NCBI GenBank assembly: GCA_033720975.1
Contig: JAWWBL010000001.1
Coordinates: 8,611-72,610 of the forward strand
Length of the DNA: 64,000 nucleotides
Source of the DNA: Acidimicrobiia bacterium
GTDB taxonomy: Bacteria; Actinomycetota; Acidimicrobiia; Spongiisociales; ZC4RG35
Direction: 5' to 3'
The translations under genes and the position numbers were made by a program. The notes under the pieces were generated by a model. It worked only from the letters and a program-made list of their open reading frames with translations, did not search any database and had not been told where the DNA came from. This document shows, piece by piece, positions 1 to 64,000 of the stretch (its first letter is position 1; the number at the start of each line of letters is the position of its first letter).

Positions 1-96
1 GCCTTCGACATAGATCGAATCTCGTCTTGACAGATACTCATCGATCGGGCATACTGTCATTCGATAGATATCGAATCACCACAACGGAATCACAGA

Positions 97-1221
97 ATGG
101 TCGAATTGATCAACCCAGAAACACGGGTGCGGGACCTCACCTCGGCACCACGTCAAATCCCCATCGAAGTCGATGGAAGCGTTGCCTACGAGTCGCTGCT
201 CTCCATGTGGACCACCTTCAACCCCAAGGAGAAAGCCACGAGTTTCGACCTGGGAGCGGAGTGGAAGAAGAAGATCACCGACATGACACCGGATGACCTT
301 CGCGACGAGATCGTGGCCCTGGGCGGCCCTTACTGCCACACCTGGCTGGCCATCGCCGGTCTTGTGGCCACTGCCCCTCATCCCCACGACCCCGACTCGG
401 TCCTCAACTGGCTGTCCAGCATGGACCCAATGCGACTTCGGCGCTGGCTCATCGGCTACGTCAGTCACAACAAGGACGCCTCTCTCATCGAGCAAGCTGC
501 AAGCGGGGACATCACGGTGCTACCAGACCTGCTCGAAGACGACCACCAGGAGTTTGCCGACCATCTCGCAGAGATACTGCAGAACCCGGACGACGACCTC
601 CCGGCTCGTTTTGCCAACGCGGCGCAGCGGTTCCGCCGAGAGGTGTTCGCGGAGGCGGAGGTCGAGTTCGGCGCGGCGATCAACCGGGCCGCGGCGGCTA
701 GGAAGGCCGTTGCCACCCGGGACAGCGCCAAGGCTGTCATCGAGGACGTCACCAACGGGCTCGACTATGACATCCCGCTGGGCGTGACCCGAGTCGTGCT
801 AGTGCCATCGGTTGTGGTCAAGCCACTGTCGTTGATCGATCAGCACCGAGAGACCCTCCTCGTGTTCTACGCCGTGGCAGACGAATTCATCGACTCCGAT
901 CCGGAGGCACCGCCCTCGTGGTTGGTGAGGACCTACAAGGCGCTGAGCGACGAGAGACGCCTGCGCATCCTCCGACGGCTCAGCGAGGGAGAGACCACGC
1001 TCGACGAGATCACTGAGATGCTCGGCCTCTCCAAGTCGACGGTGCACCACCACATCAGCATCCTGCGCGCCGCCGGACTGGTACGGGTGCGGCTGACACA
1101 CAACGAATCAGGAGCCAAGTGCTCCACCTACAACCTGAGGGACCACTCGCTCACCGATGCATCGGCGTTCCTCGACTCGTACATCAAGACCACTACACAG
1201 AAAGAAGCACAACATGCCTAA
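97..1221 (+). CDS. Transcriptional regulator with a C-terminal ArsR/SmtB-type winged HTH and a ~290-aa N-terminal domain of unknown function
   Basis: C-terminal segment LSDERRLRILRRLSEGETTLDEITEMLGLSKSTVHHHISILRAAGLV is a typical ArsR-family HTH. The N-terminal 290 aa carry no motif I recognise. Long ORF in the track. Confidence 0.6.
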   Translation: MVELINPETRVRDLTSAPRQIPIEVDGSVAYESLLSMWTTFNPKEKATSFDLGAEWKKKITDMTPDDLRDEIVALGGPYCHTWLAIAGLVATAPHPHDPDSVLNWLSSMDPMRLRRWLIGYVSHNKDASLIEQAASGDITVLPDLLEDDHQEFADHLAEILQNPDDDLPARFANAAQRFRREVFAEAEVEFGAAINRAAAARKAVATRDSAKAVIEDVTNGLDYDIPLGVTRVVLVPSVVVKPLSLIDQHRETLLVFYAVADEFIDSDPEAPPSWLVRTYKALSDERRLRILRRLSEGETTLDEITEMLGLSKSTVHHHISILRAAGLVRVRLTHNESGAKCSTYNLRDHSLTDASAFLDSYIKTTTQKEAQHA

Positions 1222-1549
1222 CGATCTAGTCACCCAGACGCGATTCGTTCACGGCTTGTTCCTGGGAAATCAGGTTGCGGCAGGCTCGATCCGGGCTCTC
1301 CGCAAGGAGGCAGCCGAGGCTCGCTCTCAGAGCAACGCCCATGCGACTGCGCACCCCATCAGGGATGCTTTTGGCCACGGCCTCATCTCGCTGGGCGAGA
1401 AGTTGGTAGGCCACTCCCATCCTGAGCCCCAGTTCGAACAGGCCGCCTGAACTCCTCCCGCCGGGCAGCTTTCCGCCCGGGCCAACCAGCACCGGTTCTG
1501 TGGACCCGCTCCCCACACCGGGGACCACGGAGCCGGTGTTTGGCGTCGG

Positions 1550-2698
1550 TCAAGCCTCCAACCGCTCCTCGAGACGCGCCTCGAGAGTGTGAAGCACGGC
1601 TTCAGGGGCAAGAATCTCGACTGTGACGTCATCCACGTCTTCTCTCATGACGTCGGGAAAGAATCGACGACCGGCCTCAAACCACTCCGCCAACACCTGC
1701 GGGTCGAGACCCTTCGAAAGCGTCAGCCGAAACCCGCCCTCGATCCGTCTGGCAGACTCGACGCTCCGGTAGACCTCGCTCGAGACTTCGTTGTACCGGA
1801 TCAGATCCTCGTCGTCGTGTCCAGCCACATCATCGAGAAAAGGAAAATCCTCGGGTATCACCTGCAACATGGCGAGCGGTCGAACCGGTGACGGAGAGCC
1901 CCATTCATTGGTGAAGGGACCGCCAGGGCCAAGCCGGATTCTCTCGAATGTCTCCCTGGGCAGCACGTAGAGGCCACCGGGCGAGAAGGGGCGATCGGGA
2001 ACGTTCCGAGCCGAGACCGAGAACTGGTAGAAGTCGACCTCCTCGCCGGTCTTCCATGACCGATAGGTGGCAACCCCATTCCGGATCGATCCTTCGATCC
2101 GGCTGCGGTCGATGACCGCGAAGAACATGGCCCAAAGCCCGTCGTGGGTCCCGTAGACCGCCCCCAGATTTCCATGACCCCCAAAGTCCATGATCTCGAC
2201 ACTGTCCCGCCTTGGCTCGAAGACCTCGATGTCGGTCTTTGCCGATCCGTGGAATATGAACTCGTCTTTCCCCATCAGCCACATGATGAATTCGAACGGC
2301 CGGTACGGTGCGGGAACGGTGAGCTCCCCACCGGGACGATGTGCCGACCAGAATTCCTCGAAAATCGAGTCACGATTCGCATCCGGCGCGAACGGTGGCG
2401 CGAGCAGGCCTTCGCCCGGCGTGGGCTCCGGCGGCGTATCCGTCCTGTGGAACGGGAGTGCCCCATAGATCGTGCCCCCGACAACTATTCCGTCTTCGAC
2501 TTCGACATCCACCTCTGCGCCTGCACCGGGCCCGGAGAGCACACGCATGCGCGCTGGCCCGACCCACTCGACCTCAGGGCTGTACTCGTCGGGGATGGGT
2601 GGCTGACGGAGGAACAAGCGGTCTCCCCGCTCGAACACGCTGAAGCCGGAAATGGCGGCTGTCTGAAAGTGGCCGGTAACCAAAGGTCGGGTCATCAC
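1550..2698 (-). CDS. Hypothetical protein (382 aa)
   Basis: Long uninterrupted ORF with plausible composition and no recognisable motif. Convergent with the upstream regulator. Confidence 0.5.
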   Translation of the reverse strand: MMTRPLVTGHFQTAAISGFSVFERGDRLFLRQPPIPDEYSPEVEWVGPARMRVLSGPGAGAEVDVEVEDGIVVGGTIYGALPFHRTDTPPEPTPGEGLLAPPFAPDANRDSIFEEFWSAHRPGGELTVPAPYRPFEFIMWLMGKDEFIFHGSAKTDIEVFEPRRDSVEIMDFGGHGNLGAVYGTHDGLWAMFFAVIDRSRIEGSIRNGVATYRSWKTGEEVDFYQFSVSARNVPDRPFSPGGLYVLPRETFERIRLGPGGPFTNEWGSPSPVRPLAMLQVIPEDFPFLDDVAGHDDEDLIRYNEVSSEVYRSVESARRIEGGFRLTLSKGLDPQVLAEWFEAGRRFFPDVMREDVDDVTVEILAPEAVLHTLEARLEERLEA

Positions 2699-2716
2699 GC
2701 AAGACTAAATGCTGAC

Positions 2717-3580
2717 TCAGCTCCCAAAGACCGCCCGGGCCAGGAACCACGCGTTGGCCGGTCGCTCGGCCAAGCGCCGCGTCAAGTAGGGATACCACTG
2801 CGACCCGAAGGGCAGGTACACGCGCAGTGGGAAGCCTTGAGCGACCAACTCGAATTGCAGGTCGCGACGCACCCCGTAGAGCATCTGGAACTCGAAGGGT
2901 GCGCCGCGCTCGCCTGCAAGCGACCTGGTCAGGTTGACAAGCTCGAGATCGTGGGTGGCGACGGCGGGCATGGTCGAGTCGGAAGCCATCAGCGTTCTCA
3001 GCTGTTCCGCGAAGGCCTCATCCACACCCTGTCTCGAGGTGATTGCGACGTCTTCAGACTCAACATAGGCCCCCTTGCACAGCCGGATATGACCACCTAG
3101 GGGCATGAGACGGCTCAGATCCTCCGGGGTTCGATAGAGGTACGACTGGAGCGCAATACCCAGGTTCCCGTGTTCTAGCTGCGCCTTCTCGTAGAGCCGG
3201 ACGGTGGGTTCGGTATACCGAGAGTCTTCCATGTCGATAGTGACCGTCGTCCCGATCTCCGCAGCCCGGGCGGCGAGGCTCGAAATCGCCTCGGCAGCCT
3301 GGCCCTCGTCGATGGCGAGACCGAGCTGAGTTGGCTTGATCGAGATGTTGGAGTCGAGTCCCTCCACCTCGATCCGGTCGAGACACCCCATGTACTCATC
3401 CGTTGCCTGAAGAACCGATTCACGGTCACTCACCTCCTCCCCCAGCAAGTCAAGGGAGACCTTGAAGCCATCCTCGTTGAGCGCGGAAGCCACCTCGACG
3501 GCATCGTTCAGCGTGTCGCCGGCAACGAAACGTCCAGCCAGAGCCCGGCCCGGCCGGGTTCGCGTGATCAGCCTTTCCAC
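2717..3580 (-). CDS. Proline dehydrogenase (monofunctional PutA-type ProDH)
   Basis: C-terminal YLPFGSQWYPYLTRRLAERPANAWFLARA and overall layout match the bacterial proline dehydrogenase family. Confidence 0.8.
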   Translation of the reverse strand: MERLITRTRPGRALAGRFVAGDTLNDAVEVASALNEDGFKVSLDLLGEEVSDRESVLQATDEYMGCLDRIEVEGLDSNISIKPTQLGLAIDEGQAAEAISSLAARAAEIGTTVTIDMEDSRYTEPTVRLYEKAQLEHGNLGIALQSYLYRTPEDLSRLMPLGGHIRLCKGAYVESEDVAITSRQGVDEAFAEQLRTLMASDSTMPAVATHDLELVNLTRSLAGERGAPFEFQMLYGVRRDLQFELVAQGFPLRVYLPFGSQWYPYLTRRLAERPANAWFLARAVFGS

Positions 3581-3624
3581 AGGGGAGGCATTGGTGACCG
3601 AGACGGTCAGTCTGGTGAAGAGGC

Positions 3625-4437
3625 TCAGGGTGCCCCACCCAACTCTCTGGCTCGAATCGCCGCGGCGCGCACGGCATCCTCGACAAGCGCGCGAAAGCCT
3701 CGTTCCTCGAGAACATGGACGGCCGCTGCCGTCGTCCCACCTGGAGAAGTCACGTCGTAGCGCAGTTGGACGGGAGACTTGTCGGTGTCGGTGAGCAGGT
3801 GCCCAGCGCCCCTTATCGTCTCGTGGACAAAGCTCTCCGCTATGTCTCGGGGAAGCCCCTCACGCATGGCAGCCTCGGTGAGGGCCTCGGCGAGGAGGAA
3901 CACGTAGGCCGGGCCTGTTCCGGAAACTGCCGTGACGGCGTCGAGGAGCCCTTCGTCCATGACACGCACCGAGCCAACGGCTCCAAGCACTTGGCGTGCC
4001 GCAGCCATCGACTCCTCGGTCGCGTGACTTCCGGCGGCGAGGCCAGTCACACCCTGCCGGACAACCGCGGGAGTATTCGGCATGGCCCGGACGACGGGGA
4101 TCGGGCCCAGCTGCGCCTCGTAGCTATCCGTTGTGACACCAGCGGCGAGGGATAGGACCGTCTGTGTCTCCTCCACTTCGCCTCCGAGTCGTTTCAGGAG
4201 GCTTGACACGTCACGAGGCTTCACCGCAACGACCACGACGTCCCGACCCCTTATCGACTCGACGGGGTCGAGCAACACGGCACAACCGGTCTTCGCGGCG
4301 AGTTCGTCGGCTCGCTCGGACCGACGAACGCAAAGCGTTATCTCACCGGGTTGCCAACCGGCGCCGAGGAGGCCGGATGCCAGGGCCTCTCCCATGGCTC
4401 CGACTCCAACGATCGCCACCGATTTTCGCTCCGTCAT
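3625..4437 (-). CDS. proC: Pyrroline-5-carboxylate reductase
   Basis: N-terminal NADP-binding motif VAIVGVGAMGEALASGL. Also MPNTPAVVRQG and a C-terminal SPGGTT dimerisation motif. Confidence 0.85.
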   Translation of the reverse strand: MTERKSVAIVGVGAMGEALASGLLGAGWQPGEITLCVRRSERADELAAKTGCAVLLDPVESIRGRDVVVVAVKPRDVSSLLKRLGGEVEETQTVLSLAAGVTTDSYEAQLGPIPVVRAMPNTPAVVRQGVTGLAAGSHATEESMAAARQVLGAVGSVRVMDEGLLDAVTAVSGTGPAYVFLLAEALTEAAMREGLPRDIAESFVHETIRGAGHLLTDTDKSPVQLRYDVTSPGGTTAAAVHVLEERGFRALVEDAVRAAAIRARELGGAP

Positions 4438-4461
4438 GTCGGTGATTCTACGGGTGTGCTC

Positions 4462-5094
4462 TCAGTCCAGCCTCGCCCTGATCATGGCAATCACGGTCGC
4501 CACAGCGGCCGGGTTGTAGCCCTCTGGGATGATGAGGTCGGCGTACCGCTTGGAAGGCTCCACGAACTCGAGGTGCATCGGGCGGACAGTCTTGAAATAC
4601 TGGGTCATCACCGAAGCAACCGTGCGGCCCCTCTCTTCGATGTCACGCTCGAGCCGCCGCGCCAGCCTGATGTCGGGATCTGTGTCGACGAAGATCTTCA
4701 GGTCTAGAGCTGCGCGTAGCGCCGGCTCGGCCAGGACGAGGATCCCTTCGACGATCACGACGGGGGCGGGCTCGACTCGAACCGTGTCGTCGGTCCGCAG
4801 GTGCGCCGAGAAGTCATAGATCGGCTTCTCGACCGGCTCCCCCCTCCTCAGCCCCTCCAAGTTCTCGATGAGGAGAGATGACTCCAGCGAGTCCGGGTGG
4901 TCATAGTTGACCTTTGCCCGTTCTTCGGGAGAAAGCTCAGGTCTGTCTCGGTAGTACGAGTCATGGGTTAGGAGGGCAACCCTGCCGTCGAGGCGTTCGA
5001 TGACCGCCTCGGCGATCGTGGTCTTGCCGGATCCGGATCCACCGGCGACTCCGATGAAAAGTGGCGGGTCGGGATCCCACGGGCGGAAGGGCAT
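4462..5094 (-). CDS. udk: Uridine kinase
   Basis: P-loop GVAGGSGSGKTT followed by DSYY, DHP and IIEG motifs typical of Udk. Confidence 0.85.
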   Translation of the reverse strand: MPFRPWDPDPPLFIGVAGGSGSGKTTIAEAVIERLDGRVALLTHDSYYRDRPELSPEERAKVNYDHPDSLESSLLIENLEGLRRGEPVEKPIYDFSAHLRTDDTVRVEPAPVVIVEGILVLAEPALRAALDLKIFVDTDPDIRLARRLERDIEERGRTVASVMTQYFKTVRPMHLEFVEPSKRYADLIIPEGYNPAAVATVIAMIRARLD

Positions 5095-5110
5095 ACCCCG
5101 ACGTTAACGA

Positions 5111-6043
5111 TCAGGACTCGCCGACTTTGCTCCGCAATCGACGGATCTCGTCGTATACACCGTCGGTCAACATCGTCGACGCCGGTGCGGCGACGCCGTC
5201 AGCATTCTCACTGTCCTCCGAGTCCGCGGCAGGGGGCTGCGGTATCCGGCGCGGCCGTGCCGACGGGGGTTCAGCGGCTGCCGGTGCGGGCTCGTCTGCT
5301 GCCGCTGCCGGTTCGGCCGGTGCCGACGCCGGAGCAGGCTGTTCGCTCGCCGCGGTCTCCCGCCACGTGGGACGGTCGGGCTCGGGAGCGATCTGGTCGG
5401 CGAGCTTGTCAAAGAACCCCGACTCGGACTCGCGCTGAGCCAGTGGCTCCGACACCCCGAGTCGGTGCAGTGTGAACAAGATACGAACGGCCGCACCGCG
5501 ACCTAAGGTCGACTCGAGCTGTGCGAATGAAAACGGCTGCACGAGAGAGACCAGAACGGACCAATCCCCGGGGGTGAGCTCGACGGTACGGTCGATTTCC
5601 TCCACCAACTTGACACCCGGCGCCTCGATGAGACCCGCATTCGCCACCTCTGTCTCCAGCGCCTGAAGCGCGCCTATGTCGTCGATGACCTGTTCGACAC
5701 TCCATCCTTCGGTGTCGGGCCCGTCGGCCGCGCCCACGGAGAAGGTGCCCTGTGTCAGGCCCGCAAGCACGTACAGGACGTCAGCAATCCCCCCACGGTT
5801 GTTTCCTACGTAGGTGGTGCTGGCACCGGTCAGTTCAGCGCCTGTGACCATTCCCTCCCGAAAGTGGACCCGTCCGCGCTTTTCGCCTTCGATGTCCAGT
5901 GACCCGGTCTTGTGGGTCACCTGCATGATCTGAAGCAGATCGCTGATGCTCCAGTCCTTGAGCTGGCCTGAGAGATGCATGTGTCCTTCCAATACCGATC
6001 TCTGCCGTTTGGGGCTACGCAAAGAATCGGCCGTTTTGGTCAC
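5111..6043 (-). CDS. DUF4388-like domain protein with an Ala/Pro-rich low-complexity C-terminus
   Basis: N-terminal LSGQLKDWSISDLLQIMQVTHKTGSLDI pattern resembles DUF4388. The C-terminal run PAPASAPAEPAAAADEPAPAAAEP is low complexity. Confidence 0.5.
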   Translation of the reverse strand: MTKTADSLRSPKRQRSVLEGHMHLSGQLKDWSISDLLQIMQVTHKTGSLDIEGEKRGRVHFREGMVTGAELTGASTTYVGNNRGGIADVLYVLAGLTQGTFSVGAADGPDTEGWSVEQVIDDIGALQALETEVANAGLIEAPGVKLVEEIDRTVELTPGDWSVLVSLVQPFSFAQLESTLGRGAAVRILFTLHRLGVSEPLAQRESESGFFDKLADQIAPEPDRPTWRETAASEQPAPASAPAEPAAAADEPAPAAAEPPSARPRRIPQPPAADSEDSENADGVAAPASTMLTDGVYDEIRRLRSKVGES

Positions 6044-6073
6044 TGACCTAACAGATTTCTGAGAGCCGCTCCG

Positions 6074-6691
6074 TCAGCCCTTTTCCGCGGCTTTCATGGC
6101 CCGTTTCTGCTCCCGCAGCGTTGCAACGTCATCGAAGGTGGCGACGTCGGCGATGCTGGGCCAGTCCGCGGCGACATCCTCCCACCCTTCAGGCCGCACA
6201 CCCATCCGCTTACCGAGCAGTCCGACGAAGATCCGGGACTTTCCGATCCCGAAGCCGGGAAGGGCCTTGAGCCGCTCGAGGAGCTCCTCACCGTCGGAGG
6301 CCGACTCCCAAAGGTTCTCGGCCCGTCCCTTGTAATCGTCAACGATCACCTGGCACATCTCCTGAGTGCGCTTCGCCATCGATGCCGGGTAGCGGTGGAT
6401 GGCGGGTGGGCCACGGAAGAACTCCTCCATCTCCCCAGGAGCCCAGCCGGCGATCCGGGACGCTTCGAGGTCCTCGCCCATTCGCTCCTTGAGCAGCTGG
6501 GGGCCGTAGAAAGCTCTCTCCATTGGGAACTGCTGGTCGAGGAGCATCCCTATCAGCAGGGCAAGCCCGTCGGAAGCGAGAAGGCGGTTGGCATCTTCCG
6601 ACTCGGTGAAGTTCAGCGTCTCGGGTGATTTCATCGGATCCAAAATAACTCGGGGCGAGGGCAAGACGAACGGCGGCAAATCGACCAACAT
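6074..6691 (-). CDS. HhH-GPD superfamily protein (base-excision glycosylase-like fold)
   Basis: Helix-hairpin-helix segment LPGFGIGKSRIFVGLLGKRMGV inside an all-alpha ORF. Family-level call only. Confidence 0.55.
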   Translation of the reverse strand: MLVDLPPFVLPSPRVILDPMKSPETLNFTESEDANRLLASDGLALLIGMLLDQQFPMERAFYGPQLLKERMGEDLEASRIAGWAPGEMEEFFRGPPAIHRYPASMAKRTQEMCQVIVDDYKGRAENLWESASDGEELLERLKALPGFGIGKSRIFVGLLGKRMGVRPEGWEDVAADWPSIADVATFDDVATLREQKRAMKAAEKG

Positions 6692-7908
6692 TGGCTTCGA
6701 TGACGGACGTCTTCATAGTCGATGCCTGTCGGACCCCGATGGGAAAGCTGGGCGGCCAACTCGCTCTGGTCCGGCCTGACGACCTCGCGGCGCATGCCGT
6801 GTCACGGCTCATGGCGAGAAACCCCGATGTCGACCCCAACGCAGTCGAGGACATCCAATGGGGGGCTGCCAACCAGGCCGGCGAGGACAACCGCAACCTT
6901 GGCCGGATGGCAGGGCTGCTGGCGGGGCTACCGCTCGAGGTGGGCGGCGTGACCCTCAACCGGTTGTGCGGCTCCGGTCTCCAAGCGATCGTCTCCGCAT
7001 CTCACGCTCTGCGCGATGGGTGGGGAAATGTGATGATCGCGGGAGGCTCAGAGTCGATGAGTCGCGCGCCATTTGTGACACTCAAGGCCGAACATGGTTT
7101 TGCCAAGGGGCCTCCCCCAATGGCCGACACCGTCCTGGGTTGGAGATTCGTCAACTCGAGGATGGAGGAGCTCTACCCGCCCATCACGCTCGGAATGACC
7201 GCTGAAGTCGTGGCTGAGAAATACGACATAACTCGTGAGGATCAGGATGCGTTTGCTCTGAGAAGCCACCAACTCGCCCTCGACGCTGTCGGTACGGGAA
7301 GGTTCGACGCCGAGATCGAGCCGATAGATGCACCTACAGACCACAGACGACGCAGCACCAGCCGGATCGAAAGCGACGAAGGGCCTCGGCGTGACACTTC
7401 GCTGGAGAAACTCGCGGCCCTCCCCCCCGTCTTCAAAGACCGAGGCAGCGTGACCGCCGGTAACTCCTCGCCCATGAATGACGGCGCTGCCGCGCTCCTG
7501 TTGGCGACCCAGCGAGGGCTTGAAGAGCATGGGCTGGAGCCGATGGCGCGCATCATCTCATCGGGTGCTGCGGGTGTCCATCCCGACCTCATGGGCATTG
7601 GCCCGGTTCCCGCCTCCGAGAAGGCTCTGGAGCGGGCCGGCCTGTCCATGGACGAGATAGACCTGGTGGAGATAAACGAAGCCTTCGCCTCCCAGGCAGT
7701 GGCCAGCATGCGCCTGCTGGGGATAGACCCCGACAAGGTCAATGTGAACGGCGGCGCAATCGCCATTGGTCACCCGCTGGGCGCCTCGGGCGCACGGATT
7801 CTGGTGACCTTGGCGCACGAGATGGCCCGAAGGGAAAGCCGCTACGGCCTGGCAACTATGTGCATCGGGGTGGGACAGGGAATATCGATGGTCATCGAGC
7901 GTGTCTGA
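6691..7908 (+). CDS. Acetyl-CoA C-acyltransferase (thiolase)
   Basis: DVFIVDACRTPMGK N-terminus, LNRLCGSGLQAI active-site Cys region, NEAFASQ and a C-terminal GLATMCIGVGQG thiolase signature. Confidence 0.9.
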   Translation: MASMTDVFIVDACRTPMGKLGGQLALVRPDDLAAHAVSRLMARNPDVDPNAVEDIQWGAANQAGEDNRNLGRMAGLLAGLPLEVGGVTLNRLCGSGLQAIVSASHALRDGWGNVMIAGGSESMSRAPFVTLKAEHGFAKGPPPMADTVLGWRFVNSRMEELYPPITLGMTAEVVAEKYDITREDQDAFALRSHQLALDAVGTGRFDAEIEPIDAPTDHRRRSTSRIESDEGPRRDTSLEKLAALPPVFKDRGSVTAGNSSPMNDGAAALLLATQRGLEEHGLEPMARIISSGAAGVHPDLMGIGPVPASEKALERAGLSMDEIDLVEINEAFASQAVASMRLLGIDPDKVNVNGGAIAIGHPLGASGARILVTLAHEMARRESRYGLATMCIGVGQGISMVIERV

Positions 7909-9091
7909 CGCTCGGGGCCCTCTCGCGGGGACGTTGGTTCTCGAGCTGGGCAACCTGATCGCCGGTCCGTACGCCGGGATGCTTCTCGCCGACTTCGGGG
8001 CGCGTGTCATCAAGGTCGAGCCCCGATCCGGTGACATCGGCCGGCAGTTCGGGCCGTTTCAAAACGGCGAGTCGATCTTTTTCTTGTCGGTCAACCGTGG
8101 CAAGGAGTCCCTCTGCCTCGACCCCAAGCACTGGGTCTCCAAGCGAGTCCTAGACAAACTCGTGAAAAAAGCCGACGTCGTACTCAGCAACCTCCGACAC
8201 GGGGCCATGGAGCGGATGGGCCTCGGCGAGGACCGGTGCCGGGAACTCAACCCTGGGGTGATATACGCAACGGTCTCGGCGTTCGGTTCCAGTGGGCCTT
8301 ACGCAAAACGACCCGGCATCGACATCGTCTTCCAGGGTGAGAGCGGGATGGTGTCGATCACCGGTGACCCCAAGGACGGGCCGCGGAAAACAGCCACGAC
8401 GATCGGCGACTACGTGGCAGGCACCAACACAGCTCTGGCCATTGCCGCCGCTCTCGCCGAAACACCACGAAAGGGACGCCGAATCGACATCTCACTGCGC
8501 GATGGGGTCATGGCCGTGCAATCTGGGTGGAACGCGCTCGCGTTCTCGAGAGGGAAACAACCCGAGCGAACGGGCACCGCCAGCCCCTTCCTGGCTCCAA
8601 ATCAAGTGTTCGAAGCTGCCGATGGTTCCTTCACCCTGGCAATCGTCTCCGACCGGCACTTTGAGATCCTGGCCGATGCCCTGGAACGACCGGATCTCGT
8701 CAAGGACTTCCCCACCAACGAGGACCGAATGAGAGGTCGGGAGAATCTGGTCCGCAGACTCTCCAGGCTGTTCAAGCAGGAGCCCCTGAATCATTGGATC
8801 GAGTTATTCGAGTCAGCGGGCCTGCCGGTTGGAAGGGTCCTCACCATCCCCGAAGCCTTCGAGGACCCTCAGGCCCGCCATCACGGCATGCTCGTCGAGT
8901 TCGAGCATCCCACGGCGGGGTTTGTTCGCACTACCGGTTCCCCGATCCGGTTGGACGGGGATCAGGCCCGCGCCGAGTCGTTGCCACCGGTGCTGGGCCA
9001 GCACACGAGGGAGATCCTCGCCGAGGCCGGCGTCGATCGTGAGACGATCGACAAGATGATCGGTGAGGGGACGGTGGTGGCCCCCTCATGA
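7901..9091 (+). CDS. CoA-transferase family III (CaiB/BaiF-type)
   Basis: GPLAGTLVLELGNLIAGPYAGMLLADFGARVIKVEP glycine-rich N-terminus characteristic of the family. Confidence 0.85.
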   Translation: MSDARGPLAGTLVLELGNLIAGPYAGMLLADFGARVIKVEPRSGDIGRQFGPFQNGESIFFLSVNRGKESLCLDPKHWVSKRVLDKLVKKADVVLSNLRHGAMERMGLGEDRCRELNPGVIYATVSAFGSSGPYAKRPGIDIVFQGESGMVSITGDPKDGPRKTATTIGDYVAGTNTALAIAAALAETPRKGRRIDISLRDGVMAVQSGWNALAFSRGKQPERTGTASPFLAPNQVFEAADGSFTLAIVSDRHFEILADALERPDLVKDFPTNEDRMRGRENLVRRLSRLFKQEPLNHWIELFESAGLPVGRVLTIPEAFEDPQARHHGMLVEFEHPTAGFVRTTGSPIRLDGDQARAESLPPVLGQHTREILAEAGVDRETIDKMIGEGTVVAPS

Positions 9092-9462
9092 ACATTCACT
9101 GGGCTGAGACAGTGTCCGACCAATGGGAGGATGTGAGATCCGAGCTCGCCCGTGCGTTCGAGACCAGCCGCTCCGCGGCGCGGAACGAGGAGTCCTTCGT
9201 TTATGTCGTCCACCACGACGACTTGTTGGGCAGGCGGGGCTACGGAAACGCCATGGTTGCCACAGGGCTGCTCTCTGCCGCGAGGACCGCTGCAATCGAA
9301 GGAGCCCGGAAGGGCTGGACCGCAAACGTGATCGCCTTCGACGACGGGGCTGATCGCGAACAGGTCCAGGCCTGGGCCGAACGCGTCGCTGGAGACTCGC
9401 TCGGCGTCACCGGAGAGTTGATCCGGGTCGGGTCAACCCACCTGGGAAAGGCGCTGCCGTGA
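9088..9462 (+). CDS. Small protein resembling a degenerate C-terminal half of an SDR
   Basis: ATGA overlap with the CoA-transferase stop and a 4-nt overlap with the next SDR gene. YGNAMVATGLLSAARTAAIE resembles the SDR catalytic helix but lacks the Lys. Confidence 0.4.
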   Translation: MNIHWAETVSDQWEDVRSELARAFETSRSAARNEESFVYVVHHDDLLGRRGYGNAMVATGLLSAARTAAIEGARKGWTANVIAFDDGADREQVQAWAERVAGDSLGVTGELIRVGSTHLGKALP

Positions 9463-10157
9463 ATGGCTCGATCGTGGTCACTGGCGCGGCGCGCGGCATA
9501 GGAAGGGCGATCTCGAGCCGGCTTGCCGCCAATCCCTCACTCACCGTCATCGGCGTCGACATCTCACCGGACCTGGCGTCAGTCGACGACATCGTCCCGG
9601 TGCAGACGGATCTGACCAATGACGATGGCGTGGACGCAGTGACTAGAACGGTCGAAGAGAGTGGTTCACCGCTTCTGGGCATCGTCAACAACGCTGGCAT
9701 CACCCGGGACGCCAGACTGGTCAACATGACCGACGAGGACTTCGCGGCCGTCCTCGACGTGAACCTCGGAGCTTCCTACCGACTGTCAGATGCCCTGGCG
9801 CCGCTCATGACCGAGGGAGGCTCGATCGTCAACATCGCCTCGCGCGCCTATCTCGGCAACTTCGGCCAGTTCAACTACTCGATGTCGAAGGGCGGATTGG
9901 TCGGCCTCACCAGGGCGATGGCCCTCTCATTGGCGCCCGGCATCAGAGTCAACGCGGTCGCACCCGGGCTGATCGGCACCGAGATGGCCATGGCGATCCC
10001 AGAAGACGTGTTGGACAAGATGGTCGCGGCGATACCCCTGGGGCGAATGGGATCTCCGGACGAGATCGCAAATGTGGTCTGGTTCCTGCTCACCCCCCTC
10101 TCGTCCTACGTCACCGGTCACGTGCTCGTCGTCGGTGGAGGAAGGTCCCTCAGCTAG
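9459..10157 (+). CDS. SDR-family oxidoreductase (FabG-like)
   Basis: TGAARGIGRAI Rossmann motif, NNAG, and an S...Y...K-like catalytic region (SMSKGGLVGL, PGLIGTEM). Confidence 0.85.
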   Translation: MNGSIVVTGAARGIGRAISSRLAANPSLTVIGVDISPDLASVDDIVPVQTDLTNDDGVDAVTRTVEESGSPLLGIVNNAGITRDARLVNMTDEDFAAVLDVNLGASYRLSDALAPLMTEGGSIVNIASRAYLGNFGQFNYSMSKGGLVGLTRAMALSLAPGIRVNAVAPGLIGTEMAMAIPEDVLDKMVAAIPLGRMGSPDEIANVVWFLLTPLSSYVTGHVLVVGGGRSLS

Positions 10158-10603
10158 TAGTAGAGGCGGGAGAGCCGCTCCGCCACCATCGCCGGCTTCT
10201 CCTGGCCCTCGACCTCTGCGATCACCGTCTGTTTCATGTGAATCCCGCCGGGGACCTCACTGACCTCATCGAGCGTCACCCTCATACGGAGCCTCGAGCC
10301 GACCGGGACAGGGGCGGGAAACCTGACCTTGTCGAGGCCGTAATTGACTCCCATCATCGGGTTGCCGACGTCGAGAGGCACCTCGGCGGCCAAGGCGACG
10401 CTCAGGGACAGGGTGAGGAACCCGTGGGCGATCGTGCCGCCAAACGGTGTCTGAGCCGCCAACTCCGGGTTCACATGTATGAATTGATGATCGTCCGTTG
10501 CTTCCGCGAACGCGTCGACCCGCTCCTGGCTGATCTCATGCCAGGCGCTGGCACCTAGCTCCGTGCCGACCAGGCTTTGGAGTCGTTCCAGTACTTCCTT
10601 CAT
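10154..10603 (-). CDS. MaoC-like (R)-specific enoyl-CoA hydratase / hot-dog dehydratase
   Basis: FIHVNPELAAQTPFGGTIAHGFLTLS is the MaoC hot-dog signature. The track ORF runs to 10831, but the domain starts at MKEVLERL, so I trimmed the start to the ATG at 10603. Confidence 0.7.
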   Translation of the reverse strand: MKEVLERLQSLVGTELGASAWHEISQERVDAFAEATDDHQFIHVNPELAAQTPFGGTIAHGFLTLSLSVALAAEVPLDVGNPMMGVNYGLDKVRFPAPVPVGSRLRMRVTLDEVSEVPGGIHMKQTVIAEVEGQEKPAMVAERLSRLYY

Positions 10604-10693
10604 GAGTCGGATTCTCGCATGCAACAGAGGTTCGGGGCGAAGCGAAGTTTCAGGCATGGCCGCTTCCCCTCGGAGAGCGCTAGCCTTCAGGCC

Positions 10694-10999
10694 ATGGCCG
10701 AGAAAACCAAGTTGATGGTCTGGATCGATCAAGACCTCTGCACCGGGGACGGCATCTGCGAAGAGATCACCCCGGACGTGTTCGTCGGTAGAGACGATGG
10801 GCTGTGGGTGGTCAAAGAGGACGCCAAACACTTCGGTGACACAGTGGTCTTTGACGGCGAGCAGGCCCCAGACGGCGCGCGTGGCATGGCCCGAGTGCCT
10901 GACTCACTGATCGAAGACGTGATCGAGTCGGCCGAGGAGTGCCCCGGAGAGTGCATCATGATCGAGCCCTTCCAGGAGTCAGCCGTCCACAGCGGCTGA
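10694..10999 (+). CDS. Ferredoxin (single-cluster Fe-S)
   Basis: IDQDLCTGDGICEEITPDVF ... ECPGECI cysteine pattern. Start trimmed to MAEKTKL at 10694, inside the longer track ORF. Confidence 0.65.
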   Translation: MAEKTKLMVWIDQDLCTGDGICEEITPDVFVGRDDGLWVVKEDAKHFGDTVVFDGEQAPDGARGMARVPDSLIEDVIESAEECPGECIMIEPFQESAVHSG

Positions 11000-11036
11000 C
11001 CCAGCCGATCTGTCCCACTAACTACTCTCCCCGCTC

Positions 11037-12635
11037 ATGCAGGTTCTGAAGAGCAGGGTCGACACGCGTTCCGAGCAATATCGGGAAAATCGCGCCGCCA
11101 TGCTGGCAAAGCTGGAGGAGTTCGAGGCTCTTCTCGACAAGGCCCGCGAAGGAGGAGGACCCAAGTACATCCAGCGGCACCGCGAGCGGGGCAAGCTCCT
11201 CGCCCGGGAGCGCATCGAGCTGCTCGTGGACAGGGACTCACCCTTCCTCGAGTTGTCCACCCTGGCCGCGTGGGGCACCGACAAGCCGCTGGGGGCAAAC
11301 ATCGTCACGGGCATCGGGGTCGTGAACGGGGTGGAATGCGCGATCCTCGCAAACGACCCCACGAGCCAAGCCGGGGTTTTCAACCGGTTCACTCTTGCCA
11401 AGTCGCTTCGAATCATGGACATCGCGATGGAGAACCGGCTTCCTCTCGTCAACTTGATCGAGTCCGGAGGGGCGGACCTGCCCGACCAAGCCGAAGTGTT
11501 TCTCGTGGGCGGAAAGTGGTTCAGAAATCTGACCCGCCTTTCCAAGAAAGGCATACCGACCGTCGCCATCGTGATGGGAAGCTCTACTGCCGGTGGCGCC
11601 TACTTCCCCGCCATGTGCGACTACGCGGTGATGGTCAAAGACCGGGCCAAGGTCTTCTTAGGGGGCCCGCCACTGGTCAAAATGGCGACCGGAGAGGAGT
11701 CGACAGACGAAGAGCTCGGGGGTGCCGAGATGCACTCGAAAGTGTCTGGGCTCTCGGACTACTTCGCCGACGACGAGACCGAGGCAATCCGGATCGGCCG
11801 CGAGATCATTGGGCACATCAACTGGCGAAAACAGGGCTACGGCCCGACCAAACCGGCTGACGGCCCGGTCCATGACCCGGAGGAGTTGCTGGGTGTCATT
11901 CCCTCCGACCTGAAGATCCCATTCGACATGAGAGAGATACTCGCCCGTGTCCTGGACGGCTCCCGATTCGAGGAGTACAAGGCGGTTTACGGGACCTCGA
12001 TACTCACCGGTTGGGGCTCACTTCACGGCTACCCCATCGGAGTCGTCGCAAACCAACAAGGTGTGATCTTCTCGGAGGAGGCCCAGAAGGCGACCGAGTT
12101 CATCCAGCTCAGCAATCGCCATGACACGCCGATTCTCTTCATTCACAACACCACGGGGTACATGGTGGGCAAGGATTATGAGCAGAGGGGGATCATCAAG
12201 GACGGGGCGAAGATGGTCAACGCCGTAGCCAATTCCGAGGTACCTCACATCGCCTTGATGGCAGGCGTCTCGTACGGCGCCGGCAACTACGGGATGTCGG
12301 GCAGGGCATACGAGCCGCGTTTCGTATTCGGCTATCCGAACCACAAGGTTTCGGTGATGGGCGCCAAGCAGCTGGCTGGTGTCATGTCGATAGTGGCTCG
12401 GCAGTCTGCTGAGTCCAGAGGCGAGGAGTTCGACGAAGAGGCCGACGCGGCGCGTAGTGCCGAGCTCATCGAGGAGATGGAACATGCCGAGCAGGCCTAC
12501 TACTCAACTGGCAGGGTTCGGGACGACGGATTGATCGACCCCCGCGACACCCGAACGGTGCTTGGAATCTCCCTATCCGCCATTCATTCCGCACCGGTCA
12601 AAGGCACCGATCGGTTCGGGGTGTTCCGGATGTGA
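11037..12635 (+). CDS. Acyl-CoA carboxylase carboxyltransferase (beta) subunit, methylcrotonyl-/propionyl-CoA carboxylase type
   Basis: 532 aa. The N-terminus RENRAAMLAKLEEFEALLDKAREGGGPKYIQRHRERGKLLARERIELLVD matches the MCCase/PCCase beta-subunit pattern, and the ORF has the two-domain crotonase-fold length. Confidence 0.9.
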   Translation: MQVLKSRVDTRSEQYRENRAAMLAKLEEFEALLDKAREGGGPKYIQRHRERGKLLARERIELLVDRDSPFLELSTLAAWGTDKPLGANIVTGIGVVNGVECAILANDPTSQAGVFNRFTLAKSLRIMDIAMENRLPLVNLIESGGADLPDQAEVFLVGGKWFRNLTRLSKKGIPTVAIVMGSSTAGGAYFPAMCDYAVMVKDRAKVFLGGPPLVKMATGEESTDEELGGAEMHSKVSGLSDYFADDETEAIRIGREIIGHINWRKQGYGPTKPADGPVHDPEELLGVIPSDLKIPFDMREILARVLDGSRFEEYKAVYGTSILTGWGSLHGYPIGVVANQQGVIFSEEAQKATEFIQLSNRHDTPILFIHNTTGYMVGKDYEQRGIIKDGAKMVNAVANSEVPHIALMAGVSYGAGNYGMSGRAYEPRFVFGYPNHKVSVMGAKQLAGVMSIVARQSAESRGEEFDEEADAARSAELIEEMEHAEQAYYSTGRVRDDGLIDPRDTRTVLGISLSAIHSAPVKGTDRFGVFRM

Positions 12636-14581
12636 TGGTCAACAAGGTTCTGGTAGCAAACCGGGGGGAGATCGCCCGCCGGATCTTCCGCACGTGCGCC
12701 CGGATGGGTATCGGAACGGTGGCCGTCCACTCCGATCCCGACTCCTCCTCACCTCACGTCTCCGAGGCCGAAGAATCAGTCAACCTTCCCGGATCCGCCC
12801 CGTCTGAGACATACCTCGACATCGATGCCTTGCTCTCGGCGGCCAAGGCCACCGGTGCAGATGCCGTCCATCCCGGCTACGGGTTCCTATCCGAGAGCGC
12901 GGAATTTGCAGAGGCCGCCATCGGCGCGAATCTCACCTGGATCGGTCCGACCCCGGCGTCGATCGCAGCCATGGGCTCCAAGCTGGAGTCGAAGCGCATC
13001 ATGACCGAAGCGGGTATCCCCGTGCTCGAGAGCGCGGTCATCGACGGCTCGGCGAGCCTCGACGAAGCCGCCGCGTCGATCGGCTTCCCTCTCCTGGTCA
13101 AAGCGTCGGCCGGCGGGGGCGGCAAGGGGATGAGAGTGGTTGACTCGCCCGACGACCTCGCGACCGCAGTGGACTCGGCCAAGCGCGAGTCGAGATCCGC
13201 CTTCGGGGACGACACCGTGTTCCTCGAGAGATACCTCGACTCGCCGCGCCACATCGAGATACAGGTCTTCGGCGACACCCACGGAAACGTCATCTCGCTG
13301 TTCGAAAGGGAGTGCTCGATCCAGAGGCGACACCAGAAGATCATCGAGGAGTCGCCCTCCGTTGCCATCGATGAGACGACCCGGGCTGCCATGAGCACCG
13401 CCGCAATCGAAGCGGCCCGTGCTGTTGAGTATGTCGGAGCGGGAACTGTCGAGTTCCTGTTCCAGGACGGGGAGTTCTTCTTCCTCGAGATGAACACGAG
13501 GCTTCAGGTGGAACATCCCGTGACGGAGATGATCACTGGCCTCGACCTTGTCGAGATGCAGATCGAAGTCGCCCGGGGAGAGCCACTGGCAATGATGGAT
13601 CCGACGACGAGTGGGCACGCCATCGAAGCCCGTGTCTACGCCGAGGACCCCCTCAGCGAATTTCTGCCCGTTACCGGCACGGTGAAGGCCTTTGACTTCG
13701 TGCCTGCTCGAGGCCTTCGAGTTGACTCGGGAGTGGAGTGGGGCTCGGAGATCTCGGTTCATTACGACCCAATGCTCGCCAAGGTGGTAGCACACGCTCC
13801 CACCAGGGATGAGGCGGCCGCCCTCCTGGCGCGCTCGCTGCGCCAGGCCAAGATCCACGGATTGACGACCAACAGGGCACTTCTGGTGCGCATCTTGGAA
13901 CACGAAGAGTTTCTGGAAGGCTCGACCGACACACACTTCCTGGACCGCAACCTCCCTTCGGAGCTGGGTCGACCCCTCGCCGGACCTGGGCAGGAGCGTC
14001 TCGCCGCCGTGGCGTGCGCCTTGGCCGATCAGGCCTTCGAGCGAGCCAAGTCCAAGGTTCTCGGCACGATTCCATCGGGATGGAGAAATGTCCGTGTGAC
14101 CGGCCAAAGCCGGGCCTACCAGGGATACCACGGAGAATACGAAGTCGAATACACCGTGACCGGTGAGTCGGCCGTGGTCACCGGGATCGGTGAGATCCCC
14201 ATTTCGGAGATCGCATCGAACGGGGTATCACTCGGTCATGACGGTGTCGAACACATCTTTTCCGTTGCCCGCTACGGGCTCGACCGCTACGTGGACTCGG
14301 TCGAATGCCCAGCACACCTCGTCGAGCTGGCTCGATACCCCACCGCCGACATCGATGACGAAGTCGGGTCTCTGCACGCCCCTATGCCCGGGAAGATCCT
14401 CCAGATCGGGGTCGCCGTGGGAGATGAGGTCGAGGACGGCCAGGTGCTGATCGTGATGGAGGCCATGAAGATGGAGCACACGCTGCGTGCACCCCACGGC
14501 GGCATCGTGACAGAGCTGCGCTGTCAGGTCGGGGACCAGGTCGAAGGTGATGCCGTCCTGGCGGTCGTCGACGAGGCCTGA
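12632..14581 (+). CDS. Acyl-CoA carboxylase alpha subunit (biotin carboxylase + biotin carboxyl carrier domain)
   Basis: KVLVANRGEIARRIFR, ATP-grasp GGGGKGMRVV, and a C-terminal biotinylation motif EAMKMEH. ATGA-coupled to the beta-subunit gene. Confidence 0.9.
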   Translation: MMVNKVLVANRGEIARRIFRTCARMGIGTVAVHSDPDSSSPHVSEAEESVNLPGSAPSETYLDIDALLSAAKATGADAVHPGYGFLSESAEFAEAAIGANLTWIGPTPASIAAMGSKLESKRIMTEAGIPVLESAVIDGSASLDEAAASIGFPLLVKASAGGGGKGMRVVDSPDDLATAVDSAKRESRSAFGDDTVFLERYLDSPRHIEIQVFGDTHGNVISLFERECSIQRRHQKIIEESPSVAIDETTRAAMSTAAIEAARAVEYVGAGTVEFLFQDGEFFFLEMNTRLQVEHPVTEMITGLDLVEMQIEVARGEPLAMMDPTTSGHAIEARVYAEDPLSEFLPVTGTVKAFDFVPARGLRVDSGVEWGSEISVHYDPMLAKVVAHAPTRDEAAALLARSLRQAKIHGLTTNRALLVRILEHEEFLEGSTDTHFLDRNLPSELGRPLAGPGQERLAAVACALADQAFERAKSKVLGTIPSGWRNVRVTGQSRAYQGYHGEYEVEYTVTGESAVVTGIGEIPISEIASNGVSLGHDGVEHIFSVARYGLDRYVDSVECPAHLVELARYPTADIDDEVGSLHAPMPGKILQIGVAVGDEVEDGQVLIVMEAMKMEHTLRAPHGGIVTELRCQVGDQVEGDAVLAVVDEA

Positions 14582-14601
14582 CCCACCCTCACTTTCGTCG
14601 G

Positions 14602-15822
14602 TCATCTCGGGAAGGCTGCGAGGACCTCCAAGACCTCCTCGATGTCATCCGCAGTGTGGTCCGCGTTCACCTGAAACCTGATCTCCTCATCGCCCTTGGG
14701 CACCACAGGGAAGTTCAGACCCGTTGCCAGCACCCCATTGTCGAACAGATGGGTGACCAGATCCGTGGTGCGGGCGGTGTCTCTCACCATCAGAGGGACC
14801 ACCGGGTGGGGTCCGGAGATGGTCTCGAACCCCGCCTCCACCAATCCCGACTCAAACCGGGCTGTCATGTCACCGAGATGAGCAAGCATCTCCAAACCCT
14901 CCGGTGAGTCGACGATTCCGACGGCCATGTCGGCCGCCGCTGCCTCACCTGCGGTGATCGGGTTGGAATAGATGTACATCGGCGCCTTCTCCCTAAGAAA
15001 GGTGATGAGGCGCTCGGAGCCCACCACGTAGCCGCCGTTGACCCCGAACGCCTTGCCCAGTGTGCCGATCAGGACATCCGCCTTGCCGGCGGTTACCTCC
15101 TCCGTGCCCCGCCCGGTGGCGCCGAACGCCCCGACACCGTGTGAGTCGTCGACAACGACGAGCACATTTTCGGGATAAGACTGATCATGCCTTCGGGCCA
15201 CATCGATGATCGTGCCGACATCGGCGAAGTCACCTCTCATGGAAAAGACGCCGTCGGTCACGACAACCGCCCGACGCGCCTCGCCAGCGCGGCTTACCAG
15301 AAGCTCGTCGAGGGCATCCATGTCGAGATGGGAATAGACATGGCGGTCCCCAGACTGGGCCAAGCGCACGCCGTTGATGATGGAGTTGTGGTTCAACTCG
15401 TCGCTGAACACAGCCGTCTCAGACGTGATCAGTGAGACGATCGTCGATACGACCGCGGCATACGCTGACGAAAAGATGATCCCCGCTTCACGTCCGTGGA
15501 ATCCGGCCAGCCTCCTCTCCAGGTCGACATGCGTTCGATAGGTGCCGGAGATGAATCGGACGGCCCCTGGCCCGGACCCAAAGCGCGCTGTCACTCCCTC
15601 TTCAGCGCCTACGACGGCAGGATGATGTGAGAGGCCTAGATAGCTGTTCGAGTTCATCTTGATGAATTCGGTCTCAGAGCCCTCGAGGAGGTAGCGCCGT
15701 CCTCTGCCGCCCTTGGGCTCGATGGTCCCTGTGATCACCGACTCGGGCCCCTTCGCCGTTCCCGACGTCAGCAGCGAAGCGATTTCTTCAGCGAGGACCT
15801 CGTCGAGGCGGTCGTGTGGCAT
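14602..15822 (-). CDS. PLP-dependent alpha-oxoamine synthase family enzyme (glycine C-acetyltransferase Kbl / 8-amino-7-oxononanoate synthase-like)
   Basis: NSNSYLGL, DDSHGVGAFGATGRG, and GTLGKAFG, where the Lys binds the cofactor. Matches the class-II aminotransferase acyltransferase subfamily. Confidence 0.85.
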   Translation of the reverse strand: MPHDRLDEVLAEEIASLLTSGTAKGPESVITGTIEPKGGRGRRYLLEGSETEFIKMNSNSYLGLSHHPAVVGAEEGVTARFGSGPGAVRFISGTYRTHVDLERRLAGFHGREAGIIFSSAYAAVVSTIVSLITSETAVFSDELNHNSIINGVRLAQSGDRHVYSHLDMDALDELLVSRAGEARRAVVVTDGVFSMRGDFADVGTIIDVARRHDQSYPENVLVVVDDSHGVGAFGATGRGTEEVTAGKADVLIGTLGKAFGVNGGYVVGSERLITFLREKAPMYIYSNPITAGEAAAADMAVGIVDSPEGLEMLAHLGDMTARFESGLVEAGFETISGPHPVVPLMVRDTARTTDLVTHLFDNGVLATGLNFPVVPKGDEEIRFQVNADHTADDIEEVLEVLAAFPR

Positions 15823-15857
15823 CGCCCCGGGTTTAGCAGGTCGATAACGTCACGGTC

Positions 15858-16748
15858 ATGACGAGACTGGGATTCATCGGGCTCGGGATCATGGGGAGAG
15901 GCATGGCAGCGAACCTGATCTCGGCCGGGCACGAAGTGACTGTGTGGAACCGCACATCCGGAAGAGCAGAGGGTTTGGACGCGAAGGTCGTTGATCAGCC
16001 TCAGGCGGTAGGGCCCGAGAGCGACATCGTGTTCGTCTGCGTTTCAGATACATCGGACGTCGAAGAGGTCGTCTTTGGCGACGCTGGTGTCATCCACGGG
16101 ATGACAGAAGGCGACGTGTTGGTCGATCACTCCACCATCTCGCCGGTAGCCACTGCTGAGCTCGCCACTCAGGCTTCGAGTCTGGGCATCGACTGGGTAG
16201 ACGCCCCGGTCTCGGGCGGATCCGAAGGAGCGGTCAACGGCACGCTCGCCGTGATGGCGGGCGGACCCGCCGAGGCGTTGGAACGCGCCAGACCGTTCAT
16301 GGACGCGTTCTCCGCATCGATCGTCCACGTCGGCGAAAAACCAGGCTCGGGCCAATTGGCGAAAGCCGTGAACCAGGTCCTGGTGGCTCTTCACGCTCTC
16401 GCCTTGTCCGAGGCGTTGCTACTGGCTGATGCTGCCGGGCTAGACCTGAGGACAACCCTCAGCGCTGTGGAGAACGGCGCGGCTGGATCCTGGATGCTCT
16501 CCAACCGGGGACCACAGGTCATCGACCGCGACTGGACACCCGGGTTCACGATCGACCTTCAGCAGAAGGACAATCGAATAGTGCTCGAGACCGCAGACGC
16601 CCTAGGGGTCCCGCTGCCCGGCGTCGCGATGGTGTATCAGTTATACCGCTCTCTGCAGGCGCGGGGGTTGGGACATGAAGGAAACCATGCCTTGGTCAAG
16701 GCTCTAGAGCAGCTCGCCGGGCATGAGGTCGGTGACGGGAGCGGCTAG
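15858..16748 (+). CDS. NAD(P)-dependent 3-hydroxyisobutyrate dehydrogenase / 2-hydroxy-3-oxopropionate reductase family
   Basis: LGFIGLGIMGRGMAANL N-terminus. A 6-phosphogluconate-dehydrogenase-like fold about 296 aa long. Confidence 0.85.
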   Translation: MTRLGFIGLGIMGRGMAANLISAGHEVTVWNRTSGRAEGLDAKVVDQPQAVGPESDIVFVCVSDTSDVEEVVFGDAGVIHGMTEGDVLVDHSTISPVATAELATQASSLGIDWVDAPVSGGSEGAVNGTLAVMAGGPAEALERARPFMDAFSASIVHVGEKPGSGQLAKAVNQVLVALHALALSEALLLADAAGLDLRTTLSAVENGAAGSWMLSNRGPQVIDRDWTPGFTIDLQQKDNRIVLETADALGVPLPGVAMVYQLYRSLQARGLGHEGNHALVKALEQLAGHEVGDGSG

Positions 16749-17191
16749 CCCAGCAGGTCGGCCTTCACACGCTCAACGTGTCCGGTGGCGCGCACATTTC
16801 GATATTCCTTCTCCAGCTCACCGTTTTCGTCGACGACGAAGGTCGACCGAATGATTCCCTCGAAGATCTTCCCGTAGTTCTTCTTCTCACCCCAGGCTCC
16901 GAGGCTCTCGGCGAGCTCGTGGTCTTCATCGGAGAGCAGGTCGAAGTTGAGCCCTTCCTTCTCCTGGAACTTCTTGTTTCGCTCCGGCGGATCAGGGCTC
17001 ACACCCACGATCCGGTAGCCGGCGTCGGCAAACTCGGAGTAGGAGTCCCGGAAGTCACACGACTCGACAGTGCACCCGGGCGTCATCGCCCTCGGGTAGA
17101 AGAACATCACATATTTGCTCCCGGTGAAGTCGCCATCGGTGACCGTCTCACCGTCCTGGTTCACCAACGAGAAAGTGACCTTGTCTGTCAT
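16745..17191 (-). CDS. bcp: Thiol peroxidase / peroxiredoxin Bcp
   Basis: FFYPRAMTPGCTVESC peroxidatic-Cys motif and GVSPDPPERNKKF. About 148 aa. Confidence 0.85.
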   Translation of the reverse strand: MTDKVTFSLVNQDGETVTDGDFTGSKYVMFFYPRAMTPGCTVESCDFRDSYSEFADAGYRIVGVSPDPPERNKKFQEKEGLNFDLLSDEDHELAESLGAWGEKKNYGKIFEGIIRSTFVVDENGELEKEYRNVRATGHVERVKADLLG

Positions 17192-17234
17192 GGGTCTGAC
17201 GATACCGCCACCGCCAAGTCAACGACACCGATCG

Positions 17235-18179
17235 TTATGACGCAGCGTCCGCGGCCTTCGCCTCGTCGGACCGCAGGAAAGTGGACCCTCCCGCCCAGAA
17301 TCCCAGACCGGCGGGGAGCCAGTAGGACACGACTCGGAACACGAGAATCGGCACCACAGTGGTAGCTGCAGGAAAGCCGTATGCGGCGAGGATGCCGGCC
17401 AGACCGAGCTCGGTTATCCCCGCCCCTCCGGGGGTGCCGGGGAGCCCGCCGATGAGGGCCGAGCCTCCAAAGGCTGCCATCACCTGAAAGCCGTCTACCC
17501 GTATCCCGAAGGCGAGGAGCACCAGATAGAGAGCGGCCGCCTCGAGTCCGATACGGGCCCACACATAGAGCTGAGACTCGAGCTTGGGGAAGTGGTTGAC
17601 CATCGAGTCCTTGACCTTGTCCCGAACGAACCTGGGTAGGTAGTTCGAGATGGTCCCGAGACGCCCTGAGCCGAACATGAGGATCAGCCCGATGCCAAGA
17701 ACCACAGGAGCGAGAATGACGAGGCTTATCGAGAATCCTCCGATCTCAGCGGTTTCCAGGGGCCGAGCGAAGAGGAGGCCCAGGCCCGTCAGCATGAGCA
17801 GCCCTGCGTAGTTGAGAAGGACGGTCCGCAGTGCCGGCCCTGCCGTCGAGCCCTTGGTCTGGTCTCGCAACGTCCATGCCATCCCCACCGGGGTGATCGC
17901 CCCACCCGCCGGGATGAGACGGGCGATTCCCGCCCCGACCAGAGCGGCCTTGAAAGCGGTCCACGGTGAGACATCCTCACCCGACTCCTGAATGGACTCG
18001 CGGAACAACAGGCCGAAGAACCATTTGGCGGCTATCTGAGAGAGCGCCGCCAGAAGTACCAGCGCCACTGCGAGGTTGCTCAGGGGAGGGACCTCGAAAT
18101 TGGTGACGACCCAGTAGCCGACGGCGATGTAGAGGGCTGCGGCCGTTCCCGCAATCCACATGACCCGTTTCAGCGTCAT
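17235..18179 (-). CDS. UPF0104 / lysylphosphatidylglycerol-synthase-TM-region-like integral membrane protein
   Basis: About 8 predicted TM helices. The Gly-rich GGLPGTPGGAGITELG segment is typical of this flippase-like family. Overlaps the plsY stop by 4 nt. Confidence 0.6.
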   Translation of the reverse strand: MTLKRVMWIAGTAAALYIAVGYWVVTNFEVPPLSNLAVALVLLAALSQIAAKWFFGLLFRESIQESGEDVSPWTAFKAALVGAGIARLIPAGGAITPVGMAWTLRDQTKGSTAGPALRTVLLNYAGLLMLTGLGLLFARPLETAEIGGFSISLVILAPVVLGIGLILMFGSGRLGTISNYLPRFVRDKVKDSMVNHFPKLESQLYVWARIGLEAAALYLVLLAFGIRVDGFQVMAAFGGSALIGGLPGTPGGAGITELGLAGILAAYGFPAATTVVPILVFRVVSYWLPAGLGFWAGGSTFLRSDEAKAADAAS

Positions 18180-18841
18180 GAAGTCAGAGGGTCCTCTGCA
18201 GTATCGCCGGGGGCATTGGGATCCTGGTCTGTGTCGTACAAGATCCGCCTCATCGCGAATCCGGACTCGCGGGGGCTATCGGGATTCCCCTGCACCCGAC
18301 GCCCCATGAGGATCAACGCCAGGAGCGCCAACATCAGCGACTCCGTGGCAGGGCGCCCCAATGCCACCGCCAGGATCGGAAGCAGAGCCCAACCAAGGAA
18401 TCCCGCCAGGCCACCACCGATCTTCCATCCGACGATCGACCAGCCCGCGGTCCAGATCAGATACGGCCAGTAGAGGCCAAGAATCAGCCCTGCCGAGGTA
18501 GCCAACCCACGACCTGATCGGCCCCTCATGAATATCGACCAGTTGTGACCCGCTACAGCGGCAATGCCGGCCAGGCCGGATGCACCGGGGCCGAGACCCA
18601 TTTCCGCCGCCACCAACACCGGGGCCGTGCCTTTCAGTCCGTCGAGGAGTCCGGCGACAATCGCCCACGGCAGACCCACCTCACGCTTGAGGTTGCCCGC
18701 TCCGACGTTGCCAGTCCCCACGGTCCTGAGATCGACACCTTTGATCTTCGCCATCACTTGCGAGAACGGGATGGAGCCCAAGAGATAGGCCCCGAGCATG
18801 AGGGCGGGCCAATACACCAACGGCATCGATGGGTTGTCCAT
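18176..18841 (-). CDS. plsY: Glycerol-3-phosphate acyltransferase PlsY
   Basis: YLLGSIPFSQVMAKIKGVDLRTVGTGNVGAGN matches the PlsY N-terminal motif. Multi-TM protein about 220 aa. Confidence 0.8.
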   Translation of the reverse strand: MDNPSMPLVYWPALMLGAYLLGSIPFSQVMAKIKGVDLRTVGTGNVGAGNLKREVGLPWAIVAGLLDGLKGTAPVLVAAEMGLGPGASGLAGIAAVAGHNWSIFMRGRSGRGLATSAGLILGLYWPYLIWTAGWSIVGWKIGGGLAGFLGWALLPILAVALGRPATESLMLALLALILMGRRVQGNPDSPRESGFAMRRILYDTDQDPNAPGDTAEDPLTS

Positions 18842-18856
18842 CGAAGCGGAATCTAG

Positions 18857-20539
18857 CTAGTTGGGCCAGGCCTTCCCGCTAAGCGCCTGCTCCTGTACAC
18901 GAGCCAGCGTCAGCTCGAGGCGGAAAACGGTTTCTCCGTCGCTGCGGAAGTGCGATAGGGACCCGCCCATCATCTCAGCCAGTTGGCGAGCCACCGACAG
19001 ACCCAAGCCCACAGAGCCAGGAACTCCCTGGTGCGAGCTGGCATAGGGCTCGAAGATCCGCTCAGTGTCCTCGTCCGGAACGCCATCTCCGTCATCTCTC
19101 ACCTCGAGCCATGCGATTCCTTCTGACGAACCGGACAAGATTCTGAGGGTCGGTCCGCCGTACCGCTCGGCGTTGGTGAGCAGGTTTCGAATGATCTGGC
19201 GGAGTCGGTTTGGATCGGCCATAACGACATCTGACGACTCCGGGATCTCGGATACACGAACGGTCATTCCCCGCAAGGTGGTGTCAAGGGCGTCACCGAG
19301 GCTGACCGGCTCCGACTCGATCGTGATGTTGCCGCTCTCGACCCGGGCCGCAACGAGCAGATCTTCGACGATGTGCGACATCTCCTCGGCCTGCCCACTC
19401 ACCAGGTGCATCAGCTCATCGCGCTCACCCTCGCTAAGTGAGGACCCTGTCATCTCCCGAGTCAGCCCCATCACCGCCGTGAGGGGCGTGCGAAGTTCGT
19501 GGCTCACCCGGGCTATGAATTCGCTCTTGGAGCGGACCAAGTCGGCCATCGCCTCCTGACGGGACCTCATGAGGGTTACATCCGCCATTCCCACCAAGAC
19601 TGTGGAACCCGGCACGCCAGACGAAACGTCTACCGACCTCAGCTGCAGCCACATCGGTGTGCCTTTCATGCTGATGGCGGGTGTCTCCTGCTCAAACACG
19701 GACGACCCTTCGTATAGGGCAACCAGCGCGTCGACAAACGCAGGAAGTGTCTCGTCGGTGATCTTGTCCCCGTCCCGGTACCCGAGGAGCTCCTCAGGCC
19801 CATCGGCCTCGAGCAGCGTCACCGCGGCCGAATTAACCCTGACGATCCTCGCCCTGCCGACCGCTCGGCGCACCACTTCTGGATATGCCATCAGGAACGG
19901 TCGGATCCGCTCAGGCTTGCCGGTGTACTCGGAGCGAACGTAGGCGAGTGCCTTCGACCAGTCTTCCTCCATCACCGCTGTGGGCGAGTGCTCGAAGAGC
20001 ATTTGAAACCGGGCGTTCAGAGCCGAGGCAGCCTTGCTGACCGTCATGAAGATCGCAGCCGTGAGCAGGAAGCTGAGCGACATCCCCAGACCAAGCCGAA
20101 ATCCTTCGCCTGAAGCAGTCATCCAAAGTTGGGGAGCGGCGAATAGCCCCACTCCAATGACAGCCAACGCTATGCGTTGGCCGCGGGTCACGAAGAGCAT
20201 GCCTATCGCACAGATCACCACTAGAGATACCGCGGCGGGGAGCAAGGTGTCCTCGGTCCCGGCGACCACCACCCAGACCATCACCACAATGGCAGCGCCG
20301 ACCATGGCAACTCCGGCGTTCTCACGCCTGACCAGCACAAGGGCGGTCATGAAGGAAGCAGCGAGGACAGGAGCGACGGATTGAACGAACAGATGAGTCT
20401 GTCCCGAGAGGAACCCGGAAACGAGGAAGATCGCCGATGCTGCCCAGGCTGAAGCGGCCCCGACGCGCACCACCCGACGGTGGACATGGGCCATCTCGCC
20501 GGCGGCACCGATCAGCGACTCCGGAAGTGGAGAGGTCAT
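18857..20539 (-). CDS. Sensor histidine kinase (multi-TM sensor, HisKA + HATPase_c); no cognate response regulator nearby
   Basis: N-terminal 5-6 TM helices, H-box SHELRTPLTAVMG, and the N/G-box region LLTNAERYGG ... GLGLSVARQLAEMMGG. Confidence 0.85.
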   Translation of the reverse strand: MTSPLPESLIGAAGEMAHVHRRVVRVGAASAWAASAIFLVSGFLSGQTHLFVQSVAPVLAASFMTALVLVRRENAGVAMVGAAIVVMVWVVVAGTEDTLLPAAVSLVVICAIGMLFVTRGQRIALAVIGVGLFAAPQLWMTASGEGFRLGLGMSLSFLLTAAIFMTVSKAASALNARFQMLFEHSPTAVMEEDWSKALAYVRSEYTGKPERIRPFLMAYPEVVRRAVGRARIVRVNSAAVTLLEADGPEELLGYRDGDKITDETLPAFVDALVALYEGSSVFEQETPAISMKGTPMWLQLRSVDVSSGVPGSTVLVGMADVTLMRSRQEAMADLVRSKSEFIARVSHELRTPLTAVMGLTREMTGSSLSEGERDELMHLVSGQAEEMSHIVEDLLVAARVESGNITIESEPVSLGDALDTTLRGMTVRVSEIPESSDVVMADPNRLRQIIRNLLTNAERYGGPTLRILSGSSEGIAWLEVRDDGDGVPDEDTERIFEPYASSHQGVPGSVGLGLSVARQLAEMMGGSLSHFRSDGETVFRLELTLARVQEQALSGKAWPN

Positions 20540-20675
20540 GGCTCTTTATCGACTAAGCCCTAGCGGGAGAACACCGGTCGCTAGACCCATTCACGACGGG
20601 TGGTTTCGACGTTTGAGTTGCCCGATCTGATCTGCTGTATCGTCGCGTCTCGCAGCTCCAGATCGAGAGGCGCCA

Positions 20676-22238
20676 ATGGCTTTCAAAATCACATACGCAA
20701 CGATGTCGGCCGACAACGAGGAGCTGAACACTGCGTACGAGAAGGCAGTGGTTGAGGTCGAGTCGAAATTGGGCCAGACCCACGGGGTCATAGTCGACGG
20801 CGAGTCACGCACCGATCGCGAGCTCTACGAGGAGTTGTCCCCGCTCGACCGAGACATCCTCGTCGGACGCTATGCCCAGGCGACCGAAGAGGACGTTGAT
20901 GATGCGGTGGCAGCGGCGAAGCGGTTCGGGCCTGAGTGGGAGAACGTGGGGTGGGAGGCGCGGAGAGATCTGATGCTCCGTGCCGCTGACATCATGGAGG
21001 AGCAGACCTTCGAGATATCCGCGCTCATGTCCTACGAGATCGGGAAGAGCCGTCTCGAGGCGCTGGGAGATGTCGCGGAAACGGTTGAGTTCTTCCGCTA
21101 CTACTCGAGCCAGATCACCGACCACGACGGATTCGAGATCGAGCTGAACGCGCTCGGCCCCAACGAGAAGAACACCTCGGTTCTCAGGCCCTACGGCGTG
21201 TGGGCCGTCGTGGCGCCGTTCAATTTCCCGATGGCCCTGGCAGCGGGCCCATCCATCGGCGCGCTGATCACAGGAAACACCGTTGTGCTCAAGCCTTCCA
21301 ACACCGGCGCCCTGATGGCTTTCGAGTTCTATCGGGTAATGCGCGAGGCCGGCCTGCCTCCTGGCGCTCTCCACATTCTCTCGGGCGCGGGGAGTGTCGC
21401 CGGGGAGTTGCTGACCCACCACGACGACGTGGACGGCATCACCTTCACGGGGTCCTATCCGGTCGGCATGCACCTGCTGAACACGGCGAGCGCCAAGCGG
21501 CCCAAGCCCGTCTCTTGTGAGATGGGTGGGAAGAACCCCGTCATCGTCACCAAATCCGCCGACCTCGACACGGCCACCCAGGGGATCATCAGGGGGGCTT
21601 TCGGGCTTAGCGGTCAGAAGTGCAGCGCCACCTCCCGGGTATACATCGAAGACGACGTATACGACGAGATGGTCGACCGTATCGTGGAGGCGACGGAGTC
21701 CCTGAAGGTGGGAAGCCCCTTTGAACGGGACACCTTCACTGGTCCTGTCATCGATCGACGAGCAGTCGAGCGTTTCCAACGCTCCGTCGAGGAAGTCGAG
21801 AAGTCGGGCGGCGAGGTGCTCGCCGGTGGAGAGGTCCTCACCGACGGCGACCTCGTAAGGGGGTACTTCGTCGAGCCGACCGTGGTGACGGCACCCCTCG
21901 ACTCGTGGATCTGGCGCGAAGAGCTCTTCATGCCGTTTCTCACGGTCACCAAGGTCAGAAGCCTCGATGAGGGCATCGCCCTCTCCAACGACACTGAGTT
22001 CGGCCTCACAGCAGGGCTGTTCTCCAGCGATGACGAGGAGATCGAGAAGTGGTTCTCCCGCATTCAGGCGGGGGTGACATATGTCAACAGGGCCGCCGGC
22101 GCGACCACCGGAGCGTGGCCAGACATTCAGTCCTTCGGAGGATGGAAGGGATCGGGAACCTCAGGAGCGGGTGGTGGCGGTCCGTGGTATCTACGTCAAT
22201 ACCTCAGGGAGCAGTCCCGCACCCTGATCAGGCCCTAA
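20676..22238 (+). CDS. L-glutamate gamma-semialdehyde (1-pyrroline-5-carboxylate) dehydrogenase, ALDH superfamily
   Basis: The N-terminal pattern through ETVEFFRYYSSQ parallels RocA/PruA-type P5CDH. ALDH catalytic region FGLSGQKCSATSR and a nucleotide-binding GSxxVG-like motif are present. Confidence 0.75.
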   Translation: MAFKITYATMSADNEELNTAYEKAVVEVESKLGQTHGVIVDGESRTDRELYEELSPLDRDILVGRYAQATEEDVDDAVAAAKRFGPEWENVGWEARRDLMLRAADIMEEQTFEISALMSYEIGKSRLEALGDVAETVEFFRYYSSQITDHDGFEIELNALGPNEKNTSVLRPYGVWAVVAPFNFPMALAAGPSIGALITGNTVVLKPSNTGALMAFEFYRVMREAGLPPGALHILSGAGSVAGELLTHHDDVDGITFTGSYPVGMHLLNTASAKRPKPVSCEMGGKNPVIVTKSADLDTATQGIIRGAFGLSGQKCSATSRVYIEDDVYDEMVDRIVEATESLKVGSPFERDTFTGPVIDRRAVERFQRSVEEVEKSGGEVLAGGEVLTDGDLVRGYFVEPTVVTAPLDSWIWREELFMPFLTVTKVRSLDEGIALSNDTEFGLTAGLFSSDDEEIEKWFSRIQAGVTYVNRAAGATTGAWPDIQSFGGWKGSGTSGAGGGGPWYLRQYLREQSRTLIRP

Positions 22239-23308
22239 CCCTCCTGGAGTCTGATGGTGAGCCCGTCCGGATCGATGATCTCGAGATAATCCTCTCGTGC
22301 GTCTGGTACGACCCCGATCGTGCCCAGATGGTCCTTCCAGCGGCTCAGATCTTCCACCTGAAAAACGAGGGCCTCGGGCCGGTTTGAAACACCTTCTATC
22401 AATTCGATCTGACGACCCTGACTCGCTTCGACCACCGCGGCGTCGCCATCCCGACTCCGCGGGACCCGGGTGAACCCGAGCTTGTCGATGTAGAAATCGA
22501 TCGCCTGCTCCATGGAGCTGACGCCAATCGCGGTTCGCACTGCCGTCACCCCACCTGGAGCGACCGACGGCCCTCGCCCCGCCAGGACCTCCTTGGCCTC
22601 TTCGACCGTGAACCTCCCTGCCGTCACTTCGCGGCCCACGACGACCGCCCCCAGACGGCGGCCGGAGCTTTCGAGCTGAGTGAGCCTCGTGAGGTCCTCG
22701 AGGTTGCGGACTCCCCCGGAGGCAATCACCGGCTCCTCGACGATGTCCATCGCCTCGGCAAGGATCCGGTAATTGGGTGGTTCGGAGAGGGCGTCGCGAC
22801 CCGCCTCGGTTATGAGGAAGGCAACAGCGCCGGCCGAGGACATCTCGATGAGGACCTCTTCGAGGAATCGACCGCTGTTCTTGGTCCATCCTCGTGTCGC
22901 CAGCTCGTCGTTGTCCCGAACGTCGAGCGAGACGGCGATCTTCCCGGGATGATCCCGGCAGAGGTCCCACACCATCAGCTGGTTCTCGATGGCGGCGGTA
23001 CCCATGACGATCCGCCAGGCGCCGAAGTCGATGAGCCGTTCCGCTTCGCCCTCGGAGCGCACGCCACCGGCGAGCTGGACCGGGATGTCTACCGATTCGA
23101 CGATCCGCGAAAGCAGTTCTCTGTTGCGGTAGTCGCCGTACGCGGCAGCATCGAGATCGACGATGAGGAGGGCGTCCACACCCTGCTGCTCCCAGTTCTT
23201 GGCACGGCTTATCGGGTCGTTGTCGAGGGGGATCGCGTCGGAGATGTCGCCGTGTGGGAGCCGCACCGAAAGCCCACCGAGAATGTTGATGCGGGCATAC
23301 AGATCCAT
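22235..23308 (-). CDS. HisA/PriA-like (beta/alpha)8 isomerase fused to a C-terminal VOC/glyoxalase-like domain
   Basis: MDLYARINILGGLSVRLPHGDI ... VDLDAA ... IPVQLAGGVRS ... VIASGGVRNLEDL follows the HisA layout. C-terminal ~110 aa (MEQAIDFYIDKLGFTRV ... LEIIDPDGLTIRLQE) are glyoxalase/VOC-like. The track ORF runs to 23896; that N-terminal stretch is a non-coding-like extension. An alternative ATG lies at 23332. Confidence 0.65.
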   Translation of the reverse strand: MDLYARINILGGLSVRLPHGDISDAIPLDNDPISRAKNWEQQGVDALLIVDLDAAAYGDYRNRELLSRIVESVDIPVQLAGGVRSEGEAERLIDFGAWRIVMGTAAIENQLMVWDLCRDHPGKIAVSLDVRDNDELATRGWTKNSGRFLEEVLIEMSSAGAVAFLITEAGRDALSEPPNYRILAEAMDIVEEPVIASGGVRNLEDLTRLTQLESSGRRLGAVVVGREVTAGRFTVEEAKEVLAGRGPSVAPGGVTAVRTAIGVSSMEQAIDFYIDKLGFTRVPRSRDGDAAVVEASQGRQIELIEGVSNRPEALVFQVEDLSRWKDHLGTIGVVPDAREDYLEIIDPDGLTIRLQEG

Positions 23309-23360
23309 GAAGAGACCGTACCGGCCCTTCATTTCTACCGGGTTAACAAGGTCGAAACTG

Positions 23361-23415
23361 CAAACCTCAGGTAGGTAGCGCCCTATACGGGCGCTAACAG
23401 TCTCAAGAAAGCGGA
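23361..23415. repeat. 55-nt intergenic hairpin element, copy 1 (core GTAGCGCCC-TATAC-GGGCGCTAC)
   Basis: Near-identical to 52311..52365, with 4 mismatches over about 55 nt. Lies downstream of the Nfo-PolDom gene and upstream of the HisA-VOC gene. Confidence 0.7.
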
Positions 23416-25221
23416 TCAGGCGATCCCGAGCGCCTCTTCGGCAGCGTCGAGGGTCTGGCCTCCGTCGAGAACCGGTGCAAACAAGTCGCCGTACCGCTGA
23501 AGCCGGTCCCATAGGTTGGCGATGGTGATCTCGCCGTTTGCCACGGAACCGACCTCGTCCCATGTCAAAGGAACTGATACGGGCGCACCCGGCAGCGGGC
23601 GGACTGAATAGACCGAGGCGACCGTCTGGCCCGAAGCGTTCCGGTTGTGATCGATGAAGACCTTTCCCTTTCGCTTCGGTTTCTCCCAGTCCATCGTGAT
23701 GTCGTCGGGGTTGGCTGCGGCGAGATAGGTACCCACCTCCCCGACGAAACGGCGAACTCTCGAGTAATCGTGCACAGGGTCCAGCGGGACATAGACATGC
23801 AGCCCCTTCGAGCCGGAGAGCTTGGGATATCCCTTGAGGCCCAACTGCCCTAGGGCAACGCTGAGCAGCTTCGCCCCGGCGCACACCTGGTCCCAATCAG
23901 ATCCATCGGCGGGGTCGAAGTCGAACACGGCATAGGAGGGCATTTCGAGTGACCCCTCGGCCGAGTGGAAGGGATGGAACTCGATACACCCCATGTTGGC
24001 GAACCACATCACCGCCTCGGCCGAGTCGGCGAGGAGAAAGTCGATCACCCCACCCTGGGAGTCCGACTCAACCGGAGTCGTCCGCATCCAGTCTGGCTGA
24101 TGGCCTGGAGCCCTCTTCTCATAGAAGGAAGGGCCGCCAATCCCGTCGGGGTATCGCGACATCGAAATCGGACGGCCCGCCAGATGGGGAAGCAGCACTG
24201 GTGCCACCGATGTGTAGTACTGGATGAGGTCGCCTTTGGTGTAACCCTCATCGGGGAAGAACACCTTGTCGATGTTGCTGAACGTGATGGGGCGGTCGAT
24301 GGCAAGAGGCACAAAACGTTCACCATCCTTGGAAACCCTGACTGGGTTGGGAAACTCGATTGGTGCACTTGCCAAGGGACGCCCATCCGTAGCGCCAACG
24401 CTCCCGATGTGAGCCTGGATCTCCTCCCAGATCAGCCCATGGCTGGCGTTGTCTCGCGCCTCGGAGATGAGGACCATCGGCATCGCCATCTGCTCGGCGG
24501 CCCTGATCAATGGCCCGACCCGCAAACTCCCCTCCCCATAAGGGACGTGGCGGATCTCCCCTGACTTGCCGAACTCGTTGTCGGAGAACTGGGCTTGGAG
24601 GGGGGTGATCATCCATCCAGGGAAGCTGTCGCGGACGAAGCTCAACACAGACTCGAAGGCATCCTGGGAGATCAGCCCGCCCTGGGTCATGGCGTGGATG
24701 TGGGCCCAGTCGACCACCGGCCTGACAAATGAGAACTCTGCCGCCAGTTGGGCGATGTCGCCGAGGGAGCCGAACTGGCCCCTGTTGCCAGCCGTCTCCA
24801 GGCCCAGCCCCACCCCAAGGTTCTCGATCTTGGCCGCTATGAATTCGATGCGGGAACGCACGCGATTCATCAGCACGGCGGGCTCCTCCCCATGGGTGGC
24901 GCCAAAGTGAGCAACGATGACCGGTGCCCCCAGGGCACGGCCCAGCTTCATGGTGTGCTCGAGAGCATGGGCCGACTGCCGGCCGCGCTCCTCGTCCTCG
25001 ATGGTCAGGCCAACGAAATATGGGGCATGCACCGACAACCGGATGCCCCGCTCGGCAGCGAGCTCCCCGAATGCCTCGCAACGCTTCTCCTTCCAGGGGA
25101 AACCCTGGGTGAAGGGAAGCTCCAGCGCACGGTGACCGTGCTCAATCAGGCCGTCCAGGAACGAGACGTCATCCCCGTCGTCGGGAGGCAGCTCAGAAAT
25201 GCCGAATCGCAGCGAGAGCAT
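23416..25221 (-). CDS. Fusion protein: N-terminal endonuclease IV (Nfo)-like AP-endonuclease TIM barrel + C-terminal LigD-type polymerase (primase-polymerase, PolDom) domain
   Basis: N-terminus: SVHAPYFVGL, LETAGNRGQFG, VDWAHIHA and RHVPYGEGSL parallel the Nfo metal-ligand blocks (HxSYLINL, ENTAGQG, DTCH, HxxLGEG). C-terminus: KVFFPDEGYTKGDLIQYY, SGSKGLHVYVPL and KVFIDHNRNASGQTVASVYSVRPLPGAPVSVPLTWDEV are hallmark LigD-Pol/Prim-Pol motifs. Confidence 0.8.
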   Translation of the reverse strand: MLSLRFGISELPPDDGDDVSFLDGLIEHGHRALELPFTQGFPWKEKRCEAFGELAAERGIRLSVHAPYFVGLTIEDEERGRQSAHALEHTMKLGRALGAPVIVAHFGATHGEEPAVLMNRVRSRIEFIAAKIENLGVGLGLETAGNRGQFGSLGDIAQLAAEFSFVRPVVDWAHIHAMTQGGLISQDAFESVLSFVRDSFPGWMITPLQAQFSDNEFGKSGEIRHVPYGEGSLRVGPLIRAAEQMAMPMVLISEARDNASHGLIWEEIQAHIGSVGATDGRPLASAPIEFPNPVRVSKDGERFVPLAIDRPITFSNIDKVFFPDEGYTKGDLIQYYTSVAPVLLPHLAGRPISMSRYPDGIGGPSFYEKRAPGHQPDWMRTTPVESDSQGGVIDFLLADSAEAVMWFANMGCIEFHPFHSAEGSLEMPSYAVFDFDPADGSDWDQVCAGAKLLSVALGQLGLKGYPKLSGSKGLHVYVPLDPVHDYSRVRRFVGEVGTYLAAANPDDITMDWEKPKRKGKVFIDHNRNASGQTVASVYSVRPLPGAPVSVPLTWDEVGSVANGEITIANLWDRLQRYGDLFAPVLDGGQTLDAAEEALGIA

Positions 25222-25270
25222 TGGTAATGCAGGTTACGGCCAACCACGGTCGGGGAATTACCCTTCGTCC

Positions 25271-25343
25271 GGGTCCCTAGCTCAACTGGCAGAGCACCGG
25301 GCTTTTAACCCGTTGGTTGTGGGTTCGAGTCCCACGGGACCCA
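25271..25343 (+). tRNA. tRNA-Lys (anticodon TTT)
   Basis: Cloverleaf folds by hand. Acceptor GGGTCCC/GGGACCC, D-arm GCTC...GAGC, anticodon stem CGGGC/GCCCG with loop CTTTTAA, T-arm GGGTTCGAGTCCC. CCA is not encoded. Confidence 0.85.
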
Positions 25344-25381
25344 CAGCACTGTCCCGCCCGATTCGTCTCCGGATCCGGACT

Positions 25382-25726
25382 TCACATCGAGCGGGATGGG
25401 CGTGACAGCCAGAGGCCGATTATCGCCACTGCGGCCAGGACCAGAAAGATGATCTGAAACTCCTCTCCGAGGAGGAAGATTGCGATCAACACCAATGCGA
25501 CCGGATAGAGCAACAGTGCCCTCCAGGCGGAAGCGTCACCACTTCGGAGGGGACGCACCGCCATCGCCAGAGCAACGGCCGAGATGACGATAACCGCGAT
25601 CCCCATCACTCGATCCTCCGGCTCTGCGACCGCGGGATAGATCCCGCTGAGCAGTATGAGACCAGCGACTACGGCTACAAGAAGCCAGCCTTTCCCGGTC
25701 TTCGTCGTTGATTGCGGTTGCATCAC
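25382..25726 (-). CDS. Small integral membrane protein (hypothetical)
   Basis: 114-aa ORF with three hydrophobic helices and no recognisable motif. Confidence 0.4.
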   Translation of the reverse strand: MMQPQSTTKTGKGWLLVAVVAGLILLSGIYPAVAEPEDRVMGIAVIVISAVALAMAVRPLRSGDASAWRALLLYPVALVLIAIFLLGEEFQIIFLVLAAVAIIGLWLSRPSRSM

Positions 25727-25980
25727 GTCACCTCACGTCAGTCTGGCCTTCTCCAAAGTTGTAGCACACCAGCTCGACCGTTGATCGGGGGGGACCGCCC
25801 CCCATGAAGGGCCGCTATCTGAAATCAGGATCCCTTCCGGGACCCACCGAACCGGCCCGGAGCTGCCCAAGCATGACTGGGTTGGACGATTCCGCGCCGG
25901 CCGAGACCTCCAAACCTGAGCGCCATCTGCCACGAACCCTGCATGCGGCTCGAAAGACGGGTCGCGAGAGGAGAAGTTAG

Positions 25981-26955
25981 ATGAGCTCATTCATCAAGAA
26001 GCTCGGTGTTGGGGCGGTTGCCCTGGCGCTGGTGGCCCTGGCGGCGATGCCAGGTGCGCTTTCAGCGGCCGATCACCTCGATGCCCCCGGCCTTACATCC
26101 CCGGGAGGGGATAGTCGGCTCGACATCGGTGATCTGTACGCATTCAAGGACGGCTCGTACACGTCGATGATCCAGACCGTCAACCCGCTAACCGCGCCGG
26201 GGTTGAACCACGGGTTCCACCCGAGTGCTCGCTACGAGTTCATGGTCGATCAGACCGGCAATGCCAAGCCTGACCTTCGATACAGCGTCGAGTTCGGCGC
26301 TCAGCGGCCCGACGGTGAGCAATGGATGACCCTCCGCCAGCTGCCCGCCGACGGCGGTGGCTCGGTGATCGCCGAGGGCTGGACCGGCACCACACTGGAA
26401 GTGGCCGGCGGCGGATGGATCAGGGCGGATGTCTATGACGATCCGTTCTTCTTCGACCTGATCTCGTTCCTGGACAACCTCAACTTCTGCACGGTCGACC
26501 CGGCTCCTGACACTCTTGCAGGCGCCAACGTGTCGGCCATCGTGCTGAAGGTCCCTGCGGCGACTGTCGCCGGAACCGGCGATAGCCAAGTCGGAGTGTG
26601 GGCCCGCACCGTCCTCGACGAAGACCAGGTCGACCGCATCGGGTTTCCCGCAATCAACACCGTCTTCATCCCATCTGGTGTGAAGAACACCTACAACGAG
26701 ACCAAGCCGCGACTGGACTCGAAGAAGTTCAGCCAATACTTGGCCCCGTTCGACGGCGTACTGCTACCCGACATTCTGCCGCTGGACACGGCGAGCTCGG
26801 CCGGATTCGAGGTGTTCAACGGCCGTCAACTCGCGGATGACGTCATCGACATCGAGTTGAACATCATCACTGGTGGAGCAATCCCCAGTGACTGCGTCGA
26901 CGCCAACGACCGAGCGTTCTCAGCAACGTTCCCCTACCTGGCACCGAAGCATTGA
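25981..26955 (+). CDS. Secreted DUF4331-family protein
   Basis: Signal peptide followed by AADHLDAPGL...DIGDLYAF, which is the conserved N-terminal block of DUF4331 proteins. Confidence 0.65.
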   Translation: MSSFIKKLGVGAVALALVALAAMPGALSAADHLDAPGLTSPGGDSRLDIGDLYAFKDGSYTSMIQTVNPLTAPGLNHGFHPSARYEFMVDQTGNAKPDLRYSVEFGAQRPDGEQWMTLRQLPADGGGSVIAEGWTGTTLEVAGGGWIRADVYDDPFFFDLISFLDNLNFCTVDPAPDTLAGANVSAIVLKVPAATVAGTGDSQVGVWARTVLDEDQVDRIGFPAINTVFIPSGVKNTYNETKPRLDSKKFSQYLAPFDGVLLPDILPLDTASSAGFEVFNGRQLADDVIDIELNIITGGAIPSDCVDANDRAFSATFPYLAPKH

Positions 26956-28253
26956 ACACCTCGACTGGGGAGAGGCGCGCCAGCGCCTCTCCCTCCCCCA
27001 AGCTGCGACGGCTCGCCGCTGTCCTAGTGGTGGCACTAGCGGCAGGTCTGATGATCTTGGGCGCCGGACCGGTTCAGCACCCATCCTCCGCACGTAGCAT
27101 CGCCGAGAGCGAGATCGACTTCTTCTCGCACCGCGTCGCCGAAAACCCGAGAGATGTCGTAAGCGCAACCCGGCTGGCACAGGCGCTGCGGCAGCATCAG
27201 AGAGAGACAAGCGACATCGCTTCACTCGCCGAAGCCGATGAGATCCTCTCGGCCGCGATCCGGGCGATCCCCGGATATCTTCCTGCCCGCCTCGCCCATG
27301 CACAGGTGCTCATCGACCTCCACCGATTCGAAGAGGGCCTGGCCCTGGCTACCGCCGTGGTCGAGTCCGGAGGTGACTCGAGTGCGCAGCTCACCGTCGG
27401 CGATGCCCTGCTGGCCCTTGGTGAATACGACCTGGCTGAAGCCACATTCAGAGCGGTGAAGCTCACGAGTGACTCGCCTGCCGTCGATGCGCGCCTCGCC
27501 AGACTCGCCGAGCTTCGAGGTGACCGCGCGGCCGCAATCGCAATCATGGAAGACGCCTTTGCCTTGGTCGTAACCGAGGCTCGGGGAGGCGAGCAGGTCG
27601 CCTGGTTCGCCACGAGGCTCGGAAACCTATACCTCGACGACGGACAGACGGATCCCGCCCTGGAACGGTTCGAGTCAGCGTTGTTCGCCCTGCCCGATTA
27701 CGCACCGGCGTTGACCGGCTTGGGAGATGTGGGCGTCGCACGCGGTGATATCGATGGGGCGATCACGTGGTACGAGAGAGCGACATCGGTGGCAACCGAT
27801 CCTGACTGGTACTTCACACTCGCTGAGCTGCATCGACTGGCCGGCAACCTGGAAGCCGGGGCCACATACACTGAACTCGCCGTAGGCACAGTGGCCACGT
27901 TCGGCGAGATCCACCCACGCGATTTTGCCCTCCACTACGCCAGCCTGGACAACCCGACGGCGATGTCGTTCGCCCAGAAGGGGTTGGACCGGACCGACGA
28001 CATCTATGCCCACGACACGATGGCATGGGTGCTCTACCACGCCGGCAATTACGAACTAGCTCAGAGCCACTCGAGGATTGCCCTCTCCCTGGGAACGAAA
28101 GACGCCGAGTTGATCTACCACTTGGGAGCGATCCTCCTGGCACTTGGTGACACGGCGGGCGGGACTGCTCTCATCCTCGAGGCTGTCAACATCGGATTGG
28201 ACCCCTGGGTTGAGGCAGAGGCCGCGGAGCTGTTGGCGGACGCTGAGAACTGA
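26952..28253 (+). CDS. Membrane-anchored TPR-repeat protein
   Basis: N-terminal TM helix LAAVLVVALAAGLMIL followed by multiple TPR-like helical repeats. TTG start overlapping the DUF4331 stop (TTGA), so the start is uncertain. Confidence 0.65.
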   Translation: MNTSTGERRASASPSPKLRRLAAVLVVALAAGLMILGAGPVQHPSSARSIAESEIDFFSHRVAENPRDVVSATRLAQALRQHQRETSDIASLAEADEILSAAIRAIPGYLPARLAHAQVLIDLHRFEEGLALATAVVESGGDSSAQLTVGDALLALGEYDLAEATFRAVKLTSDSPAVDARLARLAELRGDRAAAIAIMEDAFALVVTEARGGEQVAWFATRLGNLYLDDGQTDPALERFESALFALPDYAPALTGLGDVGVARGDIDGAITWYERATSVATDPDWYFTLAELHRLAGNLEAGATYTELAVGTVATFGEIHPRDFALHYASLDNPTAMSFAQKGLDRTDDIYAHDTMAWVLYHAGNYELAQSHSRIALSLGTKDAELIYHLGAILLALGDTAGGTALILEAVNIGLDPWVEAEAAELLADAEN

Positions 28254-28288
28254 TCCGGCGAGCGCCGAAGTCGGTCTTCTGAGCTGGG

Positions 28289-28969
28289 CTATAGCTCAGC
28301 TGACAGCAGCACTGGGCCGGTCGGAGCCGGTGAACCCTCACGTGGCTCTTCGGTGATGCCGACTACCAGCCCAACTGACGGGCTTCCGTCTAGCAGGACG
28401 ACGGCGCTGCCTCCGGTCGAGTTGAACGTCCCGGCCGGCACCGGGCCTTCCGCTCCTATGAGCCACAGTTGGTAGGTGCGCCCAGGATCCAGCGTGGGAA
28501 GACCTTCGAGTTCGACAACAGCCTGCTCTCGGGCCGGGGAGAAGACCACCCTTGCGACCGAAGGTGGCTGACCCGGATAATCGGCGGTGGCAACGAGGTC
28601 CACAGCAACTGCGTCCGGCGCGTCGAGCACCCTCCCGATGTCCCCACGGCCGAACACCGCCAACACACCAATCACAACCACAGCGACGGCCGCCGCGGGC
28701 AGCAGAATCGACCTCGACAGAGGCCTCGATGACACCGTCGACCGGGTGACCGCTGAACCTGCCCCGATCTGCGTCAAAATGCTCTCACGCATGTGGGCCG
28801 GTGGCGACTCGGCTACAGCCATGGCGATGGCATCGGCTCCTTCGCTGAGGGTTCGAACCTCCACCTGACAGCTCTGACACCCATCCAGGTGCTCCTCGAA
28901 GGCGGCAAGCTCCGCGGCGGTCAGAGCGCCGAGTACATAAGGAGCCGCGAGGTCGTGAAGATCACTCAC
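28289..28969 (-). CDS. Anti-sigma factor, RskA-like (zinc-finger anti-sigma domain + TM + extracytoplasmic domain)
   Basis: LAAPYVLGALTAAELAAFEEHLDGCQSCQ N-terminus (HxxxCxxC). Central TM helix. A 4-nt overlap with the upstream ECF sigma gene. Confidence 0.7.
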   Translation of the reverse strand: MSDLHDLAAPYVLGALTAAELAAFEEHLDGCQSCQVEVRTLSEGADAIAMAVAESPPAHMRESILTQIGAGSAVTRSTVSSRPLSRSILLPAAAVAVVVIGVLAVFGRGDIGRVLDAPDAVAVDLVATADYPGQPPSVARVVFSPAREQAVVELEGLPTLDPGRTYQLWLIGAEGPVPAGTFNSTGGSAVVLLDGSPSVGLVVGITEEPREGSPAPTGPVLLSAEL

Positions 28970-29625
28970 CGGTCCACCTCGTAGTGCTGTCTCATCTTCA
29001 TGAGACCGTCGCGCATTCTCGTCTTGACCGTGCCCAGCGGAAGGCCGAGCTCCTCGGCGACTTCAACGTACGTCTTTCCGCCGAAATAGGCGAGCTCGAC
29101 AACCACACGCTGTTTCTCGGTGAGCGTCCCTAGGACGTCGCGCACCTCACCGTGCTCTGCCTTCACGATGAGATCATCGGCGGCATCGTCGTGAATGGGT
29201 GTTACCCAGCCGGGTCCCACCCTGCTCTGGCGGTCCCTGACAGCCTGTTCGCTGCGAACGCGATCGACCGCACGAGCGCGAGCAATCATGAAAACCCAGC
29301 TTCGGGCTCTCGATCGATGAGGCTTCCAGTCGGCCGCCTTCCGCCATACCTCGAGAAAGACTTCCTGGGTGACCTCCTCTGCGTGCTCGCTCGATCGCAG
29401 AATCCGAAGAGCCGTTCCATAGACGGCCGGTGAGAGCTCGTCGTACAAGCGCGAGAACGAGGCCTTGTCGCCTCGTGCAACATCTGCGAGAGCTTGGTCG
29501 AGGTCATTGCGTGGATGCCGCGGTGAAGGCTGGGACGTGCTCAGTGTTGGCTCCTCACGCGGGCTTCGCCATCGTACCCCCCGTCGGAGGGTCGACATCG
29601 GAATGGCCAAAGCGGACCCGGTCAT
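28966..29625 (-). CDS. ECF (sigma-70 family, group IV) sigma factor, SigK-like
   Basis: Region 2 (FSRLYDELSPAVYGTALRILRSSEHAEEVTQEVFLEVWRKA) and region 4 (LTEKQRVVVELAYFGGKTYVEVAEELGLPLGTVKTRM). The true start may be the internal Met near 29598. Confidence 0.8.
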   Translation of the reverse strand: MTGSALAIPMSTLRRGVRWRSPREEPTLSTSQPSPRHPRNDLDQALADVARGDKASFSRLYDELSPAVYGTALRILRSSEHAEEVTQEVFLEVWRKAADWKPHRSRARSWVFMIARARAVDRVRSEQAVRDRQSRVGPGWVTPIHDDAADDLIVKAEHGEVRDVLGTLTEKQRVVVELAYFGGKTYVEVAEELGLPLGTVKTRMRDGLMKMRQHYEVDR

Positions 29626-29700
29626 CGAAATCAGTTCGGACCCGACAGGGTCACAGTTCGGGTCTAGAGAGAGAAGCCTGATCGCGTCGAGCTACCGGTC

Positions 29701-31776
29701 CTAGCTTGTGACGGTCACTGGGATGCTCCCGCTGACAGTTGTGCCCGTTCCGACAATCGATCGAATCTCCAATGTGCCTCCCAGGGCCTCGATGCGATCG
29801 GTCATGTTGGTGAGGCCGCGGCCCTTTGCATCCGCACCCATCTCGAAGCCGTCACCATCATCCGTGACCCGAAACACAAGATGGCCGTCGTCTTGAGTGA
29901 GGCTCACCTCTACGCCGTTGGCATTCGCGTACTTGGCCGCATTCTGAAGAGCCTCGAGGACGCAGAAATAGACGGCGGCCTCGACCTCCGGTGGATAGCG
30001 CCGAACCTCCTCGGTCGCCGATACGGCGACACGAACCGGAGCTTTGGCAGCTCGAGCTCGAAGCGCAGTGGGCAGACCTTCGCTCTCGAGAAGAGGCGGG
30101 AAGATCCCATGAGCCAATTCCCGGAGGCTCTCCACACCCTCATCCATGTCGGTGAGCACCTCGCCCAGCATTGCCTCCGCACGGTTCCCGTCCCCACGAG
30201 CCACGAGCTGGCGCGCAACGCTGAGTTTCATCTTGATCGCGATCAGCTGTTGTTGGGCGCCGTCGTGGAGGTCGCGCTCGAGTCGGCGACGCTCTTCGTC
30301 TTGTGCCGAGACCAGCCGTTGCCTGGAGGCACGCAACTCTCGCACCAGTCTTGCGTTGCGCAGCACCAGCCCGGCTTGCGACGCCACGTCGTCCACCAAC
30401 TGCTCCTGTGACTTCGTCAGCTCCTCGTTGGCGGGCATCGTCACCGTCATCGCCCCGAGCAGCTCTCCCTCGTGTTCGACCGTGGCGAGGTGATCGACTC
30501 CTGTGATTGACGGTGTTCCGTCAACGAGGACCGCAGAAACCTCATTTATCTCGTCGCCTGGCCAGATCGCTAGGGGCGTCAGTTGGCCATCCGAGTTTGT
30601 CCACACGACCGCCCGGCTGGCACCGGTTCCCGCAACCAGCAACTGTGCCAGTTGCGGAATGACCTCTTCGACGTCGACGGCGTCCCGCATGTGCGCCGAG
30701 AACCGACTCAGCACCTCATAGGGGGTCGCCCGCTCCCCGTACACGAGCCGGTCGGCCCAGGTTCGCATCCTGACTCGAAGTGGCTGGAAGGCAATGGCTA
30801 CCACCACGGTGGCAGCAATCGATAGCGGAAGCGTTGCCTCTTCTCGCGATCCGACGGCAAAGCCGATCGCTCCCACAATGACCGCGTACACGACGGTGAT
30901 GAACCCGGCCAGCCCGGCCACCACCACGGTGCGACTGATGACGACGTTGATATCGAAGAGGCGGTGCCTGCCGACGGCGATGCCCAGGGCGGCGATGAGA
31001 ACGACTCCGCCGATCATCAGCAAGACACTCTCCAAACCTTGGAAGCGAGGCGCGTCGATGACGAGGGACATCACGGCCATGGGAACGAAGATCGATGCTC
31101 CCCACACCACCCATTTGAACTGTTCCCTGACCTCTCCGGAGCTGTGCCTGAACCGAACCACTAGCGCAGCCAGGGACAGGACCGCGCCGGCTGCAACGAT
31201 CATTTGTCCCGCCCGAAACAGGAACTGGTCCTGGTTCATCGAGGTGTTGCCAGGTCGCATGCCCCAGGCTGCGCCCGTTACTAGCGCGGCAATACCCACC
31301 AGGGCCAGCACCACCACCCAACGCCAACGGGGTGACGGAAGCCTTCCGTCCGGGAAGACCAGAAAGGCGAACAAACCCAAAGGTGTGACTACCCCGATGG
31401 GAAAGGTCACCGCCTTGATCAGGGCTGCCGATGTCGGAAGTTGAGCGGGCACCAAGTCGCTACTCACCGCCAGGGCCACCATTTCGGAGCTCTCACGCAC
31501 AACGAGCGCCGCACCAGCCATGCCGAGTAGATGGACGCCGGGGCTGAATGCCACCACCGTCATCACCCAAGCAAACGCGTTCTTCGGCTGCTGCGGTAGG
31601 ACCCACCACATCAACACGGCCGTGGAAATCGACACGAAGGCCAGAAACCCGCCGTCGATCGACCACCAAGTCTCGAAATCCGCGACCCCGATGATCACGG
31701 CTGATCCGATCAGTGCGCCAATACCCCCGACCACAGCCGCCGTCCGCAGAAGAGAGATCAACCGTCGGTCTGTCAT
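29701..31776 (-). CDS. Sensor histidine kinase, NarL/HisKA_3 type, with a large polytopic membrane sensor and a GAF-like linker
   Basis: About 10 TM helices, then the HisKA_3 box RRLERDLHDGAQQQL, then HATPase_c (LQNAAKYANA ... DDGDGF ... GRGLTNMTDRIEALGG). Confidence 0.85.
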   Translation of the reverse strand: MTDRRLISLLRTAAVVGGIGALIGSAVIIGVADFETWWSIDGGFLAFVSISTAVLMWWVLPQQPKNAFAWVMTVVAFSPGVHLLGMAGAALVVRESSEMVALAVSSDLVPAQLPTSAALIKAVTFPIGVVTPLGLFAFLVFPDGRLPSPRWRWVVVLALVGIAALVTGAAWGMRPGNTSMNQDQFLFRAGQMIVAAGAVLSLAALVVRFRHSSGEVREQFKWVVWGASIFVPMAVMSLVIDAPRFQGLESVLLMIGGVVLIAALGIAVGRHRLFDINVVISRTVVVAGLAGFITVVYAVIVGAIGFAVGSREEATLPLSIAATVVVAIAFQPLRVRMRTWADRLVYGERATPYEVLSRFSAHMRDAVDVEEVIPQLAQLLVAGTGASRAVVWTNSDGQLTPLAIWPGDEINEVSAVLVDGTPSITGVDHLATVEHEGELLGAMTVTMPANEELTKSQEQLVDDVASQAGLVLRNARLVRELRASRQRLVSAQDEERRRLERDLHDGAQQQLIAIKMKLSVARQLVARGDGNRAEAMLGEVLTDMDEGVESLRELAHGIFPPLLESEGLPTALRARAAKAPVRVAVSATEEVRRYPPEVEAAVYFCVLEALQNAAKYANANGVEVSLTQDDGHLVFRVTDDGDGFEMGADAKGRGLTNMTDRIEALGGTLEIRSIVGTGTTVSGSIPVTVTS

Positions 31777-31956
31777 CGCGACGCACCTCGAAAACGCGAT
31801 CTACCCCGCGAGGCCTCGACGTCGGAACAACCCATCTCGAGCCAATTGTCCAGGCCCTGGGGCGGGCCGTCAATCATGCCAACACAACCAGCAATGTGAG
31901 GGCAGCCCCACCAGCCACAAGGCGTGAGGGCCCGTACGCCTACCGGCGATCCGGCA

Positions 31957-32550
31957 TCAGTCCAACCCGATGTGATCCAGAAACAGATCGATCGCTAGAT
32001 CCATCACAGGAAGCCAGTCGCTGCCTCCCGGGTTGTAGGCGTGCTGTTGGGCGACCACTCCGTTGCCCAGGGCGATGAAGAGCCTGACCGTTTCTTCATC
32101 CTCAACACCGAGATCGGCGAGCATCCCGAATACGTGGACCTCAGCCACCTGCTCTGCCAAGGCAACCGATTCAGCCGACGGTGTGAAAGGAAGAGATTTG
32201 TCGAAGATCAGCGAATATCGCGCCGGGTCTTCGACACAGAAGTCGAAATACCGCCTCCCCGTCTCCTTGATCGACGAGCGGGTCAGGTCCAGCTGGCCAC
32301 CGTCGCGTTCAAGACGTTCCCTCAGCTGTAAGTACGCCGAGCGGTACATCGAGTCGTACAGATCGTTCTTGGTCTCGAAGTACTGATAGAGAGAAGGAGC
32401 CTTCATCCCAACGGTCGCGGCGAGCTCTCGGAGGCCGAAACGCCCAATGCCCCTCTCTCTCGCCAGATCCCAGGCCGCGTCGAGAATCTCCGACTTGACC
32501 CTCTCATGACGGCTTTCTCTCCGATCGGAAGCCTCTTGCATATCTAACAT
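31957..32550 (-). CDS. TetR-family transcriptional regulator
   Basis: N-terminal HTH ILDAAWDLARERGIGRFGLRELAATVGMKAPSLYQYF. Confidence 0.85.
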   Translation of the reverse strand: MLDMQEASDRRESRHERVKSEILDAAWDLARERGIGRFGLRELAATVGMKAPSLYQYFETKNDLYDSMYRSAYLQLRERLERDGGQLDLTRSSIKETGRRYFDFCVEDPARYSLIFDKSLPFTPSAESVALAEQVAEVHVFGMLADLGVEDEETVRLFIALGNGVVAQQHAYNPGGSDWLPVMDLAIDLFLDHIGLD

Positions 32551-32620
32551 TGTTAGGATATTCTAACGGTGTTAGAGACGAGTCCAAGGAACCAATCGGG
32601 ATGTATGGGCCGAATCTGAG

Positions 32621-33301
32621 ATGCCACGCAGTGCAGATCATCTGGGCGCCGACCTGATCATGTCAGTCGAAACGGAGCTGCTGGCCGGGCGCATCGGGGG
32701 AATACTCCTGATTCTCGGAGCAATCGTGATGTTCACAGGAGCGGCCATACCGTTCCTCACCCATTTGGGCGGGGAGGCCTGGACCGGCTTGCCAGGTGAA
32801 GTGATGTCTGCGGTGGCACGGGGTCCCGGATTGTGGCGTTGGGCCAACGGCCTCATCGCAGTAGCAGCACTGATCACTGTCTTGGGTCTTGCCGGCGCCG
32901 TACGCCTGTTTTGGTCCGACGGTCCTCTCGCCCTCGCCGGACTTGCGACCTTTGTCGTCGCAACCGGTCTCGAGATCACCAGCAGAACGCTCAACATGAG
33001 TGTCTACCCATGGGCAGCGGCACAGGGGAAGCCCGCAGCAACGGTCGTCTTCGAAGGCCTGTACGAGCTGAGCGAGAGCCTGATACAAGGCTTCATATTG
33101 ATAGCGTTCGTCGCCCTGGTGCTTTTTGGGATAGCCGCCCTTCAATACGGCGCGGGCGGGCTCGGAGCTCTCCTCGTTGTGTTTGGCGTGATTGGCATCT
33201 TCCTGGAAATCGTCGGCGCCGCAATTCCGGCCCTGGTTTTCATGGGCACCGGTGCGCTGGGCATCTGGATGCTGGCCATAGCTCGCCCGTCCGGGTCATA
33301 A
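32621..33301 (+). CDS. Integral membrane protein (hypothetical, 6 TM)
   Basis: Hydrophobic ORF divergent from the TetR gene. No motif recognised. Confidence 0.5.
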   Translation: MPRSADHLGADLIMSVETELLAGRIGGILLILGAIVMFTGAAIPFLTHLGGEAWTGLPGEVMSAVARGPGLWRWANGLIAVAALITVLGLAGAVRLFWSDGPLALAGLATFVVATGLEITSRTLNMSVYPWAAAQGKPAATVVFEGLYELSESLIQGFILIAFVALVLFGIAALQYGAGGLGALLVVFGVIGIFLEIVGAAIPALVFMGTGALGIWMLAIARPSGS

Positions 33302-33344
33302 CCCGTCAACGTCACCAGTTCCAACTCATGGATAGTCTCCTGGG

Positions 33345-34205
33345 ATGCCTCACGGTTCCCGCGAGGGTCGAGTTGATGTTCAGGGCGGCTCTATCTGGTA
33401 CCGGGTCCTAGAAGGCGGTGACCGCCTTCCTCTCGTGACTCTCCACGGGGGCCCTGGTTTCCCATCGATCTCACTGCAGCCGCTAGAAGCGCTCGCGACC
33501 GACAGGCCCGTGGTCTTTTACGACCAATTGGGATGCGGCAACTCCGACCGCCCCGAGGATGAGAGCCTGTGGGCGGTCGATCGTTTTGTCGATGAGTTGG
33601 AGTCGCTCCTCGATCACCTGGGTTACGACGAGGTTCACCTGCTCGGGCACTCGTGGGGAACGCTCCTAGCACTCGAGTTCTACTTGGCACACCCGGGCCG
33701 TGTGGCATCGATAGTCATGGTCGGTCCCTGGTTCAGCACGCCGAGATGGATCGCCGACTGTGGGCGCCTCATTTCCGGCATGCCGCCCGAGCTCCGAGCG
33801 ATCCACGCCAATCCCGACGCAACAGAAAAGGACATCGAGCTGCTGAACACGGAGTTCAGGAAGCGGCACATCCTGAGACTGGACGAAGCACCTGATGCAA
33901 TGAAGGAGGCGAGAGAGGGTTTCGGTCTGCCCGTTTACAACGCCATGTGGGGCCCGAACGAATTCACCTCGACCGGCACCCTTAAGGACTACGACAGGAC
34001 TAACGACCTCACAAAGGTTGAAGTGCCGGTGCTCTTCGTGTGTGGCCGACATGACGAGGCCACTCCCGAGAGTGCGACCTACTTCGCATCGCTAGTGCCC
34101 GAGGCTCAACTCCACGTCTTGGAGGAGGCCTCCCACTTCCCGTTTCTGGAACAGCCCGACGAGTTCCTAGAAGCCGTCGGGGACTTCTTGGCGACGAGGC
34201 GCTAG
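33345..34205 (+). CDS. Alpha/beta hydrolase, proline iminopeptidase-like
   Basis: HGGPG oxyanion motif and the GHSWG nucleophile elbow. About 286 aa. Confidence 0.8.
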   Translation: MPHGSREGRVDVQGGSIWYRVLEGGDRLPLVTLHGGPGFPSISLQPLEALATDRPVVFYDQLGCGNSDRPEDESLWAVDRFVDELESLLDHLGYDEVHLLGHSWGTLLALEFYLAHPGRVASIVMVGPWFSTPRWIADCGRLISGMPPELRAIHANPDATEKDIELLNTEFRKRHILRLDEAPDAMKEAREGFGLPVYNAMWGPNEFTSTGTLKDYDRTNDLTKVEVPVLFVCGRHDEATPESATYFASLVPEAQLHVLEEASHFPFLEQPDEFLEAVGDFLATRR

Positions 34206-34271
34206 AGAGGCAAGGCCCACCTACGCCTCACTCGGGGCAACACGACCTGCCGGACGAAACGTCCGACGGCA

Positions 34272-34550
34272 TCAGTGGTCTATCGGCGCCTCACCGGTCG
34301 AAGCCGAGCACAGGGCGTGACCACAAAAGCATTTCTCCTCGGAGTCGCCGCCGATCCCCATCCGGCAGGTTGGGCCGCAGTGGTCCAGATCGTCGGCGAT
34401 CTCGCAACTGCAGGGGCCGTTGCCACAGGTCTTGGTCCGAGTTGATGCTTTTGAGGCTCCTCCAGTCAAGAACGGGGGGTCGCTCGTGTGAGAGGGCGGC
34501 AGGTCGCCTGGCTTCGACCGATTTCGCTGGGTCATATGCACGGGTCTCAA
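34272..34550 (-). CDS. Cysteine-rich small protein, metallothionein-like (9 Cys + His in ~45 aa)
   Basis: KTCGNGPCSCEIADDLDHCGPTCRMGIGGDSEEKCFCGHALCS. ATGA overlap with the upstream small ORF suggests translational coupling. Confidence 0.4.
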   Translation of the reverse strand: MRPVHMTQRNRSKPGDLPPSHTSDPPFLTGGASKASTRTKTCGNGPCSCEIADDLDHCGPTCRMGIGGDSEEKCFCGHALCSASTGEAPIDH

Positions 34551-34846
34551 CCCTTGCGCCTCCCGTAGGTGCTCTTCCCGAGGGCTTCCATGAGCTCCTC
34601 GACCCGTCCCTCGATCACCCTCCCCAGGTCATTGAGATCCACAGACGTTCCGTCCTCAAGCGTCATCAGGGGATTCACCACTTCTCCGTTGAACTCTGCC
34701 AGCGAGTCACGGGCCGCCCGGGCCTTGGTCAAGTCAAAGAGAACCCGCTGCCACCAGCGCGATTCGCTCTCCCTGAGTTGTTGTAGCTTGCGATTTCGCT
34801 TTCGCTCCTCTTTGGCGGTCTTTGATTTCGGCTTGGTTTGAGCCAT
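34547..34846 (-). CDS. Small basic hypothetical protein (99 aa)
   Basis: Lys/Arg-rich N-terminus. Sits between the DUF7218-like gene and the Cys-rich ORF, with tight spacing suggestive of an operon. Confidence 0.4.
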   Translation of the reverse strand: MAQTKPKSKTAKEERKRNRKLQQLRESESRWWQRVLFDLTKARAARDSLAEFNGEVVNPLMTLEDGTSVDLNDLGRVIEGRVEELMEALGKSTYGRRKG

Positions 34847-34849
34847 CCG

Positions 34850-35104
34850 TCAGCTCCCTCTCAGGGCGTCTATCAGTTGATCTTTGGTCATCTCCGACCT
34901 GCCTTCTATTTCGAGACGCTGGGCCTTGCCGTAGAGCTCGTCCTTGGTCCACTCCTCATACGGATCGGACTGGCCACCCCTCGTGGCGGCCTCGGTCCGC
35001 GGCGTGTTGGCAATCCGCGCAGCCTTCTCTTTCCTCATACCCTGTTCACGCAAGGCCTCATACTGCTCGTTGTCTTTGATGGACGGGCCATGATCCTTGG
35101 CCAT
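34850..35104 (-). CDS. Small protein with a Rho-termination-factor-N-terminal-like domain (DUF7218-like)
   Basis: MAKDHGPSIKDNEQYEALREQGMRKEKAARIANTPR ... WTKDELYGKAQRLEIEGRSEMTKDQLIDALRG. Trimmed from the track ORF 34850..35449, whose N-terminal 115 aa look non-coding. Confidence 0.6.
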   Translation of the reverse strand: MAKDHGPSIKDNEQYEALREQGMRKEKAARIANTPRTEAATRGGQSDPYEEWTKDELYGKAQRLEIEGRSEMTKDQLIDALRGS

Positions 35105-35178
35105 CTGGACTCCCGTAAATCGCGTAGATAAGTCGTTACCCAATAAGCAGCACCGCGAAACACCCGCTCGAGGCGATT

Positions 35179-35406
35179 TCAGCGGTCTCGCAGTAGCAGG
35201 GCGATCAGATTGGCGACAACTGTCAGGACGACGCTGACCACGATCATCGAGGTTATGGGGATAAAGACACGAGAATTCTCCGACTCGATCCGCACGTCGC
35301 CGGGGAGGTTTCCGAACCAGGCGAACAGCCCTGGGACAAAGCGAACGAGGACGCCGACGACGACGAGCACCGCACCTATGAGAATCAGGACATTGCCCAA
35401 CCGCAT
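35179..35406 (-). CDS. DUF2905-family small membrane protein
   Basis: 75 aa with two TM helices and a central NLPGDVRIE motif typical of DUF2905. Confidence 0.55.
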   Translation of the reverse strand: MRLGNVLILIGAVLVVVGVLVRFVPGLFAWFGNLPGDVRIESENSRVFIPITSMIVVSVVLTVVANLIALLLRDR

Positions 35407-35493
35407 GGAAGAAGGATAAATCGCAACCAGCGAACACCCCGATCGACAAGGGTCATGTCAACATGCCCCCGGAGATCGAGCTGAGGAGAACCC

Positions 35494-36231
35494 ATGGTCG
35501 ACCTGTCGGGTCAGGTGGCGATCGTCACCGGATCGTCGAGCGGTATCGGGGAGGCGGTCGCACGTCAGATTTCCGAGCTAGGGATGCACGTCGTTGTCAA
35601 CTCGGCGCGCTCGATCGAAGCCGGAACGGCTGTCGCCGAGTCTCTAGCCACGCGCTCGGTGTACGTCCAGGGTGATATCTCCGACAAGACCCAGGGCCAG
35701 ACCCTCGTCGATACGGCGTTGAACGAGTTTGGGCGGCTCGACCTGCTGGTGAACAACGCCGGCTGGACGACGGTCGTCCCTCACTCCGACTTGGAAGGGT
35801 TGACCGACGAGATCCTGATACAGACCTTCGAAGTCAACGTCTATGGGACCTGGTGGCTGACCAAGGCAGCCATGCCTCCCCTTTCCGAATCACCCAACGG
35901 CAATGTAGTGATGGTCACCTCGATCGCCGGGCTGCGTCCACTCGGAAGCTCGTTGGCCTATGCCATGTCAAAGGCTGCCCTGAACCACTTGGCCGTTCTC
36001 CTCGCGAAGGCATGTGGCCCTGTGAGAGTCAATGCGGTGGCACCCGGGCTCATCGCCACTCCGTGGACCGAGGGCTGGGACGAGATGCATGAGTTTGTGT
36101 CCCAAACCGCTCCTATGGCCCGCTCCGGAACGCCCGACGACGTGGCACACGCCGTGGTGATGCTGGCGACCAACGCGTACACCACCGGGGAGATCCTCGT
36201 GGTCGACGGTGGCCTCACCCAGGTCCTCTGA
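35494..36231 (+). CDS. SDR-family oxidoreductase
   Basis: TGSSSGIGEAVAR, NNAG, and a catalytic SxnY...K region (SIAGL ... YAMSKAAL). Confidence 0.85.
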   Translation: MVDLSGQVAIVTGSSSGIGEAVARQISELGMHVVVNSARSIEAGTAVAESLATRSVYVQGDISDKTQGQTLVDTALNEFGRLDLLVNNAGWTTVVPHSDLEGLTDEILIQTFEVNVYGTWWLTKAAMPPLSESPNGNVVMVTSIAGLRPLGSSLAYAMSKAALNHLAVLLAKACGPVRVNAVAPGLIATPWTEGWDEMHEFVSQTAPMARSGTPDDVAHAVVMLATNAYTTGEILVVDGGLTQVL

Positions 36232-37224
36232 ATGGACACTCGGAGGGCGACACGATGGCTTGTCTCGATCGCGGCGACTGCAGGGCTAATCGGTTCGTGC
36301 TCGGCACTGACACCTTTGAGCGAACCCCTGGCCGAGACGATCGAGTACGAGTCGGTGAGCTTCCCCGGACGGCTGTGGGACCCATTCCTCCCCGACATCT
36401 CAGAGGGGGAGCCGGTGACAATCGCCGGCCACCTCACCGTGCCTGCAACGGACCGCCCCGTCCCAGCTGTGGTCATAGCCCATGGATGCGGAGGCCTTGG
36501 AGGCGCAGAGTGGGGTTGGGTCGACGTTTTGGCCGAAGCAGGCGTCGCAGCTTTCCTCGTTGACAGCTTCGGGGCACGAGGCATCACCAACATCTGCGGA
36601 GGAACCGAGACGATCAATGTGGCGAGTCCAATCGTTGACGTGTACCGGGCAGCCGAGGCCCTCGACGCTCACCCTTACGTCGACGGTTCAAGGCTCGCAG
36701 TCATGGGGTTCTCCTTCGGAGGACGAACCGCCATCTGGGCGGAGTTCGCCCGATTCCAGGAGGCATACGAGGGTCATCCATTCGTTGGCTACATCGCCTT
36801 CTACCCCTCCACCTGCTTCATCGAGCTGGAGGACGAGGGCGAGGTCGTCGGGGGACCGCTGCGGATCTTCCACGGAACTGCTGATGACTACACGCCAATA
36901 GATCAATGCCACCGCATGGTTGATCGGATGTCGGCGCTCGGTGTGGACGCAGAGATCAACGAGTACCCAGGTGCGCCCCACTCGTTCGACAACGTCATGC
37001 TCGGCTGGTCGCCGATCCACATGAGTCTGTGGGCTCTCAGCCCCCGTGGCTGTGAATTCATGGAGCAAGAAGGAGCCATCATCGATCCCGAAACAGGCCA
37101 GGCCGCGGGTGTCGGATCAACGTGCGTCGAGCGAGGAGTCACCTACGGATACGACGAGGAGGCCCGGGAGCAGGCGGAGGACGACCTGCTCGAACTGCTC
37201 GGCCGATTGTTCAACGAGGAATAG
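36232..37224 (+). CDS. Dienelactone-hydrolase-family alpha/beta hydrolase, probable lipoprotein
   Basis: Lipobox-like LIGSCS. HGCGG and the nucleophile elbow GFSFGG. C-terminal His region (GAPHSF). Confidence 0.7.
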   Translation: MDTRRATRWLVSIAATAGLIGSCSALTPLSEPLAETIEYESVSFPGRLWDPFLPDISEGEPVTIAGHLTVPATDRPVPAVVIAHGCGGLGGAEWGWVDVLAEAGVAAFLVDSFGARGITNICGGTETINVASPIVDVYRAAEALDAHPYVDGSRLAVMGFSFGGRTAIWAEFARFQEAYEGHPFVGYIAFYPSTCFIELEDEGEVVGGPLRIFHGTADDYTPIDQCHRMVDRMSALGVDAEINEYPGAPHSFDNVMLGWSPIHMSLWALSPRGCEFMEQEGAIIDPETGQAAGVGSTCVERGVTYGYDEEAREQAEDDLLELLGRLFNEE

Positions 37225-37282
37225 AGACCTCGCCGAGCACGGGCAGTGAGGCAGGCCTCACCCTAGAACGGAGGCGTCCCTG

Positions 37283-37744
37283 GTGTTGCGGCAGGCACAT
37301 CATTCGTACTCTCAGGCCATGGAGGAACGAGGATCTGTCCTGGCCCGCAGGTCGCTCCTGATCATTGGAGTGCTAATGGCTCTTGCTGGCCTTTACATCG
37401 TGGTCCAACCGGTCGATGCCAACGACTTCCAGGGAACCACCGGCGTGGTGTGGTCCGACTTCCAGAATGCCAACCCAGAGCCGGCTGCGTACCTGGAGAG
37501 GGAGGGACGTCTCCTCGGGGTCTCTTTCGCGTTTTTGGGAATCGTGGCGGCCGGGATGTCGGCAACGGTTCTCCGGAGGAACGATCGGAGCGCCTGGATC
37601 GTTGCCTGGTTCCTCCCCTTGACCCTTGCTAGCGCCGCCGCGGTTTTCTTCGGTGGCGACGGTGCGATGCTGGGCGCCTTCTACGCAGTTGCCGCGCTGA
37701 CTGCCGGAACCTTGGTGGCTATCGGAACCCGAACGGCGAGCTAG
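37283..37744 (+). CDS. Hypothetical membrane protein
   Basis: 153-aa ORF with 4 hydrophobic helices. Confidence 0.4.
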   Translation: MLRQAHHSYSQAMEERGSVLARRSLLIIGVLMALAGLYIVVQPVDANDFQGTTGVVWSDFQNANPEPAAYLEREGRLLGVSFAFLGIVAAGMSATVLRRNDRSAWIVAWFLPLTLASAAAVFFGGDGAMLGAFYAVAALTAGTLVAIGTRTAS

Positions 37745-40700
37745 GCCCGAGCCCTTTCGGCCTCCTCGAGTCCCTCGATGTCGTCCAACTGATGCAACAG
37801 TCGGGTCGCGCCAATCCGGGAAGCTGTGGATCTGGCGGCTTCCACTATCTCTGAGAAACGCTGATCCCCCTGATCGACAACCGCAGCAAGGTCGACCCGC
37901 GCTTCGAGCCCCACATACGTCTGGTCATAGCGGTCACAGATCGTCACGGCGGTCGCAAAGTGGTTGGCCGCTTCATCTGGTTCGCCCCTGGCCACGGACA
38001 TGTGCCCCAGGGCTCGAGCTATTCCAGCCTCGGGAAGGCTCCCAGTACCTCGCTCACTACCGTCGATGAGAGCACTGATCCTCTGAGTCTCGCCGAGCGA
38101 GGCGAGCGGTCCCGTCACGTATGGGATAAACATGTCTCGGTGAATGCCGATCGCATCCGATCCGAACCGGTCAGCAAGTGTGAGCATCCGTGACGTGTCG
38201 GCCGACGGAGCGAAGACGGTCACACCGAGCGCAAGGGTTGGACCCAGCGTCTGCTGCTCCCCGGTGCCGGTCGCGAAGGCAATGTGCTCATCCCACTCTC
38301 GACGGACATCCTCTCCCCGAACGAACCTCATCCAGTTCCTTTGAATCCTTATAACCTGACCCGCCTGGCTACCGCCGCGTTCGTCATCCGACCGAATCAG
38401 CTCGTTCGCGAGCGACATGCTCTCGTCCCAGTCACCGGTCCATAGGAGAATCTCCGACTTCGTCAGCTTCGCCCACTCCTCATTGGTGGGCAGGCCGCGC
38501 TCGACCGAGATTGCGAGTGCCTCGTCGATGAGCGGAACCGCCCGAGCGGGCGAACCGACCATGTAGTGGAGCGTGGCGAGATTGTTTCGGATCCGCATCA
38601 TCAGACCGGAGAAGTTGCCCTCATCCGCCATCTGCATGGCGCGCATCATCCCGTCGAAACCCCCATCTCCCTGCCAGTATGAGGAACGGGCTAGGAACTC
38701 GGCCTTATTCTCCGCCGATCCGTGGGCCTCTATCAGTGGGGCAATCCGCTTGCTCTCCGGCAGAGACTCGGCCGTGTCGCCCTTGAGGTCGAGGAGTGTG
38801 TAGCGGTTGAGCATCGCCTGCGCCTTTGCTTGGCTATCAGGCCGGTTTGAGAGAAGGCGGGCCGCCCGGTCCGCCTTCTCGAACGCCTCGTCGACCTCCC
38901 CTCTCCACCAGAGCCAACTCGACATGTCTCCCAACGCGAGGGCTTCGCCCTCGCGATCATCGGCCTCGTGGAACAGCCGAACTGCCTCGTCGAGCAGGCG
39001 CAGCCCGCCATCCACATCGTCCTGGTCAAGCACCCCTATCCATCTGAGGGCCTCGGCTCGGTCCAGTGGGGACATCGCGGCTTCTGCAGCCTTGTGGTAA
39101 TAGGCTATTCCTCGGCGCGGATCTAGCTCCCTTGCGCGCTCAGCGGCCTGCATGAGGGCTCGATAGGCACGCTGCCGGAGCTCCTCATCTGGGTCCTGGG
39201 TAAGGGTTATGGCCTCTCCCAGGTGATAGGCGAGTAGCTCCGATACGTCAACGACTCTCTCTCCGCTGACCGTCTCGATCCATCTGGCTGTCGCCTGGTG
39301 GAGATGTGCCCGGTCGTCTCGGGCCAGACGCCCATAGGCCACGTCCCTCACCAGGGCGTGAACGAACGCATATTCCTCTTGTCCGTGCATCGACGGGTCG
39401 CGTATTGGCCGGATCAGCTCTCGGCGCATCAGCTCACGCAAGGCCCCTCGCGAGTGAGAGGACGGCCTCAGCGCGGCAACCGCGCCCGACCAGAAGACCT
39501 TGCCCACAACTGCCGCAGCTTGAAGAAGGTCCTTCTCCTCACCCTCGAGAAGGTCCAAGCGGGCCCCGATGATGGCCTGGACCGAGTCCGGCAGACCGAG
39601 ATCGCTGATTCGGCCGGCTTCGTCTAGCAAGTTCGCCTCTTCTGCCAGCCGAACGAACTCGGTCACGTAAAGAGGGTTTCCGCCTGCTTTCTCGAGGATC
39701 ATCTGCTGGGAGTCGGCAGGCAGCACAGCCCTCTCGAGAAGTGCGGCAAGAAGCTGAGCGGCGGCGGCGTTGGCCAGCGGGGAGAGCGTCAAAGTTACTG
39801 CGTTCCGAACTCCTCCCCCCCAATCAGGCCGACTCGACAAAAGCTCAGGCCGAGCGGCTGTAACCAGGAGGATCGGCACATCGATCGCCCATTCGGCGAG
39901 ATGCTCCAGGAATTCCAGCAGGGCATCGTCGGCCCAATGAATGTCCTCAACCACCAGCACGAGAGGGTTTTTCTGGGCCATGGCACTGAAGAAACGGAGC
40001 CATGCCGAGAACAGCTCGCCTTGCTCGACGGATTGGTCATCGGTGAAAGTGCCCGCCAAAGGGGAAAGACGTCTCTGCACCCATTCTGCCTGTGCCTCCT
40101 CGGCGATGAGGCTCACCACCGCGTGTCGCAGCTTGCGGCTGGCTTCCTCATCGGAATCAGTCTCCAGGATCCCTGCTTGGGCCTTGACGATCTCACCAAG
40201 GGCCCAAAAGGTGATGCCCTCTCCGTAGGGCAGGCAGCGACCCTGTTTCCACCACAGGACGTCCGGCATCCTGTCGAGGACCGCTTTGAACTCGTGGAGA
40301 AGCCGACTCTTTCCGGAGCCTGGCTCGCCAATGATCGTGATCATCTGGACTGTCGAAGCCGTTTGGGTTCGATGAAGCGAGTCAACCAAGACCGCTAACT
40401 CCCGGTCCCGGCCGACAAACGGGCCCTTGTGGCGCTCCGTGACCGCAACCCCCTGGCGCGCCCTGGCGTGGGTCGCTTGCCAAATCGCAATCCGTGCGGC
40501 CTTTCCTTTCAACTCGACCGATTCGAGGTCGACGAACTCGATGGCGGCTCGGGTCGCCAGGTAGGTGCGCTCATCGACGACTATCCCGCCTTCGGGAGCC
40601 ACCGCCTCGAGCCGGGAAGCAGTATTGACGACATCGCCCACGATCGACTCCCGGTCCTTGTTGTCCGGATCGAGCTGGACGATGGCCTCCCCAGTAGTGA

Positions 40701-41196
40701 CGGCGATGCGCACGGATAGCCCGAGATCAGGCTGAGCCTCGTTGAGGGCGCCAATTTGCTCCTGGATTCGAAGCGCTGCGCGCACAGTGCGCTCCGGGTC
40801 ATCCTCATGGGCGGTGGGTACACCGAACACGGCGAACACACCGTCACCCATGAGCTTTTCGACCTTCCCACCGTGAGCCTCTACCTGCTCACGGACTGTG
40901 CGGTGATACACGGTCAGGCGCGCCCTGACGTCTTCAGGATCGGATCGCTCGGTCCTCGCGGTGAAGCCGGCGAGATCGGCGAACAGCACCGAAACCAGTT
41001 TCTTCTCCTCGGCGGCGCGATGGGCATCGTCAGGCTTGGAGGCGAGAGACTCCCCACAGTTGGCGCAGAACTTCGCACCCGGCGCGGCCTCGGCGCCGCA
41101 GTTGGGGCAGGCGCGGGCCAGTGACGATCCGCAATTCGCACAGAACTTTGCGCCCTCCGCTGCCTCTGCACCACAGGAAGGGCAACTGACATTCAC
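37741..41196 (-). CDS. Multidomain signalling protein: tandem zinc-ribbons + class III adenylate/guanylate cyclase + STAND/AAA NTPase + TPR repeats (1151 aa)
   Basis: N-terminal CPSCG...CANCG x2. Cyclase block SVLFADLAGFTARTE ... KLMGDGVFAVFG. Walker A IIGEPGSGKSRLL and Walker B LVLVVEDIHWAD. The C-terminal ~600 aa are helical TPR-like repeats. Confidence 0.85.
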   Translation of the reverse strand: MNVSCPSCGAEAAEGAKFCANCGSSLARACPNCGAEAAPGAKFCANCGESLASKPDDAHRAAEEKKLVSVLFADLAGFTARTERSDPEDVRARLTVYHRTVREQVEAHGGKVEKLMGDGVFAVFGVPTAHEDDPERTVRAALRIQEQIGALNEAQPDLGLSVRIAVTTGEAIVQLDPDNKDRESIVGDVVNTASRLEAVAPEGGIVVDERTYLATRAAIEFVDLESVELKGKAARIAIWQATHARARQGVAVTERHKGPFVGRDRELAVLVDSLHRTQTASTVQMITIIGEPGSGKSRLLHEFKAVLDRMPDVLWWKQGRCLPYGEGITFWALGEIVKAQAGILETDSDEEASRKLRHAVVSLIAEEAQAEWVQRRLSPLAGTFTDDQSVEQGELFSAWLRFFSAMAQKNPLVLVVEDIHWADDALLEFLEHLAEWAIDVPILLVTAARPELLSSRPDWGGGVRNAVTLTLSPLANAAAAQLLAALLERAVLPADSQQMILEKAGGNPLYVTEFVRLAEEANLLDEAGRISDLGLPDSVQAIIGARLDLLEGEEKDLLQAAAVVGKVFWSGAVAALRPSSHSRGALRELMRRELIRPIRDPSMHGQEEYAFVHALVRDVAYGRLARDDRAHLHQATARWIETVSGERVVDVSELLAYHLGEAITLTQDPDEELRQRAYRALMQAAERARELDPRRGIAYYHKAAEAAMSPLDRAEALRWIGVLDQDDVDGGLRLLDEAVRLFHEADDREGEALALGDMSSWLWWRGEVDEAFEKADRAARLLSNRPDSQAKAQAMLNRYTLLDLKGDTAESLPESKRIAPLIEAHGSAENKAEFLARSSYWQGDGGFDGMMRAMQMADEGNFSGLMMRIRNNLATLHYMVGSPARAVPLIDEALAISVERGLPTNEEWAKLTKSEILLWTGDWDESMSLANELIRSDDERGGSQAGQVIRIQRNWMRFVRGEDVRREWDEHIAFATGTGEQQTLGPTLALGVTVFAPSADTSRMLTLADRFGSDAIGIHRDMFIPYVTGPLASLGETQRISALIDGSERGTGSLPEAGIARALGHMSVARGEPDEAANHFATAVTICDRYDQTYVGLEARVDLAAVVDQGDQRFSEIVEAARSTASRIGATRLLHQLDDIEGLEEAERARA

Positions 41197-41238
41197 TGGA
41201 GAAACTCTAGGGAGCGCCTTCGACGAGACGCCCGGTTC

Positions 41239-41604
41239 TCACGACCGCAGCGCCTTTCGCAGGGCAAAGAGGGCCAGCAGGAACGTGACGCCGATCTTGG
41301 TCACATCGATCAGCGGCTGAACCTCGATTCCAGCCGGGGAGACTCTGATCACAGCCACCGGTCTTCCTTGAGCGCTACCCCCACCGCCGGCGCCAAGCCC
41401 CCGACCATTGTCATCGCCTCCTCCGCCAAAACCGTATCCGCCTGCTCTCTCCCACGCCGCGGCCATGATCACCACCGAGTCACCGACCTTCTCGGGCTCT
41501 GAAAACACGGTGTCGGGTCTGGCCTCGCCGAATATCCCTTTCAGTGCGGCAGCCGCAGCATCACCACCGGCGGCGTAGCCGAGTCCTTCTCTTGCCTCAC
41601 TCAT
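41239..41604 (-). CDS. GerW/YtfJ-family protein
   Basis: EPEKVGDSVVIMAAAWERAGGYGFGGGGD resembles the GerW core. Lies 42 nt upstream of the cyclase-STAND gene on the same strand. Confidence 0.6.
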   Translation of the reverse strand: MSEAREGLGYAAGGDAAAAALKGIFGEARPDTVFSEPEKVGDSVVIMAAAWERAGGYGFGGGGDDNGRGLGAGGGGSAQGRPVAVIRVSPAGIEVQPLIDVTKIGVTFLLALFALRKALRS

Positions 41605-41851
41605 CGTTCAACCTCCTGAGGACGAACATCACAGCGACAGCGATAGCCAATCGGGCTAGCCCTGTGAAGTCATGGATGCGGCGTTTCCGGCCGCCGTGTA
41701 GCTCGATCCACCCTGGACGGCTGTACTCGACTCCGAAGCGGAACCATGGCGTCGACATCGAGACCCCAAAGTGAGCGCTCACCGGCGTCACGGTCAACCC
41801 GGACACAGAGATCGGAACGCTCCTTTGCCTCTCGTTGTGCCACCTGATCAC
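41597..41851 (-). CDS. Small hypothetical protein (84 aa), first gene of the GerW operon
   Basis: 8-nt overlap with the GerW-like start. One hydrophobic C-terminal helix. Confidence 0.3.
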   Translation of the reverse strand: MIRWHNERQRSVPISVSGLTVTPVSAHFGVSMSTPWFRFGVEYSRPGWIELHGGRKRRIHDFTGLARLAIAVAVMFVLRRLNDE

Positions 41852-41888
41852 GTTTCAATCCTACGTTCGACCCGGTAATTTCGGTTAG

Positions 41889-42296
41889 GTGAGAACTGCG
41901 GAGATCACCATCGAGACCGACCGGCACGCAGCAGCCGTCGACCTCACCTCGGACGCCGTTGATTTCTGCCGGGATCAGGGAGACGGGCTGCTCTCGGTGT
42001 ACGTGCCCCATGCCACCGCAGGACTGGCGATATTCGAGACCGGAGCAGGGTCGGACAGGGACGTACTCTCATCGATCGACGAGCTATGGCCCCGCGACAG
42101 GTCCAGGTGGTCTCACGAGCACGGAACGCCGGGTCACGGCCGGGATCACGTGCTGCCGGCATTCATCGCCCCCTCGATCACGATCCCGGTCGTCGGCGGC
42201 GCCATGCAACTCGGAACTTGGCAGTCGCTTGTCTTGATCGACACCAACGTCGACAACCCGATCCGAAAAGTGCGTTTCAGCTTCCTACCCGGTTGA
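41889..42296 (+). CDS. YjbQ/UPF0047-family protein (secondary thiamine-phosphate synthase-like)
   Basis: Carries most conserved UPF0047 blocks: GLLSVYVPHATAGLAI ... HVLPAFIAPSITIPVVGG ... LGTWQSLVLID. Confidence 0.8.
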   Translation: MRTAEITIETDRHAAAVDLTSDAVDFCRDQGDGLLSVYVPHATAGLAIFETGAGSDRDVLSSIDELWPRDRSRWSHEHGTPGHGRDHVLPAFIAPSITIPVVGGAMQLGTWQSLVLIDTNVDNPIRKVRFSFLPG

Positions 42297-42331
42297 GGTC
42301 TGGCCGGTTTGGGATAGCCTTCTCGGTTGCC

Positions 42332-43294
42332 ATGAACAGGCAGCTCTTCCCCCAGAACGTAATCGCCATGATCTGGGACTTCGACAAGACACTTATACCC
42401 GGCAACATGCAGGGACCCCTCTTCCGGCACTACGGGATCGACGAGACCGAGTTCTGGAAAGAGGTGGACGGGCTGGAGGAGTTCTACCGCAGCCGGGGAG
42501 CGAAGCTGATCCAAAGGGACCACCTCTATCTTCACCACATCCTCACCTACGTGCGTGAGGGCCGCATGCCAGGGCTGAGCAACGCACTGCTACGGGAGTT
42601 GGGCGCAGAGATCGAGTTCTACAGCGGAATGCCCGACTACCTGGAGATGGCGCGAAAGGCGATCGAGTCCAACCCCCACTATGCCGAGCACCAGATCCGG
42701 ATTGAGCATTACATCGTGTCAACGGGGCTGCGCGAGATGATCCTTGGATCCTCGGTTGCTCGCCAAATCGAGTTCGTCTGGGCCTGCGAGTTCACCGAGC
42801 AGGTAGCCCCGCCCGATTACGAACTGCACCAGGGTCGGCTCTTCTCACCCGAGGGCGAGATCCGCCAGCTGATCTACACCATCGACAACACCTCGAAGAC
42901 CCGAGCCATCTTCGAGATCAACAAGGGGACCAACAAGAATCCAACCATCGACGTCAACGCCAAGATCGCAAGGGAAGACCGCCGGGTTCCGTTCCAGAAC
43001 ATGATCTACGTCGCGGACGGCCCCTCGGACGTTCCAGTGTTCTCCATCATCAACGAGAACGGCGGTCGGACCTACGCGGTATACCAACCCGGGTCGGAGC
43101 GGCAGTTTCAGCAAGCCGCGCGGCTCCTGGAGCAAAACCGTGTCGACGCTTTCGGGGAGGCCGACTATTCGGAGGGATCACACACCGCGATGTGGCTCCG
43201 CCATGCTGCCGAGACCATCGCGGACCGGATCGTCCAGGACCGCGAGGAAGCGCTCAACGAACGAATGGGTCTCCCACCCCGCCACGTGGAATAA
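42332..43294 (+). CDS. HAD-superfamily hydrolase-like protein (320 aa)
   Basis: Motif I WDFDKTL and motif IV VADGPSDVP. Trimmed from the track ORF 42086.., whose 5' 82 codons overlap yjbQ out of frame. Confidence 0.6.
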   Translation: MNRQLFPQNVIAMIWDFDKTLIPGNMQGPLFRHYGIDETEFWKEVDGLEEFYRSRGAKLIQRDHLYLHHILTYVREGRMPGLSNALLRELGAEIEFYSGMPDYLEMARKAIESNPHYAEHQIRIEHYIVSTGLREMILGSSVARQIEFVWACEFTEQVAPPDYELHQGRLFSPEGEIRQLIYTIDNTSKTRAIFEINKGTNKNPTIDVNAKIAREDRRVPFQNMIYVADGPSDVPVFSIINENGGRTYAVYQPGSERQFQQAARLLEQNRVDAFGEADYSEGSHTAMWLRHAAETIADRIVQDREEALNERMGLPPRHVE

Positions 43295-43396
43295 AGCCTG
43301 GCGCGTTCTACGCGGCCAAAGTCCGGGATACCGGACGTGGAACCTTAGGTTGGCATGTAGACCGATCCGGGCGGGGTCTCCGTGGGATAATCGAGT

Positions 43397-44275
43397 GTGG
43401 AGTGGCTCACTGACCTGATCGGCGATAGCGCGGCGGCCAACAATGTCTTGCTTTCGGCCGCCGTCTTCCTCCTGGTGCTGCTCGTGCGCTACACCTTGCT
43501 GCGGATAATCGACTCGAGCGTCGACGACACGGAGGCTCAATACCGGGCCCGGAAGATCGTGAATTACGTCGCAACGGTCCTCTTCCTCATCTCACTGGCG
43601 TTCATATGGGTCGAGGCCTTCGACAGTCTCCCCACCTACCTGGGACTCGTTTCCGCCGGTATTGCCATCGCCTTGGCCGATGTGCTGAAGAACATGGCCG
43701 GGTGGGTCCTGATCCTGACCCGCAAGCCTTTCCAGGTTGGAGACCGCATCGAGGTAAAGGGCTTGATCGGAGACGTCGTCGACGTCCGCCTATTCAGATT
43801 CTCGATGCTCGAGATCGGAGGATGGGTCGACGCCGAGCAGTCAACGGGACGTCTAGTCCACGTTCCCAACGGTTTGGTGTTCAACGAGCCTGTCGCCAAT
43901 TACACCGAAGGGTTCGCCTACGTATGGGACGAGATCCCGATCCTCGTCACGTTCGAATCCGACTGGAAGCTCGCCGAACAGCTGATCGCGGGAATCCTGG
44001 AGGCTGAGGCTCCAGACGTCGAAGGCGCAGCCGGCACGAGGATCCGAGAAACGGCGCGGCTCTACAACATCCGGATCGGGACTCTGACACCTGTCGTATA
44101 CGTGTCAGTGAAGGACAGCGGCGTTCTCCTCACCGCCCGCTATCTGGTGGAGACGCGCACCCGCCGTGGACGCGCCGACCGGATCTGGCGCGCCGTCCTC
44201 GACGCGTTCGAAGCAGAACCAAAGATCGAGCTTGCCTACCCGACGATCCGGACTTTCCGGTCCGACAAGGTTTGA
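43397..44275 (+). CDS. Small-conductance mechanosensitive channel (MscS family)
   Basis: Three TM helices, then FQVGDRIEVKGLIGDVVDVRLFRFSMLEIGG, the MscS beta-domain signature. GTG start. Confidence 0.8.
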   Translation: MEWLTDLIGDSAAANNVLLSAAVFLLVLLVRYTLLRIIDSSVDDTEAQYRARKIVNYVATVLFLISLAFIWVEAFDSLPTYLGLVSAGIAIALADVLKNMAGWVLILTRKPFQVGDRIEVKGLIGDVVDVRLFRFSMLEIGGWVDAEQSTGRLVHVPNGLVFNEPVANYTEGFAYVWDEIPILVTFESDWKLAEQLIAGILEAEAPDVEGAAGTRIRETARLYNIRIGTLTPVVYVSVKDSGVLLTARYLVETRTRRGRADRIWRAVLDAFEAEPKIELAYPTIRTFRSDKV

Positions 44276-45048
44276 ACCTCGAAGCGCTGATCGCCGAGGC
44301 AGCGCACACTCTTGCTGCGGCCGACCAGATCCTCGTGTTCACGGGCGCCGGGTTGAGCACCGAGTCCGGTATCCCGGACTTCCGGGGGCCCGATGGGCTG
44401 TGGAGCAAGGTCGATCCTGACGACTTCACCATCGAACGCTTCGTCGTCAACCGCGATCTCAGAGTTCGAGGTTGGAGGATGCATGCCGACGGCGAGTTGT
44501 GGGGAGCGAGATCGACAGTCTCGCCCAACACGGGCCACGAGGCGATCGTGTCACTCGAGCGGGCGGGGCGCTTGGCCGGAGTCATCACACAGAACGTCGA
44601 CGGCCTCCATCTCAAGTCCGGTCTTTCCACCGAGCACGTCGCAGAGCTTCACGGCAATGTCCGTGACAGCCGGTGTCTCAGCTGTGGCCATGAGTGGGAG
44701 ACGACCGAAGTGCTCGAGTGGGTTGATGCCGGTGAGGAAGACCCTCACTGCACCGAATGTGGAGGGATCGTCAAGACGGCAACCGTGATGTTTGGCCAGC
44801 TTCTCCCGGAGGATGAGCTGCGCAAGGCATCGGTCTTCCTCTCCATCGCCGACGCGGTTTTGGTGGTCGGATCCACCGTCGGTGTGTGGCCCGCCGCTGA
44901 CTTCGTGATGAGAGCGGCCCAGCAGGCCAAGCCCATCGTGATCATCAACCGCGGCGAGACCGAGGCCGACCGTCTCGCCTCGGTCAAGATCGACGCCGGT
45001 ATCGGTGATGTGCTTCCACGAATCGTCGAGCGAGTCCTGGATAGTTAA
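44272..45048 (+). CDS. NAD-dependent protein deacylase (sirtuin, CobB/Sir2 family)
   Basis: GAGLSTESGIPDFRG, QNVDGLH, and the zinc ribbon CLSCG...CTECGG. TTG start overlapping the mscS stop. Confidence 0.85.
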   Translation: MNLEALIAEAAHTLAAADQILVFTGAGLSTESGIPDFRGPDGLWSKVDPDDFTIERFVVNRDLRVRGWRMHADGELWGARSTVSPNTGHEAIVSLERAGRLAGVITQNVDGLHLKSGLSTEHVAELHGNVRDSRCLSCGHEWETTEVLEWVDAGEEDPHCTECGGIVKTATVMFGQLLPEDELRKASVFLSIADAVLVVGSTVGVWPAADFVMRAAQQAKPIVIINRGETEADRLASVKIDAGIGDVLPRIVERVLDS

Positions 45049-45125
45049 AGCGATCGAACGCGATCGAGATCCCGAACGGCAAGGTCCGAGCTTCTGCTAT
45101 TAGCAGGCCAGGTACCATCACACCC

Positions 45126-46910
45126 ATGTCCGGCTACACCGCTCCTCTTGCCGACATGTCATTCGTCCTCAATCACGTGGCGAACCTGGAGGCAATCTCC
45201 AAGCTGAACGGCTTTCAGCATGCGGATCCAGCGACGGTCGACGCACTATTGGAGGAGGCCGGCCGCTTCTTCTCCGAGGTAATCGCCCCCCTCAACCGGA
45301 TCGGAGACGAAGTCGGGTCTGTCCTCGACGACGACGGTTCTGTGCGCACCCCCGACGGGTTCAAGGATGCCTACAAGATGTACGTCGAATCTGGATGGGC
45401 CGGAGCACACATGCCCGCCGAGTGGGGTGGCGGCGGCCTTCCCTACATCGTGGGTGTTGCCCTCAACGAGATGTTCAAGTCGGCCAACCTCGCCTTCTCC
45501 CTCTGTCCGATGCTGACCCACGGCAGCGTCGAGGCGCTGAAGCACCACGGCGACGACGCGTTGGTCTCCACCTACGCCGAGAAGCTGACAGTCGGCGAAT
45601 GGACAGGGACGATGCACCTGACCGAACCCCAGGCGGGGTCCGACGTCGGGGCCCTCCGCACTCGAGCCGTCCCCAAAGAGGACGGCACATACCGCCTGTT
45701 CGGAACAAAGATCTTCATCACATGGGGCGACCACGACCTCGCCGGAAACATCATCCACTTCGTTCTCGCCCGGACGCCGGACGCCCCGCCGGGCACCCGC
45801 GGGATCTCAATGTTCGTGGTCCCCAAGTTCGTGCCCGACGCCAACGGCGAGCCCGGTGAGCGCAATGACTACACGATCGTGTCACTCGAGCACAAGTTGG
45901 GCATTCATGCCTCTCCGACGTGCGTGATCTCCTTCGGCGACGGGGGCGAGGGAGCCGTTGGCTACCTCATCGGCGATGAGATGGAGGGGATGCGCAACAT
46001 GTTCACCATGATGAACGCGGCGCGGATCGGTGTAGGGGAAGAAGGCCTGGCTATATCCGAGCGCGCCCTTCAACAAGCCCTCCGGTACGCCCACGAGCGA
46101 ATCCAGGGGAGGCCGGTAGGCGCCTCGGCGAAAGAGAGCGTCTCCATTGTGGAGCACCCCGACGTCCGTCGGATGCTGCTGACGATGAAGGCCTACACCG
46201 AGGCGATGAGGGCCCTCGTGTATGTAACCGCCCAAGAAGGAGACCTCGCTGCACACGGGGAAAGCGATGAGATACGGTCGCGGGCGGGAGAGAGGCTCTC
46301 ACTCCTCACACCCGTCGTGAAGGCCTGGTGTACCGACCTCGGAGTCGAGATGGCCTCGCTGGGTATCCAGGTCCATGGCGGCATGGGATATGTAGAGGAA
46401 ACCGGCGCCGCCCAGCATCTACGCGACTCGCGGATCGCCCCCATCTACGAGGGGACCAACGGGATACAAGCGATCGATCTCGTACTGCGGAAGCTGACGC
46501 TCAGGGACGGGGCGGTCATTGAGGAGCTGATCACCGACATGACCGAGGCCCTTTCCGACATGAACGACCATGAGCAGCTGGCACTATTCCGCGATCAGTT
46601 GACGACAGCAGTTCAAGGGCTGGCCGACACATCCGGTTGGCTCATTGGGCAGATTGCCGAGGGCCACACCAATGACGCATTAGCTGGGGCAACACCATTC
46701 CTGACCCAACTCGGCACCGTCGCCGGGGGCTGGTTGATGGCCAAGGCTGCCGTGGCCGCATTGAGACAACCGGCCAACGTCGACCCGGGCTTCCTCGCCG
46801 ACAAGATCACCACCGCAAGGTTCTACGGCGAGCATCTTCTTCCCAAGGCAAACGGGCTCGTTCCCACCATCAAGGCCGGATACACGCTCCTCGCCGAGTC
46901 CCGGCTCTGA
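45126..46910 (+). CDS. Acyl-CoA dehydrogenase (long, ~600-aa FadE type)
   Basis: ACAD middle and C-terminal domains (TEPQAGSDVG, GIQVHGGMGYVEETG), with an extended N- and C-terminus. Confidence 0.9.
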   Translation: MSGYTAPLADMSFVLNHVANLEAISKLNGFQHADPATVDALLEEAGRFFSEVIAPLNRIGDEVGSVLDDDGSVRTPDGFKDAYKMYVESGWAGAHMPAEWGGGGLPYIVGVALNEMFKSANLAFSLCPMLTHGSVEALKHHGDDALVSTYAEKLTVGEWTGTMHLTEPQAGSDVGALRTRAVPKEDGTYRLFGTKIFITWGDHDLAGNIIHFVLARTPDAPPGTRGISMFVVPKFVPDANGEPGERNDYTIVSLEHKLGIHASPTCVISFGDGGEGAVGYLIGDEMEGMRNMFTMMNAARIGVGEEGLAISERALQQALRYAHERIQGRPVGASAKESVSIVEHPDVRRMLLTMKAYTEAMRALVYVTAQEGDLAAHGESDEIRSRAGERLSLLTPVVKAWCTDLGVEMASLGIQVHGGMGYVEETGAAQHLRDSRIAPIYEGTNGIQAIDLVLRKLTLRDGAVIEELITDMTEALSDMNDHEQLALFRDQLTTAVQGLADTSGWLIGQIAEGHTNDALAGATPFLTQLGTVAGGWLMAKAAVAALRQPANVDPGFLADKITTARFYGEHLLPKANGLVPTIKAGYTLLAESRL

Positions 46911-46913
46911 GGC

Positions 46914-47696
46914 ATGCGCCTCGCCGACAAGACAATCGTCATCACGGGCGCGGGCTCCGGAATCGGAGCGGCGCTGGCAAACAGATTCGCTGCCGAGTCT
47001 CCGCGGGGCCTCATCCTGGCCGACCTCAACCTCGAGGCGGTCACCGAAGTGGCCGAACAGGTCGGAGGCGTGCCTTTCGAGGCCGACGTCTCCTCCTCGG
47101 AGGCAAACGCCGAACTGATCGGGCTTGCGGAGAATCGGTTTGGGCCCGTCGACCTCTTCTGTGCCAACGCCGGATACGGCGCGGTGGGAGACGAACAGAG
47201 CCCCACCGAGGACTGGGACCGCATGTGGCATGTGAATTTCATGTCCCACGTCCATGCGGCACGCCATCTGATTCCAGGTTGGGTCGAGCGCGGTGACGGG
47301 TACCTGCTGGTCACAGCCTCCGCTGCCGGCCTACTCACCAACCTCCGAGCCGCCCAATACTCGGTGACCAAGCACGCTGCGGTTGCCTTCGCCGAGTGGC
47401 TGGCAGTGACATACGGCGACGCAGGAGTGAAGGTGAGCTGTCTCTGTCCTCAATTCGTCAACACAGCGCTGGTCGAGGGCGCGGACGAGTTCGAGCTCCT
47501 GGCCCAACTCGCCCCGTTGCTCGAGCCGGAGGAGGTCGCCGAGTCCGTCGTGGCCGGGCTCGATGCCGAGGAGTTTCTGATCCTTCCCCATCCCGAGGTG
47601 GCTCAGTACTTCAAGAACAAAGCAAATGACTACGACCGATGGATCGGCGGGATGCGCAAGTTGCAGCGCAATCTTTTCCCCCCATCCGCGGAATAG
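46914..47696 (+). CDS. SDR-family oxidoreductase
   Basis: ITGAGSGIGAALA and NAG motifs, then a catalytic YSVTKHA region. Confidence 0.8.
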   Translation: MRLADKTIVITGAGSGIGAALANRFAAESPRGLILADLNLEAVTEVAEQVGGVPFEADVSSSEANAELIGLAENRFGPVDLFCANAGYGAVGDEQSPTEDWDRMWHVNFMSHVHAARHLIPGWVERGDGYLLVTASAAGLLTNLRAAQYSVTKHAAVAFAEWLAVTYGDAGVKVSCLCPQFVNTALVEGADEFELLAQLAPLLEPEEVAESVVAGLDAEEFLILPHPEVAQYFKNKANDYDRWIGGMRKLQRNLFPPSAE

Positions 47697-47711
47697 GGCA
47701 GAATTGGGGTC

Positions 47712-48875
47712 ATGAGCAAGAGACGGGTCGTCGTAACCGGCGTTGGAGTGGTGGCAGCACCAGGCATCGGCATGGACGATCTTTGGAAAGGGCTTCAGCG
47801 GGAGCCCGGTCCCGCCCCACGGCTCATAGAGGACTGGGATCCGGAGCCGTGGATCCCCAAGCGGGAGTCCCGGCGTTTGGACAAGTTCACCCAGTTTGCG
47901 TTGGTTGCAACCCAGGAGGCTTTCAGCCAATCGGGCATCCCCGATGTCGACCCCAATCGCGTGACAGTCTCGGTGGCAACCGGAATTGGCGGGTTGGAGG
48001 CGCTCGAGGACCTTGTGCACGCCTCCGATGAGGATTCGCCGCGGGTTTCCCCGTTCCAGATCCCCATGATGATGGCCAACGCCGCGGCAGCCGCGATCTC
48101 AATCAAGTACGGATTTGGCGGTCAGGTGTCGACACCGGTCGTGGCCTGCGCCGCAGGATCGCAGTCGGTCCTCGATGGTCTTCGTCAGCTGCAGTGGGGA
48201 TACGCCGACGTCGCCGTCGTGGGGGGGAGCGAAGCCGCAGCGCGGCGCCCCGCCAGGGAGGGATTCAAGGCGGCACGGGCTCTCTCCACTTCCGGGTACG
48301 CCAGACCGTTTGATGTCGATCGCGACGGGTTTGTCATGGGGGAAGGCGCCGCCATGCTCGTTCTCGAGGCAGAAGAAGCAGCTCAGGCGCGCGGGGCAAC
48401 GCCGCTGGCCGTCGTATTAGGCGCAGCATCCACCGCCGACGCGCACCACATCACGGCACCACATCCCGAAGGCGAAGGAGCGGAACGCGCCATGAGGCTC
48501 GCCATGGAAGACGCTGGCCTGCAGCCGTCTGATGTCGCCTACATCAATGCCCATGGCACCGGCACCGACCTCAACGACCGAACCGAGGGTCTGGTCATCA
48601 GCCGGATCTTCGGAGAATCGCAGCCCGCGGTCTCCTCTATCAAGGGAACGACCGGGCATGGCCTGGGGGCGTCGGGTTCGATCGAAGCAGCCGTTGTGGT
48701 TGAGGCAATCAGGCGCAAGGAACTGCCGCCGAACATCGGGCTGGTGAATCAGGATCCTGAGATCCCGCTCAACGACATCGTGCGGGAAGCGCGTCCATGG
48801 GAACCAGGGCCTGCTCTGTCCAACTCGTTCGGGTTCGGGGGGCACAACACGGTTCTCGCCATAGGGCCTGTCTGA
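47712..48875 (+). CDS. Beta-ketoacyl-[ACP] synthase II-like (KAS II / FabF family)
   Basis: RRVVVTGVGVVAAPG, active-site region VACAAGSQ, and a His pair (INAHGTGT, GHGLGASG). Confidence 0.85.
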   Translation: MSKRRVVVTGVGVVAAPGIGMDDLWKGLQREPGPAPRLIEDWDPEPWIPKRESRRLDKFTQFALVATQEAFSQSGIPDVDPNRVTVSVATGIGGLEALEDLVHASDEDSPRVSPFQIPMMMANAAAAAISIKYGFGGQVSTPVVACAAGSQSVLDGLRQLQWGYADVAVVGGSEAAARRPAREGFKAARALSTSGYARPFDVDRDGFVMGEGAAMLVLEAEEAAQARGATPLAVVLGAASTADAHHITAPHPEGEGAERAMRLAMEDAGLQPSDVAYINAHGTGTDLNDRTEGLVISRIFGESQPAVSSIKGTTGHGLGASGSIEAAVVVEAIRRKELPPNIGLVNQDPEIPLNDIVREARPWEPGPALSNSFGFGGHNTVLAIGPV

Positions 48876-48904
48876 GCAAAGCGGCTGCCCCTGTATGATT
48901 CAGT

Positions 48905-48998
48905 CCGACGGGAGCTCGGTGAGACCGGGCTGAGAGGGAGCCTCAAGGCTCCGACCGACAGAACCTGATACGGGTAATTCCGGCGCAGGGACCCAGGC
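48905..48998 (+). ncRNA. TPP (thiamine pyrophosphate) riboswitch, THI-box
   Basis: GCUGAGAGGGAGCCUCAAGGCUCC ... GAACCUGAUACGGGUAAUUCCGGCGCAGGGAC matches the THI-element consensus (CUGAGA; ACCUGAUCNGG..AAU.CCGGCGNAGGGA). Sits immediately upstream of the thiB RBS AGGAGGA. Confidence 0.85.
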
Positions 48999-49021
48999 TC
49001 ATCGCTCCCAAGGAGGAGAAG

Positions 49022-50062
49022 ATGAGACTGTCCAAACTCACCGCGATCGGGATCTCGGCGCTGGCATTGGCCATAGCTGCCTGCTCAGCCGAACAGGCTC
49101 CTGGCACCCTCACCCTGATCGCCCACGACTCTTTCGCCGACGGGGTGACCGAAGACACCTTCGCCGCATTCACAGAAGAGACCGGCATTCGAGTCGAGGT
49201 CCTGGCTGCCGGCGATGCCGGTTCGATGGTCAACCAAGCCGTGCTTTCAAAAGGAAATCCCCTTGCCGACGTCCTGTTCGGAGTCGACGACACCTACCTA
49301 TCTCGGGCTCTCGATGAGGAAATCTTCAGGGTGTACAGGTCCACTGAGGTCGACAAGGTTCATCCGGAGCTGGTCGACACCCAATATCGGGTCACGCCGA
49401 TCGACTACGGCGATGTCTGCATCAACTACGACACGGCATGGTTCGAGTCGACCTCGATCGCGGTTCCGGAGCGTCTGGAAAGTCTGCGTGCCGAGCTCTA
49501 CGCGAGCCACCTGAGCGTGGAGCACCCTGCAACCTCCTCGCCCGGACTGGCCTTCATGTTTGCGACCATTGCCGAATTTGGAGAGGAGGGATGGCTGGAT
49601 TTCTGGGCTGACCTGAGAGATGGCGGTGTTCGCGTGGCATCCGATTGGACTACTGCCTACTACACGGACTTCCTCACACATGGCGGCCCCTCCAGCATGG
49701 TGGTCTCCTACGCGTCCTCGCCGCCAGCCGAGGTGGTTTTCTCGGAGGAGCCGATCGACAGCCCTCCCACGGGTGTGATCGAGGCCGGGTGCTACCGGCA
49801 GGTCGAATATGCCGGGATCCTGGCCGGGACCCAATATCCGGCGGCGGCTGGGAAGCTGATCGACTTCATGCTCTCGCTCGAGTTCCAGGAGCAGATTCCT
49901 CTCTCCTGGTTCGTGTTCCCCGCCAACCAGGACGCCCAGCTCCCATCGGTGTTCGCCGAACACGTCGTGATACCCGACGATCCGGCGCGCCTGTCGCCGG
50001 CCTACATCGCGGAGAACCGGGACCGCTGGATCGATGAATGGATACAGGTGATGGAAGGCTGA
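49022..50062 (+). CDS. thiB: Thiamine ABC transporter substrate-binding lipoprotein
   Basis: Signal peptide/lipobox LAIAACS. Family-1 SBP with thiamine-binding-protein-like blocks (DVLFGVDDTYL). Context is the TPP riboswitch and a ThiP-like permease. Confidence 0.8.
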   Translation: MRLSKLTAIGISALALAIAACSAEQAPGTLTLIAHDSFADGVTEDTFAAFTEETGIRVEVLAAGDAGSMVNQAVLSKGNPLADVLFGVDDTYLSRALDEEIFRVYRSTEVDKVHPELVDTQYRVTPIDYGDVCINYDTAWFESTSIAVPERLESLRAELYASHLSVEHPATSSPGLAFMFATIAEFGEEGWLDFWADLRDGGVRVASDWTTAYYTDFLTHGGPSSMVVSYASSPPAEVVFSEEPIDSPPTGVIEAGCYRQVEYAGILAGTQYPAAAGKLIDFMLSLEFQEQIPLSWFVFPANQDAQLPSVFAEHVVIPDDPARLSPAYIAENRDRWIDEWIQVMEG

Positions 50063-51612
50063 GACGCTCGATACGGTGGGGTTGGGTGGGGGTCGCCACC
50101 GTCCCCGCGCTCTTCGTCGGCTACTTCTTTGCCTACCCGGTCGTCCGGATCCTCGATGTGGGCCTCTCCGAACTGAGCATCGGGGCCTCCGGGCTGCAGG
50201 CACGGCTGCTCAGGGTGGGGTGGTTCACCCTTTGGCAGGCGTCGCTGTCCACCGTCCTGACCCTTCTGGCGGCGACCCCACTCACCTGGGCTGTGTCCTC
50301 ATACGAGTTCAAGGGTCGTCGTCTCGCCACCGCTCTCGTAGCTGTCCCCTTCGTCCTCCCGACGGTGGTGGTCGGCACCGCGTTTCTGTCTCTCGGCTTC
50401 GTCCAATCGATCGGATCGATCCTCGCCGCCCACGTCTTTTTCAACGTGGCGGTCGTGGTGAGAACTGTCTCGTCAGTCTGGTCCAGGATCGACCCTCGGC
50501 TCATCGAAGCTGGCCGAGTCCTCGGCGCCGGCCCCTGGCAGACCTTTCGCCTTGTGACGCTGCCCTTGCTGCGGCCGGCAATCGCCGCGGCGTCTTCGAT
50601 CGTCTTCCTTTTCACATTTACGTCCTTTGGGGTAGTTCTGATCCTCGGTGGCTTCCGCTTCGCCACCTTGGAGGTCGAGATCTATCGGCAAGCCGTGAAC
50701 CTCTTCGACCTTCCTCTGGCTGCTTCGCTGGCGATAGTCCAACTGATCGGGGTCACCACCGCCCTCTACGTCTACTCCCGCTATCAGGAGTCGAGATCGG
50801 CGTCATGGGAAGTTGCCGGTGCCCGCCTCCTCCCAAGGCCTCGGGGAGCAATGAGATGGCTTGTCGGATCGGTGGTGATCGCCAGTCTTACCGTGCTCAT
50901 GGCCCCGTTGATCTCCCTCTTCTCTGACAGCCTGGGCCGAGGGTTCTACACGGGTCTGTTCGGGTCTGATGCGGTGGTCGGCAGCCCGATCGCGTCGGTC
51001 GGTAACAGTCTCCGATTCGCCGCCATCGCCACGCTCATTTCGACAATCGTTGGCCTGATGGCGGCTGCGGCGATATCCGCCCGCCGAGGAACCCTGTCCA
51101 AGTGGTTCGACATGCTCCTGATGCTTCCTCTGGGCACATCAGCGGTGACGATCGGTTTCGGATTCATTGTGGCACTCGATTGGCCTGTGGATCTGCGCGC
51201 ATCGTTCTGGCTGATACCAATCGCGCACGCATTGGTCGCCGTCCCGTTCGTGGTGAGGACAACGCTTCCCACCCTGCGGTCGATCCGCCAAGAGATGCGG
51301 GACGCGGCGGCAGTACTGGGGGCTTCCCCATGGAGGGTGTGGCGGCAGATCGACCTGCCCATCGTGAGTCGAGCAGCCATGGTCGGCTCCGGGTTCGCAT
51401 TTGTCGTCTCTCTCGGTGAGTTCGGAGCGACGTCGTTCGTCGCCCGTCCCAACATCCACACGGTGCCCACCATGATCTTCAGGCTGCTGGGACGTCCCGG
51501 CGAGGTGTCCTTCGGGATGGCCATGGCTCTCTCGGTTCTCCTCGCTGCGATCACCGCTGGTGTCGTCATGTGGCTGGACCGAGCTCGCGTGGGAGAGTTG
51601 GGGAGGTTCTGA
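50038..51612 (+). CDS. thiP: Thiamine ABC transporter permease (two fused permease domains)
   Basis: 12 TM helices. Two EAA-like permease signatures (EAGRVLGAGPWQTFRLVTLP; RDAAAVLGASPWRVWRQIDLP). Confidence 0.85.
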   Translation: MDTGDGRLRRSIRWGWVGVATVPALFVGYFFAYPVVRILDVGLSELSIGASGLQARLLRVGWFTLWQASLSTVLTLLAATPLTWAVSSYEFKGRRLATALVAVPFVLPTVVVGTAFLSLGFVQSIGSILAAHVFFNVAVVVRTVSSVWSRIDPRLIEAGRVLGAGPWQTFRLVTLPLLRPAIAAASSIVFLFTFTSFGVVLILGGFRFATLEVEIYRQAVNLFDLPLAASLAIVQLIGVTTALYVYSRYQESRSASWEVAGARLLPRPRGAMRWLVGSVVIASLTVLMAPLISLFSDSLGRGFYTGLFGSDAVVGSPIASVGNSLRFAAIATLISTIVGLMAAAAISARRGTLSKWFDMLLMLPLGTSAVTIGFGFIVALDWPVDLRASFWLIPIAHALVAVPFVVRTTLPTLRSIRQEMRDAAAVLGASPWRVWRQIDLPIVSRAAMVGSGFAFVVSLGEFGATSFVARPNIHTVPTMIFRLLGRPGEVSFGMAMALSVLLAAITAGVVMWLDRARVGELGRF

Positions 51613-52307
51613 TGCTCGAAATCGACCAGATCGACGTCTCCATCGAGGACACACCAATACTCCGTCAGGCCGACCTGACGGTCGGGAACGGTGAGGTCGT
51701 GGGACTACTGGGACCATCTGGATCGGGGAAGTCGACACTGCTGAGGGCGGTGGCGGGTCTCGTCGACGTGGCGTCGGGTGACATCCGCTGGGATGGCGCA
51801 TCGCTCCTCGATGTGCCTACCCACCGTCGTGGGCTCGGACTCATGTTCCAGGGGTACGCACTTTTCCCTCATCTGGATGTGGCACAAAACGTGGGGTTCG
51901 GGCTGCGCATGCAACGGAACGCGACTCCCGGCCCCCTGATATCCGAGGCTCTCGAGATGGTCGGGCTGGCGGGCTACGAGAATCGAGAGGTCGACTCGCT
52001 CTCGGGCGGGGAGAAACAGCGCGTGGCCCTCGCCCGGACTCTCGCCCCGCAGCCCCGATTCGTGATGCTCGACGAGCCCCTCGGAGCCCTGGACCGAAAC
52101 CTGCGGAGGATGCTGATGACCGAGATGAGGGAGATACTCACCGAGCGAGAGGTCACCGGGATCGTCGTCACCCATGATCGGGACGAGGCGGTTGCCATGG
52201 CCGACCGTTTAGCCCTCATGAGGGAAGGGACCATTGTTCAGACCGGCACTCTGTCAGAGATCCTGGACCGTCCGGCGAACGACTGGGTCCGCGCCTTCGT
52301 CTCCTGA
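51612..52307 (+). CDS. thiQ: ABC transporter ATP-binding protein (thiamine importer ATPase)
   Basis: Walker A GPSGSGKST, signature LSGGEKQRVALAR and Walker B FVMLDEP. Start at the ATG 51612, preceded by GGGAGG. Confidence 0.85.
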   Translation: MLEIDQIDVSIEDTPILRQADLTVGNGEVVGLLGPSGSGKSTLLRAVAGLVDVASGDIRWDGASLLDVPTHRRGLGLMFQGYALFPHLDVAQNVGFGLRMQRNATPGPLISEALEMVGLAGYENREVDSLSGGEKQRVALARTLAPQPRFVMLDEPLGALDRNLRRMLMTEMREILTEREVTGIVVTHDRDEAVAMADRLALMREGTIVQTGTLSEILDRPANDWVRAFVS

Positions 52308-52310
52308 TCG

Positions 52311-52365
52311 CAAACCTCAGGTAGGTAGCGCCCTATACGGGCGCTACCGGTCTCAAGAATGCCGA
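52311..52365. repeat. 55-nt intergenic hairpin element, copy 2; probable bidirectional terminator
   Basis: Immediately follows the thiQ stop, between convergent genes. Same CAAACCTCAGGTAGGTAGCGCCCTATACGGGCGCTA..GTCTCAAGAA sequence as copy 1. Confidence 0.7.
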
Positions 52366-52434
52366 GATGGCCCCCGAAATTCGGGGGCCATCTCCACCTG
52401 GGCGGTGCGGGGAGGAGGAAGTGAGAGGGACCGC

Positions 52435-53091
52435 CTAGGAATCCATCGACTCCTTGTACTGCTGGAAGAGCTCACGCAACTCGGGTGGGGTGATCAGGCC
52501 ATCATCGAGAGCATCGCCGATGTCCATCTGCTTCAACGGATGTTCATCTGGGATGGCGTCGTACTCGTCCTGGTCGATTCCCCCGTCGTCCATCAGCATT
52601 CCGAACCTGGCCCCGTGCCGAAAAGCGTTTCGCCGAGGATGTTGCCGCTCTGCCCTCACCTCTTCGAGTGTGAGGACGCCGTCTTCCCATGCTTCCTCGA
52701 AGCGCTCGGAGAGCAACCAATTGCCCTCGGGGAGTATCTCGGCTTCCTCCAAGGTCATCTCGCCGTCCTCGAAAGCCTCCTCGATGGCCGCCCGGAGCGC
52801 TTCTCGCTCGGCCTTGGCTTCGGCGATGGCCTCCTCAACTGCGGCCAGCACCGTGTCGGCGTCTTCCTGGTTGATCTCGCCCTCGCTCACCAGATCGGCG
52901 AGGACCCCGCTTAGAAAGGCCAGTCCTCGACCGGCGTGGCTGACCTCATCTGTCTCCTGGGCAATAGCCGCACTCGGCGACGAGATCAAAGCGGTGGCGA
53001 ATCCCGCTCCAACGAGAATCGCGCCCGCTGCCAGGGAAGCGATGATCTTGTTTCGCATTTTCGAACTCCTTGGTCTTGTTGTCATGACCAA
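52435..53091 (-). CDS. Hypothetical secreted/membrane-anchored acidic protein
   Basis: N-terminal TM/signal segment IIASLAAGAILVGAGFATALI, then an Asp/Glu-rich helical region. The true start is probably the internal Met at 53058. Confidence 0.5.
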   Translation of the reverse strand: MVMTTRPRSSKMRNKIIASLAAGAILVGAGFATALISSPSAAIAQETDEVSHAGRGLAFLSGVLADLVSEGEINQEDADTVLAAVEEAIAEAKAEREALRAAIEEAFEDGEMTLEEAEILPEGNWLLSERFEEAWEDGVLTLEEVRAERQHPRRNAFRHGARFGMLMDDGGIDQDEYDAIPDEHPLKQMDIGDALDDGLITPPELRELFQQYKESMDS

Positions 53092-53189
53092 TGTCGCCCT
53101 GGCTTGTTAAGAGGCGGTGAGGCAGAAGTTCGGGGTTGGGGCACTTTCTCGGGCTGGTCCGACTAGGCGTGGCACGGAGAATCGGAGAA

Positions 53190-53531
53190 TCAGGGGCGGA
53201 GCTGGTCGATCCGCGCCGCGAACTCGGGCGGGATTCGACGCGGCTTGCCGTCCAGATCAGTGAACGCTGCCGAGATGGTCAACTGGGCGACCCGCTCGTC
53301 TCCTCTGAGCATCAGCTGCTTCCAGGTCGACTTGACGCGGCCCGCCTCGTGAACCCAGGTGTGAATGGTCAGCTCCTCTCCGTACCGTGCAGCAGCCAGG
53401 AACCGAGCATTGGCCTCGACCACGACGAACTGCCATCCCCGCTCCTTGAGGACGTCCAACCCCCAACCCATGTCCGCCAAATACTCGATACGGGCCGTCT
53501 CGAAGTAGGAGAAGTAGTTGGTGTGGTTCAC
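53190..53531 (-). CDS. Acyl-CoA thioesterase, 4HBT/YbgC hot-dog family (start uncertain)
   Basis: YFSYFETARIEYL ... ELTIHTWV hot-dog motifs. The conserved N-terminal strand (HTTRLKVRFYELDPYDH) is encoded upstream of the GTG at 53531. It is bounded by a stop at about 53612 and has no ATG/GTG/TTG. Confidence 0.6.
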   Translation of the reverse strand: MNHTNYFSYFETARIEYLADMGWGLDVLKERGWQFVVVEANARFLAAARYGEELTIHTWVHEAGRVKSTWKQLMLRGDERVAQLTISAAFTDLDGKPRRIPPEFAARIDQLRP

Positions 53532-53669
53532 ATGGTCGTAAGGGTCCAGCTCGTAGAACCGGACCTTGAGCCGGGTCGTGTGGACGTCCCGATCAGTGGG
53601 CAGCTCGAGGGTCAGGCTTCACTCCTCAGGTGGAAGGCCGGTGAGGCTACCCCAGCTACTCTCGCCGAT

Positions 53670-54680
53670 ATGAAGGCGTGGCAGCTGACCGACACCAACG
53701 GCATCGACTCCTACGTGCTCAATGACGTGCCCGAGCCCGAACCCGGGCCGGGGGAGGTGAGGGTTGACATCAAGACCGCTGGGCTCAACCACCTCGACAT
53801 CTGGGTGTCGATGGGTCTCCCCGCACCCGAGCACCTTCCACACACCACGGGGGCTGACGCCGCGGGGACCATCGACGCCATTGGCGAGGGTGTCGACGGA
53901 TTCGAGATCGGCGACGAGGTGATAGTCGATCCCTCTCTGTCGTGCGGACGCTGCGAATTCTGTCTCAATGACGACATCGTCTACTGCGAGGACTTCGGGA
54001 TTCTCGGTGAGCACGCCCCGGGAACCTTCACAGAGAAGATCGTGATCCCCACGATCAACGCTGTCAGGAAACCGAAGAGGGTCGAATGGGAGGAAGCCGG
54101 AAGCTTTGGGCTGGCCAATGTCACCGCTCTGCGGAAGCTCGAGAAGGCAAGGCTGAGCAGAGGCGAGGTGGTGCTCGTGGTTGGGATCGGTGGAGGAGTC
54201 GCCACCGCCTCGATGCAACTGGCGATGGCGTTCGGAGCCAAGGTCTACGTCACCTCCCGATCCCAGAAGAAGATCGACTGGGCCGTTGAGAACGGCGCGG
54301 CGGGCGGATTCGACTCGGCCGGCGAGTTCGGCAAAGAGATGGCTGCTCTGGGTGGAGCGGACCTCATCATGGAGAACGTCGGGCCAGCCACCCTCAAGCA
54401 GTCGATGCGGGCTGCCAAGAAGGGGGGACGCATCGCCATCTCAGGTGGGACCAGCGGATCGAGATTCGAGCTCACCATCCCGATCCTGTTCTTCCGCCAA
54501 CTGGAGCTCGTGGGATCGTCCATGGGCAACCATGCCCAGTTCGCCAGGGCCCTCAACTGGATCAGGCTTGGCAAGGCCAAGGCAATAGTCGACCGCGTGT
54601 TCCCCTTCGACCAGCTACCCGAGGCGCTTCGTTATCTGGACTCGGGCGAGCAGATCGGAAAGGTCGTCCTAGCCCGCTAG
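53670..54680 (+). CDS. Zinc-binding alcohol dehydrogenase / quinone oxidoreductase (MDR superfamily)
   Basis: MKAWQL start, GEVRVDIKTAGLNHLD, structural-zinc Cys cluster CGRCEFC, and the Rossmann motif VVLVVGIGGGVATAS. The track ORF beginning at 53136 is a spurious extension overlapping the thioesterase. Confidence 0.8.
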   Translation: MKAWQLTDTNGIDSYVLNDVPEPEPGPGEVRVDIKTAGLNHLDIWVSMGLPAPEHLPHTTGADAAGTIDAIGEGVDGFEIGDEVIVDPSLSCGRCEFCLNDDIVYCEDFGILGEHAPGTFTEKIVIPTINAVRKPKRVEWEEAGSFGLANVTALRKLEKARLSRGEVVLVVGIGGGVATASMQLAMAFGAKVYVTSRSQKKIDWAVENGAAGGFDSAGEFGKEMAALGGADLIMENVGPATLKQSMRAAKKGGRIAISGGTSGSRFELTIPILFFRQLELVGSSMGNHAQFARALNWIRLGKAKAIVDRVFPFDQLPEALRYLDSGEQIGKVVLAR

Positions 54681-56023
54681 TTCAGAGAAGGCGCCTCGAC
54701 CGAGTACAGCTGCCACTCCCCGTCGAAGCCTTTCAAATGGTGGGATCCTCGATCGGCAAAGACGATGTCAGATCCCACGACCAGGTCACGAACCGTCCTA
54801 GAGACCATGATCTGGCCCGGTGCGGCCGCCGACATCACTCTCGACGCCAGGTGCACCGCCACACCTCCGACGTCGTCGCCCCGCACCTCAACCTCGCCCG
54901 CGTGGATACCGGTCCGAAGCGTGACATCGACCCTGGCTATCTCCCGGCTCAAGCTCTCAGCACAGCGGATCGCTCGTCCGGGGCCGTCGAAAATCGCCAA
55001 CGCTCCGTCGCCGGTGCTCTTGACCAATTCGCCGCTGTTGATCTCCACGATTCGTCGCGTGGTCGAGTCGTGCACATCGAGAAGGGCGCGCCACTCGCGG
55101 TCACCCAGTTGCCCGGCACGGCGGGTTGAGTCGACGATGTCGGTGAACATGACCGTCGCCAAACGCCGGTCGGTCACGCCTGGTGACGCTTCGGACCCCA
55201 CGACGAACTTCTCGATGATCGAGAGGACTTCGTCCGGGTGTTCCCAGTACGGAGTGGCGTCCGTGCCTTCGAGCTCGACGAATTCGGCGCCTTCGATGCG
55301 CTCGGCGACGTATCTGCCGAGCTCAATGGGGATCGCAGGATTGTCCTTGACATGGGTGACCAACGTCGGCACCTGGATCGCGGGTAGCAGCGCGCGTGCA
55401 TCGGAACTGAAGTTCTGCTGCATGTAGGCTCGCGCTGCGGCTGGGCTAGCCACCGAGCGCTGGACCTTCGCCATCCAGTTCATGAACGCACGGTCGCCTA
55501 CCTTGCTCGGTATCCAGAGGCTGGCGCCATCAGGTGTGCCCCATGCGTCACCGATCCTCCGGCTCAATTCCTCGACAGCGTCGGCGGGATACCCAATTGG
55601 GTAATCGTCAGTCGCGGAGAGGCGGGCATAGGTGCAATGGAGAACCAGGGAGTGCACTCGTTCTGGGTGATTGGCCGCAAAAAGCAGTGTGGTGGGTCCT
55701 CCATCGCCGCCACCCAAGAGGGTCGCGTTCTCGCTCCCAACGGCGTCCATCACGCATTCAAGCTCCTCGACAAATGACTCCCATGGGGGAAGGGCGTCGA
55801 GTGGGACTGGATCAGAAGCCCCCGAGCCTCGTCTGTCGAAAACGATCGTCCGGCCCAACCGAGACGCCTTCTGATAGAAGAGCCGGATTCCGGGGTCCTC
55901 CCACTCGATGTCGATGGAGCCCCAAAAACCTGCATTTACGACCAGGTCGGGCGGGCCCTCCCCCATCGTCATGTAATAGATGGCCTGATCGCCGAGGCGG
56001 GCGTAACCGGTTAGCGGCTCCAT
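54677..56023 (-). CDS. Alpha/beta-hydrolase domain fused to a class III adenylate/guanylate cyclase domain (LipJ-like architecture)
   Basis: N-terminal alpha/beta hydrolase fold (VFDRRGSGASD). C-terminal cyclase block VMFTDIVDSTRRA ... KSTGDGALAIFDGP. Confidence 0.8.
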   Translation of the reverse strand: MEPLTGYARLGDQAIYYMTMGEGPPDLVVNAGFWGSIDIEWEDPGIRLFYQKASRLGRTIVFDRRGSGASDPVPLDALPPWESFVEELECVMDAVGSENATLLGGGDGGPTTLLFAANHPERVHSLVLHCTYARLSATDDYPIGYPADAVEELSRRIGDAWGTPDGASLWIPSKVGDRAFMNWMAKVQRSVASPAAARAYMQQNFSSDARALLPAIQVPTLVTHVKDNPAIPIELGRYVAERIEGAEFVELEGTDATPYWEHPDEVLSIIEKFVVGSEASPGVTDRRLATVMFTDIVDSTRRAGQLGDREWRALLDVHDSTTRRIVEINSGELVKSTGDGALAIFDGPGRAIRCAESLSREIARVDVTLRTGIHAGEVEVRGDDVGGVAVHLASRVMSAAAPGQIMVSRTVRDLVVGSDIVFADRGSHHLKGFDGEWQLYSVEAPSLN

Positions 56024-56049
56024 GCGGAAAACCCTATCCCCGCTCCCTT

Positions 56050-56361
56050 ATGGTTGCTCGTGTGGATCACGAGTTCAGCGCCGAACTATGGGAGTACGAG
56101 GGAGAGGCGCCGTGGGTCTTTGTCACTCTCCCGGCCGACCTCGCTGACGAGATCGAAGACCAAGCCCCTCGAGGTGGCTTCGGATCTGTGAAAGTCGAGG
56201 TCAACTGTGGCCAGAGCCTTTGGAGCACCTCTCTGTTTCCGGACAAGAAGTCGGCCTCGTTCGTACTTCCGGTGAAGAAGGAGATCCGGATTGCTGAAGG
56301 GCTGAGTCCCGGGGACCAGGCCAGATTCAAGATCTCGGTGGTCCGGCGGGCGAGCCCCTGA
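56050..56361 (+). CDS. DUF1905-family small protein
   Basis: MVARVDHEFSAELWEYEGEAPWVFVTLP ... VKVEVNCGQSLWSTSLFP matches the DUF1905 beta-barrel family. Start trimmed from the track ORF 55534... My own reading of the nucleotide text put the ATG one position earlier, so treat the coordinate as +/-1. Confidence 0.6.
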   Translation: MVARVDHEFSAELWEYEGEAPWVFVTLPADLADEIEDQAPRGGFGSVKVEVNCGQSLWSTSLFPDKKSASFVLPVKKEIRIAEGLSPGDQARFKISVVRRASP

Positions 56362-56519
56362 AACGCGAACGGCGCCGCACCCCTCCGGGCGGCGCCGCTC
56401 AGATACCTGTCGGCTTTCAATGATCCGATATTGGCCCACCGGAACACCGACGGTTCTCGATGAAGATCGGCGGCGCGCCGACAGTGTCTAGAGGATCAAT
56501 CGGCGATCGCCCGAACGGA

Positions 56520-57026
56520 CTAGTTCGAAGATCGTGATCTGTCTTCAGCCAAGATCTCCTCGATCTGGCCCAGCGCGCTGGTGATGCCCTCTTCCATTCC
56601 CATCTCGAGCACTTTCTCCATCGCCGCAGAGTTCTCGTATCGCGTCGTGATCGTCATGCGAGTGCGGCCGTCGCCCTGGTCCTCGATTGCAACCGTTGAC
56701 CTCGATATTGGGAGATCGACGTTCTCGGAACCGTCCTGGTTTGCGAAGTAATCCTCGAACTCGAGCAGATTCGGAGCCTCGACGCCCAACACGCGCCAAC
56801 CCCCATGGAACTTCTCCCCTTCTGGGGATGTCATGTAATAGCTGACAACTCCGCCTGCGGTGAGGTCGTGATGTACCACTGTCGCCGGGTGGGAAGGCGG
56901 CCCCCACCACCTCTCGAGCTGACGGGGATCGGACCAAAGTCGCCAAATCCGTTCTGTGGGGGCCTCGTACACGGCCGCAACAGTGAAGGTCGCGGAATCT
57001 CTGTCGGTTGTGACCGTCGGGGTCAT
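56520..57026 (-). CDS. SRPBCC-superfamily protein (AHSA1/activator-of-Hsp90-ATPase-like)
   Basis: FEAPTERIWRLWSDPRQLERWWGP motif. Classic genomic partner of ArsR regulators. A 4-nt overlap with the arsR-like gene. Confidence 0.7.
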   Translation of the reverse strand: MTPTVTTDRDSATFTVAAVYEAPTERIWRLWSDPRQLERWWGPPSHPATVVHHDLTAGGVVSYYMTSPEGEKFHGGWRVLGVEAPNLLEFEDYFANQDGSENVDLPISRSTVAIEDQGDGRTRMTITTRYENSAAMEKVLEMGMEEGITSALGQIEEILAEDRSRSSN

Positions 57027-57379
57027 CTCGTTTCTCCTTCGGTGAGTTGAGCAGCGAGGACTTCGCCAAAGAGGTTGATTCGATCTCGCCAGAGTTGCTC
57101 GATCTCGTCGAGGACCTCTCGTGCCGTGTCCAGGGCTCGGGGTTGGGGTCTGACCAGCTGTTCTCTGCCGCTCCGATGCTTACGAACCAAACCCGCTGAC
57201 TCGAGCACCGATACATGCTTCTGCACTGCAGTGACGCTCATGTCGTAGTTACGGGCCAGGGCCGAGACCGAGAGGTCGCCGATCGCGGCCCGCACGACGA
57301 TGTCCCTTCTGGTGGCATCGGCGAGGGCACGGAACAGACGATCCACCTCGTCGCTACTCAGAGCAGTATCTACAACCAT
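57023..57379 (-). CDS. ArsR/SmtB-family transcriptional regulator
   Basis: LFRALADATRRDIVVRAAIGDLSVSALARNYDMSVTAVQKHVSVLESAGLV winged HTH. Start set at the ATG centred in the 24-bp palindrome; the track ORF begins 6 codons earlier. Confidence 0.8.
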   Translation of the reverse strand: MVVDTALSSDEVDRLFRALADATRRDIVVRAAIGDLSVSALARNYDMSVTAVQKHVSVLESAGLVRKHRSGREQLVRPQPRALDTAREVLDEIEQLWRDRINLFGEVLAAQLTEGETR

Positions 57380-57391
57380 ATGGTTGTAGAT
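57368..57391. promoter_or_regulatory. 24-bp perfect palindrome ATCTACAACCAT|ATGGTTGTAGAT overlapping the arsR start codon; candidate ArsR operator
   Basis: Exact reverse-complement symmetry read directly from the sequence. Positioned at the 5' end of the arsR-SRPBCC operon. Confidence 0.6.
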
Positions 57392-57430
57392 AAGCACATG
57401 AGATGGATCATGTCAAGGGGGTTTGAAGTT

Positions 57431-58057
57431 TCACTCCTTGTCGACTTCCGGTGTCAATAGCCCGCTACGGCTCGCCCAGATCAACGCTTCGGTGCGATTG
57501 CGCACCCCGATTCGTGTGTACAGGCTCCTGAGGAGCCGGAACATCGCCCGCTCCGAGTACCCATTGTGAGCCGCCAGATCGGAGACGGTCTGTCCTTCCG
57601 CCATAGCCTGTAACCATCCAGCTTCATCGTCGGTCAGCCACCCCTCGAAGTCATCGCTGTCAGGCGTGGTCTCCGCCATGGCTCGTGCAAATCGATAGGG
57701 CAACGAGACCCGACCATCAAGTGCCTCACCGACCACAGATTGAAATCCTCGAGCGTCATCGTGCTCATCGACGACTGCTGCCGCGCCCGCCCTCATCAGC
57801 CTGGCGACGCGCCCAACTGACGGATCGTCGACAACCGCCACTACCGGAATGTCCTCATGAAGGTCGACATGAGCCTGGATCTTGCCTTCGTCTCCCCGGC
57901 CTTCGACGAGGGCCACGACCGCGCTCCCTCCGATCCCGGGCTGCCACACGTCCAAGGCTTCGAAGAACGCTGTCTCATAACCGCACTCCTCGAGCATCGA
58001 CGCCATACCACGACGCCATGCCTCGGATCCTCCGGCGACCGCGATCTTGTGGGACAT
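57431..58057 (-). CDS. LuxR-family transcriptional regulator with a degenerate N-terminal receiver-like domain
   Basis: C-terminal HTH LTDDEAGWLQAMAEGQTVSDLAAHNGYSERAMFRLLRSLYTRIGVRNRTEALIWA. N-terminal ~130 aa receiver-like fold lacking a clear phospho-acceptor context. Confidence 0.7.
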   Translation of the reverse strand: MSHKIAVAGGSEAWRRGMASMLEECGYETAFFEALDVWQPGIGGSAVVALVEGRGDEGKIQAHVDLHEDIPVVAVVDDPSVGRVARLMRAGAAAVVDEHDDARGFQSVVGEALDGRVSLPYRFARAMAETTPDSDDFEGWLTDDEAGWLQAMAEGQTVSDLAAHNGYSERAMFRLLRSLYTRIGVRNRTEALIWASRSGLLTPEVDKE

Positions 58058-58212
58058 CCATTGAACCTACCGCTTCGGCTCACGCTGGCAGACGACTGCC
58101 AAACACAGTCAGGTGCCCCTTGGGTCGCGTCATTGACCGGCAGGCTCATATGCCCCGAAGATCTACTCGTCGGCCTCGATTCCAATTGGTGGAATCGGAA
58201 AGGAGAAAAAAA

Positions 58213-59034
58213 ATGGCTGAAGAGTCAGCGACCGGAAAGGTACAAGAGAGTATCTCCGGTGTGTTGAAGGGAACCGGCGGAATCGTATCGGGCGCAGCTG
58301 ACGTCGCACGTGACGTCGCAGTGACCACGCTTGGAAACGCCAAGGATGTTGCGGGCGCGATCGGTAGCACTGCGTCCGGCATCGTGGGTGGCGCATTGCG
58401 TGCCGTTCAGGATGTTGGGACCGGCCTGGTCAGAACCGTGAAAGGTGTGATCGTCGGCATCATCGAAGGTGTTGGCGAGGTCGCGACGGTGTCTGCCGGG
58501 ACTATCGCGGACACGGTTCGGGCTGCCTTCCAGGGCACCCGTGACGTTGGCGAGAGCGTGACCCACACGGCGTCGGCAATCGCCGAGGGAGTCGTCACCG
58601 CCGCCAAGAGAACCGGGATCAGTCTCGGCGACGCGGCTCTCACCCTGGGCAAATCCGTCATTGGTGGTCTCGGGGAGATGACCAGCGAAGTGATGGGCGT
58701 CGCCAAGAGCACCGTTTCGGGCGTCGTGACGGGCGTTGCCGAAGTCGGTGCAGATACGTTGGAGGCCGTGAAGGCCACGACCAAGGGCATCATCTCCGGT
58801 GCCGGGGAGGTGGGTGCTGACATCGCCGAGGCGACGTCAGGCGCTCTTTCGGGTGCAATTGATGGCGCCAAGAAGGTGGGCCTCAGTGCCGAGGATGCGG
58901 TCTCCGCAGCTGCGGAAGGCGCTCTCGAAGCCGCCGAGGAGATCGGCGAGGCCGCGGTTCACGCGGTCCGCGACGTCGCCGCCAGTGGTGTTGATGGCGT
59001 GAAGGCCGTCCTCAAGGGCGATCAAGACACCTAG
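58213..59034 (+). CDS. Gly/Ala/Val-rich protein built of ~20 tandem 11-residue amphipathic repeats (apolipoprotein/alpha-synuclein-like 11-mer periodicity)
   Basis: Successive units VKGVIVGIIEG / VGEVATVSAGT / IADTVRAAFQG / ... / VRDVAASGVDG keep an 11-residue register. Preceded by an AT-rich leader GGAAAGGAGAAAAAAAATG. The track ORF 57685.. is a 5' extension. Confidence 0.6.
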   Translation: MAEESATGKVQESISGVLKGTGGIVSGAADVARDVAVTTLGNAKDVAGAIGSTASGIVGGALRAVQDVGTGLVRTVKGVIVGIIEGVGEVATVSAGTIADTVRAAFQGTRDVGESVTHTASAIAEGVVTAAKRTGISLGDAALTLGKSVIGGLGEMTSEVMGVAKSTVSGVVTGVAEVGADTLEAVKATTKGIISGAGEVGADIAEATSGALSGAIDGAKKVGLSAEDAVSAAAEGALEAAEEIGEAAVHAVRDVAASGVDGVKAVLKGDQDT

Positions 59035-59112
59035 CCACACAGAAGAGAGGTAGGGATTCCCTACCTCTCTTTCTCGTTGTTCAGCTCGGGCCCCCGCAGC
59101 CGGCTGTGGCGC

Positions 59113-59826
59113 CTAGTCAGCGATCGATTCGACGAGTTGACGGAATGCTCCCGCTGCACCGGAACGGATCGAAGGAGAATGCCCGAAGACTGCAACGCCA
59201 AAGTCCTGCTCCGCAAGGTGGCGAATGCTTGCGTCAATCAACGGCGTGGAACGGTTGAAGTAGCCGCGAACCACCTGGCCGCTCTTGGTCGCCTTGGCCG
59301 CATCTCCGACGAAAGCGACACCGCCGCCTCGACCCAGCAGATACGAGGTGTGCCCAGGTGTATGGCCGGGAGTGTCCAGCGGACGTAAGCCCCCAGGAAG
59401 ATGCAGTTTCGGGTCTTCGGTGACGAGGTGGTCCACCGTCACCGGATGGGCACGGGGGAGGACCTGCACGAGCCATTTGAACGGTAGGGCGTAGAACGGA
59501 ACGGGGGGCGCCGGCGTCTTCTCCTCACCCTGTATCGCCGGGGCATCGGCTCTGGAGGCGTACACCTCCGCGCCCGATTCGTCCTTGACGGCGGCTGCGT
59601 TGCCAGTGTGATCATTGTGGGAGTGGGTCAACACGATCGCGGTCACGTCTCCAACAGAGCGACCGATCCCGGCAAGGGCTTTCGCTATCAGCCCTTCAGT
59701 CCTGGGAAGACCCGTGTCCACGAGAACGATCCCCTCATCGCCATCAATGAGGAAGGAGTTAACTGGCGCAGAGCCGATTTGATATACACCGTCGACAATC
59801 GATTCAACTGCCACCAGATCCTCCAC
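59113..59826 (-). CDS. MBL-fold metallo-hydrolase
   Basis: LTHSHNDHTGN (HxHxDH) zinc-binding motif, plus downstream His/Asp ligands (DTPGHTPGH). Confidence 0.8.
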   Translation of the reverse strand: MEDLVAVESIVDGVYQIGSAPVNSFLIDGDEGIVLVDTGLPRTEGLIAKALAGIGRSVGDVTAIVLTHSHNDHTGNAAAVKDESGAEVYASRADAPAIQGEEKTPAPPVPFYALPFKWLVQVLPRAHPVTVDHLVTEDPKLHLPGGLRPLDTPGHTPGHTSYLLGRGGGVAFVGDAAKATKSGQVVRGYFNRSTPLIDASIRHLAEQDFGVAVFGHSPSIRSGAAGAFRQLVESIAD

Positions 59827-60010
59827 TCATCAGCAACTAGACGCCAAACCTAATGATGGCCTGCCTCCGCGGGCTCGCCAGACCCGTCACCCGCATCGTC
59901 GTTGATGAGAATCGCCCCGGTTCGACGCGACCGCTATTCCCTTCCCAGTCTTGAGGAGCCAAGGGCGGTCGATATACTTCGGCGGTCGCCCGGCACTACC
60001 GGGAATTCCA

Positions 60011-60085
60011 GGGAGCGTAGAACAGTCTGGAGTGTTCGCCGGCCTGTCAAGCCGGAGGTCGCGGGTTCAAATCCCGTCGTTCCCG
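60011..60085 (+). tRNA. tRNA-Asp (anticodon GTC)
   Basis: Folded by hand. Acceptor GGGAGCG/CGTTCCC (one G-U), D-arm GAAC...GTTC, anticodon stem CCGGC/GCCGG with loop CTGTCAA, T-arm GCGGG-TTCAAAT-CCCGT. Confidence 0.75.
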
Positions 60086-60117
60086 CCCCATCGGAATCGA
60101 GAGGTTTCGGTTGAGGA

Positions 60118-60190
60118 GGTCAGGTAGCTCAGTTGGTAGAGCGCCGGTCTGAAAAACCGGAGGTCGACGGATCGACGCCGTCCCTGACCA
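60118..60190 (+). tRNA. tRNA-Phe (anticodon GAA)
   Basis: Acceptor GGTCAGG/CCTGACC, D-arm GCTC-AGTTGGTA-GAGC, anticodon stem CCGGT/ACCGG with loop CTGAAAA, T-arm GACGG-ATCGACG-CCGTC, discriminator A. Confidence 0.85.
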
Positions 60191-60224
60191 CTACCCGGTG
60201 GATGCCCGGACGACGGCTCCCAGT

Positions 60225-60458
60225 TCACTGGTCGCGGAAGTCCTCGCGCATCTCCCCGACAGCCTGATCATGGGTGAGGATCCGCTCGAGTCCTTTATTG
60301 AACTCTTCGACGATCCCCCACCGATAGAACGCACGCTGCGTCGAAGACAGGCTCGACATACGCTGGGTGAGGGCCTCGCGATCAACCCAAAATTCGGCCC
60401 TCTGGTCGGAATCGAGATCGGTTCGCCATCCGCATACGTCGGCAACTGAGTAGTCCAT
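60225..60458 (-). CDS. Hypothetical small protein (77 aa)
   Basis: ORF immediately 3' of tRNA-Phe. Coding-like composition but no motif recognised. It competes with an overlapping 154-aa minus-strand ORF that I consider less likely. Confidence 0.3.
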   Translation of the reverse strand: MDYSVADVCGWRTDLDSDQRAEFWVDREALTQRMSSLSSTQRAFYRWGIVEEFNKGLERILTHDQAVGEMREDFRDQ

Positions 60459-60481
60459 CCCGGGAAGCTAGCGCATCGAAC

Positions 60482-61486
60482 GTGTTCCAAACTCGCTGCC
60501 TCACGACGACACAGGCCCGCTTCCTGGATGCGGGGATTCAGCTCGAAGCGCGTAGACTGGTCCCACCCACTGCAAGGATTCCGTTGGCCAAGACCGAGAA
60601 GCTCGAACTCGTCAAGGCCATCGAGCACGAAGTCGAAAGACTCACCGCTGAGCACCTAGAGCGCCGCTCCGACTGGTACTACCACGACATCGTTCCCTGG
60701 GAGCGCGGAAAGAGTTACAGGGACAAGCCGTGGGATCCCTCCCAGGTGACCATTTCCGAGAACGCCAGAACGTCGCTCGTCCTCAATCTTCTCACCGAGG
60801 ACAACCTTCCCTACTACCACTCACTCATCGAGAAACACATGCCGAAGGGCTCTGCTTTCGTGCGGTGGAACCGTCTGTGGACCGCCGAGGAGGCTCAGCA
60901 CTCGATCGCGATCCGTAGCTACTTACTTACCTCCCGCAACACCGACCCCTACCAACTCGAAGATGATCGCAAGGCAACGATGATCAACGGTTACCAGCCC
61001 ACCTACGACGACCCCACCGAGATCTTCGCCTACACCGCGACCCAGGAATTGGCGACGCGGGTGAGCCATCGCAATGCGGGGAAGATCACCGACGACCCGG
61101 CCGCATACGAACTGATGAAGAACATCGCCGCAGACGAGAACCATCACTTCATCTTCTACAAGGAGGTGATGCGGGCCATGCTCGACCGCGCCCCTCAGCT
61201 AGTCCTCGACAGCATCTTCCGCGTGTTCGACAACTTCGAGATGCCTGGCGTCGCCATGCCCAACTTCTTGCGTCGATCGATTCAGGTGGCCAAGGCCGGG
61301 GTCTACAACCTCCGCATCCACCACGACCGTGTGCTCACGCCGCTGATCAAAGATTGGGGGATAGCCCGCCTATCCGGTCTAACCCCGCATGCGGCCGAGA
61401 TGCAGGAGAAGATCATGGCGCTGCCCGACCTGATAATGCGCAAAGCCGAGGTCTTCGAGAAGCGGGTAGGGCTGGGCTATGCCTGA
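60482..61486 (+). CDS. Acyl-[acyl-carrier-protein] desaturase (soluble di-iron desaturase, DesA-like)
   Basis: Di-iron ligand helices with EExxH-type motifs (WTAEEAQHSIAI; AADENHHFIFY) and overall similarity to stearoyl-ACP desaturase-family layout. Start uncertain. Confidence 0.75.
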   Translation: MFQTRCLTTTQARFLDAGIQLEARRLVPPTARIPLAKTEKLELVKAIEHEVERLTAEHLERRSDWYYHDIVPWERGKSYRDKPWDPSQVTISENARTSLVLNLLTEDNLPYYHSLIEKHMPKGSAFVRWNRLWTAEEAQHSIAIRSYLLTSRNTDPYQLEDDRKATMINGYQPTYDDPTEIFAYTATQELATRVSHRNAGKITDDPAAYELMKNIAADENHHFIFYKEVMRAMLDRAPQLVLDSIFRVFDNFEMPGVAMPNFLRRSIQVAKAGVYNLRIHHDRVLTPLIKDWGIARLSGLTPHAAEMQEKIMALPDLIMRKAEVFEKRVGLGYA

Positions 61487-61781
61487 CCACTCGTCAACCA
61501 CAGGAGCCATGTTTGCCCGAGAGCAAGAACTGAGGGCAATGAGCGACCAGGAGTTGAGCGCCGAGTGGGTTCGGGCGATGACCGTCGAGATCGATCCTGA
61601 TAACCGAACCGCCCAACTAGCTACCATCGACGAGGTCGTGGCCGAAATCAATGCTCGCTCTGAACGAGCGCCGTCCACCTCCCTCATTATCACTCCCGAC
61701 GACGCGCTTGCAGTCAGCGAGTACCTGAAGAGCACCATCACCGCTGGCGGTACGGGTTGGTATGAGGAAGAACCCGCCTAG
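61479..61781 (+). CDS. Hypothetical protein (100 aa), translationally coupled to the desaturase
   Basis: 8-nt overlap with the desaturase stop. No recognisable motif. Confidence 0.4.
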   Translation: MPDHSSTTGAMFAREQELRAMSDQELSAEWVRAMTVEIDPDNRTAQLATIDEVVAEINARSERAPSTSLIITPDDALAVSEYLKSTITAGGTGWYEEEPA

Positions 61782-62168
61782 CGGTCAGCGATCTTCGGCG
61801 TCCTCAGAGTCCCTTTCATTCCGCTCACGATCCTCGAGACGTTCCCGTTCGTGGCGTGCGTGCGATTCCTTTCGCTCACGTTCGTGGCGTTCTGCGTCCT
61901 CTTTGCGTTCTCGCTCGTAGCGTTCGGAGTCTGTTTCCACTGGTTAGGCCGTTTCCTCGTTGATTCTAGGCCTCGAGTGTCTCAAGCCTTCCCCCGGCAT
62001 TCTTGACTGGCAGGATCCCTGGTAGCGGTGGAGCGCCATTACAATCACACCATGTCGTGATGCTTTCGGCGACGTTAAACACGAAAGTGAGTTAGGAAGC
62101 TTGGACCTCGCTATCTCCATGCCGTAGGAGACAGCGCAGGTCCTTTTCCTATTGGTTCACGACGTCCG

Positions 62169-62423
62169 TTACTCGGCCTCGAGTCCGAGTTCGACAAAGA
62201 TACGATGCCGCTCGTCGCTGTAGTCGTCGTGCGACACCTCGCCCGATTGGTACCGAGCACTCAGGCGCGCGAATTGCTGCATGAGGGCATCTTCCTCCGC
62301 CTTGGTCATCTCATCGCCGTCCGACTCCCGGGAAAAGCGTGCTTCCCGCTTCCGGGCCTGCTTCTCTTGTCGGGCTTTCTCACGATTCCGCTTCTGGAAG
62401 CTCTCGCGACCGCGGTTCCCCAT
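62169..62423 (-). CDS. Small charged hypothetical protein (84 aa)
   Basis: 15 nt downstream of the RRM gene on the same strand. Basic N-terminus (KRNREKARQEKQARKREARF). Confidence 0.4.
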   Translation of the reverse strand: MGNRGRESFQKRNREKARQEKQARKREARFSRESDGDEMTKAEEDALMQQFARLSARYQSGEVSHDDYSDERHRIFVELGLEAE

Positions 62424-62438
62424 CTAGACCGGCGCGGT

Positions 62439-62690
62439 TCAGGATCGGGGTTTGGCGATGTTGACCTTCAGCGACCGTCCGTCGAGATCGCGTCCGTTGA
62501 GGGCCTCGATGGCCGAGTTGGCCGCCTCTCTGCTCTGCATTTCCACGAAACCGAAGCCTCTTGATCTGCCGGTGTCACGATCGGTCACCACTTGGGCGTT
62601 AGTTACCTGCCCATGCTCAGCGAAGAGACTCTCGAGTTGGCTTGTGGACGTCTGGAATGAAAGATTCCCAACATAGATATTGGCTGACAT
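62439..62690 (-). CDS. RNA-binding protein with a single RRM (RNP-1 RGFGFVEM, RNP-2 IYVGNL)
   Basis: MSANIYVGNLSF ... RGFGFVEM are canonical RNP-2/RNP-1 motifs. 83 aa. Confidence 0.85.
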   Translation of the reverse strand: MSANIYVGNLSFQTSTSQLESLFAEHGQVTNAQVVTDRDTGRSRGFGFVEMQSREAANSAIEALNGRDLDGRSLKVNIAKPRS

Positions 62691-63060
62691 TGCATGCTCC
62701 TTTGAGCTCGTACCGTCGTTGGATCACCGAGCGCCGGATTTATCGCCAAATTTGACGACTCACTCAGGCTGCAACATCCGACGGAACGAAGAAGCAAGCA
62801 AGGCGTGGCACACAAATGGCGTGTGCACAGTTCAAGGTTAACCACGACGCGGGCTCATCCGGACATCAGGACTCGGACGCCGGGTGGCTTTGAGGTCCGC
62901 CAACTGTTTGGGGAGGCAGTGCGGATGCAAACCAATCTGCAAACGCACTGGAGCAAACAAGGGGCACAGGATCACGCAAGCGGCACGTCAGCACAGCCGA
63001 ATCCTCTTGTCCTGCCTCATGCGAGGGCACATTGCGACACAGGAGGCTAAGTGGCTCAAC

Positions 63061-63104
63061 GGTCTGAAAACCGGAGGTCGACGGATCGACGCCGTCCCTG
63101 ACCA
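63061..63104 (+). repeat. 44-nt direct repeat of the 3' half of tRNA-Phe (anticodon-stem to discriminator); candidate attR
   Basis: GGTCTGAAAACCGGAGGTCGACGGATCGACGCCGTCCCTGACCA equals tRNA-Phe 60146..60190 apart from one A deleted from the anticodon-loop A-run. Sequence upstream of it diverges from the tRNA. Confidence 0.8.
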
Positions 63105-63141
63105 CCATCTTTCACGACTCGAGCAACGGGACGTGAGCGCT

Positions 63142-63726
63142 TCAGCGTGGCGCGAGAAGGCGAGAGACGACCCAACGGTGTTTGTCGATCTTTAGGTCAC
63201 GTTGGAAGCCCAACTGTTCGAAGGTGGACAGGGCCCCCATGAACAGAAATCCTGCTGGGACGGATTCGGCGGGTTCGGGATAGCCCTCCACGACACCGCC
63301 TCCCATCTCTGTAATCAGCTCGAGCACTCCTTCAAAGGCAGCCGTGGCTACACGGCTGCGGCGATGCCCTTTGGCAACGTAGTGGCACGCGATACGCCAG
63401 TCCGTCAAGCTGGTTACGGTCTTTTCGTGGGCTGCCCGATTCTTGATTCGGGGTAGTTCGGCCGGCGAACCGAACTGGCACCAGCCGATGCAGTCGTCTC
63501 CCTCGAAGACGAGCGCGGCGTGAGCATCACCCCGGAATACACGTTGTTTTTTGCGCTTCCTGTTGAGGGCGGCGCTCGTGTCCTTTCCATCGCCCTCAGG
63601 GTGGAACGCCATACACCAGCACCCACTGGGAAATCCGTCGGATGTCTCCACTAGGTGAGCAAAGGCAGGCCATGTCGATCGATCCAGGGCCTTGACCGTC
63701 AGCTCTGTTCCAGCCGCGTCATTCAT
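63142..63726 (-). CDS. GNAT-family N-acetyltransferase
   Basis: About 194 aa from MNDAAGTELTVKALDRSTW. Acetyl-CoA-binding-like segment RSRVATAAFEGVLELITEMGG. The track ORF 63142..63948 carries a non-coding-like N-terminal extension. Confidence 0.65.
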   Translation of the reverse strand: MNDAAGTELTVKALDRSTWPAFAHLVETSDGFPSGCWCMAFHPEGDGKDTSAALNRKRKKQRVFRGDAHAALVFEGDDCIGWCQFGSPAELPRIKNRAAHEKTVTSLTDWRIACHYVAKGHRRSRVATAAFEGVLELITEMGGGVVEGYPEPAESVPAGFLFMGALSTFEQLGFQRDLKIDKHRWVVSRLLAPR

Positions 63727-63787
63727 GCTTCGACCATAGGTTCTTCGTGAGGGTGCGACATTCAATTGCATTTTGCAGGTTGTCTCG

Positions 63788-64000
63788 TCACCCGCTTGTT
63801 GCCCAGTCCAACACACGCGTAGCCCGCATAGTGTTCCAGCGGCTGGGGAAACCGTCCGGTCCTTCCATCTCGAAATGGGTCGGACCCTGGTGGGTGTTCT
63901 CCAGTGGCCAGCGCCCCGCGGCATCGCGCTTTTTTGCGACCAGGTCAATGGCCTCGGCGCACCGATCGTCGACGACGGCTCCCGTCGAGCGAAAGTACTC
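63788..64000 (-). CDS. 3' end of a CDS running off the window (C-terminal fragment, function unknown)
   Basis: Open frame from the window edge to the stop at 63788, ending ...PTHFEMEGPDGFPSRWNTMRATRVLDWATSG. Confidence 0.3.
   Translation of the reverse strand, partial: EYFRSTGAVVDDRCAEAIDLVAKKRDAAGRWPLENTHQGPTHFEMEGPDGFPSRWNTMRATRVLDWATSG

Follow-up and report, generated by a model that had tools for sequence, protein, structure and literature searches.

The window analysed here, a 64-kb stretch of DNA from an Acidimicrobiia bacterium, raises two linked questions: what kind of protein is built almost entirely from 11-residue units, and what connects it to the LuxR-type regulator encoded back to back with it. 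A sequence-only reading had proposed a stress- or lipid-body-associated protein. The genes concerned, and the features belonging to the repeat gene, are:

57431-58057, minus strand: divergent regulator gene, 208 aa, with a NarL/FixJ (LuxR-type helix-turn-helix) fold and a degenerate receiver
58213-59034, plus strand: repeat-protein CDS, 273 aa and a stop, with twelve predicted 22-residue helix-turn units of two hendecads each
58738-59016, plus strand: most conserved C-terminal part of the domain (residues 176-268); most phmmer matches align to residues 160-270
59042-59082, plus strand: intrinsic terminator, with a 14-bp stem, a 3-nt loop and a T-rich tail

The repeat gene has a codon-position GC content of 0.69/0.53/0.71, as in neighbouring genes, and a dN/dS of 0.105 against its 88%-identical orthologue at another locus (L018): it is under purifying selection. 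A non-coding frame, or one read from the opposite strand, was named at the outset as fatal to the proposal; both measures favour the plus-strand frame, and that alternative is rejected. The intrinsic terminator immediately downstream makes the gene monocistronic. Long antisense open reading frames also occur here (e.g., 58407-58871), as by-products of the GC-rich repeat. The protein is acidic (net charge -14, pI 4.55), with neither a signal peptide nor a transmembrane segment in its 273 residues.

Written out in rows of 11, the product keeps a single register through 25 rows with zero indels. The power of its hydrophobicity spectrum reaches 415 at 98.18 degrees (11 residues per 3 turns), against a 99th percentile of 75 for the shuffle maximum, and only 30 at 100 degrees. 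The tandem amphipathic 11-mers described earlier are thus confirmed, and the repeat is real, far beyond chance. Autocorrelation of residue identity, which the sequence-only reading had recommended, is significant, with its highest values at lags 22 (z = 5.1) and 44 (z = 4.9), lags 11 and 33 giving just 2.3 and 2.0, so that the repeat unit proper is a 22-mer composed of two 11-mers. Val, Ala, Ile or Leu begins 20 of the 25 rows, much as had been stated, while Gly, supposed to end most units, is found in 11 of the 25, most of the remainder carrying Ser or Ala. At the DNA level a 33-nt period had been suggested; the gene instead has a signal at lag 66 (z = 4.5 against codon shuffles), and Tandem Repeats Finder reports no repeat array, just a 12-nt stretch of 2.8 copies inside the CDS, from which it follows that the repeats are old.

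On a 3-11 helical projection, the full length of 273 residues gives a hydrophobic moment of 0.32. The hydrophobic, bulky and charged fractions are 0.45, 0.004 and 0.20, respectively, and the GRAVY is +0.41; the protein is rich in V, A, G and T (16% glycine), with one aromatic residue. The amphipathic 3-11 helix that was looked for is therefore present, numerically similar to those of alpha-synuclein (moment, hydrophobic, bulky and charged values of 0.30, 0.47, 0.02 and 0.24) and perilipin 4 (0.257, 0.35, 0.002 and 0.15; PMC5889406, Table 1).

Given a 60-sequence alignment, in which, with repeats, a register shift can yield false contacts, AlphaFold2 predicts 12 antiparallel helices (pLDDT 92, pTM 0.89) of about 19 residues, with loops of 3-4 residues, a turn every 22 residues and the turn motif [DE]-V-G-x-D. 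The best Foldseek match of this model in the PDB is the designed, crystal-forming 8cwy_A (TM 0.76, query-normalised over 278 columns; E = 4e-6), and next come DHR4 (5cwb) and DHR7 (5cwd), both designed helical repeat proteins; a sequence search of the PDB has a sole match, again a designed helical repeat protein (E = 0.14). Both the stacked helix-turn model and its structural neighbours belong to the alpha-solenoid, or helical-repeat, class, and the protein is predicted to be an alpha-solenoid of 12 stacked helix-turn units. With all three designs the model shares short regular helices and an idealised geometry without insertions; the repeat protein differs in being natural (17-21% identity) and in its mid-helix glycines and exact hendecad pattern, and the likeness depends on a prediction that fails when the alignment is withheld. 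From the single sequence AlphaFold2 returns five long helices (pLDDT 53, pTM 0.34): the compact fold is not robust, the model collapsing to long, low-confidence helices. This dependence, and a glycine content that is high for stable helices, count against a solenoid. On the other side stands the pattern of conservation. The best-conserved columns of the family are the turn Gly (73-87%), the turn cap (D/N/S) and a mid-helix Gly (90-97%), G-[GA]-[DNS] turn motifs are conserved at a spacing of 22 residues, and one Ala-rich helix is conserved on all faces; turn glycines and mid-helix Gly/Ala as the most conserved features are the signature of a packed fold rather than of a lipid-facing helix. If the model is right, this natural protein has a geometry close to ideal, such as is otherwise met in helical repeat proteins designed de novo.

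Together with its relatives the protein forms a sizeable family. An exhaustive phmmer search among 1.84 billion sequences found 359 representatives at E <= 1e-3 (42 at E <= 1e-10); a word-indexed homologue search gave at least two matches with the single sequence and at least six with a profile, and a scan of the genome collection with a 12-sequence alignment at least seven confirmed loci. Members come from Chloroflexota, Acidimicrobiia, Omnitrophota, Eisenbacteria and Syntrophaceae, and all carry the 11/3 hydrophobic signal; the C-terminal part (residues 176-268) is what members of about 190 aa have in common. Those that carry a name are called “hypothetical protein” by their sources, with the exception of one fusion named after its receiver (REC) domain. 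NCBIfam has nothing for the repeat protein, PADLOC likewise, giving no sign of a defence system, and the literature on 11-mer repeats, YihY/BrkB, phasins and hendecad or glycine-zipper repeats, as far as searched, does not describe the family. Judged from these comparisons, the family is widespread in bacteria and lacks a description in Pfam, NCBIfam and PADLOC.

Most members stand alone. REC domains are fused to the repeat domain at its N-terminal side in one protein (P0003) and at its C-terminal side in two others (P0024 and P0021), and these RECs form a single subfamily (39-41% identity). In one Omnitrophota genome the repeat gene is preceded, at a distance of 19 bp, by a gene for a single-domain REC, and the locus continues with genes for a PAS/GAF histidine kinase and for a response regulator of the sigma-54 type. 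At two further loci (L019 and L021) the repeat gene is followed by a histidine kinase, and at another (L004) a gene for a KaiC-like ATPase ends 1 nt before a REC-repeat gene. These are raw counts from a small sample (about 15 loci), given without a background frequency, and receiver domains and kinases are very common genes.

A tentative answer to the question of function, which we consider plausible but somewhat short of probable, is that the protein folds as a helical repeat and serves as an adaptor in receiver-domain signalling, under the control of its divergent neighbour. As an acidic cytoplasmic protein, it would stack its twelve 22-residue units as an alpha-solenoid, each unit being a helix some 19 residues long that ends in a [DE]-[VI]-G-x-[DS] turn, with the 11/3 hydrophobic stripe and a mid-helix stripe of small residues (G/A-xxx-G/A) as its packing faces. 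Partners across the family would be receiver domains and, in some lineages, YihY/BrkB membrane proteins, and the most likely role would be that of a protein-interaction adaptor or output module; in this Acidimicrobiia clade the partner would be the divergently encoded NarL/FixJ-type regulator. Such a protein would be a recurrent associate of receiver domains, whether by fusion at either end, through a neighbouring gene or by pairing with a pseudo-receiver regulator, and thus a new output or adaptor module for two-component signalling; it would also open a first way into the function of the orphan membrane family YihY/BrkB. One argument against an adaptor is the heterogeneity of the contexts, which vary from yihY, kinases or KaiC to trehalose/alpha-glucan genes, some loci having none of them. 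Nor does a regulator lie beside P0162, a close relative of 120 aa that contains no more of the domain than its C-terminal part and covers 41% of the query at 62% identity.

Attachment to lipid is a second possibility. The protein might be an exchangeable lipid-surface protein, soluble as a stack of hairpins or as a disordered chain, that opens into a 3-11 helix and coats or senses a membrane, a droplet or a PHA granule. The stripe is coherent over the whole chain, the long helices of the single-sequence AlphaFold2 model would suit it, and in composition and in its indel-free 11-residue register, with small V/A/T residues, abundant Gly and few aromatics, the protein resembles alpha-synuclein and perilipin 4, its moment lying above those tabulated for both (PMC5889406). 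Some genomes also have the domain joined to the membrane protein YihY/BrkB in a fusion, or its gene next to yihY/brkB, and at one locus (L005) a patatin-family gene lies just downstream of the repeat gene on the opposite strand. The differences are, however, considerable. The higher-order period is 22 rather than 33; the amphipathic region of perilipin 4 is basic (pI 9.56), whereas the repeat protein, with its net charge of -14, is poorly suited to the anionic membranes of bacteria; and it is bacterial and cytoplasmic, with conserved turns and no lipid-body context found. Position-specific Gly/Ala and a helix conserved on every face suggest a fixed fold, as does the compact model obtained with the alignment.

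Comparison with family profiles bears on the same question. The sequence-only reading had recognised no family motif; there is in fact a match above the gathering threshold, to Pfam Phasin_2 (PF09361; 31.5 bits against a threshold of 24.9, E = 2.2e-7, residues 176-267). Phasins too have Ala-rich amphipathic helices, and an automatic pipeline would name the protein a phasin on this basis. The controls make that label unsafe. The reversed protein still scores 20.3 bits and five of six period-preserving column shuffles score 16-23 bits, while none of three full shuffles matches; the real sequence is 8-15 bits above the reversed and column-shuffled controls, and just four of 60 family members match (E <= 0.01). 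The Phasin_2 match is mostly pattern-driven, arising from the periodicity, and a true phasin is rejected. Period-preserving shuffles also weakly touch the ApoLp-III, Apolipoprotein and Phasin models. The real sequence, checked against the Pfam perilipin, apolipoprotein, apoLp-III, synuclein and LEA_4 profiles, matches none at E <= 1. Among the genes called within 10 kb on either side there is no Pfam family for PHA synthesis or regulation (phaC, phaR), and no wax-ester or triacylglycerol synthesis gene lies within the same distance. Of the original stress or lipid-body idea, then, the amphipathic 11-mers have stood, against which are set the compact predicted fold, the missing lipid profiles and a set of neighbours consisting of receiver, kinase, KaiC and YihY genes; such a role is possible, nothing specifically in its favour having been found, and we consider a lipid-surface protein unlikely.

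The helical bundles of apolipoproteins open on lipid, and the repeat protein shares with the 22-mers of apoA-I and the bundle of apoLp-III amphipathic 22-residue units, each of two 11-mers, punctuated by helix breakers. It differs in that the breakers are G-x-D rather than Pro, and in a charged fraction of 0.20 against 0.35 for apoA-I (PMC5889406, Table 1). A more elaborate version of lipid attachment would be a bacterial switch convergent with exchangeable apolipoproteins, perilipin 4 and alpha-synuclein. Its soluble state would be a compact stack of 22-residue helical hairpins, which at the surface of a membrane or of neutral lipid would unfold to one 3-11 amphipathic helix; this opening would be read or driven by receiver-domain signalling and would couple to membrane proteins of the YihY/BrkB family. 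On this view the exact 2 x 11 register would be functional, giving a straight hydrophobic stripe after opening, and not a by-product of duplication. This seems to us conceivable but improbable.

The YihY/BrkB associations suggest another function, that of a cytoplasmic accessory or gating domain for these membrane proteins, acting here in trans on a YihY encoded elsewhere. In six of 60 family members the repeat domain is N-terminal to a Virul_fac_BrkB domain (best E = 5e-43). In four such proteins (P0022, P0038, P0092 and P0110) the repeat domain is homologous to the query (E = 5e-13 to 1e-7) and the C-terminal half is Virul_fac_BrkB; the repeat-YihY/BrkB fusion is carried by locus L017. In three Dehalococcoidia genomes, and only there, yihY/brkB lies directly downstream of the repeat gene on the same strand. 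Against this, a tblastn search of the window finds no yihY (nor kaiC, nor any related REC sequence), none is found beside the Acidimicrobiia, Omnitrophota or Eisenbacteria members examined, and the majority of the family is stand-alone. A structural relation of YihY to mitochondrial carriers is only proposed (2026 preprint). We regard an accessory function of this kind as improbable for the present protein.

A LEA- or hydrophilin-type stress protectant, or a trehalose-linked effector, expressed on desiccation, osmotic or cold stress, might be expected from the 11-mer periodicity, which is also that of group 3 LEA proteins, and from the trehalose/alpha-glucan genes near two family members: GlgE, TreS-Mak and MalQ in one case (P0021) and TreT in the other (P0060). 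Those two loci are, however, the only ones with such a context, the LEA_4 profile is unmatched, a compact fold is predicted, and the hydrophobic composition (GRAVY +0.41, charged fraction 0.20) is the opposite of a hydrophilin, so a LEA/hydrophilin identity is rejected and the wider proposal is very unlikely. Finally, a fibrous hendecad coiled coil, with long helices in a straight or right-handed oligomeric bundle like those of tetrabrachion-type 11-residue repeats, is barely credible: the exact 11/3 periodicity is the hendecad signature and the single-sequence model draws long helices, but it does so at low confidence, while the turns conserved every 22 residues, the glycine content and the high-confidence breaks at each turn in the aligned model all argue against it.

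For the adaptor reading, the divergent regulator is the nearest candidate partner. Its single sequence matches GerE weakly (E = 0.0018; 18.3 bits, under the 23.5-bit gathering threshold), whereas a profile of 35 homologues matches full-length ChrA at E = 4e-18, as well as VraR, DevR and NarL. The family profile also matches the helix-turn-helix domains of ComA, DevR, NarL, the TraR class and RhlR, PF00196 is precomputed for several homologues, and JGI names them “NarL/FixJ family response regulator”; the LuxR-type assignment given earlier is thereby upheld at the profile level. With ChrA, VraR, DevR/DosR and NarL the regulator shares its full length, a receiver fold followed by a C-terminal helix-turn-helix. 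It differs in that its whole subfamily has other residues in place of the acidic pair and the phospho-acceptor Asp: in the ChrA alignment “DD” lies opposite “GG” and the phospho-Asp opposite a non-acidic, unconserved position, and neither this alignment nor the homologue profile has a conserved Lys in the receiver. The regulator is therefore atypical and, to judge by these replacements, probably phosphorylation-independent. The repeat protein may bind this pseudo-receiver as its non-phosphoryl input, and so feed back on the regulator.

The divergent pair recurs at three further loci, with identities for the repeat protein and the regulator of 88 and 70% (L018), 68 and 47% (L019), and 56 and 43% (L020). 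Their shared spacer contains the following features:

58086-58101, no strand: palindrome TGGCAGACGACTGCCA (TGGCAG-N4-CTGCCA), a perfect inverted repeat
58129-58143, plus strand: conserved box GTCATTGACCGGCAG, near-invariant in four spacers
58157-58162, plus strand: putative -10-like hexamer GAAGAT, weak, 18 nt past TTGACC
58177-58197, plus strand: 8-bp hairpin CGATTCCA / TGGAATCG with a 5-nt loop, in the presumed 5′ leader, ending at the Shine-Dalgarno sequence
58197-58205, plus strand: Shine-Dalgarno sequence GGAAAGGAG, 7 nt before the ATG, conserved in L018 and L020

The palindrome lies 29-44 nt upstream of the regulator ATG and about 40 nt upstream of the -35-like box of the repeat gene, and is present in one copy in the window. 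It is kept in the spacers of L018 and L019 and has one mismatch in the most distant, L020, the spacers being 56% identical overall; among 20 loci examined it is restricted to these spacers. It is a candidate operator of the divergent regulator, which would probably govern both genes through it. A conserved divergent pair with so clear a palindrome makes the proposal directly testable.

The GTCATTGACCGGCAG box includes a -35-like TTGACC (58133-58138) and a GGCAG half-site; the -10-like position reads GATGAT, GAAGAA and CATGAT in the other three spacers. A strict sigma-70 consensus scan found no site, detecting neither TTGACC nor GAAGAT, and these hexamers are suggested as the promoter of the repeat gene from their position and conservation. 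The leader hairpin (-12.5 kcal/mol, z = -2.0, weak evidence) is kept in L018; single-sequence leader hairpins have z-scores of -0.8 to -2.0, RNAalifold gives no consensus leader structure across the four loci, and Rfam has nothing above noise in 57300-59300.

The leader had also been called strikingly AT-rich over 150 nt. This is overstated: those 150 nt upstream of the ATG are 56% GC, at the 4.5th percentile of 150-nt windows, the 155-nt spacer as a whole is 55.5% GC compared with a window mean of 62.2%, and a special AT-rich leader is rejected at this scale. What holds is confined to the last 60 nt before the ATG (48% GC, 1st percentile), which owe their low GC content to the Shine-Dalgarno sequence and an A8 run.

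The protein encoded by the 273-aa repeat gene is most likely a folded helical-repeat adaptor or output module for receiver (REC) domains, under the control of a divergently transcribed regulator through a palindrome in the 155-nt spacer between the two genes. The features of this region (window positions) are:

57431-58057, minus strand: regulator gene, 208 aa
58086-58101: palindrome TGGCAG-N4-CTGCCA, kept in four spacers
58129-58143: conserved box GTCATTGACCGGCAG, holding a -35-like TTGACC, with GAAGAT 18 nt further on
58177-58197: 8-bp hairpin ahead of the Shine-Dalgarno sequence (z-score only -2.0)
7 nt before the ATG of the repeat gene, plus strand: Shine-Dalgarno sequence GGAAAGGAG
58213-59034, plus strand: repeat gene, 273 aa
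59042-59072, 3' of the repeat gene: intrinsic terminator, 14-bp stem

Because the terminator comes after it, the repeat gene is monocistronic. Its frame is coding, and the opposite-strand alternative fails: codon-position GC (0.69/0.53/0.71) is in line with that of neighbouring genes, and in comparison with the 88%-identical orthologue at L018 (like the others with an L number, a related locus) third codon positions account for 95 of 131 nucleotide differences, with a dN/dS of 0.105. An identical protein is encoded on a 157-kb metagenome scaffold, and NCBI lists the product of the adjacent regulator gene in an Acidimicrobiia MAG. The long antisense ORFs (58407-58871 on the minus strand, and others; up to 154 aa) are by-products of the GC-rich repeat, and their conservation across loci simply reflects that of the sense strand; in GC-rich related loci, a simple longest-ORF gene caller falsely picks such ORFs.

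The 11-residue periodicity proposed in the sequence-only reading is real: written in rows of 11 (hendecads), the protein keeps a single register over 25 rows, with zero insertions or deletions, and the power of the hydrophobicity signal reaches 415 at 98.18 degrees (three turns per 11 residues), against 75 for the 99th percentile of the shuffle maximum and only 30 at 100 degrees. Identity autocorrelation is strongest at lag 22 (z = 5.1), followed by lag 44 (z = 4.9), and is weak at 11 and 33, so the dominant unit is a 22-mer of two hendecads; the DNA has a 66-nt periodicity (z = 4.5). Hendecad positions 2, 3, 6, 7, and 10 are hydrophobic, 5 is dominated by Gly and 9 by Gly, Ala or Thr, 1 and 8 are acidic, and 11 is basic. 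Since TRF finds no tandem repeat array in the DNA despite its periodicity, the repeats are ancient. The sole trace of recent duplication is a 12-nt, 2.8-copy repeat (consensus CGCAGTGACGT; 58293-58325, plus strand) within the coding sequence, encoding DVARDVAV.

The protein belongs to a family that the searched libraries do not describe. NCBIfam, PADLOC, and PDB sequences gave nothing useful, and Pfam gave no perilipin, apolipoprotein, apoLp-III, synuclein or LEA match at E ≤ 1. Phasin_2 does match residues 176-267, at 31.5 bits (Pfam threshold 24.9), and is hit by only 4 of 60 relatives. In controls, the reversed protein scores 20.3 bits, five of six shuffles that preserve the composition of each column in an 11- or 22-residue layout still reach 16-23 bits, and full shuffles score nothing, so that most of the score comes from the periodic Ala-rich amphipathic pattern rather than specific homology. 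Exhaustive phmmer against 1.84 billion representatives gave 359 matches at E ≤ 1e-3 (42 at E ≤ 1e-10). Where the genome has a name, members come from Dehalococcoidia, Chloroflexia, Syntrophaceae, Eisenbacteria, Omnitrophota, and Acidimicrobiia, among others. The 11/3 hydrophobic signal is common to all members; the most frequent form is about 190 aa, with the C-terminal end I-S-G-V-K-V-V-L-K-E-P-F. All source-given names seen were "hypothetical protein" except one, a REC fusion called "response regulator transcription factor" by NCBI, after its receiver domain. This name is that of the P0021 cluster, where no DNA-binding domain was found.

The predicted fold is a helical-repeat solenoid. With a 60-sequence alignment, AlphaFold2 gives a model (pLDDT 92, pTM 0.89) of 12 helices of roughly 13-23 residues, mostly 17-19, separated by 3-4-residue turns every 22 residues at a [DE]-V-G-x-[DS] motif. 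Its top PDB structural match is a de novo designed protein (8cwy_A, TM 0.76, E = 4e-6); next come DHR4 and DHR7, both designed as helical repeat proteins, whereas matches to natural ones are only weak. The protein is best seen as a helical repeat protein of a variant new to that group. Without the alignment, confidence collapses (pLDDT 53, pTM 0.34, five long helices), so the solenoid depends on covariation, a signal that alignments of repeats can distort.

In the main rival reading the protein would be a lipid-surface switch like the apolipoproteins or perilipins. The stress- or lipid-body role guessed from the sequence alone is only partly supported. The physical resemblance is genuine: with all 273 residues drawn as a single 3-11 helix, the hydrophobic moment is 0.32 and the hydrophobic, bulky, and charged fractions are 0.45, 0.004, and 0.20, near those of alpha-synuclein (moment 0.30; fractions 0.47, 0.02, 0.24) and perilipin 4 (0.257; 0.35, 0.002, 0.15; PMC5889406, Table 1). 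However, this protein is acidic (net -14, pI 4.55), unlike the amphipathic region of perilipin 4, which has a basic pI of 9.56. Exact phase over the turns is automatic with a 22-residue unit, and therefore does not discriminate between the two readings. Over 93 aligned C-terminal domains, the best-conserved features are the turn Gly (73-87%), the D/N/S turn cap, and the mid-helix Gly that occupies position 16 of the 22-mer (90-97%), and the Ala-rich helix at residues 226-244 is conserved on every face, a pattern that suits closely packed helices better than a helix lying on lipid. Nothing found specifically favours a lipid-surface role. A hydrophilin is excluded by the protein's overall hydrophobicity (GRAVY +0.41).

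The recurring theme of family contexts is receiver-domain signalling, with YihY as a second link. Three of the 60 members are fused to receiver domains of one subfamily (39-41% identity), N-terminal in P0003 and C-terminal in P0024 and P0021. An Omnitrophota genome has, in order, a REC gene, a 19-bp gap, the repeat gene, a PAS/GAF histidine kinase, and a sigma-54 response regulator; in L019 and L021 a histidine kinase follows the repeat gene. In L004 (4476-7329, plus strand) a KaiC-like double-domain ATPase gene stops 1 nt before the P0003 gene, suggesting translational coupling, and in a Dehalococcoidia MAG (L023, 2937-10912, plus strand) the P0021 gene lies between GlgE and TreS-Mak/MalQ, in an apparent trehalose-to-alpha-glucan operon whose genes are 82 and 36 nt apart. 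In six of 60 members the repeat domain precedes a fused YihY/BrkB membrane domain (best E = 5e-43), and yihY/brkB is directly downstream on the same strand in three Dehalococcoidia genomes; a YihY-accessory role would overlap with both the adaptor and the lipid-switch readings. No yihY or kaiC gene occurs within the 64-kb window. The L005 locus has a patatin-family gene on the opposite strand, just downstream.

That the divergent gene is LuxR-type is confirmed, although the single sequence does not reach the GerE threshold: JGI names its homologues NarL/FixJ response regulators, and a profile built from 35 homologues matches full-length ChrA (E = 4e-18), VraR, DevR, and NarL. Its receiver is degenerate, with GG or similar in place of the acidic DD pair and a non-Asp residue at the phospho-acceptor position. 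The divergent pair is conserved, 156-221 nt apart, in L018, L019, and L020 (regulator identity 70, 47, and 43%; repeat protein 88, 68, and 56%). In L020 (2954-3779, minus strand) the repeat gene is in two ORFs, one of 65 aa matching query residues 1-55 and one of 180 aa matching 96-273; this is a pseudogene or else an assembly or frameshift error. A 120-aa relative in another Acidimicrobiia MAG, with the C-terminal part of the domain only, has no such regulator adjoining.

The four spacers (window and these three loci) are only 56% identical overall, with the palindrome and box retained; the window has a single copy of the palindrome, which among 20 loci examined is confined to these spacers. 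We infer that in this clade the pseudo-receiver regulator would control repeat-gene transcription by binding the palindrome, and the repeat protein, acting with receiver domains, may feed back on the regulator's own. The leader, described earlier as strikingly AT-rich, is unremarkable for an intergenic stretch with a promoter: GC content is 55.5% in the spacer (window mean 62.2%), and the 150 nt before the ATG, at 56%, rank at the 4.5th percentile among windows of that length. The final 60 nt alone (48%) reach the first percentile, owing to an A8 run and the Shine-Dalgarno sequence. The leader hairpin has no Rfam match, and no consensus RNA structure was found across four related loci.

Elsewhere in the neighbourhood, an acyl-ACP desaturase gene (FA_desaturase_2; 60482-61486, plus strand) lies 1.4 kb downstream of the repeat gene and, on the same contig, a ketoacyl synthase gene lies some 10 kb upstream; neither lipid-metabolism gene is linked to the repeat gene in related loci. 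A 448-aa alpha/beta-hydrolase and class III adenylate/guanylate cyclase fusion (Pfam Abhydrolase, Guanylate_cyc; ENA gene call) is encoded at 54677-56023 (minus strand). Just past the regulator (56520-57397, minus strand) are an ArsR-type helix-turn-helix gene (124 aa) and an AHSA1/SRPBCC gene (168 aa), the former overlapping the start of the latter by 4 nt; L019 likewise has an AHSA1 gene after its regulator homologue, and the neighbourhood is thus conserved in part.

Follow-up and report, generated by a model that had tools for sequence, protein, structure and literature searches.

Small integrative elements of actinobacteria of the pSAM2/SLP1 type (AICEs) encode tyrosine integrases that target tRNA 3' ends. 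Cold-induced genes of cyanobacteria encode Rbp RRM proteins, the CrhR DEAD-box helicase and fatty-acid desaturases. Among the tRNA islands collected by Islander (Hudson, Lau & Williams; PMC4383910), 3' fragments were recorded for 3760 of 3919, and 2083 islands have anticodon-centred sites. CIMEs (ICEberg 2.0; PMC6323972) have lost the genes for integration and transfer and have kept attL and attR. The locus described here lies in a window of 64,000 nt (the whole stretch of DNA that was analysed) from an uncultured Acidimicrobiia MAG; the 3' end of its tRNA-Phe gene recurs 2.9 kb downstream, and the islet between the two copies is judged to be decayed and CIME-like, a scar of a well understood type and an ordinary genomic fossil.

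Repeat, genes and arms of the islet

The direct repeat is exact over 39 nt (60153-60191 and 63067-63105), and no match was obtained in 100 shuffled sequences. When the sequence was read directly, identity was found to extend over 47 nt at the tRNA gene (60145-60191) and 46 nt at the distal copy (63060-63105), the sole difference being one A absent from the anticodon-loop A-run of the right copy. The block starts within the anticodon stem, on its 5' strand, and reaches one base beyond the discriminator; the flanks diverge there (TACCC vs CATCT). The original prediction of an attL/attR-type scar was borne out, in exact register and with 49 fragments in relatives; the repeat itself had been located correctly, and its limits (60146-60190 and 63061-63104) were one base short on each side, because identity runs over the blocks given above. 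A dispersed repeat had been named as the result that would speak against a scar; only two copies are present, and no third one, even degenerate, was found in 72.7 kb (the window and 8.7 kb of the same contig). The att 29-mer was absent from 2.9 million viral contigs.

Rfam placed tRNA-Phe at 60118-60190 (70 bits); the 3' trailer encoded there is CTA rather than CCA. The distal copy is followed by CA and reads ..ACCA-CCA. In relatives, half of the full tRNA-Phe genes and half of the fragments have an encoded CCA behind them, and since these frequencies are equal, CCA after the distal copy says nothing on which copy is native.

An independent Logan unitig (SRR21430008; L002, the L numbers denoting loci; 2928 bp) is made up of the islet with the repeat at either end; both junction k-mers are present, and the repeat is 47/47 there because the right copy has five A's. 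In two assemblies tRNA-Phe is followed by the islet, then the fragment, then the GNAT-like gene. The window departs from the ENA contig at one D-loop base and in the spacer between tRNA-Asp and tRNA-Phe (27 vs 30 nt, unrelated in sequence). As the 3' part of tRNA-Phe is identical in >120 species-level genomes, it forms a hub in metagenome assembly graphs; linkage across this hub is not beyond doubt.

Table 1: Features of the tRNA-Phe locus (positions in the window; the att labels follow the preferred reading).
Feature	Position	Strand	Evidence or remark
tRNA-Asp(GTC)	60011..60087	+	ARAGORN; Rfam 62.5 bits; upstream partner of tRNA-Phe
tRNA-Phe(GAA), intact, attL side	60118..60191	+	ARAGORN; sequence read directly
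Putative attL core, 47-nt identity block	60145..60191	+	anticodon stem to one base past discriminator
Left junction spacer, 33 nt	60192..60224	.	
p77, small conserved protein	60225..60458	-	119 homologs, 60-95% identity
Soluble acyl-ACP desaturase, 300 aa	60584..61486	+	PF03405, E 7e-62
p100	61479..61781	+	8-nt overlap with desaturase stop codon
Glu/Arg-repeat mini-ORF, 51 aa	61785..61940	-	18-nt unit every 33 nt
p84, small protein	62169..62423	-	encoded directly downstream of RRM gene
Single-RRM RNA-binding protein, 83 aa	62439..62690	-	PF00076, E 1e-23
Conserved 5' leader/promoter region of RRM gene	62691..62875	-	alignment of 9 loci
Element-type right arm, attR-proximal	62876..63059	+	similarity to L017 arm
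Putative attR core, displaced tRNA-Phe 3' fragment	63060..63105	+	46/47; 47/47 in Logan unitig
GNAT-like gene, downstream flank outside islet	63142..63726	-	

The desaturase matched PF03405 over its full length (209.5 bits, cutoff 22.7; residues 39-328 of the long ORF); 3164 homologs were found, the nearest full-length ones at 87%. The RRM protein matched PF00076 (83.5 bits, cutoff 20.7) and NF058537 (Rbp_regulator; 111.8 bits, cutoff 100). p77 is 77-83% identical to its counterparts in L123-L126 and gave no match in Pfam, NCBIfam or PHROG; its AlphaFold2 model had a pLDDT of 82, and the fold search against the PDB returned nothing at E<=0.001. p84 is 48-58% identical to an 85-aa protein encoded next after the RRM protein in L123-L126, and the Glu/Arg mini-ORF is kept beside the desaturase or the RRM gene in L125-L135 and L057. 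p100 is rare (only 3 homologs among 5.8 billion proteins), and it was also found in the closest relative (genome B; L218+L135). Between the RRM gene and the distal repeat, about 370 nt (62691-63059) are devoid of any ORF backed by a family model. The RRM leader in this stretch is predicted to form a helix in which UGCUU is paired with the Shine-Dalgarno GGAGCA; 17 pairs were predicted by RNAalifold, only 1 of them covarying, and no Rfam family matched. The gene beyond the islet had been labelled GNAT; this label was not retained, no Pfam or NCBIfam model being matched. In L087 and L088, homologs of this gene (56-64%) lie downstream of tRNA-Phe at a distance of 1.3-4 kb.

The interval had been described as free of integrase, and this was confirmed: tblastn with six locus-derived integrases gave nothing in the interval, a Pfam scan of the islet ORFs gave none, and six-frame hmmsearch with a profile of the six integrases gave neither integrase nor remnant in the islet or in 72.7 kb. 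The search for a cognate integrase, put forward with the original prediction, was thus negative in 72.7 kb of contig. No xis is present in the islet. Because integrase, xis and remnants are missing, the identity of the element depends on its att cores, a single arm and comparison with other genomes. The six ORFs gave no match to AICE-type int-xis, rep or FtsK-like tra in Pfam, NCBIfam and PHROGs; for phage genes, no PHROG match was obtained with five of the six ORFs (all but the desaturase) or with the GNAT-like gene. An AICE/pSAM2-like element was rejected, int-xis, rep and tra families being absent, and so was a prophage remnant, there being no structural, lysis or regulatory phage genes among the scanned ORFs.

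The cargo is not compositionally foreign. Codon usage compared with the flanks, one of the suggested checks, gave a GC3 of 0.749 in the islet vs 0.751 in the flanks; total GC (0.588) falls in the lowest 1% of windows, the source being non-coding DNA and amino-acid content.

The right arm is similar, in register, to the arm upstream of a tRNA-Phe fragment in L017 (69% over 116 nt, E 2e-7) and carries GCAAAC repeats at 62938-62973; it is absent from genome B, to which homology ends near 62875. On the left, the p77 stop codon is the limit of homology to genome B. The left junction spacer has no BLAST counterpart in genome B or any fetched locus, and the left-end motif of integrase-bearing elements (CCATCCAnCTAGCTGCG) is absent from it; by comparison with genome B and all fetched loci the left arm is absent or unrecognisable.

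The tRNA-Phe site and the module in other Acidimicrobiia

Inspection of 120 Acidimicrobiia loci with this tRNA-Phe gave 85 full genes and 49 3' fragments in the same register. The interval between the repeat copies of L028 encodes a full Phage_integrase protein (PF00589, E 7e-28); truncated integrase remnants are present in the intervals of L006, L082 and L043. No integrase was detected in 17 of 21 tRNA-fragment intervals, in a tile-based survey biased to short intervals and with integrase detection from six seed sequences; integrase-less islets are on this count the common end state. At least four tRNA-Phe fragments form a tandem array in L017, and identical right ends of elements precede differing downstream flanks in L080 and L093. 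Integrases of Gordonia and Mycobacterium phages share 33-38% identity with the integrase family present at this site in relatives, where the gene order is an xis-like HTH gene, then int. The related elements are small (about 3.5 kb in L103, 4.9 kb in L028) and contain no recognisable rep/tra or structural genes. These fragments in many relatives, some with integrases or their remnants, together with the retained right arm, make a decayed islet, as first proposed, the best description of the interval.

The tRNA-Asp/tRNA-Phe pair is kept in L042, L087, L088, L012 and L057. In L042, L087 and L088 it stands without the islet, but the downstream genes are different or rearranged: tRNA-Phe is followed by DUF4230 in L042, and in L087 a nitroreductase gene stands between it and the GNAT-like gene. 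The expected empty site, with tRNA-Phe followed directly by the GNAT gene, was not found: no exact empty site was seen among the relatives' loci, and none of 80 loci in a GNAT-anchored metagenome scan has this tRNA-Phe.

Desaturase, Glu/Arg mini-ORF, p77, RRM protein and p84 belong to a module that is conserved in Acidimicrobiia; p100 stands outside it. At other loci the canonical module comprises a DEAD-box/RRM helicase, the acyl-ACP desaturase, the Glu/Arg mini-protein, p77, the RRM protein with its leader, and p85; the helicase, which adjoins the module elsewhere, is lacking in the window copy. The module was found in at least five distinct chromosomal contexts (10 loci, L123-L134), none with a tRNA nearby, and no flanking repeat was found around it in six loci checked.

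In genome B the same module (86-96% nucleotide identity) lies downstream of a tRNA-Phe 3' end, with its orientation kept. The 2.9 kb in between encode, among other things, a SEC-C protein and the product of a left-end ORF, and both are common to the integrase-bearing elements of L028, L103, L053 and L006; in L103 and L028 the SEC-C gene directly precedes the xis-like and int genes, and in genome B the module begins at that point. On the right side of this module no att site is present; it abuts the terminator of p273, an upstream gene of the window, in inverted orientation. As the module of genome B abuts the inverted A block (LuxR, p273, DUF1905 and hydrolase genes, upstream in the window), at least one non-site-specific rearrangement separates the two genomes, and the history of the islet includes secondary rearrangement, not just integration and loss of the integrase. 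The cargo list of the original prediction (desaturase, RRM protein, Glu/Arg mini-ORF, small ORFs) is right; a simple history of integration then loss is not supported, given the rearranged genome B. Synonymous-site divergence from genome B is 39/223 = 0.17 for the module genes and 272/501 = 0.54 for the A-block genes. The gradient of nucleotide identity to genome B is smooth, and strong constraint acting on the genes for the desaturase and the RRM protein could account for the low divergence of the module.

Origin of the islet

With a probability of about three in four, 60192-63059 is what is left, in degenerate form, of an integrative element that was inserted in tRNA-Phe by tyrosine-integrase recombination. 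The integrase would have recombined at an att site spanning the anticodon stem to the tRNA-Phe 3' end and would have split the gene; the 47-nt copy brought by the element would have regenerated it (attL), and the original 3' part would have been pushed to the far end (attR). The recombination module and any transfer functions would have been lost afterwards, leaving the right arm and a core of 2.65 kb (60225-62875) with lineage-typical genes and the rare p100. The module was probably carried or captured by the element, not moved in later, and the islet should now be immobile unless an integrase acts in trans. By analogy, the cargo may help to adapt membrane and RNA to low temperature or to other stress.

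With a chance well short of even, the att scar may come from an old element, and the module may be a chromosomal neighbour that was brought in by a secondary rearrangement and replaced xis-int. Module and A block are neighbours in the window and in genome B in opposite relative orientation, and a single inversion with its ends near 59085 and 62880 would turn either arrangement into the other; the module of genome B starts at the xis-int position of L103 and L028, the islet shares the GC3 of its flanks, and in the chromosomal contexts elsewhere the module is not att-bounded where checked. Against this origin, the right arm directly adjoins the module in the window, which places the module inside the ends of the element, and the lower synonymous divergence of the module hints at its more recent exchange.

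It is unlikely that the islet is a live non-autonomous element (CIME-like or an array of att cassettes) moved by an integrase that is encoded elsewhere or co-resident. Such an element would account for the near-perfect att cores, the retained right arm with its repeated GCAAAC motifs, the frequency of tandem short integrase-less intervals at this site, the identical right ends in L080 and L093, and the fact that the islet differs less from genome B at synonymous sites than the flanks do; however, no left arm is recognisable, the only other module copy with p100 (genome B) is without att-precise boundaries, the 72.7 kb of contig searched have no integrase, no circular junction or empty-site read was seen, and the interval counts come from a survey that favours short intervals. 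Quite improbable is the broader proposal that the Acidimicrobiia tRNA-Phe 3' end is a cassette-accumulating locus, at which short integrase-less att-bounded cassettes, one of them a stress module with desaturase and RRM protein, would be captured, stacked in tandem and passed between species through a tyrosine integrase acting in trans; if true, this would be an integron-like system on a tRNA att site, with the islet as a live cassette and not a fossil.

It is very improbable that the repeat arose by chance, is of the dispersed kind or is an artefact of assembly at a tRNA sequence shared across the community: the identity of the 3' part among genomes and the differences between window and ENA contig would allow an artefact, but the shuffles, the two-copy count, both junctions in an independent unitig, the gene order common to two assemblies, and genome B, which independently ties the module to the tRNA-Phe 3' end and to the A block, all argue against it.

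For the window itself the islet is of little import, a known type of scar in an uncultured MAG. For a poorly studied class, tRNA-Phe emerges as a heavily used integration site with decayed integrase-less islets as the usual outcome, and island finders that demand an integrase would miss most of them. The composition of the conserved module suggests a membrane and RNA stress response. The locus also illustrates how shared tRNA sequences make metagenome assemblies disagree.

Comparison with known systems

With small actinobacterial elements and temperate actinophages the islet shares the host phylum and the tRNA 3'-end target, and the integrase family at the site in relatives resembles phage integrases of Gordonia and Mycobacterium; unlike them, the window lacks genes of the int, xis, rep, tra and phage kinds. 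The three protein types of the cyanobacterial cold set occur together in the canonical Acidimicrobiia module; however, the desaturase here is of the soluble acyl-ACP type (PF03405) and that of cyanobacteria of the membrane acyl-lipid type, the window copy is without the helicase, and the genes are clustered rather than dispersed.

As in Islander islands of the anticodon-centred attP class, the ends are marked by an intact tDNA and a cognate direct fragment with the 3' part in register. Identity likewise extends from the anticodon stem as far as the 3' end, and in those islands, as in the preferred reading of this one, the gene is regenerated by the copy that the element brings. Islander requires a tyrosine integrase gene inside the interval, and the islet has none; Islander islands are typically far larger than 2.9 kb and consist of compositionally foreign DNA, whereas the cargo here is a lineage-typical module.

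CIMEs were described from ICE/IME families of Firmicutes, and their mobilization by accretion was shown experimentally; for the islet, in contrast, no parent ICE was recognised, nor was a left arm. Its likeness to CIMEs lies in the att cores, which are essentially intact on both sides of an interval without integration or transfer genes, in the closest relative, where remnants of an integrase-family element stand beside the same cargo, and in the tandem accumulation seen in related genomes.

The repeat at tRNA-Phe and its assembly support

An exact 39-nt direct repeat (60153–60191 and 63067–63105) was returned by a repeat finder and by pattern search and was matched in 0 of 100 shuffles. Direct reading of the sequence gave a full block of identity at 60145–60191 and 63060–63105, one base longer at each end than in the original prediction, whose coordinates were otherwise right; the sole mismatch is one A fewer in the distal copy, in the A-run of the anticodon loop. 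The block starts on the 5' side of the anticodon stem and ends at the discriminator plus one base, past which the flanks differ (TACCC versus CATCT). The single A deletion noted at that time is read in the window and is missing from the Logan unitig L002 (SRR21430008, 2928 bp), which consists of the islet (60192–63059) with 30 nt of the repeat at each side; its right copy has five A's, and the repeat is a perfect 47-mer there (47/47). At 63066–63070 four A's are read in the window and in the ENA contig, and five in this unitig of the same project; the missing A may reflect either polymorphism or an error in the homopolymer run. A third copy, exact or degenerate, was absent from 72.7 kb (the window and 8.7 kb beyond), so the repeat is not dispersed there.

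The repeat is an attL/attR scar of integration into tRNA-Phe, as had been proposed; the claim is borne out by its register and by the same-register fragments in relatives. Excision would leave an attB-type junction, in which the 5' half of tRNA-Phe runs into ..CCATCTTTCACG, and an attP-type junction, ..GGCTCAA-core-TACCCGG. Encoded CCA was dropped as a marker of the native copy; it follows 50% of full genes and 50% of fragments.

Rfam gave the two tRNAs alone in this region, beyond a sub-threshold YrlA (Y RNA-like) match at 60039–60170 (31.7 bits; gathering score 69) that covers parts of both tRNAs; it was rejected, being almost certainly the tRNA-like portion of the model on tRNA-Asp and tRNA-Phe. 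The T-loop of tRNA-Phe (60166–60176, T-arm) is GGAUCGACGCC, with A at the usual U54 position; that of the adjoining tRNA-Asp is the usual GGUUCAAAUCC. U54 is near-universal in tRNA T-loops. The odd loop is kept in all of the at least 120 Acidimicrobiia loci matched by a 29-mer taken from the 3' part of the tRNA (L003–L122).

On its reverse strand, ENA contig ERZ28654253 scaffold_16 (157 kb; L001) contains the window sequence, and it adds 8.7 kb past the window end. The two are identical over 11.5 kb except from the tRNA-Asp end to the tRNA-Phe D-loop (60087–60135), where the spacers between the tRNAs are unrelated (30 nt in the window versus 27 nt in the contig) and one D-loop base differs. 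Since tRNA sequences are common to many community members, they form hubs in assembly graphs, and the disagreement is probably graph ambiguity at these shared sequences. The islet junctions and the linkage to the upstream block (LuxR, p273, DUF1905 and hydrolase genes) are supported by the Logan unitig and by one and the same gene order in both assemblies; the linkage is supported further by an independent adjacency of module and upstream block in the closest relative, sister genome B.

Genes of the islet

Six islet ORFs were accepted on conservation or family models; in 62691–63059 (370 nt) no ORF had family-model support. Neither p77, p84, p100 nor the Glu/Arg-repeat ORF matched Pfam, NCBIfam or PHROGs, and PHROGs, run on the five islet ORFs other than the desaturase and on the GNAT-like gene downstream, gave no match. 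Structure prediction gave a confident model of p77, for which no fold match was found; for p100, a search of 5.8 billion proteins gave only three homologs. No plasmid similarity of the islet was found.

Coordinates of the tRNAs, islet ORFs and related features (window positions unless another locus is named)
Feature	Locus	Position	Strand	Remarks
tRNA-Asp(GTC)	window	60011–60087		ARAGORN; Rfam 62.5 bits
tRNA-Phe(GAA)	window	60118–60191		ARAGORN; Rfam 70 bits
p77	window	60225–60458	−	
Soluble acyl-ACP desaturase, 300 aa	window	60584–61486	+	PF03405
p100	window	61479–61781	+	overlaps desaturase stop by 8 nt
Glu/Arg-repeat ORF, 51 aa	window	61785–61940	−	
p84	window	62169–62423	−	
RRM protein, 83 aa	window	62439–62690	−	PF00076; NF058537 above cutoff
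RRM-gene leader	window	62691–62800	−	
GNAT-like gene	window	63142–63726		
Four-gene stretch	window and L001	63106–64000 and L001 6964–9549		~63142–65727 in window coordinates
Glu/Arg mini-ORF	L125	5985–6143		
Glu/Arg mini-ORF	L126	8894–9094		
Glu/Arg mini-ORF	L127	8932–9105		
Glu/Arg mini-ORF	L133	7038–7196		
Glu/Arg mini-ORF	L135	1004–1159		
Glu/Arg mini-ORF	L057 (rc)	4538–4783		
25 tRNA genes	L149	8260–10812		2.6 kb

The desaturase has 3164 homologs, the best full-length ones being 87% identical; the context of six of them was retrieved as 12 loci with at least five clearly distinct flank contexts. In its canonical form the module has a DEAD-box helicase with C-terminal RRM (−), divergent from the desaturase (+), which is followed by the Glu/Arg mini-ORF (−), p77 (−), the RRM protein (+) and an 85-aa protein (+). 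The window version is without the helicase, differs in gene order and has p100 in addition. Identity to the window in four module loci (L123–L126) is 77–83% for p77, 82–87% for the desaturase, 65–75% for the RRM protein and 48–58% for p84; neither a tRNA nor an att fragment was found on scanning these four, and there were no flanking direct repeats at six canonical-module loci.

The GC content of the islet (0.588) is among the lowest 1% for windows of its size; GC3 of its genes is 0.749 versus 0.751 for 19 flanking genes, and because of this equality foreign origin by composition, for which islet and flanks were to be compared, was rejected. Rather than foreign DNA, the islet carries a stress-type module conserved in Acidimicrobiia. 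The gene set fits a putative role in membrane and RNA cold adaptation, by analogy with cyanobacterial cold-induced genes.

The Glu/Arg mini-ORF (ERHERER-type repeats, 51–81 aa) is kept across many genomes beside the desaturase or RRM gene; it is probably a real small protein and not a chance ORF. The RRM-gene leader (~110 nt) is strongly kept in the window, L123, L125, L126, L127, L131, L132 and L135, with the blocks CGCCTTGCTTGCT..TCCGTCGGATGTCGC..CGACGG..GCTCAAAGGAGCA. RNAalifold on seven close leaders gave 17 pairs with almost no covariation, and in the predicted fold the Shine-Dalgarno sequence is paired by UGCUU, and CGACGG by CCGUCG; no consensus structure was obtained when leaders of distant RRM genes were added, and no Rfam family matched the leader. 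In the more distant Acidimicrobiia L012 and L057, RRM genes lie downstream of tRNA-Asp/tRNA-Phe; L057 has a Glu/Arg mini-ORF there too, and in L012 (OZ244213.1, complete chromosome) five genes for RRM proteins cluster with a CspA-like gene and a DEAD-box helicase gene within 7 kb of tRNA-Phe.

Sister genome B and the element ends

Sister genome B was joined (9.1 kb) from two Logan unitigs (SRR21290134; L218 and L135) that overlap by exactly k−1 = 30 nt inside the desaturase gene. In window orientation it starts with the tRNA-Phe 3' end and the left-end motif CCATCCAACTAGCTGCG; the next 2.9 kb hold the left-end ORF, TetR, SRPBCC, a 215-aa protein and a 162-aa SEC-C protein, then follow p77, desaturase, p100, the Glu/Arg ORF, a frameshifted p84 and the RRM gene with its leader, and directly after the leader the p273 terminator and the upstream block (p273, LuxR, DUF1905, hydrolase), inverted. 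Both the left-end ORF and the SEC-C protein recur in the integrase-bearing elements of L028, L103, L053, L006, L085 and L074. The gene order in L103 and L028 is SEC-C, xis-like HTH gene, int, and the module of B begins exactly at this xis/int position.

Genome B ties the module both to a tRNA-Phe 3' end and to what is left of an integrase-family element, and on this sequence comparison it supports the earlier claim of a decayed islet. The present borders of the module, compared with B, are not att-precise. Judged from gene order, at least one ordinary rearrangement separates window and B; a single inversion, with its ends near 59085 and 62880, would turn one arrangement into the other. The module may have been brought by the element, or moved in by a later rearrangement.

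Divergence at four-fold sites between window and B is 0.17 (39/223) in the module genes and 0.54 (272/501) in the upstream block; nucleotide identity is 0.96 (desaturase), 0.94 (RRM), 0.86–0.87 (p100, p84), 0.84 (p273) and 0.74 (LuxR). The lower module divergence may hint at a more recent exchange of the module; it was dropped as proof of recent transfer, because the gradient of identity is smooth and strong constraint on desaturase and RRM could explain it.

The 184 nt before the distal copy (62876–63059) have no counterpart in the sister genome. They match, in register, the arm that precedes a tRNA-Phe fragment of L017 (69% over 116 nt, E 2e-7, equal distance from the core), the GCAAAC-repeat stretch falling inside the alignment, and they are read as a putative retained right arm of the element. 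At the left side, the 33 nt from the tRNA to the p77 stop codon match nothing in the sister genome or the fetched loci, and CCATCCAnCTAGCTGCG, the left-end motif after tRNA-Phe in the integrase-bearing family, is missing from the window.

tRNA-Phe as an integration site

Scanning 185,579 species genomes with the 29-mer gave at least 120 stretches; nearly all of the listed matches are titled Acidimicrobiia or Acidimicrobiaceae, a minority being labelled Acidobacteriota, Actinomycetota, Gemmatimonadales or 'uncultured bacterium' MAGs. These loci hold 85 full tRNA-Phe genes, 49 3' fragments and 7 matches truncated by a tile edge; like that of the window, every fragment has its start in the anticodon stem or loop and reaches the tRNA end. 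Same-orientation pairs inside one 8-kb tile, a tile size that favours short intervals, number 21, spaced 0.15–6.9 kb. One interval (L028) contains a complete tyrosine recombinase of 380 aa (PF00589, E 7e-28), truncated integrase remnants lie between the copies in L006, L082 and L043, and 17 of the 21 intervals have neither, with detection from six seed sequences. Full integrases of the same family adjoin tRNA-Phe also in L074, L103 and L108; these integrases are 33–38% identical to Gordonia and Mycobacterium phage integrases. On account of the fragment counts, the integrases present and the 17 of 21 intervals empty of integrase, tRNA-Phe in Acidimicrobiia is a heavily used integration site at which decay to integrase-less islets is usual. 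A trans-driven cassette system at tRNA-Phe is improbable. In L017 (DATDPP010000084.1) at least four tandem tRNA-Phe 3' fragments, spaced 1.2–4.5 kb and integrase-free, lie in one 8-kb tile, with small membrane-protein, nucleotidyltransferase/HEPN-like, transporter and oxidoreductase genes between them.

No integrase was found in the islet by tblastn with six integrases from related loci, even at E ≤ 10, and six-frame hmmsearch with a profile of the six gave none in the islet, the whole 72.7 kb or the sister genome. The original prediction thus stands in that no integrase lies between the repeats; a cognate tyrosine integrase, which it proposed to look for, was not found in 72.7 kb of the contig. 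Viral contigs scanned with the att 29-mer gave no match.

The downstream gene had been called GNAT; it matches no Pfam or NCBIfam family and is termed GNAT-like here. The anticipated empty site, tRNA-Phe running directly into this gene, was found in no relative examined, and the DNA downstream of tRNA-Phe was variable in every comparison. In L042 tRNA-Asp and tRNA-Phe are followed by a DUF4230 gene 78% identical to one 2.6 kb past the distal copy; in L088, 4 kb lie between tRNA-Phe and a GNAT-like gene (64%) downstream, and L087 has a nitroreductase gene followed by a GNAT-like gene (56%). A GNAT-anchored scan of JGI metagenomes gave 80 loci of other lineages, none with a matching tRNA-Phe; one of unrelated lineage (L149, Ga0209169_10002541) has an array of 25 tRNA genes downstream of the GNAT-like homolog.

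From the distal att copy to DUF4230 run four genes (GNAT-like, p312, the methyltransferase fragment MT117 and p147), none of which L042 has at the corresponding position; L043 carries homologs of MT117 and p147 within an att-bounded islet. The stretch may represent an earlier islet. Decayed att copies were looked for there and not found, and no att-copy score in the gaps GNAT/p312, p312/MT117 and p147/DUF4230 rose above the null distribution.

The interval between the repeats is an islet that has no integrase and is probably immobile. It differs from AICEs and prophages in carrying none of their genes, and from an Islander island in having no integrase; its repeat falls in Islander's anticodon-centred class (PMC4383910).
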